Assembly: GCA_025201805.1 (NCBI GenBank)
Contig: MU619285.1
Location: forward strand, 93,942 to 157,941
Reading direction: 5' to 3'
DNA from: Parasitella parasitica NRRL 2501
Taxonomy: Eukaryota > Fungi > Mucoromycota
DNA length: 64,000 bases
Position 1 is the stretch's first letter, and the number at the start of each line of letters is the position of its first letter. The position numbers and the translations under genes were made by a program. Shown here piece after piece: positions 1 through 64,000 of this stretch. The notes beneath the pieces were generated by a model. That model was not told the DNA's origin and made no database searches. It worked only from the letters and a program-made list of their open reading frames with translations.

Positions 1-3000
1 ATGTACAACTTTGAGCCCGACTCAATTGGCACAAACTTCTCTCCTGTCGACTCAGCAGATGGCACAACAGCTACATTACATTTGGTTTGTTTGACTCTAC
101 CGCAATCGGATTATGACCCTCCCAATGCGCTGTTCTCACACAAATCAGGCTGCCCAGCCGATAGTGCAGTCAACCACCAAGCGTAAGTAGTGTCGATTGC
201 ACAGGGTAACAATAGACCACTAAAACTTTGTTATGCAGATCGTTCCTGGACGCAGAAAAGACCCATAGAGCCAGGCTACCTTCGTTAAGTCAGGACAAAC
301 AAGATGCGTTAGTAGAAACAGAGGCTAGGCTAACCTGGCTATTCACTGAGGAAATCATGCACGGTTTACTTCGATCTGGTCCAATCACTCAAAATGTCAT
401 TCGCTATATTGAAGCGCAATTGAAGAAAAAGAACCCATTTGTGGATTTCCCTACTACCATGTTCATCCCACTAGCCTTTGTCAAAAGCCAAAAAGAAAGC
501 CGTCGACTGTTCTTTGAACAACTAGAGAAGCATGACAAGACGCCTTACAGACTAGTTCGAGTAGGCGATTGCTTTTATGCCAGTGACAACGGTTCTAGCT
601 CTTTGAACTCGCTCGTGGGAGACAATGAGGAAGACAAGGATGAAAATATATCGCTGTTTGATGGAGAAGGGCTGAATATCACTACTTGTAGCCGTAAGAG
701 GCGCACCGGTGTATTAACCAGCGGTGATATTAGCGATAACGAAGGCTCGGGAGATAGAGAAGGGGAGCAACAAAGCGATGAATTCTGTCAAGGTTTAGGG
801 ATTAGCATCCTGGAACCCGAGACACCTGACGAAGATGACAGCAATGAGGCAAAGCCTGAGCCTATGAGATCCCAGCTTTACTGGCTTTTGCTGATTCCTC
901 AGGCACAAAATGTACAGATTTACTTTTACTCAAAAATGCAGCAAACGGTCAATCGCTCAGAAATTATACGTGTTACTAAAACCATGGTGAATGAAGTCAT
1001 GGAAAGAACAAACAAGCTATCCTTGCTGCAACATTTACATAATACCCGTCGATGCAGGTAAATGTCATGAATATATGTATATAATATATGTATATAGTAT
1101 ATATATATATATATATATAAAGATGGTCCGCATGTTTGCGCAAACTAAATTGATTCATAGCAAATATCTATTAGCTTCTGCAGAAGAGGAAAAACCATTC
1201 TACTCGTCTTCTTGCGACGACTCTAGCGAAGAGGAGGAGTTTTCTGCTTGTTCCACGACACCCAAAGGAACCGCTGGCAACAATCTTGTCGAAATTTTAT
1301 CCACCTCTGGCGAAGAAACTGCGTTTTCACCACCTAAAAAGTTTCTCCCAGGCCAATTCAGCTGTGAGTTGGTGTTTTCAAAACGCTTCCCGCTTCATTG
1401 GAGACTAGCGCCTAATGCTGCCTATAACAAACTGATGACAGACACGTTGCCTCCTTTTCTCGTACAAAATAAGCCCGGCATGTTTGTCTGCTCACACGAA
1501 GATGCCGTAGTCTACTGTTTCCTGTCAGAAGTTGCGACCACAATGCACAGCGCTACTTTATCCGACACTATGAACCAGTCTTTTTTGAGTGCCAATAACG
1601 CAGATGACAACAGCTATTTCATGGCAAATCCTGAATCCCCATATGGTGGAATCTCTTCTTCCTTGTCAGCCTCTGCTGCAGTTATAAATGACTCAGATAC
1701 TGCATTTGGCACGTCAAATCCTAGAGGACGGTACCCGTCGCACATGTACAACAACAGGCCCTCACCTCAGGGCAGTGTCACCAGTGAGCGACAACAGTTT
1801 ACTCCTCGTCAAAGTCCAAGCTTAACAGATGCCGGTGCCTCAGTTTCGTCTCCTATAGCAGGCCGAAAGCCAGGAACCAGGCATTACGACGGTAGAGAGC
1901 TTTTACTCGAAGTCTATGGTGCTGACATGAACTCGTACATTGTGGACGGGCTTGTTGAAATGATCAATTCACGCATCACTTCTGAAATCACTTTGAAAGA
2001 GGTGCAGCAATTCTTGATGCGCAATCCCAACTCTAAACTATCTCGAGCTGACATCGACTTTATTTTGCCTGTTGAAAAGGAGCCTTTGGTACGTCGACAG
2101 TTAGGCGTGCCCGTTTTGATCGAAAACACTGTGCATTTCCTCAAAATTTTCCGCAAGAATATCTTGACTGGATCTTCGTTGCATGTATTGCAGTCAACGT
2201 ATCTGCCTGGCACCCTCAAAAAGCAACACGATTTGCGATACTCGGGTTACGGTTATACCACCACCACCACCACCAACAACAACAACAGCAACAACAATAA
2301 CAGCAATAGAATTTTGGATGAAAGCGGCCCTCGATCTACCTCAGCTACAACAGATGAATGGTCATGCCTGGATTTTGCATTCTACTACAATTATTTAAAC
2401 AGAGCGCCAGGCACGTACTTGCCTTTTGAACAAAAGATTGGAGAGGGTGTCGCCGGCATTTGCATATCTGTCTTGGACAACGACGATGTGGCATACAGAA
2501 AAATTGTTTCAGAACAAGTCGGATCATCAAATGGAGTTCCTCGAGATTACGACACACTCCCGTTAAGATCGTGCTTGAATTCTGATCTGGAAGAAACAAA
2601 CAAATGCGGCGAGAAGCTCAGGATCAGCATTGATATCTGGTCTCACTGCAAGATCAACGTCGATCAAATCTATCAGTGCATTTACAGCGCTTTCAGACAG
2701 AGCATCTGTGATTACATAATCGAAAATGCGGCTTCCTACATCCCCCTGATCAAAAACGACAACCACGAGTTCAAGTGCTTGTCTACGTTGCTCGTTTTTG
2801 CTTTACAAAAGTCTGCTGAATGGGAAAGCTCGACTGTCAAACAATCCGTGCATTCTATAAAGATAGCTCCCTGGTATTTGGATGGAATCACACTGCAACT
2901 GAAATCCGATCTTATGGACATTCACCAGTCATTAGAGCCTATCGTCGCTAGAGCTGCTTTGCCATCTGATTTGTTCGACAATACAACAGAGGATCATATG

Positions 3001-6000
3001 GAAGATTACAAGCTGTATGCACCAAGCTTTGAGAGTAATAATGATTCGATACCGGGACAAAGAGGAGAGAGCAGGGAGGGGCTCGTTGCTCAGTTGTCAA
3101 TCAAGACTCGCAAAAACGCACTGTGGAGCAGCAATAGCTCCAGTAAAACTCAATACAACTACAAGGATTTAGTCGAAATTCCTGCATTTGACAACAAGAA
3201 CTATCGCTATCTCATTTTGACCGGTTTACCAGAGTCAAGCGTCAACAACATTTCGTCTTCAACATCAAATTTTAGAAGATCTAGCACCGAAGTTGTGCAA
3301 GGAGATTCTGGCCATCGTACGCAGGGCCGTAGTATCTGTTTTGGTAGTGTTGGTACCATTGGAGAAGATGATCTCCAGTTGTCCAATCTTCAATTACATA
3401 AAACAGAATCATTTGGGAGCAGTGGTAGAAGGGATGATAGTGCTAGTTTGCACAGTCGACAAGAGTCTCTAGCCTCCAGTATCACTAAACCAATCGCCTC
3501 ATCATCCTCCAATGCCTATCCCAACAAGCAGCACAAGATTAACGAGCAGCACAACAAAGAATTTCCACATCAGCACAGCTTTGCGATATTTACGATTGAC
3601 TCTGAAGAATTGATTATTTATGCCTACAACTGCTCTGATCATTTCATTGATCAAGTTTACAATGCCACAATGAAGAATGTGCTCGAACAAGAGACTAGAC
3701 ATATGGGATTGAACAACATTTTACACCAAAAACTTGGCTTGTTTTATCATTCCGAGACTATGGTTAATATTCTCTCTCGAAATCTGCAGGAACTTCCAAT
3801 GTCAGACATGATTACGCCACCTGCTGCAACGCCTCTGCTTCAGCACAGTGCTATAACACAGGTGCAGCACATAGCAGCAAGCAACAATACGCCAAGATCT
3901 TCGCCCAGCTTGGTAAACACAATCGGAAGACTAGTTCAGATGGATTCGTCTTCTTCGATTCCATCTATTGAGAGCTCGGGAAACCATAGCGAAAGAAGAT
4001 TAAATGGCAAGGCAGCGACATCTATTTCAGCAACTCAACTCGCTGTAGCCGATTTCGAAAGCTTGCAGCAACTAGTTGTTAATAGTTATGAGTACAAGAA
4101 TCGCCCATCTCGTATAATGCAGCAACTACCTTCAGGACGACTGGGTCCCACAGAAAAGGCGCCACTCCAGCACACGCAATTTGTATTAGACATCTATGAC
4201 AATGCCAAATTGTGCAACTCGTCTGCTGTAGGAGCAGGAGGTGGAACAGCTGATGCTAATACAGTATTGCGAGACGCGTATTCAGATTCCATTGAGGATA
4301 ATCGAAACTGGTACGATAAGGACTATCTATTGCGACATGGAGAGCCTTATCTTGAAATGTATCTTGCAAAATCAAAGCCGTTAGCAGCTCATGAGAAAGC
4401 GTTTAATGTCTACACAAAGTGGGCACATCAATACTACGGCCCTGGCCATGCGAAAACCAATGACGAAATGATGACAGTTGATGAATTGAAGCAAATCCTC
4501 AAAGCATCTCGTTTGCTGCACTTTTGCAGAACACCTTTGATTTTCTCTGGATCCACTTCTTCCTGTGAATTGTCAAGCAGCCAAATAGCTGGAAATGGCA
4601 ATGGAGGGGGCGGGTTTGAAAAGCTGTTCAACAAGCCCACGGTCCTCAAGAGCGAGGAAATGACAACATGGTACGAAAGACTGTCTCGAGGATTTATGAG
4701 AGAGTACGCGTCTTATCTGGAGAGTATCGGTATGCATTTGATTGTATATGGCCCCTCAAATGATCAGCAAGACGAAATTGAAGCCTACCTGTCTAGTTTT
4801 ACCATTACTGAAGATTATTCTGTCAGCTCTCCTGTAGTTTACCTTCTCCAGGTATTCGAGGGAGGGTCCATCATGTGCGAGGTGCGTCTAACAGGCCCAT
4901 TTGTGTCTGTCACTCTATATACTCTACATCGTCGCTATGGCCGTCTGCAAGTCTCTCCCTACCTGCGCCAACAGAATAGAACAGAAATCGGACGGGCAAA
5001 TTTCCAGAAGTTTATGACAGAATGTGATCAATTCAAGCAACGTATCCATGTGAATTCATTTGTGTTTGATTTTCATTTGCGCCACATACAACGAAGTCTG
5101 GATGATGTAGATCAATTGCCTGCAGATCTAAACCTGCTGAGCATCATCAAGAACACGGTGTCTGTTTACGATCGCCCGGCAATTTACGCTAGAAACCGAA
5201 TTATTAATGGGATCTATGAGGTCTCGGTAAACGATTCTCTGCGTGGTCTGACAGCATGGTTTATGAACGCAGGGTCAAAATTGGGCCTCCAGACGCTCAA
5301 GGTGGTCAATACTCCGGTTGCTTGCTTTGTTTCTTGTGATAACTTGACTTTCGAAAGCAGCTGCGACGTCGATAAAGATGCAAGTAATGAGGATACTCCA
5401 TTTAGATATACGCTGATTGTTTGTCCAGCCGAGAAGTCCAGCAGCGGAAGGTGGAGAGATAGCATTAGTGTGCATCGACAAGGCAGTTTCGATATGAAAG
5501 GCTCTAGTTCGGTCCACAAGATTGTCAATCGCGCAGCAGTTGCTGAAGGTAGCAGTGCCGATGCTGATTACGCCAAGAAAATCAGCTTTCAATACTTTAT
5601 TTTGGTCACTTACCGGGGAATGGATCGCTGTACATCGTCAGACAGATGTCAGAGAGCTTGGTCCAAAGTTTTGAAGGAGAAGCCCAAACGATCTGCAAAC
5701 TTTTTGGATGAAGTGCTAGTACCAGAGAGTCTGACGCTCAATGATGTATTTGAATCAGCCAAACAGAAATTGGATAGCATTGTAAATAAGGTAAGCATCT
5801 TGAAAAAAAAAAAAAAAAAAAAAGTTCGAGTCTGACACAGTGTCCAATGCATCCAAATATTCATAGGCTGTACACTTTTTCCACAAAGAAGCGGATTGGA
5901 ATAAATTGTACGAAATCGTGCGTCCAAGCCTTTCCAAAGAGCTTCCTCAAGACCTGGTGCAGTTGGCCTCAAAATTCAACCCCATCCAACTTGGACAAGT

Positions 6001-6307
6001 AGATCCGTTCTTTAGCAATTTCTTCAACCTCAAAGGACTCAATTGGGAGGATGTGTTGGATAACTTGAAATTGTTCTACTTGATGACTTGCGGCGATATA
6101 CAAATCAAAGACACACGGCATGTCTTTTTGTTTGTTCCAAACACAACTTTTTTTCACATTACCTACACTCCAGGAGAGCAATGTCAGGTCACCATTAACT
6201 CCAAGGAGGATCGGAGCTCTACAGGTGTCTTGATGGACGATGAGAAGTGCTATATACGAAATCTAGCAACAAGCTTGTCATATTATCTATGGAAACGTAT
6301 TCGATAA
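1..6307 (+). CDS. SZT2: KICSTOR complex protein SZT2 homolog (5' end outside window); exons ~1-182, 239-1057, 1162-5790, 5868-6307
   Basis: GT-AG introns join ORFs 1..186, 228..1061, 991..5835 and 5906..6307 into one very large protein. Motifs 'ASRLLHFCRTPLIF', 'LNNILHQKLGLF' and 'HVNSFVFDFHLRHI' resemble the SZT2 C-terminal region as I recall it. Confidence 0.75.
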
Positions 6308-6311
6308 TTCA

Positions 6312-6322
6312 TNNNNNNNNNN

Positions 6323-6388
<66 letters not shown>
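6312..6388. other. Assembly gap followed by poly(A) run
   Basis: N run then a long A homopolymer. Confidence 0.95.
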
Positions 6389-6390
<2 letters not shown>

Positions 6391-6694
6391 ACCATATATG
6401 ATTAGAACTTGATTTATTTACCTTGCCGAAATCCCCTATATGTTGGGACTAACAGAAGCTTAAACGTAACAGCCTGTCAGTTTGATTTGAGTTCAAATAA
6501 ATGCGACCTTATGACGTGCCTTACCTTGAGTAAACGCTGGTGTACATTTATGGGGTTGGGGGGAGGGGGGGCGCTGTCCCATCTGGCAAAGGTGAGCCAG
6601 AGCCCATCTCGAGATTGCCAATTCTTTTCAAAATCTTTTTCTTTTCACAACGTTAATAATTATAAAAGGCCGAAAGGAACAGCATGTATAAGGA

Positions 6695-8608
6695 ATGGCA
6701 TTTCGTTCCTGTTTATGCTCTAGAAAATATCAACTACTCACTTTGTACAAACTGCAGCCATCCTATGGCCCATTCAAATACCCTGGCATTTTAGGAGACC
6801 ACCCTCTCCGCCAACCTACTTACCGAAGACCAAACACAACCTCGACATATACAACAGCACCAAACATTAGATTGACACATCAATTAGAGACAAAGGCGCC
6901 CCCTAGTGAAAAGGTACCCGAAATCCAGCAAGAGATGGACCTTGTCTTGAGCAAGAAATACACGACGAAACAAACTAAATCATACTACCGGCGCCTGTCA
7001 AAACAATCGCCAGAGCAACTTGCAAACATTCTCGCCTGGACAGCAAATAATAAGGTTGGCAAGAAAAAGATAGTGCGCGTTGCAGTCGAGGCTGCTGCTT
7101 ACTGGCCTCAGTCAACCATCCAAAGTGTATTCAAGATCTGGGGGAATCAATTCTCTTATTTACAGCTTAGTATATTCAATTCGATACTGCTGAAGAAATA
7201 TGCGATAGAACGAGACATTGCTCCGATTATCGACGCTCTGCCCATGTACGGAAGGCCCTATGTGGTGATGCCGTTTTACAATGCTGCTTTGAACGCATGC
7301 CGTGAACACAAGCAAAACGACCATTTTCGCCTGATCATCAACGTCATGAAGGAGCGAAACATCACACTAGACATTGCTTCATTCAATATTCTACTAAAGA
7401 TCAAATTAAATCAGGAGGGCCCAAATGTATCTGGGCTAAAGATTTATCAAGATATGTTGGACCAAGGCGCTGTGCCTAACCATGCAACTTTCAATACGTT
7501 TATCAAGCATGCTTTACAACACAAAGAATGGGATACTCTGGAGAAATGGCTTGATTTGATGACAACAAAAAATACCAAACCTACTGTTGTCACTCTTCGG
7601 TTATTGTTCAAAGCGCTCTGCACTCATCCAACAGAAAGCGATCTTATCCGAGCGTTTGACCGGGTTTCAGCTATTGCCCCGCTTTCAAAGAAAGAAAAAC
7701 TCCTCAATAATGGTATATCAGCATTACTGGATGAAAACAGGAATAGTGCAGCCATAGATTTACTGCAGGCAACGTTTGGATTAAATGCAAAACTTTCGAA
7801 ATTTACCTACAACTTACTACTGCGGTCATTGTGTCAGAGAGGAGACATACAAGGCGCACAACATGTATTAGTGTCTATGATTACATCAGACAACATACCC
7901 AAACCCGATATTGTTAGTTTCACCACTGTCATCCATGGTATCATTCGCCATTCTGACAAAATAGACCTGAATCACATCAATGCTATTTATGATCAGCTAG
8001 AAAAGCAAGGCCTGCAAACAAACAACGTGTTGCAATCTGTCATTTTATACGGCCTGATCAAGTCAAAAGACAACTCTAATCTTACCAAGACGAGAACATT
8101 GTTCAACTCAGTTATTGGAAACAAGAACAGAGCTCGGATACCAATGCAACGGGGCGATGGCCCTTTAGCTGAAATGAACATCTACAACATGATGATTGAT
8201 TTTTACTTTCTGCACTACCACAAATCCAAGACTCTTAAACACCGGATACCAAAGGAAGTATTTCGATTGCTCAATGAAGCCGTGGAAATCAAGAAGTTAG
8301 AACCAACAACTGTCACGTTGAACATCATGGTGCGAGGTTTGGCTGTTTTGAATAAGGATTTAGTGGCTGCCGAAAAAATCATGAAACTGCTACAGCGCAA
8401 GTCCGTTGACGCGGATGAAACGACCATCTGGTACTTGGCGAGAACAGCCCATCGCCAGGGCCAAATATCCAAAGCACAGCAATTCATAAACAATTTTGAG
8501 CGCCCTATAACAAAATCTGGCTTGGCCAATTTGAAATTGGCATTGAATAGGTGGGATCAAGATAACGACAGCAAAAATGAACCAACCTTTATAGCGGAAC
8601 AGCAGTAG
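6695..8608 (+). CDS. Pentatricopeptide repeat (PPR) protein, probably mitochondrial
   Basis: Single-exon 637-aa ORF with repeated 35-aa PPR motifs (e.g. 'PNHATFNTFIKH', 'TYNLLLRSLCQRGDIQGAQHVL', 'PDIVSFTTVIHG') and a basic, acid-poor N-terminus. Confidence 0.85.
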   Translation: MAFRSCLCSRKYQLLTLYKLQPSYGPFKYPGILGDHPLRQPTYRRPNTTSTYTTAPNIRLTHQLETKAPPSEKVPEIQQEMDLVLSKKYTTKQTKSYYRRLSKQSPEQLANILAWTANNKVGKKKIVRVAVEAAAYWPQSTIQSVFKIWGNQFSYLQLSIFNSILLKKYAIERDIAPIIDALPMYGRPYVVMPFYNAALNACREHKQNDHFRLIINVMKERNITLDIASFNILLKIKLNQEGPNVSGLKIYQDMLDQGAVPNHATFNTFIKHALQHKEWDTLEKWLDLMTTKNTKPTVVTLRLLFKALCTHPTESDLIRAFDRVSAIAPLSKKEKLLNNGISALLDENRNSAAIDLLQATFGLNAKLSKFTYNLLLRSLCQRGDIQGAQHVLVSMITSDNIPKPDIVSFTTVIHGIIRHSDKIDLNHINAIYDQLEKQGLQTNNVLQSVILYGLIKSKDNSNLTKTRTLFNSVIGNKNRARIPMQRGDGPLAEMNIYNMMIDFYFLHYHKSKTLKHRIPKEVFRLLNEAVEIKKLEPTTVTLNIMVRGLAVLNKDLVAAEKIMKLLQRKSVDADETTIWYLARTAHRQGQISKAQQFINNFERPITKSGLANLKLALNRWDQDNDSKNEPTFIAEQQ

Positions 8609-8767
8609 TAAATAATTTAATTAGATTTTTGTACAGAAATATGATAGAAATCATCCTCCCAACTCCTCACCCCTTTTTCACTTTTGTATTATTACTTCTT
8701 TTTCCCTTACATATAAAGCTCAAGATTTTCTAGCATTCCAAAACCTAAATATATGTGTGTTCCTCCC

Positions 8768-8770
<3 letters not shown>

Positions 8771-8805
<35 letters not shown>
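8771..8805. repeat. (TG)n microsatellite
   Basis: Direct tandem run between the convergent PPR and Twinkle 3' ends. Confidence 0.95.
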
Positions 8806-8807
<2 letters not shown>

Positions 8808-8854
8808 ATTCATGGCTGCCACCTTTTTTATTTTTTTATTATTATTATTGCTGT

Positions 8855-9431
8855 CTACCTTTTATACTTGACAGTTGTACTCCCATACTTGAATTTTTCC
8901 TTTTTGAGCTTCAGCGACTCTTCTTTTGACAATTCATGAATTTTGAAAGTGTTGCTGTCAAATTTGTATGGTACAATACCCAATGTGCCATCAAAGCGAT
9001 TCTTTCTAACATCTAATGATCGCGTGTTTTCTTTTGACTTTTGGATGATGATAACATTATCAGCTTCCTGTGTTACTTTGGCGCTACCAAAAATCGAATG
9101 GATGTCTAATTCGTCGCCAGAGCCACTGTCTTTGCGGGGATGAACGACAAGTGTTATGTGGACATCCTGCTGTGTTGCAAAGTTTCGAATCTCATGAATG
9201 GCGTTATCTTGGACTTCCCATTTATCCATTCCACCTGTGCCTTGCTGAGATAGCATGAACTGTAAGTTATCGAGGATGATATGACGAACATCGTAGGCGT
9301 ATACTGCATGGTGGCATGCTTTCAAAACGTCTTTGATCACTGTACTGCTAAAGAATTTGAGAAAATAGAGGGGTAACTAGTGCAGTCTGTTAAAGAAATC
9401 AATCATGAACACACCACATTGATGGGGGTTG

Positions 9432-9470
<39 letters not shown>

Positions 9471-10940
9471 ATTTACCTGTTGGAATCTATTTGCAATTTC
9501 ATCAAACTCTTTTGGATTTAAACTAATGTCCTTTTCAGCAAATTGGTACAGCATTTTCTTGGCTAACCGTTTATTCATAATCTCAAAAGAACCCCATAGT
9601 GTTGGTACCCCTGATTTACAAAAATCCAAGCTCAATTGGCTGATGATGGTAGTTTTGCCGGCACCAGTAGGACCTGTCAAAATTGTCAGCTCGCCTGCTC
9701 GATGTCCCTTGGTAATATCATTAAGCGCAGGTAGATCTTTACTCTGGACACCTCGCGTCTGCTCAGGATGCAAAACTTCGTTGTACACTTCCTCACGCAG
9801 ATCTCTAAAATCGACAATTTGATCGTGTTTGATCCCATGCGCCGCTGCTATTATTTTACCCAGATCTTTATTCGCCACCAAGGCATCGTGAGCACTGGCG
9901 GGGCCTTGTTGTTCACCTTGTCTAGTATTAACCATCAAGCATCTGTGCTCGCCAATCTTTCGAGCAAATCGCTCGGCTGCAATTTGCCCATTTACATCGT
10001 CGTCAAGCCAGAGATAAATGTGAGCAAATCGATCTAGTAAAGGTAACACGGATTCCTGGAGCTGATAATGTGAGGAGGGCAACGAAACCGCTGGCAGCCC
10101 AGTCGCCTGATGAGCAGCCATAGCATCCAATTCTCGGCGAGTCAAGATGATTGCATCATCTGCGTACGATGCTGTTTGATAGCCAAACAACCCTTCGGTG
10201 CTCTCTTTGCCGCTGGTGGGTGGGTCTAGCTGAACAACACGATCGAGGTTGTTGATGTCGCATAGTTTGAGTCGTTCTGTACTCGTCTTGAAGCCCCCGT
10301 CCTCTTCCAGGTACGACAAGGTTGTCTGAGGAAATGTCAAGCAGAGAGTCTCGCTGCCATCGACTGTCGTTGCACCCACACCAAACTTACGTAGCGTCTC
10401 TTTTGTTATGCAATGGTCTGCTTCTAACTGCTGCAACAAGGACTCGTTAGCAATGAGATTTTCCGAGTAGCTGTCAATTACAGACGGCGGTCTACTTGGG
10501 GAATGTCTCGCATTGTTGTCTCCGGAGACGACGCTGCTTGCAGGCGCTATGGAATAGTTTTCGTCTTGGGGTGGCTCCACCTTTTTTCGCAGGGTTTTGG
10601 AGAATTCAGGGAAACTGCCTTTTGCTTTGCAGGTATTGCAGTGGTAAGTCCCCTTCTGCAGGTCCAGGTACGCAGCAAAGCTGTTTTTGCGCAGTTGGAT
10701 GCAGTGAGGGCAATTGGTAAGGATGACGTTCTCTTCCAAAGTTGGGATTGGCCTTTGTTTGTGCTTGTAGAGAAATTTTATGATATTAGATTTGAGATTT
10801 GCTGATTCTGTCATTGCAGTGCTGGTACTTTGAGTTGCTGCACTGCGTCTAAATAACAGCGCATTTGATTGTATCGGTTTCAATGCGATTTGTCTGGGCC
10901 TAATGGATGCCAGAATTCCTCTGTGGGCTATTCTGTACAT
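8855..10940 (-). CDS. TWNK: Twinkle mitochondrial DNA helicase (T7 gp4-like primase-helicase); exons 10940-9477 and 9376-8855
   Basis: Arg-rich presequence-like N-terminus, Zn finger CPHC...CNTC, TOPRIM-like 'LWLDDD', Walker A 'GPTGAGKTT', 'HIILDNLQFM', 'LVVHPRK' and 'GSAKVTQEADN'. The intron restores the frame (…FQQ|LPLYFLKF…). Confidence 0.93.
9435..9468. repeat. (TC)n microsatellite in the Twinkle intron
   Basis: Direct tandem run. Confidence 0.95.
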
Positions 10941-11130
10941 TTCTTTTTTTTTTTTTTTTACAAGTATTTATTAGAACAAACAGCTGAAGGGCGAGAGGGT
11001 GAGAGAAAGAACAAGTGTTGAAGTATATACTGTTGTATAATGAAAGGTATACGGTATAACTTTTTTTTTATCTGCTTTGCATGGTGACTTGTTCAAGGGA
11101 CATGCTTTTGGCAGATGCAGAGACGCCATG

Positions 11131-11875
11131 CTAGAAATCTCGAAGAATCATGAGCATAGCATCCAGCCGGCCCTTGGATATCTCCATCCTTGCGACCACG
11201 TTCTCCATCTTGGCCACCTCAGCCTTATCAATTTCGTTCAAAAGCTCCATGTTTGCAAGGACGTCGATCCTGCCTAATTTTTCCAAAAGACGTGATCGTT
11301 GAACAAGCTCTTCGTTTTTGCGCTGCTGCAGATTTGCGAGGGTGCGATATATGTCAGCAATGAGCTCGGTGTAGCATTTGTCAATAGAAACAAACCACAG
11401 ATGGAATGAGCGGCTTGTAGTTCGATCCGAAGATCGCGGCACTTCTTGGATTTCAACAATGCCGTTTGTCAGCAGTATGTCAAGCTTCAGCTTTACATCT
11501 ACCGCTGGGAGCATAGCTAATTTCTGTATCTGCGCTTCGTCTAGTTTTCCTTTGTCAAGCAGAATGCGCACAATGCGACATGAAGCCACACCAAAGCGTT
11601 CTGTCAGCAGCCCTTCTAGTAAAGCTCTTTTCATCGCATGTCGAATACGCTTCAAGTTGACGGCATACTGATTCGCTCCCAACTCGTCTCTTTTGGTCAA
11701 GAACCCTGCACTGTCGGTTTGAAGCAGTCGAAAATATCCCTTGACAACATCAATCACATCTGGTGCTTTGTGTTTTTTGGCTGTTGGCTGCTGCAGAACG
11801 AGGTCATTTCGTTGAAATACATCCGGATCCAGCATATTTGCAATATGCACAGGCGTCGAGGCAGCTATTTGACAG

Positions 11876-11932
<57 letters not shown>

Positions 11933-13374
11933 GATGGTGTGCTGTTATATTGTAAATGGCTACGCAACTCACGAGAATAGTCTTCTTTGATATACTTCAT
12001 CTTTTCTTTGCCGTTTCTGAAAAAAGTCTTCATAACAATGCCTGCTGTGCGGTTGACTCTGTCAGTAGCGTATTCAACAATCATCTGCAGCGCCAGAAGA
12101 GCAATACACTCAGCAAGAAAGTTTTTTTTTTTTTTTTTTTTCAGTACGTACATGATTGCGAAAGTATATGTTATATCGGCTGTAATTCAATGCGAAAAAC
12201 GTCTTTGGATCGATATCAAACAGCAAAGGCTTACTTTTCTACTTTAAGCATTCAAAATGTCAATTTGTCAATCAATTGCATACGGTGTTATAAGCACACT
12301 GACCTTGCGGCCTTGGATCTCTGACTTGTCTTCCTCTGATTCTGATGTGTAATCCCCTGACTCATGGGCTCGGCGCTATATGAGTATTCGTCTTTTGTTA
12401 GAATGTTGTCACCTCACGATTATTCTTTGATTCATTTACCTTGGCCTCAGACTCCATGATTTCAGACGGTTTTCGTTTCTACATGATTAAAAAAAAAAAA
12501 AAAAAAAAATCAAAGCTTTAATGGATGAAGCACGCAGTTTCCACGCATTGTTTACCATGCCAATGTACTCTGGTTGCAAAAGCACAGCATCTGCATTCGC
12601 CTTGGCTACGGATCTGATGTTTTTAGCTTCTCCTTTGGTTATGATTGTATACTTTTCAAGCTCTTTTGCCTCTGCTTCCAAATATTGGTCGGTAACTGAT
12701 CGGCTATGTTGAGGTAATACAGCACTAATAAACTGCTCCTGAGCCATTAGTGTAAAAGCCCTCAAATACACTGATTCTGTTCATTTGAATTAGCGTCGCT
12801 TTACTCTTTACGTTTGCATAATACCATAACAATACTTACCGTCTTTTTGTTTGCCGTTATTAACGTTCGCCCATTGCAACACTCGACCCAATTTGACTCT
12901 GCCTTCCATAAACAACAACCTACATATAGCAGAGCCCTATAAACATGCGGTTAGGCACTTCAGTCTGTACATATAAGAACATGAACTGCTCACAGCCTTT
13001 CCATAATGCTCTTCTGTAATACGCATGATACGCCCCATTCGAAGTCTCATCATAATCTTCCCAGGATCAGCTTCATAGTATGTTGCCTCGTTCTTTTCTA
13101 CGTCTGCAGTCTCTGAAAAGAAGACAATGCCATGTTGTATTAGCACAATAAGACATTCACGAACAAGTTTAGGCGTATAACGGCTGATCCTTATCAAATC
13201 TGATAAGGACAGACGTCCTTTCAATATGAGCAAGTCGGCGATAGTCTAACACAACACTGTATTATCAGCGCGCTGTTATGTCATGGTCCGTCAGTAATGC
13301 TGAACACTTACCGCCGGATACTGGCCAAAATCGTCCTTGAGTATTTCTCTGCAAATACGAGCTTCGCAAGACAT
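11131..13374 (-). CDS. RPC82: RNA polymerase III subunit RPC3/RPC82 (multi-exon)
   Basis: Starts MSCEARICREILKDDFGQ at 13374. 'LKGRLSLSDL…VRECLIVLIQHG', 'ERFGVASCRIVRILLDKGKLDE' and 'EIQEVPRSSDR…SFHLW' are typical of POLR3C/Rpc82. Several GT-AG introns link the ORF fragments. Confidence 0.9.
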
Positions 13375-13720
13375 AGTTTAAAGTGTTGGTCAAAAGTGGG
13401 GGGGGGGTGGTGGAGGGGCGAGAAACAGTGGTAAAATAACAAAGAGTGAACGGAGACACAAATGGCTATACCACCAAATTAAATAAGAGATAAATGAGGT
13501 GGGTGGCGAAAGTTTGCATGATAAAGATGAACAATGCATTGAACATCTCATCTCATCTCATCAATAAATTTCCAACAGCCTAGAAGGTTTATAAGGGAAT
13601 GCTATTTGAAATTAGTCGCCAACCCATTCATTTGACACTACATGTATACATCGCTGGCTCGAGAGCAACCACAAAAATGTGCATTGTGTTACATATTGCG
13701 CAATATATACAGTATAAGGA

Positions 13721-14200
13721 TTATATTGTTTTCATATCCATACATTTGCTAAAAGACTTGTTAGTGTGATGAATCCATCCTTTACAATTTTCTACTGAAA
13801 TTTTTCTTGCTGCTTCTTCAATACGGTCCGCTAAAATTTGATTGTTTTGCCATGGTGTTTTGCGAACTTCTTTCTTTACTTTTGCCCAACACCCTCCAAT
13901 TGGGTTTAGCATAGGCGAGTACGGAGGAAAAAATAATCCAGCGTGTCCATGGCTACGAATTGCTTGCAAAACTTCTGGTTTTTTGTGGATACCGACACTG
14001 TTCACCACAATATACATATTTTGAAGTCCAAGTTTATTAAACAAAGTTGATATTTCTTCAACAAAAAGCAAAAAATGACTCGAATTGGTTCTGTATGGTA
14101 GACCTCTCCTGACAACAGCTACTTTTTGTCTTTTTCAACCGGGGCTGATTTTGGAACTTGTTGAGAGAGTGCGATTAGTCCATGTACTGACAAGCATCTT
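13721..14200 (-). pseudogene. Degenerate Tc1/mariner (IS630-like, DDE_3) transposase fragment
   Basis: 'VVNSVGIHK…FPPYSPMLNPIGGCWAKVK': the second catalytic D is replaced by N and the E by G, and the N-terminal part is disrupted. Confidence 0.85.
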
Positions 14201-14632
14201 AAAGTGCCTGAGTTGACATCTTGTGGTAGTAACGAAAAAGGTTCAAATGACATTCGCCAAAGGTGTTTGAGGTGTGATAAAGCTATATACAGAAGAATTG
14301 TATTACGCTGGAATAATTTCAGTTACCAATTACCATGTAATTTTTCAATCCATTCTAAAGAATAAACGCAAAAATTGTTTCCTGATTTTTTTCTAAAACT
14401 ACTAAATTGGCCATTACTGTATCATTCTCTTATTATTGAAAAAGGATAACCAATAATCCATAAAAGAGGAGCACTCATTATATTCAATGGAGAACAGGTG
14501 TTCATAAATAATACCGCCACCAAGAATATTCAAATATGTTTATACATTTGGATAGAGCGAAGATAGATATAAAGTTTTTATTTTTATAGTTGTGTTACTT
14601 TGTGCAATATGATCATCTTTATACAAATGTAT

Positions 14633-14703
14633 AATGGGAACGGGGAATGAGGAATGGGGAATAGGGAATGGGAAGAGGGAATAGGGAATGGGGAATGGGG
14701 ATA
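14633..14703 (+). repeat. Degenerate (GGGAAT)n G-rich tandem repeat
   Basis: About 10 imperfect GGGAAT/GGGGAAT units, directly visible. Confidence 0.85.
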
Positions 14704-14716
14704 AGATTACACAATC

Positions 14717-15142
14717 TTAATTTGACTCGTTTACATTTTTAAAGATGGTTCTCGTTCTTTTGGAGCCATTGGTGGGAGACAAGTGTAGAGAGATGAATTT
14801 CACAGATGGCCTTAGTGGTGTTGAGGGATCTTCTTCAAACAAATCGATGGCAACATCAGCAAGAGCGTATTTATCTCCATTTCTTCCTAACGAACGAATA
14901 ACTTGACTGCTCACATTGATGGTGGATTCTTTCCAGTTGGAAAGGGTAATCAAAGAATTGCGGAACTTATCCAAATCCACTAATCGTTTTGGAATGTAAA
15001 ATGAGCCCACTTTGTATGCAATGAAACAGTTTCGGTGGGTGAATAGGTCAACTAAATAGCCATTTCTGCCCTCGAAATCAAAGTATGGTTTGGGTGTCAG
15101 TGGTGCAGAGTAAAAGATTGATATCATTGGTAATACAAGCAT
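14717..15142 (-). pseudogene. C-terminal fragment of a PD-(D/E)xK-like family gene, paralogous to the gene at 15600-18942
   Basis: 'YFDFEGRNGYL…FYIPKRLVDLDKFR…SSQVIRSL' parallels 'FDFVGNSGY…IPTDTFELDSLR…SATVIKSL' in the neighbouring disrupted gene. No intact N-terminus. Confidence 0.55.
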
Positions 15143-15731
15143 TAATGCGCATATTTTTGCTTTGTTGTAGTTTGATATCCGCTGTCTTGCTCTTTAAACC
15201 TTTCTCTAATAAATACTTGATATGTTTTCAATTTCAGGCAATATAATATATAAAAATGGTTAAGAAAATCTCTATACTGAAGACGGAAAAGAAGCAATGA
15301 ACTGGAAGTAAGATGTAAATCCATATAATTCAGAAATGTGAATTATATTCTACCAAATGGGTATTTTTATATATGGCAGGATTAGGTGTCAAATACAACA
15401 AGTTGAACAAACTTGGTACTGTCATTAATTCTGATAATGGTGGCCTTTTTTGACTACTTAAGGAATCCCTTGCCTTGGTAAAAAAAAAAAGAAACAAAGT
15501 AAAGAAACTCGATAACACGTATAGCCTTAGTTGTAATAACACAATTTGAATAAACAGATTTTATTCTCAACATTTATTTTGTACTCTTTCTGTGTGGGGT
15601 CATGAAGACATTGTTGAGCTAGATGGGGGGAGAGGAAAGCCTTGACGGCTTGTTGCTATCTTCTTCGCATGTCTTAACAAGAGAATACCTTCGTTTGTTG
15701 CTGTATAAAGATTTTATGACTGTAGCAGATA

Positions 15732-17271
15732 CCGGATTTTTGATTTCAAAATAGTGACATTTAAATTGATTTAGTTGTTTTACAATTTCAATGTAGTGAT
15801 AATTCTTTTTCAACTTAAGAAATGTCATATATTCATCATTGTTAAAGTTTTTAGTAGGTAACGATATCGGTGTACCTCGTACTACTGTAATAAAAGCAGA
15901 TTACGTTTATATGACCAAAGCTATGCTTTAGTGATATGGTATAAATGCTTATAAAAAATACAATCCAAATAAAATAAAATATTTTCTTTACTTTTATCAA
16001 GTTATAACAGTTATCAGTTTACCTACCTTCTAAAACATTTCTAACAAACTTGAACATGAACTCAAACAAACAAAACAACACTGCCGCCAACAACAAGACT
16101 ACCAGAAGAAGAATTAACAAAAAGAACAGAAAAATTTCATTAGAGACTCGCGAGAGAATAATTGATTTGACAATCAGAGAAGGAGACATGAGTGTCTCTG
16201 CAGCTGCTAGACTATTTGGTTTGCCAAGATCAACAGTTGATAGCATCAGGGATCACTGGGTGAACACGTATGAGGTTGCTCCAAAGGCAAGAGGAGGTAG
16301 ACGGCCTGAAACCAGCAAACTTAAAGAAGTTCATTCAGAATATCTGATTGAACTTTTGGATGAAAACTGTGCTCTAACTCTTAGAATGATGCGGGATAAG
16401 TTATATGAGAAGTTTGATGATATCCGTGAGAAAGGCATCTCTTTTTCTGGCATTTTTTGCCATATCACAGAACACATTGGATTCACGTTAAAAAGATCAA
16501 AGCCCATTGAAGAAAAAAGGAACGATCCGGCTACCATTGCCTCAAGAAAAAACTCTGTTGAATCCTTGCAAGACCTAGGGATATCCTACAAAACTAATTG
16601 CATCTTTGTAGATGAATCAGGTTTTAACGTAAATCTGATCCGTCAACAAGGATGGTCTCGAAAAGGTGAAAACGCTAGGATAACTACAAAGACGAAGAGA
16701 GCCCTGAATGTTACTATTATCTCGGCAATCTCGAGCAAAGGTGTTGAAGATGTTTCCGCTAAAATTGTTAAAGGAGGTACGACTTCAGCAATTTTTATCG
16801 ACTTTCTGAAACCATTGATCAAAAGACTCGACGATAGTAATGCGGCACCGCATTATTTCATTATGGACAATGCTGGGATCCATACTTCTCTTGAAGTCAA
16901 AAATTACATCCAGACAACAAGGCATAAAATACACTTCTTGCCTCCATATTCACCTTTTTTGAACCCAATCGAAGAAAGCTTCTCAAAGCTCAAAACTTTG
17001 ACAAAAAGAAAGCCAGGCTTAGGCAACAATGAGTTTTTGCAGTATATTGGAGATTGCAGTAGAGAGATTATCAGAAAAGATTGCGAGAGTTGGGTAAGGC
17101 ACAGCATCAGTTTTTTTTCTGATTGTCTTGCCTCCAAAGAAATCTATTAAAGAATAAAGATAAATTTTATTTGTACTATCAACCCATTATCCACTAAGTT
17201 AAATCAGTAAAATCACTAAATTGAAATTGTAAAACAACTAAATGTCACTATTTTGAAATCAAAATCCAAGG
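15732..17271 (+). mobile_element. Tc1/mariner (IS630-Tc1, DD34E) DNA transposon with imperfect ~60-70 bp TIRs and TA at both flanks
   Basis: Left TIR 15732-15800 (ccggatttttgatttcaaaatagtgacattt…agttgttttacaatttcaat) matches the reverse complement of 17212-17271. TA at 15730-15731 and 17272-17273. Confidence 0.9.
16056..17150 (+). CDS. Intact Tc1-like transposase (HTH + DDE_3)
   Basis: N-terminal HTH 'SVSAAARLFGLPRSTV', then 'FVDESG', 'IMDNAGIH' and 'LPPYSPFLNPIEE', with 34 residues between the second D and the E. Uninterrupted ORF. Confidence 0.93.
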   Translation: MNSNKQNNTAANNKTTRRRINKKNRKISLETRERIIDLTIREGDMSVSAAARLFGLPRSTVDSIRDHWVNTYEVAPKARGGRRPETSKLKEVHSEYLIELLDENCALTLRMMRDKLYEKFDDIREKGISFSGIFCHITEHIGFTLKRSKPIEEKRNDPATIASRKNSVESLQDLGISYKTNCIFVDESGFNVNLIRQQGWSRKGENARITTKTKRALNVTIISAISSKGVEDVSAKIVKGGTTSAIFIDFLKPLIKRLDDSNAAPHYFIMDNAGIHTSLEVKNYIQTTRHKIHFLPPYSPFLNPIEESFSKLKTLTKRKPGLGNNEFLQYIGDCSREIIRKDCESWVRHSISFFSDCLASKEIY

Positions 17272-17817
17272 TACTTCTCAAACTATCCAACTCGAATGTA
17301 TCTGTCGGTATATGAAGATCAGTGGATTTTTTGAGAAAACATGACGTCTTCGTAGCAACACATCCGCGTCATATAACCGCTGTTTCCAACAAAGTCAAAG
17401 GATAATATTTGATTGCTAGAGTTACTTGTCAAGGAGTTGATGCTGCTAAGATACAGGAGTTTATTCTAGCATTTTTGCTTTGTTGGTGAGTAACCACCGA
17501 TTTACTTGCATCTTGTCTTTTAAACTCTATGCTGCATAGTTCAACAGTGACTCCTAAACGGCTGCAGTTAACAATCAAGTCAATCCTCCTCCCAAACTCA
17601 TTTAGTTCATGTTCTTCCATTATGCTGCGCAATGAATCTTATCGAAACGCAAACGCTTTCGCCATCTGACAAAATAAGCTCAGTATCATCCATAATCACG
17701 TCCAGCAACCCTTCAAACTTCCTCAAATAGGCCAACTCGGACTTGGGTGAAGCGCCCTTCCAGAAATCAAAGCCTCTAACACTTGTAAAAAAAAAAAAAA
17801 AAGTATTTAAAAAAAAA

Positions 17818-17849
<32 letters not shown>

Positions 17850-19004
17850 CTTACACAATCTCTACTACGTTTAACAGCTGGTATTTTGGTGAGCGTTTGT
17901 TTGACTCTTTGTATTTAAGTTCATCAATTATCGTATGCAACTTATCTGTAGTGCAGGTTATTGTATACAGCTCAAGCTGATCAAGTACTTCATCTATCAT
18001 TATGTTCATATTGTCATCAAATTCAAGTTCATCTTTCTTTTGCTGTCTAATATGATTTATTTTTTTCGTTTCACCAATAGAAATCAAAGATTCATATATA
18101 TTTCGTAAATATGGATTGGTGAAATTTAAGATGTTGGACAATGAGAGCTTCAGTAGCTCAGTTGATATAAAGTCAATCTTGCTGCATTATTGAGTGAGCT
18201 TTTTTTTAAAGAATGTGTCTGATGCTGTTGTTGTGTTCTTTTCCAGGAATATTTATAGCATCGATTATATATTTTGGGTCTAGTAGTTTTGTTATAGCCA
18301 TATTTCTAACCTTGCTTGCATAGTTCTCATCTTCGTTTTTTTCAGCTATCAAACTAGTTTCATCTTCTATGGCTCGCTCTTCCATTTCACTGCTTCCGTC
18401 TTCGTCTTCAGCATTTTCTTCTTCTGCAGAGCTTTCGTCGTCGCTTCAATTCTAGTACATGACACAGCTCTATAAAGTAAGTATTTTTGATGCCACAAGT
18501 ATATCTTTCTTCATAGCAAAACAATAAAACAGGTGTGGCTCATCTTCCCTCAGATACTTCTCAGCTTTTTATAAGAAATAGAAGGTTTTTTTTATCAGGA
18601 ACTTTAATATGTATTATCACAAACACTGTAACATTTATCATTTGCTTCAACTTTTTTTTCAGAAACCATAAAAAGACCAAATACGGGATTAACTAAAAAT
18701 GAAAGAAAGTTAATATTTTAAACTTATATATATTACTTTCCGACAAGAGCCTTTCCAGGCCTTGACTTTACTATCACACTGTTGTATTCTTTCGACCAAT
18801 GCCTTTGTAAGTCAATTGCCTTCTTAAAACTGTATCGTACCGAGTTATTTTTAATTTTGGTGGTATCCATTTTGACGAAATGATTAAAAGAGGGCTTATT
18901 TGCACCTTTTGAATAATCTTCAATAATTTTAGAATCTTTCATATTATTGTTTAATAAATAACAGATAAATAGAGATTATCCATTTCGATACATGTACTGA
19001 AAGC

Positions 19005-19680
19005 ATGAATTCAATGTATGCAGGACCCATCTCCACCACCATTCATATCTCAGGTAACCAGGAAGGTAAATATAGCCTCGAATTGCTGCGAAATGCTATA
19101 GACGATAACCTCAGTATGCTCAAGCATGTTGATGCCCATGTGGTCCGCAATGAATTTGATCGAGAATTGTACCTCTGGAGAAACGTGGCCAAGCTATTCG
19201 CGAGAACTGAGTACGTAATTCAGCTCGATATCGACTTCTTTTCATGCACTGATATCCGCAAAATCGTACTGAATAACTCAAAGGCCACGCCTTTATTGCG
19301 CACTGGCGAAGCTTCACTGGCGAGGCTGCACTGGTGATACCTACATTTGAGTAATCGCAGCAAGAAGAAGGCTTGGACTATCGCCAGTTCCCTTCCAACT
19401 AGCCCAATCTCGTCAGGCAACACAAAGAAAAGAAGCTTATAATGTTTCATTCCTTTTGATTGCCTGGTCATGCTCCCACTGGTTATGAACGTTGGACATC
19501 AAATGAAAAAGAGCTTTATCAAGTGACGACTTATCAACACTCGTACGAGCCCAATGTCATATTCAAAAACCAGGGCTCTCCATCGTGCGATGAGAGATTT
19601 GCTGACTATTGAAGCAATAAGGCTGCCTGCTTGTATGAATTGTACATTCCTGGCGTTGATTACTACGTATCGTTCATCAA
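19005..19680 (+). pseudogene. Glycosyltransferase family 49 (LARGE/B4GAT1-like) pseudogene fragment
   Basis: 'YAGPISTTIHI', 'LWRNVAKLFARTEYVIQLDIDF' (DxD), 'SYEPNVIFK…CDERFADY*SNKAACLYELY'. Contains frameshifts and an in-frame stop. Confidence 0.75.
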
Positions 19681-19809
19681 GCGCACGCCCATCCTGATGA
19701 AGCCAGATAGACATGTCCTAATTGGTAGTATTGTGACTCTCTCTAATCGCCTTGAGGAGGGGAAAGAAGCTGTTGGTTTTGGTATTCATAAACTTTCCTC
19801 CAAATTGAA

Positions 19810-20165
19810 ATGGTTTCTGACGACTTATCAAAGCTTTATAGTCGTAAACGATTCAAAAAAGGGATTGAAAATCGCCTAGGCGGGAAGAAAGTAACAGGAA
19901 ATGCAGATATTCTGGTAATAATATTGCAGATGCGTTGTCGAATACTTGAGACTAAGCAAAAAACCAGATGTTTATGAATTTCTTAATCTTTTTGGAAAAG
20001 TTAGCAGAGGCTGCAGAAAAGGATGCCGAAGGTAGAGGCACTAAAAATATCAGACCAAAAGATATTAAGGGCAATCTTGAAGTAAGCTTCACTTTATATA
20101 TTTATTTATATACATGTATAATTTAACGAAATTATTAGAAAACCTTGCGTCAATTTCGTGGTTAG
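19810..20165 (+). CDS. CENPW: Centromere protein W (CENP-W/Wip1) histone-fold protein, 81 aa; exons 19810-19914, 19968-20081, 20139-20165
   Basis: Spliced product MVSDDLSKLYSRKRFKKGIENRLGGKKVTGNADILMFMNFLIFLEKLAEAAEKDAEGRGTKNIRPKDIKGNLEKTLRQFRG. Canonical phase-0 introns. Matches the CENP-W pattern (AD.L..LN.L.F...LAE…I…L+..RG end). Confidence 0.82.
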
Positions 20166-20168
20166 CAA

Positions 20169-21034
20169 TCAAGTTTTTCCAGCATCCCAAGCTCTGATAG
20201 GAGGTGGTTTTGGGCCAATTTCGTTTGAAGAATCACTGCTGCTACTGCTTCTGCTACGCTTGCTCTTCTTTTTCTTTTTCTTCGTCTTTTTATCATCGTC
20301 TACTGCAAACACATAATCGTCCTCTTTTTCTGATTCTACATCTAATAAAGGATCATACCCTTCAGAAAAGTATCTATCCATGGATGAATTGATTTTGACT
20401 TTTCCTCGACCTTTGAATTGCACTTCTTCAGCTGCAGTGCGTTGTTTTTGCTTTTTACTATCTCTTTTGGACTTTGAAGGTGATTTGGATCTACTACGTC
20501 GTTTGTTTTTGCTGCTACTAGCACGTTCTGGAGATGTTGTCTGCCTCCTTGATTTTGATTTTGATGTAGACATGGAAGTAGATTTAGAGTTACTGTGATG
20601 ATGATGTCTATGGCTATGTCTTTCGTTGTCTTTTTTTCTTCTCGATTCATCCTCTTGTTTTCTTTCCCGTTCCAACCTTTCTTGCCTTAGTTTAGCGACG
20701 TTTTTTTCATTTGCTTTTATGACAGCTTGATTATGACTATCTGTTGCTTTGACCATATTCAACAGAAATCGGGTATTTGGCTTTGGTTTACTGCTCGGTG
20801 GCCTAAATGTTGTCCCAATGTTGAGTTACTTGGGTCACAATGTAACGAAAGCTCTTACGTGTTTGGTTTATATGCTTGCACGCCCACTTGGTCGTACTTT
20901 TTACGTTTCTCCTCTGCCTCTTTAAGTATGAGATCAGCTACATATTTATCCACGTCCTCATCAGAAACATTCCGTGCGCTGGCACCGGCTGCCGCTCTTA
21001 TCAAATCGTTGACGACACTATTTTTGGGTGGCAT
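20169..21034 (-). CDS. Conserved fungal Ser/Arg/Lys-rich nuclear protein; exons 21034-20859, 20802-20169
   Basis: The intron joins the two ORFs in frame ('KPNT|PPSSKPKPNTRFLLNMVKATDSHN'). Low-complexity RS/K-rich region with C-terminal 'RAWDAGK'. Confidence 0.75.
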
Positions 21035-21197
21035 GGTTACAACAATGATTTGCAATTGCGAAAACACATTGAATCCATCTGTTTAGGTAGTGTCTGCGAC
21101 GGTCACAACGAAAATCTCTAAATCCAAATTAAGATCAAAGCATTTGCTTCTTCTGGATTCATAATTATCCTCTTTCTTCCCATTATCTCCACATTTT

Positions 21198-22466
21198 ATG
21201 AAGTCTGTCAAGTCCACGCAGTATTTGTACACAGCGTCGTTATTTTTTCTTATATTCCTAACGGCTGTTTGTGTCGCAATCTCTGCCGCAGATGTTGTTA
21301 TTCAAGCTCTCACCGATAAAACAAACACTGGTCAATTTGATTATCGCAATTTAATAGTCGTCGGTGGTAGCTACATGCTATTGGTAATTTATTTTAGGGT
21401 TTCTTTGTACAATTGCTAATCAAATATAACATGCAGGCGTTAGCTTCATTGCTATTCTCTTGTAGTAGAATGTTAACAGTGAGAGGCTCCCTTCAAGACA
21501 TCCCAAAACTCTATATTCCTATAAAAAAGGAAGATTTACCCAAGGTAGATTGTAGATCATTCAAATCATCCTGTATATTGATCTAAAATTTACATTTAGA
21601 AAGTGTTTCAAAAAATTCGACATGGATTTGAACAAGCAAAAGAAACTCGAAGATTAGCAGAGCCAAGAGCAGAGGATATTCAAGCTGCTGGTTGGGCGAC
21701 GCCAGGTATTTGTGGATAATCTCAACTCAACATTATGAATCAGTAACTGATACAAAACAATTAAACTAGGTACTCCTATGTTTGCAGATTTAGATTTCAA
21801 GAAAGCAGTTGCCAGAACTCCCGCCATCATTGGTAAGATTGCTAATGCGTTATCAAAGCAGGTAGCTAAGAAATGCAATTTATAATAGAGAAAGTAGCAA
21901 TAAGCGTCAGTCCGAATTACTTTAGACCACTGTATGTTCCTGTTCGCCAGTACATTGAAATTTTGATTCAACAAGGAGTCATCGACAAACAATTGGGATC
22001 ATATTATTTGCGAGGATATGAACTTGCGAGATTCAGCCAGGAGCCTTTAAATCAAGATCAGTACATGAACATTATGAAGCATCTTGCTGCCATCTTGCAG
22101 AATATGGGTTACAACATAAAAAACAACAGTAATATTTCAGCCAGAAAAATGAGTCATCAGACTACCACTACAAGCGACTCTGCGTCCTCGGATCGTCAGG
22201 ATACTCGGAAATCAAGCTATCGACGCCGATTGTCAAGCCATGAATCAATAGACTCCATCTCTGTTACCCAGTCCACCAACACGTGGCTTTCACGTTCCAC
22301 CCATACCACGAGGAATAGAAAACCTACCATCAGTCATGAAAATAGAGAATCTGCTGATGAATCAGAAGAGGATGAAGACGACTATTCCTCCTACAATGAG
22401 AACGAGGTGCGAAATGAAATTTATGAATTCCTGATGAAGGATAGAGCATCGCAACATCAGATTTAA
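21198..22466 (+). CDS. DLT1: Defect at low temperature protein 1 (Dlt1)-like membrane protein (multi-exon)
   Basis: Two N-terminal TM helices followed by 'SRMLTVRGSLQDIPKLYIPIKKEDLPK', 'GWATPG' and 'YLRGYELARFS'. GT-AG introns are visible. Confidence 0.75.
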
Positions 22467-23735
22467 TTACTAGATTTCTTGTATATATATCACACTTTTT
22501 TTACCATATACATTCCTACTTTTTGCATAATCCATCATAGAATATTGAACTCAACTGTACAAATATTAATTCTGCTCATTTAATTAAACATATTTAAAAT
22601 AAATATTCGAACAATAAGGGGTCCATTATAGCCTATCATTTAACAATTAATAATATATTGAACATTGATGGCAACGTCCTTCCTTTAATTTAAAATCACA
22701 AGGGAAATATTCGTCGTGTCCTTGTTGAGTAAAGATGTTTATAACTTCTGTCAATCCAAATTTATTTCTGCATTCTTGTAATAAGTCAATGAACAAGAAA
22801 TGGCTGATATGTTTTAATCATGAGACCTTTGCTCATTGTTGTTGTGAGAAATCTGTTTCAATCCAATTTACCGTAATATGGTTTTGAGCGGATTTATCTC
22901 GTATGGGAATATCGTTGCCCAAAACTTACGAATCAATACTTCCAATAATAAACTAAATGTCCATAGAACAGATAAATGAACAAGAGCTCACTTTAAGTAT
23001 AAATCAGAAACGTCATGTGAATCAGAAATATAAATTTATATACTCTATGTATATATGAATAACATCAAATGCTTTGAAGGAGGAATACTCTGAAGCTCAC
23101 TTATAGCTTTTAATTGCTGATACACGTTTTTTATTTGATTACAATACGATTGTCAAATGCGTATAAGCATATTAAATGGATTTTTTCATAGAAAACCGCA
23201 TTAATTCATCCATCCAAGCGGTTTTCTGTAATGACAGGCCCAAAAGGACTATCAAAAATATAAACTAAAATAAAAGTTCTATATCTCACCATGCCTAGGT
23301 TGTTTATTAAAACAGATAACTATATCGTTATGGCTATGAATAGCAACATTAATACCCCTAAGTTGGTATTATCACCGAGAACTGTATGTGAATACAAGCT
23401 AGTTATAGCAGATATACTTCAAGGTCCTCTAACTGGATAACAAGTTCAGAAAGTTGCTGAATAGAGGTAACTGCAGAGTACTTTTTGACTTCTGATTTTA
23501 ACACTTACCAGATTTAACATCAAAACAAATAAATATCGGTGGAAATTTTTTAATCAGTAGTTGAAGGGTTTAGCCAATATATTTGTAATATATTAAATTA
23601 ATGTTTTTCAATAATCATCACACCTGGTGAAGTGTAGCATGAACTACAACTATTATTGAATTTACATTGAAAATGGGCACTGCAAATAAATGTATAGAAC
23701 AAAAATAAACAAGTTATAAACACACTATTAATTTA

Positions 23736-25144
23736 CACACCAAAGCTAAAGATTCTATTGATTGATAATAAGAAGCTGTTCGTTTTTATTGAATAAATCT
23801 ACATACATCAATCAACAATCATATTTGACTTTTAGTTATCGAACATGATTATATCATTAGGTACGGCGATCCAGGAAAAGTTGTTATGAGAACGGTTTCC
23901 ATGACGACAAATGCAAAAAATGATGGTAACCTATTGTATTTTATGGACATAGCACAATTCCGTTCACGTGGAAAAGATAGGGCTTTACTAGAAGATGAAC
24001 GCAATCAACAACACAAGTGTTTTAGTGCTATACTACTCGAAGGTGAAGCCTAGGCCCGTTGCAGCAGCATGAGCCACACATCACTTTAGTAAGACACTAA
24101 ATTTACCGTAGTAGTGAAGCAAAGGTCAATGATTTAGCCAAACGTGGCGGAGTAGTGCAATTCATTTAATTGTTGAATAAGATAAAAATACAGTAGTATT
24201 CAGAAGAACTCAGGATCTATCTTTATTTAATCAGCTAAATGTTATGAATCTGATTAATCATTCATCAATAAGTTCTTTAGCTTCGCAACTTAGAATAAGA
24301 AGAATCCAAACATATGCTATTTCTTATAATACAACAAGAAATTATACTAATTACTGCTATCTACTATATAAAATAACCGGTGGCATTTATTCTTGGATCC
24401 GATCAGGAACGGTTGCCATGACAACTGAGTCGAAATAGTGGTAACCATTGGTATTCTATGGATACAATTTAACAGTGATGGTAAGTTAAGAAACTATATT
24501 AAAAATGTTTAGATTCATCGTAAATGCTTACATCTGTCGTATTTAAATATGTATATTATTAAGGCATGAGGAGGGGGAAAGGGTGGTTTATAACTTTAAA
24601 ATGGTGATGTGTCATGACATCCACATAGATTCCTATTATGTAGTACCAAATACGTAATAAAATATAATATAGTGACCTCCAATTGTTAGTTATTTCAGTT
24701 GTTTAAAACGCATAAAAGTTTTATTAAGTGTGCCAGGTTTAACTAAATTATTGTCTTTAGCTTCACTACTACGGTAAATTTAGTGTCTTACTAAAGTGAT
24801 GTGTGGCTCATGCTGCTGCAACGGGCCTAGGCTTCACCTTCGAGTAGTATAGCACTAAAACACTTGTGTTGTTGATTGCGTTCATCTTCTAGTAAAGCCC
24901 TATCTTTTCCACGTGAACGGAATTGTGCTATGTCCATAAAATACAATAGGTTACCATCATTTTTTACATTTGTCGTCATGGAAACCGTTCTCATAACAAC
25001 TTTTCCTGGATCGCCGTACCTAATGATATAATCATGTTCGATAACTAAAAGTCAAATATGATTGTTGATTGATGTATGTAGATTTATTCAATAAAAACGG
25101 ACAGCTTCTTATTATCAATCAATAGAATCTTTAGCTTTGGTGTG
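23736..25144. mobile_element. Non-autonomous foldback/MITE-like element with 385-bp inverted arms and TA target-site duplication
   Basis: 23736-24120 is the reverse complement of 24760-25144, with 2 mismatches that I could see. TA at 23734-23735 and 25145-25146. No coding capacity inside. Confidence 0.88.
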
Positions 25145-26446
25145 TAGTAGCGACTTTTTTATTACTTTTCCATTTTCATCATCATATACAAGCATCTGAT
25201 ACTGTGCCCTTTTCAAACCTGGCACAGCAAAATTGATAACGTATCTAGACTATTACGCATATGCAGAACAGCACTGCCATCTTTCAAGATTTTATCGTTA
25301 AAAATATACAAAGGATCATCTAAAGAATTGAATCCCAGCTTTGGGGTCTACTTCTATAATTAAATCCCAGACGTCAAAAAACGAAACCCTGCATGCAATC
25401 TGGCCCTGTCAAAAAGGTGTTCCTGAATTTATAATTCGATCACCGAAGGAATAATCACAGCGCATTGAATATAATCTTCGTCTATAATCGGCTCCATTTA
25501 GACTTAAACCAGGCTTTTTGTAAGCTGACAATCAGCCATAGTATTATTTCATGGCATGAGAATTTCCTACAGCTTTTTTTTAAAAAAAAATTGGATGGAC
25601 GAATTTTTGACAATTCCGAAATCATTCAGACTATTTTACATTAGATATGTCCGTCTTTTATATTGTTCCAAACTTTGAAATGAGTTTAATATTATCATAA
25701 GTTTAAAAAATCAAACGGATATAATTAAGTTTCAAGACTTTATTAAAAACTTCAAAGTGAAAAGAAAAATCATGTTTTTATTAAAACGAAGGTTCTGCCT
25801 GAAGCCTATCCTTGCCTGTACTTATAGGACCTTGGTCTCAATATTTCCCGGAAGTAAGTACTATTCCTAGTTTTTAATGGTAAAAACACTTGAAAAAAAA
25901 AGACACCATGAAAAATGCCCTACGATACAAATGTTTACATTGAATACTGTATATTCATCTTAAAACAATACGAAGCTGGTGATTTATAAGCGACGCTAAC
26001 ACATACATTTATTTAGTAAGTAAAAGTGTAATGATAAAGAGTCATTAAACAATTTTCCTATTATGTTTGGATAATATAATGCATTTTAGAATTAATTAGG
26101 TGTACATTTTAAAATAGTCTTAATTTTTACAAATACCTTATATGTTTAATCTAGCCTGATGTCGAGTATTTTCAATTCAAGAGGTACTGAAAAGACACAA
26201 GATAGTTTTTCATTTGGAAAAATGTTATAGAGTAAATGTAAATGTTAAATTTCACACATTCAGTCTTTTACAAAGCAACTAACAAATTTCATCAATGTTA
26301 TGAGGCTGTTCAAAATCTTGGCTCTTGCCGTCCACCCCGCCTTCGGTAGTTCAATCACGATACGATGTGGAGAAAGAGAAAAAAAAAAACTCTTTATTTT
26401 TCTTTGTTGCTTGTTTTCACTAGTTCCTTTCAATCAAATATCTGGA

Positions 26447-28777
26447 ATGGACATACAAACGAATGTGACCATGGACATGAATATGCACATGGCTATGGAC
26501 AACAAAAACGCTATGCCAGAGACTGATATTTTAGACGATGAAAGCAACTTACCAATACACTTTGTTGCGGCGAAAAGAATTACAATAAAAGATTATCTGA
26601 AGAAGCCTGAAGATTTCCGTAGTTTGGTACACGACTACTGTATTCGCAAAGGAAAGCCTTTGGTTATATCTGATATGAATACAATGCGTGGCTGGAATGA
26701 TGCTACCTTTTCATTAGATCAGTTGAAAGAATACCGTGGTGATTTCTGTAAGTTTTGAAAACTGTCATTATTTTTACTCTTTTTTTTTTAATAACAAAGA
26801 AACCCATATCATAGTATCTGTCCTGGATTTTCCTAATAATGAGAAAAAAGAGGTTGTTCTTGGTAAATTTATAGAGAAATTACAGCAAGAAAATAAACTT
26901 GACAGCAACCATTCATATAAATCACTGAGGGACAGCTCAAGGAAGGTCTATGCCAAAGATATATCTTGCCCAGAGGAGTATGGAGGCTCATTGAAAAAGA
27001 TAATCCCCGACTTTCTACTGCCACATGGTTCAGATGATCTGTTCTCTATTTTGCCTAGACGATTCCGTGCTGAAAACCTCATGTGCTACTTGGGTCAAGA
27101 CAATACTGGCACTCCTGTTCATCGCGATTTATGTGGAACTATGGGTCACAATCTAATGACAATGGGCAACCCTGATAGCTTTGCAGAATGGATTATCATT
27201 GAACATGAGTATCGAGATAAATTAGCTGCTATTTTGCGCCCATCACAAACTGAAGATCTAGTTGCAAACCTCTCTACTCCACCAAAATACACGAAAAGTT
27301 CATTCATGGAAAGTGATCGTGCTTGGCTTGAAAATTCAACGCTCGAAAATGCTTCATTTCAAGCTCAAGTTATTATTCAAAAGCTTGGTGACCTCGTCAT
27401 TATCCCTAGCCGTGCATACCATCAAGTGCGAAATGTAGGTGTCTCTATAAAGATAGCATGGAACCGAATTACAGCCCAAACACTTCAATACGCATTCGAA
27501 GATCAAATTCCATTGTATCAAACGATCATTCGCCCTGAAGTTTACAAATGTAAAGCTATTGTTTCATTGACATTGCAACATTGGAATACTCAATTGAAGC
27601 AGCTCCAGACTCGAAAGACGAAAGAGACAAGGTTCTACAAGTACCACGGATTCTATTCAAGAAGTAGCAGAGCTACTTTTTTCGAAAATTCAAGGATCCT
27701 GCTTGATTTGTTCTTGACTAATATCATTGCACCCGAGTTGCTTTACAACGATAACAAAGGAATTACTAAAGATGCAAAAGAAGAAGTATTCACAGTTCGC
27801 TGTGATTTCTGCTATGGCGATATCTTCCACCGCTACTATCATTGTGAAATCTGTAACAAGTATGACCTTTGTCTAAACTGCTACTCTATGGGACGCAGCT
27901 GCGAGCATGTCACTGAAATGAAGATGCATCAGAGCCCGAAAGGTCTTTTCATATATATCAAGCTTTATAGGGATTATGTGGAGAACCTCAATAAGGTTAT
28001 TGGCACCAGTCTTAATTATTATCTCGAGCAAGACAAAGAGAAGCCTCTATTAGAAATGTAAGCACACTCTTTCACATGTAAATATGATCTGACTTTCTTT
28101 AAATAGGAAACAATCAGAAGCATCTAATCTTGCAACTACATGTAGACGCCTGGAGAAATTCCGACGCAGCATGAAAGACCAGTTCAACACATTAAAATGT
28201 CAGCATTGCGGCTCAACAACAACTGTATCCGAGTTAGGCAATCAAGGTATTAGTTTAGCTTCTGTATTTAAGCGAGGTCTCTGCAGAAAGATCGAAAAGA
28301 AGAGATTTCAGCAATATGTGGACGTCTTTACTTGCAACGACTGCACTGCCAAATGTGACCAGTGTCTACCTTTGGAGAATGCCAACGAATCCTTAAAGGA
28401 TTACGATTTGGTTTACTATCTTCATCCAACCCATGACCCCAGAAACTGGGGCTGCTTTATTGATTTCAACGTTCAAAAGGTAAATCAAAGTTTGAGCATA
28501 CCATTGCTAAACTCAACACATTGACTCGCCCTTATTTTTGTAGACTTGTGATTTAGAAACTCAGGCACCTCCTACTCCTGCGCCTACGCTTACTCCTTCT
28601 CCTACGCCTACGCCTACTCCTACTCCTACTCCTACTCTTTCACCAAAGCTTGCAGCCAAACCCAAATCAACAACTAAACGAAAGCAAAGAGATGAAAATG
28701 ATGATACAGATACCCAAGAGAAAAAGAAAACTGGAGCCACCAAAGAAAAACGTAATCCAAAAGTAGCCAAAGAATGA
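26447..28777 (+). CDS. JmjC-domain protein with ZZ-like and further Cys-rich zinc fingers; exons 26447-26747, 26815-28057, 28107-28479, 28544-28777
   Basis: Fe(II) ligands 'GTPVHRD…AYHQVRN', 'CDFC…YHCEICNKYDLCLNC', a PT-repeat linker and a basic tail. Splice phases are consistent. Confidence 0.85.
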
Positions 28778-29088
28778 TTTTAATCAACAATAGCAGCAGC
28801 AGCAGCAGTAAAAGAAAAAAGTTACCATTTTAAACATAATTTGCAGTATAAACTAAAAGTGCTTGCACAGCCATCACCCTCCATTATTAGTACCACGAAT
28901 AGTTAGTTTATATAAAACTTGCAATGAACAGCAAAATAAAAATGAAGTGCATAAAATTAATTGATTAAGGTGCAATTAGAAGATGATTTATTATATGTAT
29001 ATGCTGGCGTTTTTCACCAAAATTGTATGATGTTTATGATTTATTTATATGTAAAAGTGTCGAAAAAACAAAGTATCATCACCTTAGA

Positions 29089-31297
29089 TTAACCCATTAG
29101 CCGCTTAAGATCTGTTAATCTTTGTCTCAATCCTTCCCTTTCGTTTTCACTTTCCGTGTATTTATCTTTAATTTCGATTATCATGTTTTCCATGTAAGCC
29201 AATTGATCTTCAAGGGCAGAGTTTCTCTCTACAAGGGCTGCGTTTTTAGTATACAATATTTCCATTTCTTCCTTGACTCGAGCTTCAACTTCTGCAGGCA
29301 AAGTTTCTAATGCTTTCTTTAGATCGTTTGATTGCTGACGGAGGGCTTCGTTTTCGTCATGGATGCGTGCAATGTCCATCTTGGCTGTTATCAATTCTGT
29401 CGCAACTTCTGTGTGCTCCTTGTTTAAATCGCTATACTCCAAATCCATTCTTTTTATTGATTCAGCCAGTGCTTTGTTTTGACGTTTAAGTGCTTCTATT
29501 GCTTCTGCCTCGTTATTCGCTCTAGCAGATTCCACTTGATAGTCTTTTGCTAATCGCTCGAGTCTTTTGGACATGACGTGGATTTGAAAAGCGTCTTTTA
29601 CTAACTGATTAGCGTCATCCTAAGGAAAATAATCATGAGTATTCAATACTTAAGTAGATATTTGCGCATATTACTATGTAAGCAACGAGTAAATCATTCT
29701 TTAAAAAGTTGATCAAATCATCAAATTCAAGACTGAGGATGGTCGATTGACTTTTCTCTAGCAGCGCAATAGAGAAGCGGTGTAATGTCTCTATCCCCTC
29801 AGCAAATATCATATCATAGATTCGAAAGACCGTATCCAAGGGAAATTTGAATGCGAACAAAGTGCTGAACCATTGATATGCGTATACGTTTGATCGAATT
29901 CCATGTACTTCGAAATGCCTTTGAGTGTGTGGTAAATGGTCTGCTACTAGGCCTTCCAATTGGTATAATCGTTGTGATAACAGTTCTGACTGAGGCAGGA
30001 AATGACCTCTCAAGTCATATTTGTTCATTAGCTGAACGATAACGCAAAACGCCTCTTCTTCTGGCATCTATATTTGTATCAGCATGTTTATTTGTGTGCA
30101 CATGCAGCTAATGACAACACTTACATTCAAGAGCAAAGGACCAGCGATATGCAATAACCCTTGGCTGTATCCCACCTCTGTATCATACAGAGAATATGCT
30201 TTCACTACATTAAAAAGTGCCTCCTGGCCGTCTTGATCTGTGAAGTATTCATGGTTTATAAAAGAAGCTCTCGGTAAATCTCTTGCGATGGCCTTTTCGT
30301 AAACAGACTCCTCTTTAAGTAGTTGCATATATTGTTCTTCGAGTTTCACATTTTTGCTTTTTGCAAACAACTGCCATATCATGCCACGAAGAGTTGGCGG
30401 AATCCCTCTTTGAATGTTGTATGACAATACTTTTGACTCTGACTTGGCAACACTGCTAAAGTCTGAAATAACTTTTGACCAGAACTCTATGTTATGAACA
30501 AGGAGCAAAAACAAAATGAGAAGGGGGGGAAGAGAGAGAGAGAGGGAAAGGGAGGGGGAGAGGAAGCACATTTAGTGCATTAGTTTTATAGAAAAACAAA
30601 GGTTTACAACTTGCTTACCCCAATCTATTTCGTCTTCATCGCCTTTACATACAGTGTCATTATAGACTTTATCAAACGAATGTCTTTTATCTTGAGTTGG
30701 AGTATTCAGTGTGCTAGTACTAGTTGAGGAAGCTGTATCTTTTGACCCTAATCTAGCCAATAGCAAGTCATAATTAGATGCACTTGAAGCAAAAGAATGG
30801 ATCGAGGATATTGTAGAACGATGACTTTGGTGTCTGTTATGTCCTGTTACCAGATCATCATCATTATCATCGAAATCTGAATCTGATAGGTTATGGTTAC
30901 CATCGATAAACGATTCATCTAGCTCATGGATTTGGTCCTGGAGATTCATATCATCAAACGCTTCGGTGACTGTAGCATTTGAGTGCTGTTCCCCTGACTT
31001 CTTTTCATTGTTTGCTGCTAACTTTTCAGCTTCTCCTGGCCGGTTGTTTTGAGTCACTGTTAAAGCACGACCACGGTGTTGCTTTATGGTGGGTATACTG
31101 GTTGCTATGACATCCTTTTCATTTTGCTGCTGTAGCTCGGCGATCGTATCCAAGGAATCATGATCTGCATCATCGGAATATGTGTCTGCAATTGAACTCT
31201 GATTGGAGCGAATGGTAATTGCAGATCCATCTATAATTAATGAATCATCTTGCTTGTTGTTGTCGTTAACAGGTTTGTGAATCGCTATTTCCGCCAT
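29089..31297 (-). CDS. Rab GTPase-activating protein, TBC domain + coiled coil (Gyp5/EVI5-like), 4 exons
   Basis: 'GIPPTLRGMIWQ', 'IARDLPR', 'VGYSQGL', 'YAYQWFSTLF' and a C-terminal coiled coil. Confidence 0.9.
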
Positions 31298-32339
31298 TGC
31301 AGTTCAAGATAGTAAATAAGGTATGTGGTATGTGTGGATATGTAAACAAATAGATGAATAAAAATAGGAGGTAGATTAAACAAGTGGAAAAAGGTTGGAG
31401 AGAGAGAGGAAAAAGGAAAAGAAGGGCTAATCCCAAATGCACTCATTCTAATCACTTGGAGTCACATTAAAGTTGGTTCTTTGATGCACAGGGTGTATAC
31501 ATAGTGTAACACAGAGTGAAAATTAGATGTGGTTCCTTTTGCACGGTGCATTTAGATTGACAAACTGTTCGATCTAGACTTTGATATACTGTACTTCAGA
31601 ATTTTTGCTGTATCTAATAAACATTTGAAGTTTGGATCCAATATAATGAAAGTCAGAGAATATGTACCCATTCTACGGTTATTTCAAAATGTTAGCAAAA
31701 CGGTAAATGCTCAGCTGCATGTGGTTTTACTGACATTCACTGCATATTTTATATCATACAATTCTTTCTTGATCTGTTCGCACTCTCAAGAAGCAATATT
31801 AGTATAATTGTCTGCTTATTTTGAATGGAAATATGTACATATCAACACCACTTTAGGATTTTAATAGCTTAGGCACTTCTCAGTTAGTTCTCTTGAAAAA
31901 GTGGCCACTTCGTCTTAAATAAATTGAACTGCTGTAGACATCATTTAGGTCACTTCAATGCTTTTGAGTTCACTAGTCATGATGATAGAGTGCTTATGTT
32001 GGATCTAATAATTGAAATTTACTGTTCCATACTTCGAATTTGTAGGAATGGTGTAAATGTAGGAGTATCCCTTTTTATGATAAATAGCTAGAATTGCATT
32101 ATCGATTCTGATATTATCAAATGTTCGAATTCCAAACTGTTTTCCTTTATCTGTTAAGCCCTCTGCTGAGACTTTCAGGTATATAATACCATACACAAGT
32201 ATGATAAGCAACATTTGAAGTTGATATGGCCAGAATTAGGACAATGAGCTGTGCATTACCAAGTCACCAATACAAATAGCGTGTCATTGCTAAAAGCTGG
32301 TTTTCGTTTTACTGAGGCGATCAATTGTGTTTATATAAA

Positions 32340-32827
32340 ATGAGTGATAAAAAATGGGAAGAATATAACGAAGGTATAAAATACGCATAGTATGTTAATA
32401 TACATTAGCATTAAATTCATCATAAATTACAGAAATAGAAGACGAAGATTTGATCATGGAAGAGGGCGACGTAGATGACGAAGATGAGGACGAAGGAACT
32501 AACGCTGTATACCCAGAGAGTTTCTCTAAAGCCAGTGGTAGTAGCAATAGTAGCAATGTAGCTTCGCCCAGATTTGGAATGACATCACAAGGCGACTTTT
32601 CATGCTTTGATATGAACGCAGGCGCTTCGCCCATACATGGCTGGAACGATGCAATCGACGAAAAGGGAGAATCAGTAGCGCTTTTAATGCATTTGGAAAA
32701 GACGGTTGTTCACCAGAATTTCTTTAACAGTAAGCAAAAAACTTGGAATGATTTTCATTCAAGGCAAATATTAATAATCCATCGAATAGACTTTAGTGAT
32801 GATTTCGATCAAGAAGACTTGGCATAA
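32340..32827 (+). CDS. COPS9: COP9 signalosome acidic subunit CSNAP/COPS9-like; exons 32340-32373, 32433-32729, 32790-32827
   Basis: Spliced C-terminus 'LLMHLEKTVVHQNFFNNFSDDFDQEDLA*' matches the CSNAP F/D-rich tail (VHxDFFNDFxDxFDxxD). Highly acidic protein. Confidence 0.75.
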
Positions 32828-32865
32828 ATTCAGTTATCATTCATTCGAATGTTTATTTACAAAGG

Positions 32866-34590
32866 CTACTCTAATAAATCATCAGCCTCTCCTTCCATCA
32901 ATGTATCACCAACGACTTGATGCACCTTTTTCCAATGAACTCTTTCCTGATTTCCAGTATCACGATCACGGATAGTTACAGTTTCGTCCTCCAAGCTTTG
33001 ATAGTCGACAGTGATGCACCAGGGCGTGCCAATTTCATCATGACGGTAATATCTCTTGCCAATCTTCAACTTTTGAGATTCAACTACTGTGAACAATCCT
33101 TTGCGTCTCAACGATTTGGCCACCTTTTGTGTAAGTGAGTTGAAATCAGGTTTACCAGTCAATGGCATGATTGCGCATTTGATAGGCGCTAATCGAGGAT
33201 CTAATTTGAGAACGTTGCGAGGCGGCTTTCCTTTGCCATCCTCAATTTGATGAAATGCATCGCATAAATAGGCCAGCATGGCCCGATTCAGGCCACATGA
33301 ACTTTCAACTACGTGAGGCACGTATCGAGCAGGCAATTCTGTGGGTATTAAATCGGCCTCTCCTTCACCAGACTCCTGAATAGCATCAGAGAAAACAGGT
33401 TGCATTTCTTCCACAATTTCAAAGTTGGCGCCTGTGTTTTTGATGTGTTGCGTTAAATCGTAATTGCCTCTGTGCGCTACACCCTCAATTTCTCCCCAGC
33501 CCCAAGGATAAAGATATTCGACATCGGTACAGCCAGTAGCGTAATGAGCCATTTCATCAGATGCATGATCTCGCTGCCTAAAGTTTTCCGGATGGCAAGC
33601 ATGTTCCAACCACCAGTTGTACCTCTCTTTACGCCAATATTTAAAGTAATACTTTGCTTCCCAAGGCGCAACAAAATATTCCAGTTCCAATTGCTCGAAC
33701 TCGGGGGTTCTGAAGATACCATGTTCCAAGCGAATTTCGTTCCTGAATGATTTGCCAACTTGCGCAATGCCAAACGGAGGCTTTGTCTTCATGGTGCGAA
33801 CGACCTGCTCAAAATTAACAAAAACGCCTTGTGCTGTCTCTGGTCTAAGATATACTGTGCTCGGCTTAAGAACATCGTCTACAGCCTCCCGAATGACAGG
33901 CTTTATATCGTTGGGATGGTCTATAGTTGTTTGAATGACACGATCGATTGGGTCAATAGGGTCCAAAAAGGTCTTAAACATCAAATTGAAAGGCCTGCTA
34001 TCTGTCAAAAAGGGTGAGTTAGAGTTTGGTTCGACATAGCCATTATAGGGTAATTCCAATGGCTGTTGATGCTGATCCATCATTTCAAAAATAATCTTTC
34101 CATTTTGCCCTTTCTGATCAGGCTGACATATATTGGTGGTGTGTAGCAAGATGCATTTCCCGTCAACCGTCATCTTGACATTAGGAGCGAATTGTTCTCG
34201 AATGGGTTTTATCCAGGTGAGAGCTGTCTTTTTATCAGGTGCTGTAATGGGTATGTTCCCGTTTTTATCAGTGATTATTGCAGGTGCTTTATCGGGTCGA
34301 AAACGCTCTTTGGTAAGTGTACAATCAACCAGCAAATCAGTAAATTCATCAACATGACCCGAGGCCTTCAATACGGGATGGGGTGTCAAAATGCTCGTAT
34401 CCAGTCCAACAACATCATCACGATAATAGACATGGCGCCGCCACCAGGAGTTGAGGATGTTCTTCTTCAATTCAACCCCTAATGGTCCATAATCATAAGC
34501 ACCTCTTAATCCACCATAAATCTCTGCTGATTGATATAAAAATCCTCGGCGTCTGCATAGATCAAGCAATGAACGAAACTTTTGTGCCAT
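32866..34590 (-). CDS. Bacterial (Thermus/GlyQS)-type homodimeric glycyl-tRNA synthetase, POLG2-related; intronless. True start may lie in the N gap.
   Basis: 'LCRRRGFLYQSAEIYGG…YDYGPLGVELKKN', 'YLRPETAQG', motif 2 'GKSFRNEI…EFEQLELEYF', motif 3 'VESSCGLNR' and anticodon domain 'IGKRYYRHDEIGTPWCITVD'. Lacks the eukaryote-type insertion after motif 2. Confidence 0.88.
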   Translation of the reverse strand: MAQKFRSLLDLCRRRGFLYQSAEIYGGLRGAYDYGPLGVELKKNILNSWWRRHVYYRDDVVGLDTSILTPHPVLKASGHVDEFTDLLVDCTLTKERFRPDKAPAIITDKNGNIPITAPDKKTALTWIKPIREQFAPNVKMTVDGKCILLHTTNICQPDQKGQNGKIIFEMMDQHQQPLELPYNGYVEPNSNSPFLTDSRPFNLMFKTFLDPIDPIDRVIQTTIDHPNDIKPVIREAVDDVLKPSTVYLRPETAQGVFVNFEQVVRTMKTKPPFGIAQVGKSFRNEIRLEHGIFRTPEFEQLELEYFVAPWEAKYYFKYWRKERYNWWLEHACHPENFRQRDHASDEMAHYATGCTDVEYLYPWGWGEIEGVAHRGNYDLTQHIKNTGANFEIVEEMQPVFSDAIQESGEGEADLIPTELPARYVPHVVESSCGLNRAMLAYLCDAFHQIEDGKGKPPRNVLKLDPRLAPIKCAIMPLTGKPDFNSLTQKVAKSLRRKGLFTVVESQKLKIGKRYYRHDEIGTPWCITVDYQSLEDETVTIRDRDTGNQERVHWKKVHQVVGDTLMEGEADDLLE

Positions 34591-34609
34591 CTCTTTTGGA
34601 GGGTTTTTT

Positions 34610-34777
34610 NNNNNNNNNNNNNNNNNNNNNNNNNNNNNNNNNNNNNNNNNNNNNNNNNNNNNNNNNNNNNNNNNNNNNNNNNNNNNNNNNNNNNNNNNNN
34701 NNNNNNNNNNNNNNNNNNNNNNNNNNNNNNNNNNNNNNNNNNNNNNNNNNNNNNNNNNNNNNNNNNNNNNNNNNNNN
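34610..34777. other. Assembly gap between the divergent GlyRS-like and SOM1 genes
   Basis: Run of N flanked by T and A homopolymers. Confidence 0.98.
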
Positions 34778-34804
34778 ATAAAAAAAAAAAAAAAAACAAT
34801 CATA

Positions 34805-35189
34805 ATGACAGACAATCATGATGAGTCTGGTATCCCGCAGAATTGCAAATTATATGAAACGGTTCAATATCAGTGCGAAGTTACTCGATACAACATAGAA
34901 TGCACCCCTTTTGTTCGGCTATTCCTAAGGTAAATTCAAAGTTGATGGTTAACGTATGCTGGTTGTCATGGTAACCCAAATGATAGATGTAAAGGTTTGC
35001 CTACAGTCGAAGTGACACCCGAATACGATCAATATGGCAATCCTATATCAAAGTTAGTATATTATCGTCATTTGTTGATAGATTAGCGGTACTAAATATA
35101 AACCCTTCATCTTATTTATTCATAGAGCATCACAAGCAGCGAAACCTTTGCCCATAAAAGGAGATGAAAATCCATCATCTGAAAATTAA
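34805..35189 (+). CDS. SOM1: Mitochondrial inner-membrane peptidase subunit Som1-like; exons 34805-34929, 34987-35052, 35126-35189
   Basis: Spliced MTDNHDESGIPQNCKLYETVQYQCEVTRYNIECTPFVRLFLRCKGLPTVEVTPEY… shows the Som1 pattern C.L….QY.C…C.P..RLF..C…VE.T. Consistent phase-2 introns. Confidence 0.75.
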
Positions 35190-35376
35190 GCATTTTACAT
35201 ATACCTACTTTACCTTAAAACCTCTCCTTTTTAATTTGTACAGTTTATATGTATATATTTATACAATGATATATTAAAACGAATTTTTTAATTAATCATA
35301 CTTGAGATTTGGGTATAAAAGAGCTTTTGTAACTGTTCAAACTCCCGTTGTTTTTCTTCACATTTTCGTATTCAAA

Positions 35377-36396
35377 ATGACCCGTACTGTACCTGCATTT
35401 TGTGCTTTTCTGGCATGTTCTTTATTGACAGTTCAAGCTCAAACATCCGATATTGCTGCTCCTTATAATGCCATGGCGTCTATTTACGAAAATATGATAA
35501 ACTACTTTCATGAACATCCATTCACAGACGCATCCGGAAAGCCATCTCAAGCATTTCAAAACATGCTTCAACAAATGCAGACTGCAGATTCATCTAACGC
35601 AAATGCTGCTACGAACTCTGCTACTGATACGCAAAGATCTGCTGACATAGCTGTACCTGCTGCTCCTGCAATTGCCGCCAATGTAGTATTGCCTGCTGCT
35701 CCACCTATTGCTAACCCCAATGTTGTGACCAAGGTTGCTCCTGCTGATATTCCCATTGCATTGGCTGCCGGAGTTCCTGCATCAGTTGCTGCTGCTGCCG
35801 CTATTCCTCCGAATCAACCAGGTAGCTCAGCATCTCAAGAGCCTAATGTAAATCGTAACCCGTCTGCGCCTGTCACTCCTGCAGTACCTGAGACTCCAGC
35901 TATTGCACCTCAAGCGCCAGCTGTGGCGCCCCAATCTTCACCTGTAGTGCCCCAAACGCCCAACGTAGTGCCCGAAGCTCCTGTCGTTGTCCCAACCACT
36001 GGGGCTTCTTCTGCAGTTGAACCTGCACCTGCACCCATGCCTGATAATGTTCCAAGTAATCCATCAGTTGAAGCAGCTTCTATTGTACCTGTATCTACAC
36101 TTTATGGCTCTCAAACCTCCGCTGCAATACCAGCACAACCATCGACTACGGCTGTCCCTCCTTCGACTGCAGGAACTTCGCTGATGTCTAGAACTAACGC
36201 CATGAGTACTGCATCTTTATCTGCTACTCGATCTCTCCCAAGCAGCTTGTCTGCTTCTCGATCAGCCTCTGCCTCAGCTACTTCTACAATCCCTCCTATT
36301 TCTTCTTCCAACAATTTGCAACAAAGCAATAATATTGTTCTCTCAATGGCATTGGGTTTGGCAATTCTCTTTGTTACGATGGCCTCGTCCTTTTAG
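35377..36396 (+). CDS. Secreted Pro/Ala/Ser/Thr-rich, probably GPI-anchored cell-surface protein
   Basis: Signal peptide (MTRTVPAFCAFLACSLLTVQA), low-complexity body, and an omega-site-like 'SSS' followed by a hydrophobic C-terminus. Confidence 0.82.
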   Translation: MTRTVPAFCAFLACSLLTVQAQTSDIAAPYNAMASIYENMINYFHEHPFTDASGKPSQAFQNMLQQMQTADSSNANAATNSATDTQRSADIAVPAAPAIAANVVLPAAPPIANPNVVTKVAPADIPIALAAGVPASVAAAAAIPPNQPGSSASQEPNVNRNPSAPVTPAVPETPAIAPQAPAVAPQSSPVVPQTPNVVPEAPVVVPTTGASSAVEPAPAPMPDNVPSNPSVEAASIVPVSTLYGSQTSAAIPAQPSTTAVPPSTAGTSLMSRTNAMSTASLSATRSLPSSLSASRSASASATSTIPPISSSNNLQQSNNIVLSMALGLAILFVTMASSF

Positions 36397-36774
36397 ACGG
36401 TGGTGATCATGAGTTCAATTTATCAGTTTTATCTTCTTTTTTTTTTAACATTACTTTAATCACCTTTTGCCTGAAAATAGTAAAATAATTACGTAGTTAC
36501 CACACATTTGCACTTTCATATCATAATAAATACAAAGAATTAATCATGAAACACACATGCGACTAATCTAATTTTATATAACACGCTATCTTACCATTTA
36601 ATCAAGATTTCAAAGAGGAATACATTGCTAAAAGCATCTACTAGTATGAGCAATCTTGAACTGTTGATGTTTATATGCCACATATTTCAGGTCACAGATT
36701 CGCCCAAAATTTACGGTGTAGATGTCCAGACAGCTCAAGTCGACAGTCGATTCTTTTCGTGTATAAATATTTGA

Positions 36775-39700
36775 ATGGATGATATCAAAAAACTTTTGGA
36801 TAAAACAGATCTTTTATCGCTAAAAGATACAAGGTTAACTATCATATCTTTATATGGCGTATCAGAAGCCAGGAAGCCATCAAACACTGTAGCTTTAGCA
36901 AACACGATAGTAGGAGCAAATGTTTTCACTTGTAGAAATGAAGTAAGCCTTTACGTATTTGATCGATACGAAAAAACAGACAGCTAATTCAGTCTTGTAG
37001 CCTGCTAGAAAGCCTGCGATTGAGGTTTGAACATTTTTTATTGATGATTACACTTTAAAAACTAATAATCAGTGCACAATAGCTGACAGAAGGAATTCAA
37101 TATTATTTGGATAAAAACTCAAAGACGATATACTTGTTTGCTGACTCCAACATGAATGCAGCAAGTCTGTCTGCAGAGAAGCCATTTTCAGCTAGTATGA
37201 TGGACCATCAATCAGCAACGACCAAAGCGCTACTTTTCATGCTGATTGTATCTCATCTCGTCATCGTAAGAACTCAAGCCAGACCAATATGCATCGACTA
37301 AACAAAAAATTATCCACATAATAGCCCATTCTACCGCCTTCATTCCTGCCCGCCGATTTTCTATCAACCTTGGTCGCACTAGCACAGATAAAATCCAATA
37401 TGCACACTCATTTAGCACAATATCAGTCGTCATGCTGGAAGCATTGGGACGTTGCAGTGCCCAATGCATTGTTCGAAAAGAAAGACAACGAAAGGATGAA
37501 CCCGGCACTTTTGGGCTGGTGGGGGCCAGCAAAAGGCGTCCCTATACTTGTGTTTGTGATTGCCAATGTCAGCTTTTCAGAGATCGTCCCTGCCACCATC
37601 AAGAAAATGCAAGATTCACTCCAGATCAAGCTAAAGACCATATTCAGGGCGCTACATTTGATGCCATTAAAAGCCGAAGGAAACTCATCGCATCCACCTG
37701 TAGAAGTTCGATCACTGTTTGTATTACCCTCGAGTGCTCAACCTGTCATTCATATCGTCCCATCGCCGATCACCAAGGATTTGGTCACAGATTTTTCCTT
37801 TGATGAACCCGTCTCTTTATCGTCTTATATGATGTTTAAAGAACCGTCTTCAGCAAACCTGCATCTCGACTATAGCGGCAGACTGTTGAAAAACTATGTC
37901 AATATTTGGACAAAGTCGGCAATTGGAAGACATCCTTTACATAACAACTTTAATAGTCGAAAATCAGACACTCCAAAAGTTGTTCCGTTGCCTACAGGCA
38001 TACAATTTATCTCTGCTGTGGTACCTCTAATGTCTTTCATCTTTAACCAGCCCATTACTGAAGATGGAGTCGAGTTCAAAAAAGTGATATCAGCACAGTT
38101 CCCTAGCACAAAAGGCATGATTCAACAGATAGAGGTGATTCTGAGGAAAAAGATCAGAGACAACATCGAGATCGAACGAGTGTTTTCAAAAAGGTGAGAC
38201 TAGTGCATTAGTACTCTACGGTATTTTATTGTTTTATAACCTGGTTGCTATGATAGCCACTCTATGGATGTGATGCAGAAATGCCACGAAGCATACATGC
38301 AGGATTCGCCGCCGTTTTACACAGAACAATACCATAGTTGGAAGGTAACAACCGAAACACTAACGATAAGCCCTGCTAAATGCTGATACTAGAAAAACAA
38401 TGTCATGAGAATGTATCGCTCTCTTGCACAAGGTCCCTGCATGGAAGAATACGCCATAAAATTAGAGCGTGAATGCGACAATGTTTGGAAAGGTGGTAGG
38501 CAAAGCTGCGAGCACATTAGCCTAACGGGTAAAGCATGTCGGTTGAAGATGGGTCATGAGAAAGAGGTCATTTCACCCAAGCAATTGCGCGACGAAAGAG
38601 CTGTGATTGTAAATCCAGTCAAACACAACAGTGGGTACAACTTTTTCCATGCGTGCGATTGCGGGAGGACGCAAGGTGTTCGCGAGGACCCGTTCGACAT
38701 TCAAGAAGCAAATATCAAGTTTTACAACAAGTTTAGCTGCTGTCTGAGCGCAGGAAGAGTTGCTTTGGATATAAAAAAGTCGACTTTTGGAGAAGATCAA
38801 GATTTGGTTTTAAACTCTGACGAGATACCAGCCCATGATGCTGCTTTGCTCTGCCTTGGACCAGCAAATCTGTATAAAAACAATGTAGGATTGGACAAGG
38901 CAGAAGGTTTTATGAGCAATACCAACTTCCTCATACCTTGGTCCATCACAACAACGAACGAGCTAAAATCAAGACAACAAGAAGCAGCAAACGAAGCAGC
39001 AACTACAGCAATGAATGATTCAGCTTCTTCGTCACCATCTAACAACAATAATTTAACAGTTACGCGTGAGTCAGAATGGCCTGTATTGGGTAAAGCAGCT
39101 AGTGTGCAAAAGACAAACACGCAGTTTATTGCCCCTGTCGTAGCATCTCTGGAAGCATTTCCTGCATTGGGATCAAATCCACCGCCTGCAGCCGTTTCTA
39201 CTAGTATCATGACAGTGTCAACAGCAGCAGCGGCAGCACCTGCCCGACAATTATTTGACGCCAGACGTAAGAGACATCATCGTTCGCGTGATAGAATTCA
39301 GGGCTTGATCCGTGGTTACGTGGGCGCCGAATATGAATGTCCTCACGGGCATAGATTTCTTAGCTGCGGAGAAGGGCGTGTCTGTAAACTGGGTCATGCA
39401 GGACATCCAAAGGATCACGGCAACTATTTTGTGCATCAAGATCTGCCTGTCTATGTGATATGCCCTTGCACATATGCTAATAGTGCTAATGGCAGTGCAA
39501 ATACGAGCAGCGCAAATGGCAGCGTTAGTGCTTCTAATGGCACTCACAGCAAGGAAGTCATTGCTCAATTACAACGTCTATACATTGTCACCCCCGAAGA
39601 AGCCATCACCATATCGATTGAACCGAGAATTAAGGTATATGCAAATTTATCTGTGGGCTTGCTTGTAATCTGACGAATCTGCTGTTGCTAGATCAATATT

Positions 39701-39928
39701 CCAGGAACTGACGAAAATGTCGTTTTGAATCTTGACATGGAGAGTTGCTTATCATTTGGTCCTGGTGGTCTCTATGTGCTTCGGCTGCCGTTTATATACA
39801 CCAACAGTAGCGGGTCGCCGATTCCTGTTGAGACAGATGTGCAAAAGCGATTGAAAGGCACCACCTTACTGAAGGATTGCATCAAATTCCATTACAAGGA
39901 AACGGACAGTTGGATTTTGCCAGCGTAA
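36775..39928 (+). CDS. SMG8: Nonsense-mediated decay factor SMG8 homolog (multi-exon)
   Basis: 'WKGGRQSCEHISLTGKAC', 'HNSG…ACDCGRTQGVREDPFDIQEAN..FY', 'YVGAEYECPHGHRF', 'AQLQRLYIVTP' and 'YVLRLPFIY' are SMG8 signature blocks. Confidence 0.85.
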
Positions 39929-40126
39929 AAAAAAACAAATTGAAAGCATTATTACGCCTTTATTTGTGTACAAGGGAAAGAGTCGTAGAGCCTATGGGTA
40001 GACTGTCAGAAAAAGCTTTGTATGGCCATCATGCGTAATGACGGTTCGCGGAGTATTAGTTGTTCATTCGCAAAAATGTTTCCCTTTTCTTTTTCTTTCA
40101 TAAAGCTATCTTCTTTTAATACACAT

Positions 40127-41299
40127 ATGCAGACTAATATCCATATCGATCGAATAGTTGAGATATTGGGAGATCCCGCAGCCACTGAGCCAACAAGCGA
40201 GTGTATTCCAATGGACGATAAATCCATGCTCATGATTAGCATTTTCTTGTGTGTTGGTCTTGTTGTATCTTACCTCCCTCAGGTAAGCAATCCTCAAAGT
40301 GAGGCTGCCAAAATACTCGTTTAACCGTTATGAGATAGCACTACAGGATTATTGCCAACAAGACAAGCGAAGGATTCAGTGCCTGGTTTCTGTTGCTGGG
40401 AGTTGTTTCGTCGACTTCAAGTTTTTTGAACATCATCCTGTTACAATGGAACTCGATTGTTTGCTGTAGATCACTGGTAAGCGAGGATGTACATTTGCAA
40501 ACTCAGGGCTTCAACAAGTTTTAACGACTTGCAGTCTACAGGAGCTTGCATTGAAGGGCTAATGGGAGTTGTCCAGATTGGCCTGCAATGGGCAATGTTC
40601 AGTTTGGTGTAAGTTTCGTCGTATCAAATTCATGCAGCTTTTCTTCCATTGCTTATCCATGTTTTTGTCAGGTTCGTATTATTTCTGCTTTATTTTCCTG
40701 AAAACAAGAAACGTGAAATCCACCCTCCTACATCGCTACATTTGGATCTACCCAACAAGCTGCAAACTCCTCTTTCGGCAGAATGGAAGGTTTCCTTGCT
40801 AGTTGCTGCTACTTGTATAGGACATCTTGCCATCTCCTTTTTTATCTCCATTTTATTATTGATTATCGTGGGCGGCCCCGAGCATTGGCAAACAAATTAC
40901 TGGGCTGCCTTTTTAGGTGTGCTAAGTATGATACTAGCCTCACTGCAATATCTGCCACAAATCTACAAGACTTGGAAGACCAAGGTAGGTACAGTCTGCA
41001 ACACTTTGAATCGTATGTTAAGCACGCAGTAGATGGTGGGTGCCCTGAGTATACCGATGATGATGTTACAAACCCCAGGAACCGTGTTGTTTGTCTACTC
41101 GCTGGTTGTCCGTCCTGGTACAAACTGGACAGCATGGCTTACATATATGGTCACAGGTATTTTGCAAGGAACATTGCTTATTATGTGCATAATATGGCAC
41201 TTTAGAAACAAAAGATTGGGTATTCGTGATATCGACACTACGGTTGTCAATCAAAATGACAACGAGGAGCCAAGTGAAAACACTCGTTTATTGAATTAG
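40127..41299 (+). CDS. PQ-loop repeat membrane transporter (multi-exon)
   Basis: Two PQ motifs ('SYLPQ|HYRII..KTSEGFS' and 'QYLPQIYKTWKTK|MVGALSIPM') and seven predicted TM segments. Confidence 0.9.
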
Positions 41300-44200
41300 C
41301 TTTTAATTGATAAACACTTTATACAAACACTCTCCAGCAAATAAAGATTGGCCTGAACACCAAACGTAATACATGTCTTTTATGAGAATTTTCGACTGTT
41401 TTCTTAGGACAATGTCACCATCGCTAACTTGAGCATATTATAGGATTCTGATTCCAGGATATCTTTATCATTAACACTGATTAATGTTTCGTGCAGCTAT
41501 TTATGATTAGCTCCCTTGAAACTATATCAAGAGTAAATTAGCGCAAATAATAACAACTACAGGATAGCTTAGAGTTCACAAGGGTTTTAGATGATAAGAA
41601 TGCATCTTAACCTCTCCTTGACAGTTTCTGAGCCTAGAAAGGCCATAATATCCGCCGTAAAATGTAGATTTTGATTCGATTTCAGCCTGATCATTTCATC
41701 TAGAACTTGCTCTCTTTATTGTCGCATAACAATGAATCCAGGCACAGTTTTATATGCTAAATCTTATTTTACTATAAAACTGCTTGTATTTCGCCAAAGC
41801 AAATTTGAATCTGGCAAATACTGAATAATAATAAGCGAAATAAATAATTTGCTTATTGTCACGGTTGGAACGCCACCATCGCATAACTATTGAAAGGGAT
41901 TTAGAGACAATGTGTTGAGAAAGACAGGGTATCCAGAGGAGCAAACCTCCCTCATAAAGATAAAAGCTTTGATGGAGTATTTAATTATTTGGGTTTTAAA
42001 GAAAATGCCAAAATACAAGCTGTTAGCAATAAGTATTGTAAGTGAATGCACAAGCAAACTGGAGGAGATTTCTCTTTTCCCAAAGTTGCTAGCCACCACC
42101 AAATATCACACATTATTATTACAGAATACATAATAGAAAGGTGTACAGAAAAGGCAGCCTGTCAATATTTTTATAAGTACTGAATAGAACGAATAATAGC
42201 AGAAAAGGTGGTTTATCATGACAAAAAACAAATAGGTATGCTGAAGAGTAAGCAATTTTTTTTTTTTTCATTGCTTAATACTTCAGTCAAAAATAACTTC
42301 ATTTAGATAGGCTTTAATGAGTATGCGTCGCCCAGTGGAAATAAAATAAGTATCAGATAGCTCTGATCATCGCAGTATCAACAAGTATATAATATGACAC
42401 TGTTTCTTCTTTTTGCGTAGCTTGAGACGTGTATGTGAATCCTATTTATGAAACCGAATGATGTTTGCAGTCAACCATCTATTTCTCGACCATGTAGTGG
42501 GAATAAAGTCTAAAACAGATGAGCCTGATAATATGACAAGAGTGTCTGATCTTATGTAGACGGTGTCTTCAGGTAGAAGTTGAGAACCAGAAACTACCGT
42601 TTATTTACATCGCTTTAGCAAAGTTAAGGTTAAAGACTACATAATCAGAAGAATAATCATCTTCCACACCGGTCGCCATCATCAAACGTTGTTTAGTGAA
42701 CAAGTCCACTGAAAACTTTAACTGTCTCAATCTTTGTAACAAAGATATTTTGGGTATATTATAATAAAGTAGAATCCATTTTTGATACAAGATGTTTGTG
42801 AAGGATGCATTGATGTTACGAGCGGACCAGGGAACAATGTTTGATTTTAACAGCTAAGCATTAAAGCAGCTTAAACTTTTGAGCGTGACACAAACATGAA
42901 CTGCAAAGAAGCTAGCACTTACGGAATAAATCAGTGTATCTGTTGACGGATAAATGTTAAAAATTGTTCAGTCTCTTGAGAAACAGATGCTATAAACTTT
43001 ATTTGCTTTTTTGGATGAATGATGAAGAAGAGTATACTTCTCCAGTTATTTAATCGAATTTGAAATTTTGTGGCAACTCATGTAGATTAGTTTATCCCAA
43101 ATATCTTGTATCGCTTCATTCCTTTTGTTAAAAATCTTCGTTTTCTCGATCCACTGTCACTAATTGCTGTAAACCGTATTGGGAACTTCTAGTTCTTACA
43201 ATCTTGTCTGCAACATATATGAGGACTCTGCTTAGCTGATATGATATCATAGTTTAAATTCGTAAAATCAGAAACTATCTGCTCGGTAAACAGCGTGCGG
43301 TTTTATGTATGCTAATTAAGAGATTGTGACCAATGAAATGAAAAACACCCTTTTTTTTTTTAGTTGAAATCAAAAGAAGAATTAGCCAAAAGATTTATAC
43401 ATATTTGGTTTTTTTTCTGGTCATTATATGGTATATTAAGCCAAACAGTATGATTTGAGAAGCCAACACATACCGAAAAATCAAAAAGTTACCAAGCTGG
43501 GGGGAAAGCCGGACATTTATATAACGATCACATATGTTCATAATTTAGAAACAAGGTAACTTGACAGCTCGCACGTAAAAGCGGTACATAGCACACTGGA
43601 CAAATCTTCTTACTAATCTATTCTACGATATAAGCTGAATAGTGCGTAGAAACAAAAGAATTTTGTGCACACGATATAGTTAGGTACAATACTCGGGTTC
43701 CAAAATTTGTCAAATCAAATCCACTGGAAATCATATGTATGTACCTTGATTTTTCGTTGTGTGTTTCCACACAACGTCATTTTCTACCATGTACATAATA
43801 CAGTTGTACAGATAGAAACGATGGATGTATAAAATTACTTTCATCGCCAGTCTACGTCAAAGTGAAGAAAAGAAGGCAAGTTTCAACTGCAATTTTTGGG
43901 TGAAAGACAAAAGTCTGGAGGCAGATGGATCGTTGAGTTTAATTGCTGAAATTAGTTAAGATCTAGCTTCATTTCTACAACGGTGGTATTACTGGATTTA
44001 TATTTATACAGAACACCACAATATAGAATATGATAAGAATGCTTTTTTAAAGGTTACAAATGACGTATAGTACATATTATTGTACACATGTACCCATAAA
44101 TTCTGTACGGTGGATGCAGAAGGGCAGCATAAAGCTCAGCCAAACCTTGTTAGCCGCCAACAGCCGCTTCGACCCTGGATACATGAACAATCGATCTTTC

Positions 44201-44608
44201 ATGCAGAAATGAGGAGGTGTGTGCGTTAGAAAAATATGATTAGGTACCTATATTTTATCAAACTAATTATTCTACGGTCCATCAGACTTTCAAGCATTAA
44301 AAAACGCCCAAAATTGTTTGGAAACACAGAAACAAGGATAATCTATCTCGTTTTTATTTACTCTATGAAAATCGACAAAAAAAAGAACCTAACCAATTTA
44401 TTGTAATGCTTTTTAGAAGGTGATACAATATTCCATAAACGAAAAGGGGTTGTGTGAATTTGGTACCTTGCTGCTCATGTCAATCTTTGCAGTGTTAATT
44501 GATCCAGGAATACTTGTATATAAAGCAGCCCATTTTTCCACTTGGCTTTTTTTTTCTTTTCCTTATATCCAAGATACAATGAGAATATTATACAGTAGCC
44601 ATTCTAAA

Positions 44609-47600
44609 ATGGCTATCAAATCAACAAGCGTACGGCTGTTGATCTTTTGTTTCATAAAAAATATACTGGCATCGCCTGTATTTCACACTGGTAAGGATTA
44701 TTTCTGGCTGCTTTTACATGCGGAGGTTGACAAAATAAGCGTTTGTTTTGCAGTTAATGACTTTGATGCGAATGGCAATCAATGTAAATTACCAACCTAT
44801 AATGCTTACCCCTGTCCCCAGCTCTGTGTCCGTGACATTTCCCTGTGCCCACCAAATAATAGACCTCCAACCTGTCCTGAAGGAACAATATATTGTGTCA
44901 ACGGTGAATGTCGTCAAAACTGCGACCCTTCACTTGTTTCTGCCTGCGCGTGTCCTGGCGCCCCTGCTTTGGTTGGCAATGTTTACTCGTGCGGCAAGAA
45001 CAACCTACGCACAAATATTGAAAACTTTGACGCAACAAAAAAAGTGAACCAAAGTGCTATTGCATGTGCTCAAGCTGCCAATCTCGATAGTATACCTGTC
45101 TGGTCGCCTAATCCTGAATCGGCCATGTGGAGAGAATGTCCTGCTCCTGACTATGGTCAATTGACATTCACTGAACCTGTTTATATCGCATTGTATGCCT
45201 TTTATGGATCTTGCTTGCTAACTTTGGTAGCTTGGATTTTATACAAAAAATCCAAAGAAAAGGTGAATATAAAACATATGTACCATATGCTCTGTATATT
45301 GATTTATAATTGTATCTAAATAGCTGACCAAGGCCACTTTTAACAAAGTTAAAGAGCTTCGCTCCGAAGAGTATCATGACAAAGAAAAGAGTAACATAAC
45401 CAAAACTGAGACGGGGGGCTCCAGCAATAATTCCTCAGACGATGGTCTTTCTTCGTTTGAGGAAGGGGACGATATGGTGATTCACGCTTACAAGCGAGAT
45501 TGGTTCGGTAACTTTATTATGGTTGTTTTCTTGCTTCAAACTGTTGGTCAGGTGGCCTACATGATTATGATGGTAGAAGACTACTATACCGTCTATATGA
45601 AGTTTCGTGGATTTGGTGAGATTCAAGCTAGTACCTTTATGGGTATGTGGTACATCTTCTTCTTTTGGTTTGCTGGCTTGACCATCTTCCGGTTCAGACT
45701 GCCCAATTTTTTCAGAGTTCGTTGCTCGTATAGTCAGGGCCAGTATGTTCAAATCGAGCGCAAGGAACCTGCGCTCATTTTCCTCGAAGATCAGTCCGAC
45801 AAGCTCATGGACTTTGTCAGGTACCTAGAGTTTACTGCTAAACGTATTGCTGGACTGGATGTTGTAGTCACCAATGCTCCACTCAAGTTTACATCGAGCG
45901 GAACCAAATACTTTATCTACCAATGCACTCGTTATGTGTATCATCCTGAAACTGAGCTGTTCTCTCCTCATCAATTCCACCTAGGAGACACCAATGCTGA
46001 ACTTGCTGCCATCACACAGGGCCTTACTACTGAGGAAGCTCGCCAGAGAGAAGAACTGATTGGCCCCAATTTCATCGAAGTCTATGTTCCCAACTTTGTG
46101 GTTGCCATGTTCCAGGAGTTTTCCTCCTTTTTCTACATCTACCAATTTACTATTCTCTGGTTGTTCTACTACTTTGCTTACTGGGAGGTGGGAATTGCGG
46201 ATACTCTTGTCATTTTTTTGTCAGCACTAGTCAAGGTGGTCGTTCGTCTTCGATCTGAAAAACGCATTAAATCAATGGCTGAATTCACTGACCAAGTTCA
46301 AATTTTGCGCGACGGTCAATGGCAGAGTAAATCAACTGCTGATCTCTTACCTGGAGACGTGTTTGAAGTGGCTGAGGGTAAGACTACACCCTGTGATGGT
46401 GTCATTCTAACGGGCAACATTGTTGCCGATGAAAGCTCTCTTACTGGCGAGCCCTTGCCTATTCGCAAATTCCCTCTCAAAAATGACGATACAACAACTT
46501 ACGACCGCGTTGGAAGCAGCAAGATTTCCACCATCTTTTCAGGTACAACTATCTCGCAAGCGCAGCGTACTGAAAAGGGTGGTAAGGTTACAGCTTTGGT
46601 CACACATACTGGCACAGCTACTGACAAAGGTGAACTTATCAAGAAGATTCTGTTTCCAACTCATGTCTCTTTTATCTTTAATGAGCATATCAAGATTGTT
46701 ATTTTGATCCTGCTTGTTTACAGTGTCATCTGCCTTGCCTTGGCCATCTGGATGTACGCCACAGGAACGAGTAAAGTATAGTAAACGGAATTTGTGATGA
46801 TGTATAACTCATGATTGAAATAGGTGCTTGGTTTTATGCCATGTTTGTTATTTCGCAGCTGATTTCTCCCTTGCTCCCCGCTGCTCTAGTTGTAGGACAG
46901 TCGGTTGCCGCTGGTCGCTTACGAAAAAAGAATATCTTTTGCGTTGATTTGCCTCGTATTTTGATGGCAGGGAAAAGTAAGTTTCTTAACCAAGCACAAA
47001 GCATGCAAACAGTCTAACGGACGCTAATCTACTAGTTCAACTTTTCTGCTTTGATAAAACTGGCACACTGACTAAAGAAGGACTTGAGTTCTACGGTGCT
47101 CAACCTGTGGTGGATTCCAACAACATTGTTGAGAATAGAAAGAATAACGCTGTTTCTGAATTCGATAAACACGAGGAAAAGATAGATGACATTCCTTATC
47201 TGATGCAAATTGGCCTTGCCACATGCCATGCTGTCACTACCTTGAATGGCCAATTTATTGGTAACCCTGTTGATATCGAAATGTTCAAATCTTCGAAATG
47301 GCAACTGAGCGATCACTCTGACTATGTTGATTCGCTGACTCCTTCCAACAATGCCAACGCTGCTGTTCATGTATTAAAACGCTACGAATTCGTCCATGCT
47401 CGTATGTCCATGTCTGTGGCTGTTCTTGATTCTACCACCAACAAGATTCACATCTTTGTCAAGGGCGCCTATGAAAAGATCAAGGACTTGTCCAATTCCG
47501 ATTCTGTTCCTGCCGACTATGACCGAGTCACTGCAAATCAAGCTAGACAAGGTTGCTATGTGCTTGCACTTTCTCACCGTGAGATTGACTTGGAGCAAAT

Positions 47601-49128
47601 CCCTGGGGGTCTGGAAGCTTTTAATCACTGGACTCGAGATCAAATGGAAGAAAATATTGACTTTTTGGGCTTAATCATCTTTAAGAATCAATTGAAGCCT
47701 GACACTGCTGAAAACATTGCCGAGCTGAAGCGCGGTGACACTAGAACCATCATGATTACTGGCGATACTGCCTTGACCGGTGTCTACATTGCTCGACAAT
47801 GTGGTCTGGCTATGAACGGTAATCCTCGTGTGCTTTTAGGAGACTACAATCACCGTCTAGGTCGTGTAGTTTGGTCTGACGTGGACGAACCTGATGTTTT
47901 CCCAGATGTCAATGTTGACGAGTATTTGTTGAACAAGGACCATACCCCCATCGAATTGGCTGTCACTGGTAAGGCTTTCCAATGGTTGGTTGACCGTGAT
48001 TTGATCCGCAAGTACCTGCTGGATATACGTGTATTTGCTCGCATGACTCCAAATGGTAAAGTGCAGTGTGTACAGCTTCACATGGAACGAGGTATTACCG
48101 CAATGACTGGTGACGGAGGTAATGACTGTGGTGCTCTTCGTGCTGCTCATGTTGGTATTGCCATGTCTGAAGCCGAGGCGTCTATTGTTTCTCCTTTCAG
48201 CACCAGCAATCGAAGTGTTCGCTCCTGTGTTGAACTGATTCGTCAAGGCCGTGGTGCACTGGCTACTTCCATCAACGGCTATAAATATTTGATATGTAAG
48301 TTTGAGCAGGTTTTCTTTGTAGCCTTCTTACTAATTGTATGTGTTATATTTGCAGTGTATGGACAGGTCATGGCTATGCTAAAGATCTTCAACTTTTATT
48401 TTTCAGTTTCAGTTTCCAACTATGTCTGGATTGCTGTTGATGTCCTGATTACTGTTTTATTGACCTGGGCCGTTTCTCAGTCCCGTGCTGCTACTCGCTT
48501 AGAAGGTCAACGCCCTACTGCTAGACTATTAGGTCCCCAGACACTTGCATCTGGCATGGGTCTTGTTGCGATTAACTGGATTTTCTTGATCGGTGCATTT
48601 GTCATGCTATTCAAGCAACCTTGGTTTCTCTGTAATGAGTTTGATTCTTCTGCAGTCGACATGTCCAAATGGTACCTGTTAGCTGATAACTATGAAGGTG
48701 AGGTATTGGCTCTAGTGTGTCTCTTCCAATTCATCAACAATGCTGCTGTATTCAATTTTGGATACAAGTTCCGTAAAGCCTTTTACCGCAACTATACTCT
48801 GGTATTTCTTTGGCTGTTGTACATTGCTATAGTCTCCCACTGGACATTGGCCGATCCCAATCGGTTTGGTTGTCTTTTCAGATTTAACTGTGGCACAAAA
48901 GAAGTTTTGGAACAAGTTGGCTATGCCCCTTCGGCTACCTATGTTGAGTCTTACAATACGCCTTTGGGACACAATGTCATGCCTGTTGAATTTCGTTGGA
49001 AATTGTGGGGTCTCTGTATTGGTAATATGGCTGCTGCTTTGATTTATGAAAGACTAGTTGTCTTGGGTCCAGTACATGCCTTCCTTGCAAGGAAGTTCCC
49101 TGTGGATCGACTGAAAAAGACTTTGTAG
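44609..49128 (+). CDS. P5-type (ATP13A/P5B-like) P-type ATPase with N-terminal signal peptide and Cys-rich extracellular domain (multi-exon; alternative start 44579)
   Basis: 'DESSLTGE', phosphorylation motif 'FDKTGTLT' (47050-47073), 'KGAYE', 'MITGD', 'FARMTP..K', 'GDGGNDCGALRAAHVGI' and 'EASIVSPF'. Confidence 0.92.
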
Positions 49129-49780
49129 TCTAAACTATGACACAATTGTTATTCATTTTAATTATTCTTATTTCTCTTATCTTCAAAATATGTATATATT
49201 TGTATTTTTGTAATTTTTTTTCCTACAATAAACTATACTTCTAGTGTTAATACTTTATTAAAGATATTTATGCAAAATGTAAGATATTGATCTTATTCCC
49301 GTGGCAAATGTTAGAAGGTTATAATTGGTATTGATCTATTAGAATTTACATTGGATTCTTTCGATTCAACAAAAATGCATCTTACTGATCGATTGCTTCG
49401 TTTATTGACTTGGCTATGTGCATATTCTTATTCCCTTAGCCACCTTCTCCCTTTGTTGAGACTGTGGCGCTCAAGTAAGACACCTCCATATATGGAATTT
49501 TCTTTGTTTATTCACATATGCAAACTGATCTCATGCTCCAAAATAGAAATTCGTTCCACATTGAGCCAAAAAATGGGAGCCTGTATGCTAATGATCACCT
49601 TTGGCAATGTAGTAGAATTTTTTTTTTTTTTTACATTAAAATTAGAATACGAAGGCTTTCTCTTTTATGCAAATTTATTATGTTAAAGCCAAAAGCATAT
49701 TTTCAAGGTCTAAGCACAAACTTATATAAATAGAGGATGAATCTTTTTTTTATTACAAATTGTACGTATAACAAATAAAA

Positions 49781-49990
49781 ATGGCCATTCAATGGGTTTA
49801 CGCCAATGGTTCGGAATGGGTTCCTTTTGATTCGGAGACTCAGGCTGTTATTGAGACACTTTGGTCCAAGAACTCTTCTGGTTGGATCCAATGTCAGTCA
49901 TTCAAGAATTCTGCAGTATACGTGGATGTGCCTCAAATGGCCCTCATCTGTAATGGCTACTCGTATACTATTGCTAGACGAACAAGTTGA
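49781..49990 (+). CDS. Stand-alone WWE-domain-like small protein (69 aa)
   Basis: 'QWVY…WVPFDSETQAVIE…VYVD..M…IARR' follows the W-W-E pattern. A-rich start context and an upstream TATA-like sequence at 49722. Confidence 0.65.
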   Translation: MAIQWVYANGSEWVPFDSETQAVIETLWSKNSSGWIQCQSFKNSAVYVDVPQMALICNGYSYTIARRTS

Positions 49991-51201
49991 TTTCATATGA
50001 TTTATCTAACTATTGTTTTATCAAAAACACATATTATCCACTTAAATATGCGCTATGTTATTACATTTCATACCTATTTATATCAGATGATGTATTCTGC
50101 AATGGCCAAAACATGTACGCAATAACAGAAAGTCAAACTAAATATCCAGATTACGATGACATGGGTAACACTAACACCAAACAGTATCTACATTTACCCA
50201 TTTCTTTAATGTAACAATTTGTACAGTCTACACTTTCATAATATATCTATGTATTTCCTCTTACATATGCCAAAAACAATTATCTATGCTCAAAATTTCG
50301 TATTACTGTCAGTTCTATCACTTCTAACAATTTACACAGTTTAAACAAATTTAAATGTGTTTTACCTATCAATATCCAGTATTCCAATTATATAAAGATG
50401 CCAATATAAATGCATTCAATAAAACGTATGATATTTTCCACAAGACTTTTTTAATCCATCATATTATATTATAAACTGACACAATGGGGAGTTGTAAAAA
50501 AAAAATCTCTAATATCTGTTTGTATTTTCAAGCTTTAAATGCTCTCTGCTTTGTCGTGGTAAAAGCCTAGCACAAGTTAAATGCGATATCTGGCCTCTGA
50601 AAAATCATATAAAAATTTTATCAAAAGACAGCCATATTATAACGATCTATCACATAGTTGCGTTTATCAAAAACTCTTGAAGATTAATTAGGAAAAGAAA
50701 TCGTTTATTACATTCAAAACTGAGAGTGTATATACTTTCTACAAGCTGAAGGAAGTGATTTGAGGTTAAAGGTTCAGTGATGAGACCTTGAAAGATCGGG
50801 TATCTATATTTATGTCATGCCATGTCCAGTATCATATTAATAATATAATATTTCATGGTATGAATTTATAATATATTGACATTCGGTTTTAAAATTGATG
50901 CACCAGAAGGTAAACAACTAATCTTGCAGATAAACATTAACGTGGTGCACCACTTGCTTATTTCACTAAACAAGTCTGATCATTATTTCTTTGAAAAAAA
51001 GTATTGACAGAAGTCAATCATAAAAGCCATTTTGTCTGATAATTGTGAATGTCTTTTGATATAACCTTTAAAGGAGATTTATAAAATATAAAGAGTATAC
51101 TTTTAAAGTAATAGGCAAAGATGTAAATTCTTTATGTTTATTGATATCAAATTGCACACTTTTTTAACCAAACAGAATATGCTTAATCATCACCACTGTT
51201 T

Positions 51202-51702
51202 TTACTCATCATCCAAATATTGCACACATCCAAAAGCACTGCAATACAAACCATTGGCTCCAGTAAAGTCAATACAAGCGTTCAAAACTTCTGGGGAACA
51301 AGTTGAACCAGCTCCATTATTGCAAGCGGTTCCCATGGATGAAGTTGAGCAGATTATTGCGCCTTTTGCCTTGAATGCATCACATTTAAATTCAGTTTCC
51401 GTGCTACAAGCTCCAATTCTTGAAGCGGCCGACCGAACAGGGGTTGCTTTAGGCGGTGAAAAAGAATAAGAAGTTCCCTCGTTAGGGTTGTTTGGTAATA
51501 GGTTCCCTTCAGTGTCAATCTGAATGTTCAATGGTAACTTTGAATCTGTAGCAGCAAATGTAGGGATCTTTATCGGGGGCAATCCAATAGGGGGAACTTG
51601 ATCTGTGCCTGGATCAGCCACACTTTTTGATTCAAGCGTTGAAGGTTTGGTAGCCTCAATAGATAATGCAAATAAAAAGGGTATGCATATAGCTAGTTTC
51701 AT
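51202..51702 (-). CDS. Small secreted cysteine-rich protein
   Basis: Signal peptide MKLAICIPFLFALSIEA, a Pro-rich spacer and an 8-Cys C-terminal domain. Single exon. Confidence 0.75.
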   Translation of the reverse strand: MKLAICIPFLFALSIEATKPSTLESKSVADPGTDQVPPIGLPPIKIPTFAATDSKLPLNIQIDTEGNLLPNNPNEGTSYSFSPPKATPVRSAASRIGACSTETEFKCDAFKAKGAIICSTSSMGTACNNGAGSTCSPEVLNACIDFTGANGLYCSAFGCVQYLDDE

Positions 51703-51973
51703 TTAGGTTATAATAAGTATGAGTATCTTATTGGGGGTAAAGAGTGAAAAGCATAGATCCATTCAGTATTCATTTATATATTATACGATCGTGTTATTCT
51801 CGATGTACCATATACGTGTCGTATTTCAACTGATAAGGCATGTATTATATGCGTAGGAATGCTGTCCCTTTTAGTCACCAAATCGATTTATACTAAATTG
51901 GTATACTAATGTTAGCCACTGACAGTTTCATTATATTATATAAACTATTTAACAAGGATACTACTACAATATA

Positions 51974-53423
51974 TTAAGCTGGAGGTAAGAAACTAGAGAA
52001 TAGCACTATTCCAATCAACCCGTATATAGCAAAATAGCCAAGCACAATGTTGGCAATTAATCTGTTTTTCCCCTCACAGAGTCCCTTGATCCACAAATTC
52101 CCCACAAACCAATAGAATGGTGGTACTGACGTGAAAAATCGAATAATTACTTGAATGTGCATGGTGGTGGTTGCAAATAATAACAAAAAGGCCCATAAAT
52201 ACATAAACACAGCTAGCCTAGGGCTATAATAATTGTCTTTTTTGGTGTTTTGCTTGTCTCGCCTTACTCCCAGCGTCCAAAATGCGATCGAGTCATTTTG
52301 AATATAGGCCTTCAAACCAAATACACTAATAGCAATGATAGGCGCAGCAAGCACAAAATTGGGGATTTGCTTGATCTCGTAATAAGAAAGAAATCCATTA
52401 TCCCTATACAAATACTTTCAGTCTTTTTGAAAATCACAGTATGAATATCTTGTTTTACCAATATTCTTTTTGAACAAATGAATACACTAACGGCAATCTT
52501 TGCATACACCATGGTCTGTCCAAAGAGCAAAACTCTGAATAGACATAATATTGGAATAAAGCAAACCCACTTGCCGTAATACTTGCGTAAATCACTGATC
52601 GCAGTAATCCAGTAATGAAATTCTAGAGTATGCGTGTCAACAAGCTTTCAGTCATGCTTTGTTGATGTTTACCTGGCGATTAATTAAACGAATCCAAACC
52701 AAATCATAAAAGAAAAACCCAGAATAAACAATAGCGTTTGATCTAACAGCCGAAACGATGCCCCAAATCAATGCCGATTGAAGATATTTCTTTTGGGTGA
52801 CCCATCGCATACCTGTAAAGCTCATAAAAGCAAACAAAGACTCGGTGTAGAAAGAGGACATGAACATTGCAGGTGGAGATAAACAAAAAGCAATTGATGA
52901 TACATAAGCTAAATGTTTACTTTTTGGTAATGCAGCCAATGTCAATCTAAGAACACAACAAGTTAGCACTTTTAAAAAGTTGTGTTAATAAAGCGTCTCA
53001 CTTGTATAGTGCGCCTGCAGCTAGCACAAACGATACGTTGGCAATCATAATGCCTGAAAGAAGTAGTGTGTATCTGTTGCCTAGCAGGCTTTGAAGGGGC
53101 AGGAAGACTGGTGGGCAGTTTTGTTAGATACTACAAACCAATCTCGTTTTCGAAATTTTACCTGTATTTGCTGCTAGTCTAGCCAACAGTGGCATCACAG
53201 GAAAGAAAGCGGTCTCTTGTTCCAGTACATATCCCTTTTCTGCAATATGTAAAAAATAAAGTGCGTCCCAACGTAAAAACACGTTCAGCAAATTTTTTGT
53301 AGCTGTATCCAGCTGTATTTCGCCTGAGGAATCGTAACTTCCAGTAAAAAAGTATGTAGCTATTGCCAGAGTTATCGTGATCACACGAGAGGCTATCGCA
53401 ATAGAATATACCTGCTTTAACAT
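51974..53423 (-). CDS. GPI18: GPI mannosyltransferase 2 (PIG-V/Gpi18), multi-exon
   Basis: 'LRWDALYFLHIAEKGY..EQETAFFP', 'FYTESLFA', 'VRSNA', 'GFLSYY..KQIPNF.LAAP', 'MHIQVIIRF' and C-terminal 'FLPPA'. Confidence 0.93.
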
Positions 53424-53716
53424 ATCAGGAAGAAAGATTACCTGGACTTTTTTTGAGTAAACGGATAATGAATTTAATATGGTTTTTTAGGCTCAATGAT
53501 GCCTCTTGTAAAAAAGTTGTCAACAGTAAACATTAAAAATCCTAGTAAACTATAGGCGTTTTGGCAAAAGATATACCTCCTTTGCTTTTATTTGACCTCT
53601 CCTGCATTACCTATTACAAATTAAAACTTGCTCGTCTGAGGATTATCATCTATTTGGGACACAAGATCTGCACTGCAAGTAATTGTTTTTAGTGTTGCTT
53701 TAAAAACCTCAATATA

Positions 53717-53725
53717 ATCTGATAA
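53717..53725 (+). promoter_or_regulatory. ATCTGATAA extended GATA site upstream of the Ctr gene
   Basis: Exact match to the ATCWGATAA consensus of fungal iron-responsive GATA repressors (SreA/Fep1), about 70 bp upstream of the ATG. Confidence 0.35.
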
Positions 53726-53791
53726 GCGCTTTCTATTTTATTTCTTCTTCTTTTTCTCTTTTTATCTAAATCATCAAATAATATTATCAGA

Positions 53792-54549
53792 ATGGAAGGG
53801 CATCAAGGACATCAGGGACATGAAGGGCACACGATGCCCGCTGGCCACGATATGGCAGGCATGTCAATACACGAGGGTCACACAATGCTAGATGTCCCTA
53901 TTAATCAGAATATACCAGCAAGCTGTTCAATGAATGTAAGGCTTTAAAAGCAAAAAACGGCTATCATATAAAAGCTGATTGTGATGCGTTAGATGCTTTT
54001 CAACTGGCAAATAAACGATGTCTGCGTAGTGTTTGAAAGCTGGCACATTCACAATGCTGTGGAAATGTTGATATCATGCATCGTTGTATTTTGTATTGCG
54101 GCAGGATACGAATATCTACGTGTCTGGAGTAACTCTCTACAAGATCAATGGTCTCATGCAGATAAAAAGAAAATATCAGATCAACAAACATTTGTTGGTG
54201 GCCATTCAGAAGAAGAATACCAGCCAGCGAATACAAGTGCGACAGATTCAACAGGCTTTTTAAGAAAGGACGTGATATTAACTAGGTAAATAGGCAGATA
54301 CATATCGTGATTACAGTGCTTTTTGTTTGTGGGAAATAACACATTTTAACCATTAGACGCTCAAGTAAGCACCAAGTGCTACAATCCATTATATATACAC
54401 TGCTTGTAGCAATTAGTTTTTGGCTGATGCTTGTATTTATGACTTACAATGGATATTTGATGATTGCAACAATATTTGGAGCAGGCTTTGGGCATCTGAT
54501 ATTTGGAAATGGGAAGCTAAAGGCAAGTCGTGATATACAGTGTCATTAA
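53792..54549 (+). CDS. Ctr family copper transporter (3 exons)
   Basis: His/Met-rich N-terminus (MEGHQGHQGHEGHTM…), 'CSMN|MLFNW', MxxxM motif 'LMLVFMTYNGY', GxxxG and C-terminal 'CH'. Confidence 0.92.
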
Positions 54550-56820
54550 ACTGAATCGGTGGTGTTCTCCTTGCGTTCTCCTCCCCCCCCCCCTTTTTTT
54601 TTCTCTCCTTTTTATATACTACTTGTAGCGATTTGTGCTTTTGACATACAGTTTTAAAAAATACATTTCTTTTAACCTATTGACCCAAGTTCAAAACGAT
54701 GAAATTAAAACTATTCTGAGCGTGAAAGTGTTGATCAATATCATCAAGATGACAGGCAATATGCCAATACTAATACATTCAAATGGGATATTTATCACAA
54801 TAACAGGAGATGCGAAGTATGGATTACTACCAAAATTCTATATTAGTGTATCTTCGCAAGCGCAGAAATAACAAAACATGGCCGATTTATGTAGTTAATA
54901 TGAGATGTTGTCAGCTGCAAATCTCACCTAGATATCTTTAAATTAGCACAGTAATAATATCAGTTGAAACTTGAATTTATTTAATGTAACATCAAATTAG
55001 ACTTTTCGTAAATTTAATGGGTATCTGGATATTATGGTACTTGAAAATGAAGTTATCCTGTTTATCGAAATGACCATAAAAGAAGATAACCCTTATGATC
55101 TCGAGAAAAAGATGGATCATGTCCTCTTTATATAATGCTTCCACTTGTGTTGGTTGCATAAAATCAACAGATACACTATAGCGCAGCTAAATACATTGGC
55201 ATAAATTTATGTGATGGTATGGTCTTTTAAACAATCCCCTATCATCGTGAAATTTCAAGATTCAATTCTACCGCATTGTTATATCCCGGAGTTTGCAAAT
55301 GAAGGACTGCCAGATGCCTGGTGTTTATGATGATTATGGATGATAGAACCAACAAACGGTAGTCAGTCGGTTTTTATCATCAGCAAGTATTACTCGAACT
55401 TGACTTTACTGCTTTTCGCAACATAAGCATAAATAATGTTCTTTTTAAATAACATGCCTAATCCTGTGCCTGGGTCTGACCTGGATCGCTTTGCCAAATC
55501 ACGCATGAATTAGAGTTGAAAGTGCGCATATCTCATCATTCAGGCTTCCCCTGACGTTGAGAATGATATCAAACGTATTCTCTAACTCGTGCAATACTTT
55601 CTGTATTAATTTTGTATAAATTTCAAATCTTTGATTTTATCGTGATTTTTCATGAGTATCCCCCCATGAAAAAATCTTATTTTGATAAAATCGACAAAAG
55701 CACCCCAAAAATGGAAATTTTTATTATAGTAAATATTGTTACCAACTAATTCTGAAATCCTAATGCACCCTTTCAAAAAGTTTATTTACGTTTTTTTTAC
55801 TAGACTTTTTGCATTTTCCTCAAAAAACGGCTTTTTCTGATAATCCATTTTTCTCAAAAACTAAAGTAGCAACACGATATAACTCTTGCAGTATTAGATA
55901 GGCCTTCACAAAACCTACCATTCTTAATTAGTTTACGTCCTACATTTAATTAATATTTTCAGAAGCTAATCCTGAAAAAACGTTAAATGATTCTCAAAAT
56001 TGACCTCGCTAATCGTTTTGAAGGCATTATGGCCAGAATCGTAATTTAACTCCGATGAGGGCCTTTTTTGATTATTTTGACATATATCTTGCAAATAGAT
56101 ACGAAACTACCCATCATAGAACATTGCTATATAACATAAAATAGAATGGAAGCATTTTTCTACTTTATTGTATTCAGTTTGCAATCGGATAACCCATTTA
56201 AGAAAATATCAAACGTAGCAATTGAACTGACGATTTGCAAATACATATTAGCATTTTTATGTAATTTATAAATATGTTTTATGGATATTTATTGTATTAT
56301 TTTTTGTCGCTGGGTGGTGCTATTTTGCTTGCTATTGTTTGCAATTTACAACACTAGGAGCGGTAGCAGTAGACATGTAGTAATGAAAATACTGATGTTT
56401 ACACAAAAAAGTCATGTATGGATACAGCGTACAAATGGTGGTATCGTTAGCAACTGTATTTATTCGATTCAAGTATCTCACTAGATGTGTTGACACACAT
56501 GTGCTCGCTAATTTAACCTTTAGGTAATCGAATTGATCGACCATTCTTTGCACTGAATTACGGTTCAAGTGAGTCCCCTTTTCCCCTTCATATGATGGAT
56601 TTTCATCAAGGTACGGTACGTCTGATATTTTTACAACGTTGTTACACGACATGCTTTATATCTGTTTTATTGGATGATGGCTATAACGCTCTATATGTTA
56701 TTTTTTTTTCTATTCTCCTTGATTTCCCTATACAAGACGCTTTTTTTCCATATTTAAAGCGATTTTACCCAGTTCTGTTTCTTCATTTTTCATCTCTTTC
56801 ATCTATTCATTTTAACTACC

Positions 56821-59102
56821 ATGGCTACAGTTATTGATTTCTGCACACCTGCTGTACCAGGAGAGGTCCACAAATACTATGGTTATTCACACAACAAATT
56901 CTTGAAATTACCGCACATCAGCCCTGTCCAAATTGTAGCCGCATCTGCTGCAAAACGTAATCCAAACAAATCCAAAGAGCACAAGACATTGAGATCAGTC
57001 GCATTGTCAGGCAATTTAGCATTGCTGAGGCAATTCCTTCAGATGGTGCCTGATCAAATGCAAGCGGTCAATGATCCTCATCCAGCCACTGGGCTAACTT
57101 GTTTGCATTTCGCTGCTTCGAGAGGCCATTTAAAAATAATCCAATGCCTCGTGGAAGAGTATGCCGTCCGAGTAGATTCCACGGATAAAGAAGGCGAGGT
57201 AATACGCGTGTCCTTGGATATGCACACACGTAATTAACCGATATTGGTTTAGACTGCCTTGCTGAAGGCTGCTTACAACGGCCACTATCACGTTGTGGAG
57301 TATCTTTTGGATAGCAAAGCCAATATACACCACAAGGACAAGGATGGCTGGACTGCTCTGCATAATGCCTGTTCGAGAGGCCATTTTAGAATCGTAAGGC
57401 TACTCGCCAATGGAAAAGCCAAAGTAGATGTAAGAAGCAAGATGGGGCACACTCCGCTGAGTAAGTTTTGGAATTAGGCACACAACGCACATGTTGCTTG
57501 GTTGTATATACATATACATGCAAAAAAACTCACTAATTGGAAATAGTCAACGCTGCATCCAAGGGTTACATGTCTATAGTCGAGTACCTGCTGGATGAAG
57601 CCCATGCAAACCCGTTAATAAAAAATAACTTTGGTGAAGCTGCCTATGATGTGAGTGCAGCAGCTGGGGAGTCTTATATCTGCGAAATGTTGGAGAAGGC
57701 TGGCAGAAGATGGTGGCACCACCAGCACACCGAAGGTAAGAAAGGTGGATGTTCAATCGATCAATGCGTAGATTTTAAAATACGCTTCTTAGGTGTACTC
57801 AACCCAGGCAACAAACGTGCTTCCAAGTTTGGTGCTACGTACGATCTACTAGAATTCCATGTCACTGTCATTGTCATTTTGCACGAAAACCAACGAGCTA
57901 CATCACTGCTGGGTCTTTCCAGACCGCAATTCAGCGAAAACTACCTAATGAAGACAGATGCAAGAGGACCTTGGTCTCTTCACCCCTCAGGCACGCCATC
58001 TTCTAAAGAAATGGTGAATTTGCCTGCAACATCCACCAACAACCATCGTATCAGCAACCTATCCAACTGGTTTTGGCTTACAGACTGGCAGCTTGATTAT
58101 AGTAATCCTCGCGTAGATCCAACCTCGGGCTGGCAATATTCGAAATCATTCAATGATGACGATGATGCATGGACGCCTGTAGCACCAACAAGCGGTTACA
58201 GTTGGGTGAGACGCAGAAGATGGGTGCGTGTCATGAAGAGAAGAATGGATTTAACCAAGGGAAGCCATCGCGGCGATAGTCTCGCCATTGCGAATATAGA
58301 AGAGGAAGACGAGGACGAGGGCAGCCAAGATCAGCAAGGCCAAGAAGACTATCTCCTACAAGTTGAGGCTATCATCAACCAAACAATAAAACTGGGAGAT
58401 GCTACTGATAACGGTGACACTGTTCAGACTAAAAAACATAACTTGGAAAAGTACAAGCAGGCAATCGACCTTCTGAACACATCAATCCAAGGTGAATTTT
58501 TATTAAAAAAAAACCCCGCCCCCTTCCATTTATTATGAATTTTAATTGTTCTTCTGCAAGTAGACGATGGCAATGAATTCAGAAAACACCAAGCTTTGAC
58601 ATTGATCAAATCGTACACAGCACAAGTCGATAAACTAGCATATCAGATTGAGCATCAAGACACTGAGGAGTCTGCTGCTGTACAACCGCAATCAGTAGAT
58701 GAGCCGACCAACGTTAATCATCTAAATCAGCATGACGAAACCAGTAATCCTTGGTCCAACAACCTTACTCAGGAATTCTGGCCACCACAAAATATGAATA
58801 CAGTTGACCTATTTACACCAGAATCTACAACAGAACGAGAGCTGGCCTGGGAATCAGATTTGGATGCACACTCATGTAGAGTCTGCGATAGAAAGTTTGG
58901 CTTGCTATTTTCAAGACGGCATCATTGCCGAAAATGTGGCCTGGTTGTGTGTGACAAATGCTCACCTTGGAAGGTGTTTTTAAACGCTTCTGATATACTG
59001 CAAGACCCTGAAGGTGCGTTGGAGTCAGCTAGTGTTTTAGCATCACAACAACAAAGAGTATGCGACAAGTGCTATGATCATCACCAACAACAGCAGCAGT
59101 GA
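56821..59102 (+). CDS. Ankyrin repeat + DysF (peroxin/dysferlin) + MIT-like + FYVE domain protein (multi-exon)
   Basis: Ankyrin repeats 'GLTCLHFAA', 'GWTALHNAC', 'GHTPL'. DysF 'WFWLTDWQLD…GWQY…WVRRRRWVR'. FYVE 'WESD…C..C…RRHHCRKCG…RVC'. Confidence 0.85.
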
Positions 59103-59239
59103 TGTACAATTTACAATACCCCTTCCTCTTTGGACACTAATAATACCACAACTATGAATTCCTGAAATAGATTCATCTAGCCAATCAAGCGTTTCCTAGA
59201 GTGCTCAAACTTTTAAAACCTGAATTTATTAAACACAGC

Positions 59240-59690
59240 ATAATGCGTGCCCTGACAGTATTCTTGAGAGCTGTAAAAAAGTAGGTCATGGGTGCATGTT
59301 AACTGAAGAACATCAAACGGCTGCGATCAATTTCATTGATGCCAATTTCTCTGCTACTGTTGTTGAAGTGGCCGATCATTTAATGAAGCGATTTCATGAT
59401 TTTAAAATGCCACGCAGCATTGTTAATAACTTTATGAGATGTAAATGCAACCTTTGAGAAAAGCAGATTTTCATTCTATTGAGAGAAACAGCCCGGCAAA
59501 GATTGACGAAAGGAATGGGTTTGTATATGGGAAAATACAGACATGAACTTTCTGACGAATTGCGTATTTCTTGACGAGTCTGCTTTTGATATCAATTTGA
59601 AACGGTTAAGAGCTTGGGCTTGAAAAGGTACACGTGCTATTGATTTGAATAATGCACCCATTTACTTGCATGAAAACGTAAAGAAGTATG
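59240..59690 (+). pseudogene. Degenerate Tc1/mariner (IS630-like) transposase remnant
   Basis: Frameshifted fragments 'IDANFSATVVEVADHLMKRF…NFMRCKCNL' and 'WENTDMNFLTNCVFLDESAFDINLKRLRAWA*KGTRAI'. Confidence 0.8.
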
Positions 59691-61372
59691 TTGAGTATCG
59701 AGAAGAATCTGTTTACATACAAGACTTATCGTAGGACACTATCTACCAGCCTAACTTTACAACCAAACAATACTGTGGTCAGTGATAAAATCAGCTATTT
59801 CAGCAATAACAGTAACAAGCGACAATAGCGACAGTAGCGACTCAAAGTCTATTATCGATCACCAAGTCAATGTTTTTAATAATGCTGAAAAAACAGTCTT
59901 TGACATCTCTTTTACAGCATGATAGACATCCAAGTTATATCAATAATATGCTATAAGACTTGTTGCCAGATCAAGGATCTAAAGTCAATGAGCTTGGATA
60001 AAACAGGGTTTTACACCGCATGCTTTATATAGTAAACCTTAGTTACAATCGTACATTTGCATATTTTTAAATTATGAAAAATGTTTCTGTTTATTTCATA
60101 CAAAAAATAAAATAAAAAAATAAGCGTAACTTGCTCGGAATACGATGCCCATCACGAGATAATTAAATCAGCTAAAACACAAACATCACTATCGTCTCTG
60201 CCTCAGCCCTTCACACACTACCCCAGTATCGAAGTTAAAATAACCCAAAATGACAACAACTGCAAGCTTACATTTAGGATCCAAGACAATGAACGCACTC
60301 ATCACATCATCTGTTCGCATTGATGTTGTCTCAGACCCTCCGTTCCAGACATCGCTTCCAGCGATTCAGTTCCTTTTGTTCAAATGCAAAAAGTTGAAGG
60401 CTGTATGATATTTGTTAAATGGTAAATGCGTATGCACATGAAAACATGCCATATAGTGGTGAGTGAGCGTTGTGTTTTCCAAGCTGGATTTCGATTTCAC
60501 AGACATTTTAGCAGAAGTTATGAGCAAAAGTCTGATATTGACTCTGGCTAGTGGGATGGCGCTATGTAAGGCAAGCGAATATATCCTTTGTATGTAGACA
60601 TCAAAAGAGAGATTGCATAGAATGTGAAACTGTACAGAGTAGTAGAGGTAATATAAGCGAGTACTGCCAGAAGTTTGGCGGTAAATGGACTTGATTCACT
60701 AAAGGCATGCAATGTATGTTTGATTATCGTGTCTGTCCCGTCAATTGGTTCCAAAGTAAAAGATGATTGAGAGCTATTTCAATATGAAGAACGATCATTT
60801 CCAAAGACAAATGAAAAAAGAGACTACAAGCGATTATATCACGGAGAACTTGGGGTCTTTATTGATGACTGAAAAAGGAAGCCAGGATTGCTCTGGTCCT
60901 GGTTTTCTAAAAATCTTTTAAAAGGTACAATTCCATTTGAATGTCAATGTCAATGTTGAAATTGAGATGAGATTCAGCCCCCATTTAATAGGCAAAAATC
61001 GACAGTGATTATGTGTTTTTTTTTTTCGATATATATTAACCATAATAATCTTTCACCCAAATTTCATCAAGTCAAAAAGGATAAATTGATAATCGAGTTG
61101 GCAGTAAGGCTATTTACCACAAACAAATTATTTTTGGCTGAAATAAAAATAGTGTCGTGAATCCAACAAAAAGTTTGATTGGATGGAAACTGTGATAACA
61201 CCTTGTTTTAGTAAAACCATTGAAAACATCGTTGCCAACAATTTACAAATCAAGACATTATTATTATTACATGATTATTTCATTGTGTGCAGTGTATTTA
61301 TATAAAACATCATTAAATAAACTCAAGTTTTTCCTTTCATCTCTTACCTTTCCTTCTAATACAGCATTAATC

Positions 61373-64000
61373 ATGTTACAATCTATACCAAGGAATCACC
61401 AAGAAGGTACAAAAACACACACATATATATATAAAAGAAAAAAGTGTAAGATGCGTATTTAAACTAACAAACTCACAGCATCAGGTGCTCTGGTAACCAG
61501 TAAGAAAAAAAAGCCTTTGCCACAGATTCCAAACAGATCACATCAAGATCAAAATCACCAGAGTTCCACATCTATTGTGCCTGGGCCATCATGGACGACG
61601 ACTGCTGGGCTAGTTGACTCTAGTCAAGTAATGTACCATGACTTGATACAAGACCACACACCTCAATCAGCCATAAATTACCAGTATTACCAGCCAGCAC
61701 AGTACTCATACTACTATGATAATAACTATTATAATCAACCGCCATACCAATGCAATGGTATTGACTCGAATCAAGAATGGAAAACATCATTCAAGGGACT
61801 CGAGCCCACTGTTAATAGATCTGATAGCCTCAAAATAGAATCAACCGCTGTGCCTAAACCTTTTCTCAAGAACAGCAAATTACCTTTAGAACCTCATTTC
61901 GAGAAACCCCACGAGCAGACTGCCGAACCTCAGCAAGTCAGCGATAATAATACCTTTTTGCATAGAAAAATATCAAAAGAGCAAGTCTATTCAGTCAATG
62001 CGGCTGCCCCAACCTCTCTTTTGTTGCAAAAATTGAATGAATTTTCAAATCGCACAGCCAATCTTGACAATAGCAAAGACGCTTTTTTTTCTTCTTTTCA
62101 AGACACTCAACACCAAAGCCCCTATGCAGCGAGTGCTACAAGCGGCAGTAGCAGCAGTATTAGTAGCAGCAATAGCGACAATAGTGAATCAAACACTCCT
62201 GATTCTCTATCTGCGTCTTCCTACCAACCACCATCCACATTTGCCAGAGCTTCTACAACGTATAGCAGCCTGAAACCGGAAACAGTGCGACTCCAAAGAC
62301 ATTCAACTTCAATGCCCTTGTTAATAGCTCAAAATAAATCTGGCAAGCAACGACAAACGGGAAGAGAAGAAGGAAAAGGAGAAGAAGAAGAAGAAGGGGA
62401 GGACGCATCGTACTCATTCTCTGCGGCTGAGAGATACTTTGATCAGCCTGCCAGTGCTTCCACAATATCTACTGCCAGAATTCCTTCGCCGTGGGGCACA
62501 TCTAGCTCCAAATGCGCCTTCTCAGTAGTAAGTGATGGCTTCAACAAGGATGCTGTAAGTCGCATCTCTACGGGCTCTGTTCCCAACTTGGCCATCTATA
62601 CTGCTCAGGTGCCTGACGAGATCTCTCTGGAGTCATCTATTGCCAACGAATGTCCTGAAACCAACACGGGCAAGCCCAAGCAGCAGCTCCAAACTAGCAG
62701 CAATCTCGTGGTGCCTGCTGCATTTGGTGATTCCAATATACAAGAACTTTTCCAAAGCCCTGCTTCCGGCAAGTATTCTTTCAGCATCGCTTCTTGCAGC
62801 TTGGTCACCATCAGATCCAACATAAAACTCTATCGTCGCATGGCCATCAAGACCGGCAACCGCGAGACGCAGCTCTCCTATGCCAAATATTTGCTTCAAA
62901 TATCAAAGCTGTACGACAAACAAAGTACCAGTAGAATCACACCCGTTTCTATGGCAAGCAATGACGCCAACTTGACAACAAGCAGCAAGAAATGTTTGCA
63001 AGAAACACCGGCCCAAACCAGACATCGACTTTTATCCGAGGCGGGCTACTGGATCGAGCGATTAGCAAAGGCTGGAAATCCCGAAGCCCTGTTTATCCAA
63101 GGTCGCTGGTATCTACTGGGTCCTCAGGCTGAAGATTGTGTTTTGAAGGATTACGAAAGAGTGCAGGAAGCCAAGGCATTTCGTTGTTTTGTCAGGGCAT
63201 CCAAGAGCGGCTGGACCGAAGCACATTATGAGCTGGCTCATCTATGGAAGAAGCGAGGAAACTTTACAAAGGCAATCCAGTGCTATGAAAAGGGGGCGCT
63301 TGAACAGCACACCCTGTCTATTTATGTAGGTTTTCTCTCCAAATGCACCAAGCACATAACTAACGCTCTTCTATTTTTGCAACTATAGAAAATGGCAAAG
63401 ATCTTACTGCGTGGCCAATTAAAGAGAAAAAAGGACCTGATCAGAGGCATGGAATATCTGAAGCAAGCAGCTGACATGAATGATTCTGCTTGTGCAGAGC
63501 CTGCTTTTGTTCTCGGATGTATCTACGCAAACGAATTTGAGCGTATTGGGATTCAAAGGTAAATTTATTCAAAAAGTGCTGATTCTGGAAGACCCGCTCA
63601 CACTCGAGCTTAAATCTTAGATACGTCGATGAAGCAACCAAAACGCCCAACGCCCAAGAAACAGCAAACAACAGCCTGGCGCTCGAATATCTCAAGAAAT
63701 CGGCTCATCACGGATACCCTGACGCTATTTATTTCATGGGTCAAGTGTCCGAAAAAGGCATGCTTGGACAACTCCACGATGCATGGCAGGCCTATCAGCA
63801 CTACATGAGGGCTGCAGAGGTCGATCACGCGGGTGCCATGCTGGATCTCTCTCGCATATACTGTCAAGGTATCTCGGGCTTATTGGCTATTCAGAAAGAC
63901 ATTGCGTTCAAGTGGTGCAGACGCTCAGCTGATCTTGGCTTTGATCAAGCCGAGTATGTGTTAGGGTAAGGACATATTTGTGTGTTTGTTTACATGTATT
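61373..64000 (+). CDS. SEL1-repeat protein, Skt5/Chs4 (chitin synthase activator)-like; 3' end outside window
   Basis: Long low-complexity N-terminus, 'IKLYRRMAIKTGNRETQLSYAKYL' and multiple SEL1 repeats ('WIERLAKAGNPEALF', 'AFKWCRRSADLGFDQAEYVLG'). Short first exon 61373-61406. Confidence 0.82.

What the first reader, a model, noticed from the sequence alone, without database searches (positions are those of the whole stretch)
32866..34590. Catalytically intact Thermus-type glycyl-tRNA synthetase with POLG2-like segments: candidate 'proto-POLG2' in a fungus
Seen: an intronless GlyRS among intron-containing fungal genes. It is not the usual eukaryotic GARS/Grs1: it has the bacterial GlyQS form ('EFEQLELEYF', 'YPWGWGEIEG', 'IGKRYYRHDEIGTP') and no eukaryotic insertion after motif 2. 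Established: the animal Pol gamma accessory subunit POLG2 is an inactivated derivative of Thermus/Deinococcus-type GlyRS and is generally described as animal-specific. Seen, comparing from memory, several segments look POLG2-like: 'LLDLCRRRGFL' (human LLEICQRRHFL), 'WWLEHACHPENF' (WWRKFAMSPSNF), 'LNRAMLAYLCDAF' (LDRGMLAYLYDSF) and 'RNVLKLDPRLAPIK' (RKVLKLHPCLAPIK). Yet the motif 2/3 catalytic residues (FRNE, EFEQxE, ExS.G..R) are kept. Inference: either an enzymatically competent descendant of the same acquisition that gave POLG2, moving it before the animal-fungal split, or an independent bacterial HGT giving the fungus a second GlyRS.
Basis: partly seen in the sequence, partly recalled or inferred. 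Interest (0 to 1): 0.88.

Follow-up and report, generated by a model that had tools for sequence, protein, structure and literature searches.

The report
Second, bacterial-type glycyl-tRNA synthetase; POLG2's kin
This fungus carries, besides its normal glycyl-tRNA synthetase, an intact bacterial-type one that was already present in the common ancestor of fungi and animals and is probably the gene lineage from which the animal mitochondrial DNA polymerase accessory subunit POLG2 evolved.

Summary
Window 32866-34590 (minus strand) is one intronless 574-codon ORF encoding a dimeric (alpha2) class II glycyl-tRNA synthetase with all catalytic motifs. It lies among intron-bearing fungal genes. The genome also has a canonical, intron-bearing GARS.

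Two labels were wrong. The protein is not the GlyQS (alpha2beta2) form and not specifically Thermus-like.

Orthologs occur in Mucoromycota, Mortierellomycota, Zoopagomycota and Blastocladiomycota, in Fonticula, in ichthyosporeans and Capsaspora, and in the sponge Sycon. In a site-heterogeneous ML tree all 29 eukaryote rows form one clade (98/96.6). That clade is sister to a clade of uncultured bacteria, and its internal order follows the Holozoa/Holomycota split. The fungus-only HGT reading is therefore rejected: the gene dates to the opisthokont ancestor.

No POLG2 sequence could be fetched by reference, so the decisive tree was not built. Three indirect results place POLG2 in or next to the holozoan branch:
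- graded HMMER scores against solved POLG2 chains;
- POLG2's score profile, which is most like Sycon's (r = 0.90);
- a helix-loop-helix insertion at the site of POLG2's dimerisation element I4, which Thermus and Mycobacterium GlyRS lack.

The likely function is an active, probably mitochondrial, GlyRS.

The parts
32866..34590 (-). Complete intronless CDS (574 codons plus stop) of a bacterial-type alpha2 glycyl-tRNA synthetase ('GlyRS2')
   Evidence: ORF list. NCBIfam PRK04173 507 bits and TIGR00389 435 bits. AlphaFold2 model with mean pLDDT 93.3. Best structural matches are Mycobacterium GlyRS, Z 48.9.
34294..34590 (-). N-terminal part of the catalytic domain (aa 1-99; RRGF and YGPLG motifs). 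The start is short and basic, with no long presequence.
   Evidence: Alignments. N-terminus survey: fungi have 11-19 residues before K/RRRGF with 0-1 acidic residue.
33997..34293 (-). Insertion 1 (aa ~100-198), an alpha/beta module. The eukaryote clade shares it, and the sister bacteria have it in shorter form.
   Evidence: Alignments. Model secondary structure: H120-134 and strands 140-182, pLDDT above 90.
33856..33957 (-). Helix-loop-helix insertion (aa ~212-245) just before LRPETAQ. It sits at the site of POLG2's dimerisation element I4 (HLH-3beta).
   Evidence: It is present only in the eukaryote clade and the sister bacteria. It is absent from Thermus and Mycobacterium GlyRS, where profile positions 23-54 find no match. 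HMMER aligns POLG2 chains from profile position 31, but the delta-I4 construct only from position 64. The model has H214-223 and H230-244 flanked by three short strands.
33670..33777 (-). Motif 2 region (aa 272-307): PFGIAQVGKSFRNE ... EFEQLELEYF
   Evidence: R283, N284, E285, E297, Q300 and E302 are invariant in 61 sequences. By position in the Thermus alignment they correspond to Thermus R220 and E239.
33253..33318 (-). Motif 3 region (aa 425-446): PHVVESSCGLNRAMLAYLCDAF
   Evidence: E429, G433 and R436 are invariant in 61 sequences.
32911..33180 (-). Anticodon-binding domain (aa 471-560)
   Evidence: Pfam HGTP_anticodon, E 1.1e-21.
34610..34777 (.). Run of 168 N (assembly gap or withheld stretch), 19 nt upstream of the start codon. 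It hides the promoter and 5'UTR.
   Evidence: Sequence read. N coordinates.

Best explanation
The ORF encodes an active homodimeric class II glycyl-tRNA synthetase of the bacterial alpha2 type. It would activate glycine with ATP at motifs 2 and 3 and transfer it to tRNA-Gly, whose anticodon is held by the C-terminal HGTP domain. It is the fungus's second GlyRS, beside a canonical intron-bearing GARS.

It is not a recent or fungus-specific transfer. The gene entered the lineage from a bacterium no later than the opisthokont ancestor. That bacterium was related to a clade now known from uncultured Marinimicrobia-, Myxococcota-, Planctomycetota-, Acidobacteriota- and Bdellovibrionota-labelled genomes. 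The gene has been inherited vertically since then. No Dikarya, chytrid or choanoflagellate sequence appeared among the named hits, and only one animal did, so it seems to have been lost widely.

Inferred, about 55-60%: it serves as the mitochondrial GlyRS in lineages whose canonical GARS is not dual-targeted.

Inferred, about 65%: animal POLG2 is a catalytically dead descendant of the holozoan branch of this same gene. On that reading the fungal gene is an intact co-orthologue of POLG2's ancestor rather than POLG2 itself.
For: Enzyme identity:
- PRK04173 scores 507 bits.
- The model has pLDDT 93.3, and its best folds are Mycobacterium GlyRS (Z 48.9) and Thermus GlyRS (Z 43).
- Catalytic residues E251, R283, N284, E285, E297, Q300, E302, E429 and R436 are invariant across 61 homologues.

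Resident fungal gene: eukaryotic intron-bearing neighbours, GC 0.435 against 0.39 for the window, and 92% identity to the Parasitella orthologue.

Second copy: the canonical GARS is at G000:C51.

Distribution: named orthologues in Mucorales, Umbelopsis, Endogonales, Mortierellomycota, Kickxellomycotina, Entomophthoromycotina and Blastocladiomycota; and in Fonticula, Amoebidium, Creolimax, Sphaeroforma, Chromosphaera, Capsaspora, Pigoraptor and Sycon.

Tree (IQ-TREE, LG+C20+F+G4, 54 rows; supports are UFBoot/SH-aLRT):
- eukaryotes form one clade, 98/96.6;
- eukaryotes plus sister bacteria, 100/100;
- fungi, 99/99.7;
- the Holozoa side (51/77.8) and the Holomycota side (61/89) are both recovered.

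Mitochondrial role: MTS-like presequences of 36-95 aa in Creolimax, Capsaspora, P0112 and P0124, while fungal N-termini are stripped of the acidic residues seen in bacterial kin. The canonical GARS of this genome has no evident presequence from its ATG. A bacterial alpha2-type mitochondrial GlyRS is on record for a jakobid (PMC8754408).

POLG2 link, phmmer bits to mouse/human POLG2:
- Amoebidium 151/146;
- Sycon 131/123;
- sister bacterium L008 125/122;
- Capsaspora 106/111;
- window 105/113;
- Actinomycetota 85/82;
- Planctomycetaceae 81/82;
- Bacillus 65/61.
Sycon scores high even though it is the sequence least like bacterial GlyRS. POLG2's score vector correlates best with Sycon (r 0.90), then Creolimax (0.72), Sphaeroforma (0.67) and Capsaspora (0.61); the correlation is negative with distant bacteria. 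The helix-loop-helix insertion is shared with POLG2 at the I4 site and is absent from Thermus and Mycobacterium. The model aligns 384-396 residues of full-length POLG2 chains but 353 of the delta-I4 chain.
Against: - No POLG2 sequence could be obtained, so POLG2's place rests on bit scores and one indel, not on a tree. The helix-loop-helix adds only 2-9 bits to the POLG2 alignments.
- The bacterial sister L008 scores as high against POLG2 as the fungal protein does. A separate transfer from that bacterial clade into animals is therefore not excluded.
- Oliveira et al. 2015 (PMC4419789) hold that the HLH-3beta domain is a vertebrate novelty absent from most invertebrate POLG2.
- Fungal orthologues, Amoebidium and Sycon have no N-terminal presequence in their gene models, so mitochondrial import is unproven for this fungus.
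- Mitochondrial tRNA-Gly carries A73 in nearly all eukaryotes (PMC8754408), so the canonical GARS could in principle charge it.
- There is no RNA evidence for expression.
- Holozoan long branches (Sycon 2.1, Capsaspora 1.7) make the inner topology weak.
Confidence: 0.75

Rival explanations
1. POLG2 came from its own, animal-specific bacterial transfer: Thermus-Deinococcus as proposed by Wolf and Koonin in 2001, or the helix-loop-helix-bearing clade of uncultured bacteria. On this reading the opisthokont GlyRS2, this fungal gene included, is only a collateral relative and not POLG2's ancestor.
For: - The bacterial sister L008 scores 125/122 bits against POLG2, as high as or higher than the fungal protein and Capsaspora.
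- The helix-loop-helix insertion also occurs in those bacteria.
- The literature places POLG2's origin in Metazoa (Wolf and Koonin 2001 as cited in PMC4419789).
- No tree with POLG2 was built here.
Against: - It needs a second transfer from the same narrow bacterial subfamily into a lineage that already held the gene; a sponge still has an intact copy.
- Amoebidium (151) and the very divergent Sycon (131) score higher than any bacterium tested.
- POLG2's score profile tracks Sycon and other holozoans, not the sister bacteria, whose r is 0.3-0.55.
- Thermus GlyRS lacks the helix-loop-helix.
Confidence: 0.3
2. The protein is a cytosolic second GlyRS, or has a non-canonical role such as a stress isoform or dinucleotide synthesis, and is not the mitochondrial enzyme.
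For: - There is no cleavable-looking presequence in about 20 fungal gene models from independent annotations, nor in Amoebidium or Sycon.
- Mitochondrial tRNA-Gly is A73 in fungi according to PMC8754408, so the canonical GARS could charge it.
Against: - Orthologues in Creolimax, Capsaspora, P0112 and P0124 carry arginine-rich extensions of 36-95 aa.
- Fungal N-termini are basic and have lost the acidic residues of their bacterial kin.
- The canonical GARS of this genome shows no presequence from its ATG, yet some GlyRS must reach the mitochondrion.
- No orthologue was seen in groups whose GARS is known to be dual-targeted (yeast, animals).
Confidence: 0.3
3. The intact enzyme already doubles as a Pol gamma (Mip1) accessory factor in fungi and unicellular holozoans.
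For: - The genome encodes Pol gamma (DNApol_Exo 355 bits).
- The fold superposes on nearly the whole of POLG2: Z 39, 395 of 415 residues.
- The helix-loop-helix dimerisation-type element is present.
Against: - There is no direct evidence. The complex prediction was not run by the tool.
- From established knowledge, yeast Mip1 works as a single subunit.
- Strict conservation of all catalytic residues is fully explained by aminoacylation alone.
Confidence: 0.06
4. The gene is an independent bacterial transfer into this fungus or into Mucorales, or bacterial contamination of the assembly.
For: The gene is intronless, and its nearest non-eukaryote relatives are bacterial at about 45% identity.
Against: - The gene lies between intron-bearing eukaryotic genes on a fungal contig.
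- Orthologues span four fungal phyla and Holozoa.
- The eukaryote clade has support 98/96.6 and the gene tree tracks the species tree.
Confidence: 0.02

Closest known systems
Bacterial alpha2 glycyl-tRNA synthetase (Thermus thermophilus 1ATI/1B76; Mycobacterium 8T5N, 8U2Q, 8SLD)
   Same: It has the same fold (Z 43-49, 45-48% identity over about 390-440 aligned residues) and the same motifs 1-3, glycine-pocket glutamates and HGTP anticodon domain. It passes the NCBIfam equivalog cut-offs.
   Different: It carries two insertions that those enzymes lack: aa ~100-198 and the helix-loop-helix at aa ~212-245. It is encoded in a eukaryote nucleus. It is not specifically Thermus-like.
Helix-loop-helix-bearing alpha2 GlyRS of uncultured bacteria (L008-L012, P0088-P0120; labelled Marinimicrobia, Myxococcota, Planctomycetota, Acidobacteriota, Bdellovibrionota)
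   Same: They form the sister clade (100/100 together with the eukaryotes). They share the helix-loop-helix insertion and a form of insertion 1, and are 44-50% identical to the eukaryote proteins.
   Different: They are bacterial, have acidic N-terminal tails, and most have a shorter insertion 1 with a CxxC knuckle.
POLG2 (Pol gamma accessory subunit, animals)
   Same: It is homologous over nearly its whole length (E 1e-31; Z 39.1; 395 of 415 residues aligned; 26-28% identity). It has the same anticodon-binding-like C-terminal domain and an insertion at the same site as the I4/HLH-3beta dimerisation element.
   Different: By established knowledge POLG2 has lost the catalytic residues and binds Pol gamma A and DNA. 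This protein keeps every catalytic residue and has insertion 1. No interaction with Pol gamma is shown.
Eukaryotic/archaeal-type GARS1 / Grs1
   Same: It has the same enzymatic reaction and dimeric class II architecture. Both are present in this genome.
   Different: It is a distinct subfamily: 237 bits to human GARS against 372 to bacterial GlyRS. Canonical GARS-type rows fall in a separate clade. The canonical gene here has introns.
Bacterial alpha2-type mitochondrial GlyRS of the jakobid Andalucia godoyi (PMC8754408)
   Same: It is a precedent for a eukaryote using a bacterial alpha2 GlyRS as its dedicated mitochondrial enzyme.
   Different: The other protist bacterial-like GlyRS that were found (Percolomonas, Cardiosporidium) fall outside the opisthokont clade. 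A common origin is therefore not shown.

Membership tests
Dimeric (alpha2) class II glycyl-tRNA synthetase, bacterial type (NCBIfam PRK04173 / TIGR00389) | Whole-protein score above the curated equivalog cut-off | tested here: met
   PRK04173 scores 507 bits (cut-off 312). TIGR00389 scores 435 bits (cut-off 243).
Dimeric (alpha2) class II glycyl-tRNA synthetase, bacterial type (NCBIfam PRK04173 / TIGR00389) | Class II motifs 2 and 3 and the acidic glycine pocket are intact (Thermus E188, R220, E239, E359, R366) | tested here: met
   The window equivalents E251, R283, E302, E429 and R436 are invariant in 61 sequences. Positions were mapped through the Thermus alignment. The residue roles come from Arnez et al. 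1999 (own knowledge).
Dimeric (alpha2) class II glycyl-tRNA synthetase, bacterial type (NCBIfam PRK04173 / TIGR00389) | C-terminal HGTP anticodon-binding domain and the GlyRS fold | tested here: met
   PF03129, E 1.1e-21. Z 48.9 to Mycobacterium GlyRS and 43 to Thermus GlyRS.
Dimeric (alpha2) class II glycyl-tRNA synthetase, bacterial type (NCBIfam PRK04173 / TIGR00389) | Glycylation of tRNA-Gly | not testable with these tools
   This needs an aminoacylation assay.
Heterotetrameric GlyQS (alpha2beta2) GlyRS | Homology to the GlyQ alpha and GlyS beta subunits | tested here: not met
The NCBIfam hits are the dimeric GlyRS models plus weak ProRS, HisRS and ThrRS anticodon-domain matches. No GlyQ or GlyS model is hit.
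Eukaryotic/archaeal-type GARS1 | Branches with eukaryotic GARS and is closest to it in sequence | tested here: not met
   237 bits to human GARS against 372 to bacterial GlyRS. GARS-type representatives form a separate clade. The canonical GARS is a different locus.
POLG2 (Pol gamma accessory subunit) | Loss of the aminoacylation active site | tested here: not met
   All catalytic residues are kept. The protein is therefore not filed as POLG2.
POLG2 (Pol gamma accessory subunit) | Helix-loop-helix (I4 / HLH-3beta) element between the motif-1 sheet and the strand equivalent to LRPETAQ | tested here: met
   The model has H214-223 and H230-244 with three flanking strands. POLG2 aligns from profile position 31, inside the insertion, but delta-I4 only from position 64. 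The model aligns 384-396 residues of wild-type chains against 353 of delta-I4. The sequence signal is weak (2-9 bits).
POLG2 (Pol gamma accessory subunit) | Binds the Pol gamma catalytic subunit and raises its processivity | not testable with these tools
   The tool did not fold the complex-prediction job, so there is no verdict. This needs co-IP and processivity assays.
POLG2 (Pol gamma accessory subunit) | Nearest relative of POLG2 in a phylogeny | tested here: inconclusive
   No POLG2 sequence was obtainable by reference. The proxies point to the holozoan members of this gene's clade, not to the fungal ones in particular.

The most novel reading that the evidence does not exclude
Animal POLG2 is not the product of a Metazoa-specific transfer from Thermus-Deinococcus. 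It is a duplicated or neofunctionalised descendant of a bacterial-derived, probably mitochondrial, GlyRS that the opisthokont ancestor already had. That GlyRS survives intact in early-diverging fungi (this gene), Fonticula, ichthyosporeans, filastereans and at least one sponge. POLG2's HLH-3beta dimerisation element, described as a vertebrate novelty, would then be an inherited feature of this GlyRS subfamily that fast-evolving animal lineages lost.
Probability: 0.6. Interest if true: 0.82.

Novelty: new variant of a known kind. Interest (0 to 1): 0.72.

Why it matters
POLG2 is a textbook case of an aminoacyl-tRNA synthetase turned into a replication factor, and mutations in it cause human mitochondrial disease. 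Its origin is still described as a Metazoa-specific event. Wolf and Koonin 2001 proposed a bacterial transfer. A 2025 preprint (10.1101/2025.09.02.673565) states that POLG2 arose in Metazoa, is absent from Fungi and Choanoflagellata, and has GARS1 as its closest non-metazoan relative.

An intact, vertically inherited sister lineage in fungi and unicellular holozoans would have three consequences:
- It re-dates the acquisition to before the animal-fungal split.
- It supplies living 'before' states, so the loss of catalysis and the gain of Pol gamma binding become experimentally testable in Mucor, Rhizopus, Capsaspora or Creolimax.
- It offers an origin for the HLH-3beta dimerisation element, whose source was sought without success (PMC4419789).

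Separately, it shows that many early-diverging fungi run two GlyRS genes where yeast and animals use one dual-targeted gene. This bears on how mitochondrial aaRS sets were reshaped.

Tried and rejected
1. Fetching POLG2 sequences for a tree failed.
- The protein atlas returned cluster names only.
- The search for homologous proteins lists the best 120 hits, and these are always GlyRS, even with the sponge and Amoebidium proteins as bridge queries.
- In the 50%-representative search POLG2 ranks far below the 150 listed.
The ML tree with POLG2 was therefore left out.

2. Printing a residue-level POLG2 alignment from the PDB search failed. The tandem POLG2 chain came sixth behind five GlyRS sequences every time, and only five alignments are shown. 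This held even for a profile trimmed of the N-terminal domain.

3. I considered whether a U73 mitochondrial tRNA-Gly forces a bacterial-type enzyme. The assembly has no mitochondrial contig (COX1 search blank), and PMC8754408 reports A73 in nearly all eukaryote mitochondria. The idea was dropped.

4. For expression and the 5' end, only one run holds the locus and it is probably the DNA source.

5. Complex prediction of the protein with the Pol gamma spacer region was not folded by the tool, so there is no verdict.

6. IQ-TREE with the mixture model on 126 rows did not finish. It was replaced by FastTree overviews and a 54-row careful tree.

7. The AU test on the five named holozoan rows alone gave p 0.039. 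With the unnamed row P0133 added, the group is already a clade in the best tree. The borderline value reflects the exclusion of P0133.

8. The search of earlier findings returned nothing.

9. The canonical GARS is spliced. It was looked at exon by exon only.

10. No contig taken for human was met. Human POLG2 entered only as scores returned by the PDB tools.
Full report
**1. What is in the window.** The minus strand from 34590 down to 32866 is one open frame of 574 codons starting M-AQKFRSLLDLC. A run of 168 N (34610-34777) begins 19 nt upstream of the ATG, so the 5' flank cannot be read.

The protein passes the curated cut-offs of NCBI's two dimeric glycine--tRNA ligase models (PRK04173 507 bits; TIGR00389 435 bits). 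It has the class II core and the HGTP anticodon domain. Among solved structures the best sequence matches are Mycobacterium GlyRS (372 bits) and Thermus GlyRS (348). Human GARS scores 237 and POLG2 about 105-113.

So it is a bacterial-type alpha2 enzyme.

The neighbours are ordinary eukaryotic genes broken by introns: JmjC, RabGAP-TBC and Smg8/9. The ORF's GC (0.435) is close to the window's 0.39. The same genome (32.8 Mb, 450 contigs) has a canonical GARS on contig C51, matched as three exons. I examined that gene exon by exon only and built no joined model.

**2. Is it intact?** In a 61-sequence alignment the residues that make a GlyRS work are invariant: E251 in LRPETAQ, R283-N284-E285 in FRNE, E297/Q300/E302 in EFEQxE, and E429/G433/R436 in motif 3. 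By position in the Thermus alignment they correspond to Thermus E188, R220, E239, E359 and R366 (the residue roles are from Arnez et al. 1999, own knowledge).

An AlphaFold2 model built on that alignment has mean pLDDT 93.3. It superposes on Mycobacterium GlyRS at Z 48.9 and on Thermus GlyRS at Z 43.

Two insertions stand out relative to those enzymes. One is an alpha/beta module at aa ~100-198. The other is a helix-loop-helix at aa ~212-245 (H214-223, H230-244) with three short strands at its base, directly before LRPETAQ.

**3. Who else has it.** The word-indexed search returned orthologues from:
- Mucorales (Parasitella, 92%), Umbelopsis and Endogonales;
- many Mortierellomycota, and Calcarisporiella;
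- Dimargaris, Basidiobolus, Conidiobolus and Entomophthora;
- the blastoclads Allomyces, Paraphysoderma and Sorochytrium.
Bacterial hits followed at about 46% identity.

The exhaustive search of 50%-identity representatives, with names from cluster look-ups, added:
- Fonticula alba;
- the ichthyosporeans Amoebidium, Creolimax, Sphaeroforma and Chromosphaera;
- Capsaspora and Pigoraptor;
- a 'glycine--tRNA ligase-like' protein of the calcareous sponge Sycon ciliatum;
- further fungi (Massospora, Catenaria, Dispira).

The Sycon protein keeps FRNE, EFEQME and ESSAGLDR. It has no close relative in any other animal in the database. No Dikarya, chytrid or choanoflagellate sequence appeared among the named hits. 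That is an observation, not proof of absence.

**4. Phylogeny.** FastTree overviews of 126 and 196 rows and a careful IQ-TREE analysis of 54 rows (LG+C20+F+G4 PMSF) agree. Supports below are UFBoot/SH-aLRT.
- All 29 eukaryote rows form one clade (98/96.6).
- Their sister is a clade of 14 bacterial rows (92/97), from MAGs labelled Planctomycetota, Acidobacteriota, Bdellovibrionota, Myxococcota and, Marinimicrobia.
- The two clades together are separated from Bacillota, Actinomycetota, Bacteroidota and the other PVC GlyRS at 100/100.
- Inside the eukaryotes, fungi are a clade (99/99.7) with blastoclads near the base.
- Fonticula and unnamed metagenome sequences branch next.
- Holozoa plus Sycon plus the unnamed P0133 form the other side (51/77.8).

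The gene tree thus follows the species tree as far as it is resolved. This means one acquisition no later than the opisthokont ancestor, followed by losses.

Other protists with bacterial-like alpha2 GlyRS (Percolomonas, Cardiosporidium) fall elsewhere. An origin older than Opisthokonta is therefore not shown.

**5. The POLG2 question.** I could not obtain any POLG2 sequence by reference (see Tried and rejected), so the decisive tree is missing. Three indirect tests were possible.

(a) Graded similarity. phmmer scores against solved mouse/human POLG2 chains were:
- Amoebidium 151/146;
- Sycon 131/123;
- sister bacterium L008 125/122;
- Capsaspora 106/111;
- window 105/113;
- Kribbella 85/82;
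- Planctomycetaceae 81/82;
- Allomyces 70/72;
- Bacillus 65/61.
Relative to each query's score on Thermus GlyRS, the ratios are 0.50 for Sycon, 0.46 for Amoebidium, 0.35 for Capsaspora, 0.34 for L008, 0.30 for the window, and 0.17-0.21 for the distant bacteria. Sycon is the row least like bacterial GlyRS, yet it is among the most POLG2-like. This is expected if POLG2 branches near it, and is not expected if POLG2 came separately from bacteria.

(b) Score-profile correlation. Across the nine probes, POLG2's score vector correlates best with that of Sycon (r 0.90), then Creolimax (0.72), Sphaeroforma (0.67) and Capsaspora (0.61). The sister bacteria give 0.3-0.55, fungi about 0-0.4, and distant bacteria are negative. 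This is a heuristic on nine points.

(c) A shared indel.
- The helix-loop-helix insertion is present in every eukaryote row except the unnamed P0133 (largely missing there) and in the sister bacteria, and is absent elsewhere.
- With a profile of the eukaryote proteins, Thermus and Mycobacterium GlyRS leave profile positions 23-54 unmatched.
- All full-length POLG2 chains align from position 31, at human residue 156.
- The delta-I4 construct aligns only from position 64 (the same pattern appears).
- Delta-I4 removes human R147-G179, most of the HLH-3beta dimerisation domain (PMC4419789).
- Structurally, the model aligns 384-396 residues of wild-type POLG2 chains but 353 of delta-I4.
- The sequence signal in the insertion is weak (2-9 bits), so this is positional and structural correspondence, not proof of homology.

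Taken together, POLG2 belongs to this helix-loop-helix-bearing subfamily rather than to a Thermus-type GlyRS. Within the subfamily it looks closest to the holozoan and animal members. The parsimonious reading is that POLG2 arose in stem animals from the resident gene. I give this about 0.6-0.65. The rival is a second transfer from the sister bacteria, at about 0.3.

Thermus also has VLKL..LAPIK.

**6. What the fungal protein does.** Catalysis and tRNA binding follow directly from the conserved residues and the fold. Its location is inferred. Evidence for a mitochondrial location:
- Creolimax, Capsaspora and two unnamed eukaryote relatives have arginine-rich N-terminal extensions of 36-95 aa.
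- Fungal proteins start only 11-19 residues before the K/RRRGF helix. They have lost the acidic residues that the bacterial proteins carry there.
- This genome's canonical GARS shows no presequence from its ATG.
- A jakobid is reported to use a bacterial alpha2 enzyme in its mitochondria (PMC8754408).

Evidence against:
- No classical presequence exists in fungi, Amoebidium or Sycon.
- Mitochondrial tRNA-Gly has A73, so it does not require a bacterial-type enzyme.

I put mitochondrial GlyRS at 55-60%.

The genome does encode Pol gamma. Nothing shows an interaction, and the complex prediction was not run by the tool.

**7. Literature.** Full-text searches found no paper linking POLG2 to a fungal or holozoan GlyRS. 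A 2025 preprint states that Polg2 originated in Metazoa, is absent from Fungi and Choanoflagellata, and has GARS1 as its closest non-metazoan relative. Oliveira et al. 2015 root POLG2 on Thermus GlyRS, treat HLH-3beta as a vertebrate novelty, and report failing to find its source. The gene itself is already annotated as 'glycyl-tRNA synthetase' in many fungal genomes. What appears new is its opisthokont-wide vertical history and its bearing on POLG2.

**8. Verdict.** The thing itself is an ordinary-looking active enzyme of an undescribed eukaryotic GlyRS subfamily. Its interest is evolutionary, and it can be tested.

Noticed in passing
window 34610-34777: A run of 168 N is flanked by poly-T and poly-A on the coding strand, 19 nt upstream of the GlyRS2 start codon. 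It is an assembly gap or a withheld stretch. The upstream frame stays open through it.
   Followed up: partly
window 35302-36396 (+): A 364-aa Ser/Ala/Pro/Thr-rich ORF has a hydrophobic N-terminus and a hydrophobic C-terminal tail and no Pfam hit. It looks like a secreted or GPI-anchored mucin-like wall protein.
   Followed up: no
window 29089-31297 (-), 26736-28061 (+), 38405-39673 (+): Neighbouring eukaryotic genes: a RabGAP-TBC gene split over adjacent ORFs (introns) with a weak Sec10_N match beside it, a JmjC hydroxylase, and a Smg8/Smg9-family protein.
   Followed up: partly
G000:C51:26884-28846 (loci L001, L003, L005): The canonical eukaryote-type GARS of the same genome matches in three exons. 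The protein appears to start MSSAEKFDRAALE. An in-frame upstream ATG would add 23 residues that do not look like a targeting peptide.
   Followed up: partly
G000:C2:506820-510704 (L090): This is the only family-A polymerase locus found in the genome. It carries the mitochondrial DNApol_Exo domain (355 bits), so it is the Pol gamma / Mip1 orthologue.
   Followed up: partly
P0167 (Sycon ciliatum, 543 aa): A calcareous sponge keeps a catalytically intact member of this GlyRS2 clade on a very long branch. No close relative was found in any other animal in the database. Whether Sycon also has a separate POLG2 is unknown.
   Followed up: partly
L088:463-2442 (P0112) and L089:55-1719 (P0096), metagenome contigs: These unnamed intronless relatives branch with Fonticula (P0112) and just outside the remaining Holomycota rows, next to the holozoans (P0096). 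P0112 has an 82-aa arginine-rich presequence and lies on a gene-poor contig, which suggests uncultured opisthokont protists.
   Followed up: partly
P0150 (Chromosphaera perkinsii, 1473 aa): The GlyRS2 homology occupies only the last ~400 residues of a 1473-aa predicted protein. This is either a fusion or a merged gene model.
   Followed up: no
G000 as a whole: No COX1 match was found anywhere in the 450-contig assembly, so the mitochondrial genome seems to have been left out of it.
   Followed up: no
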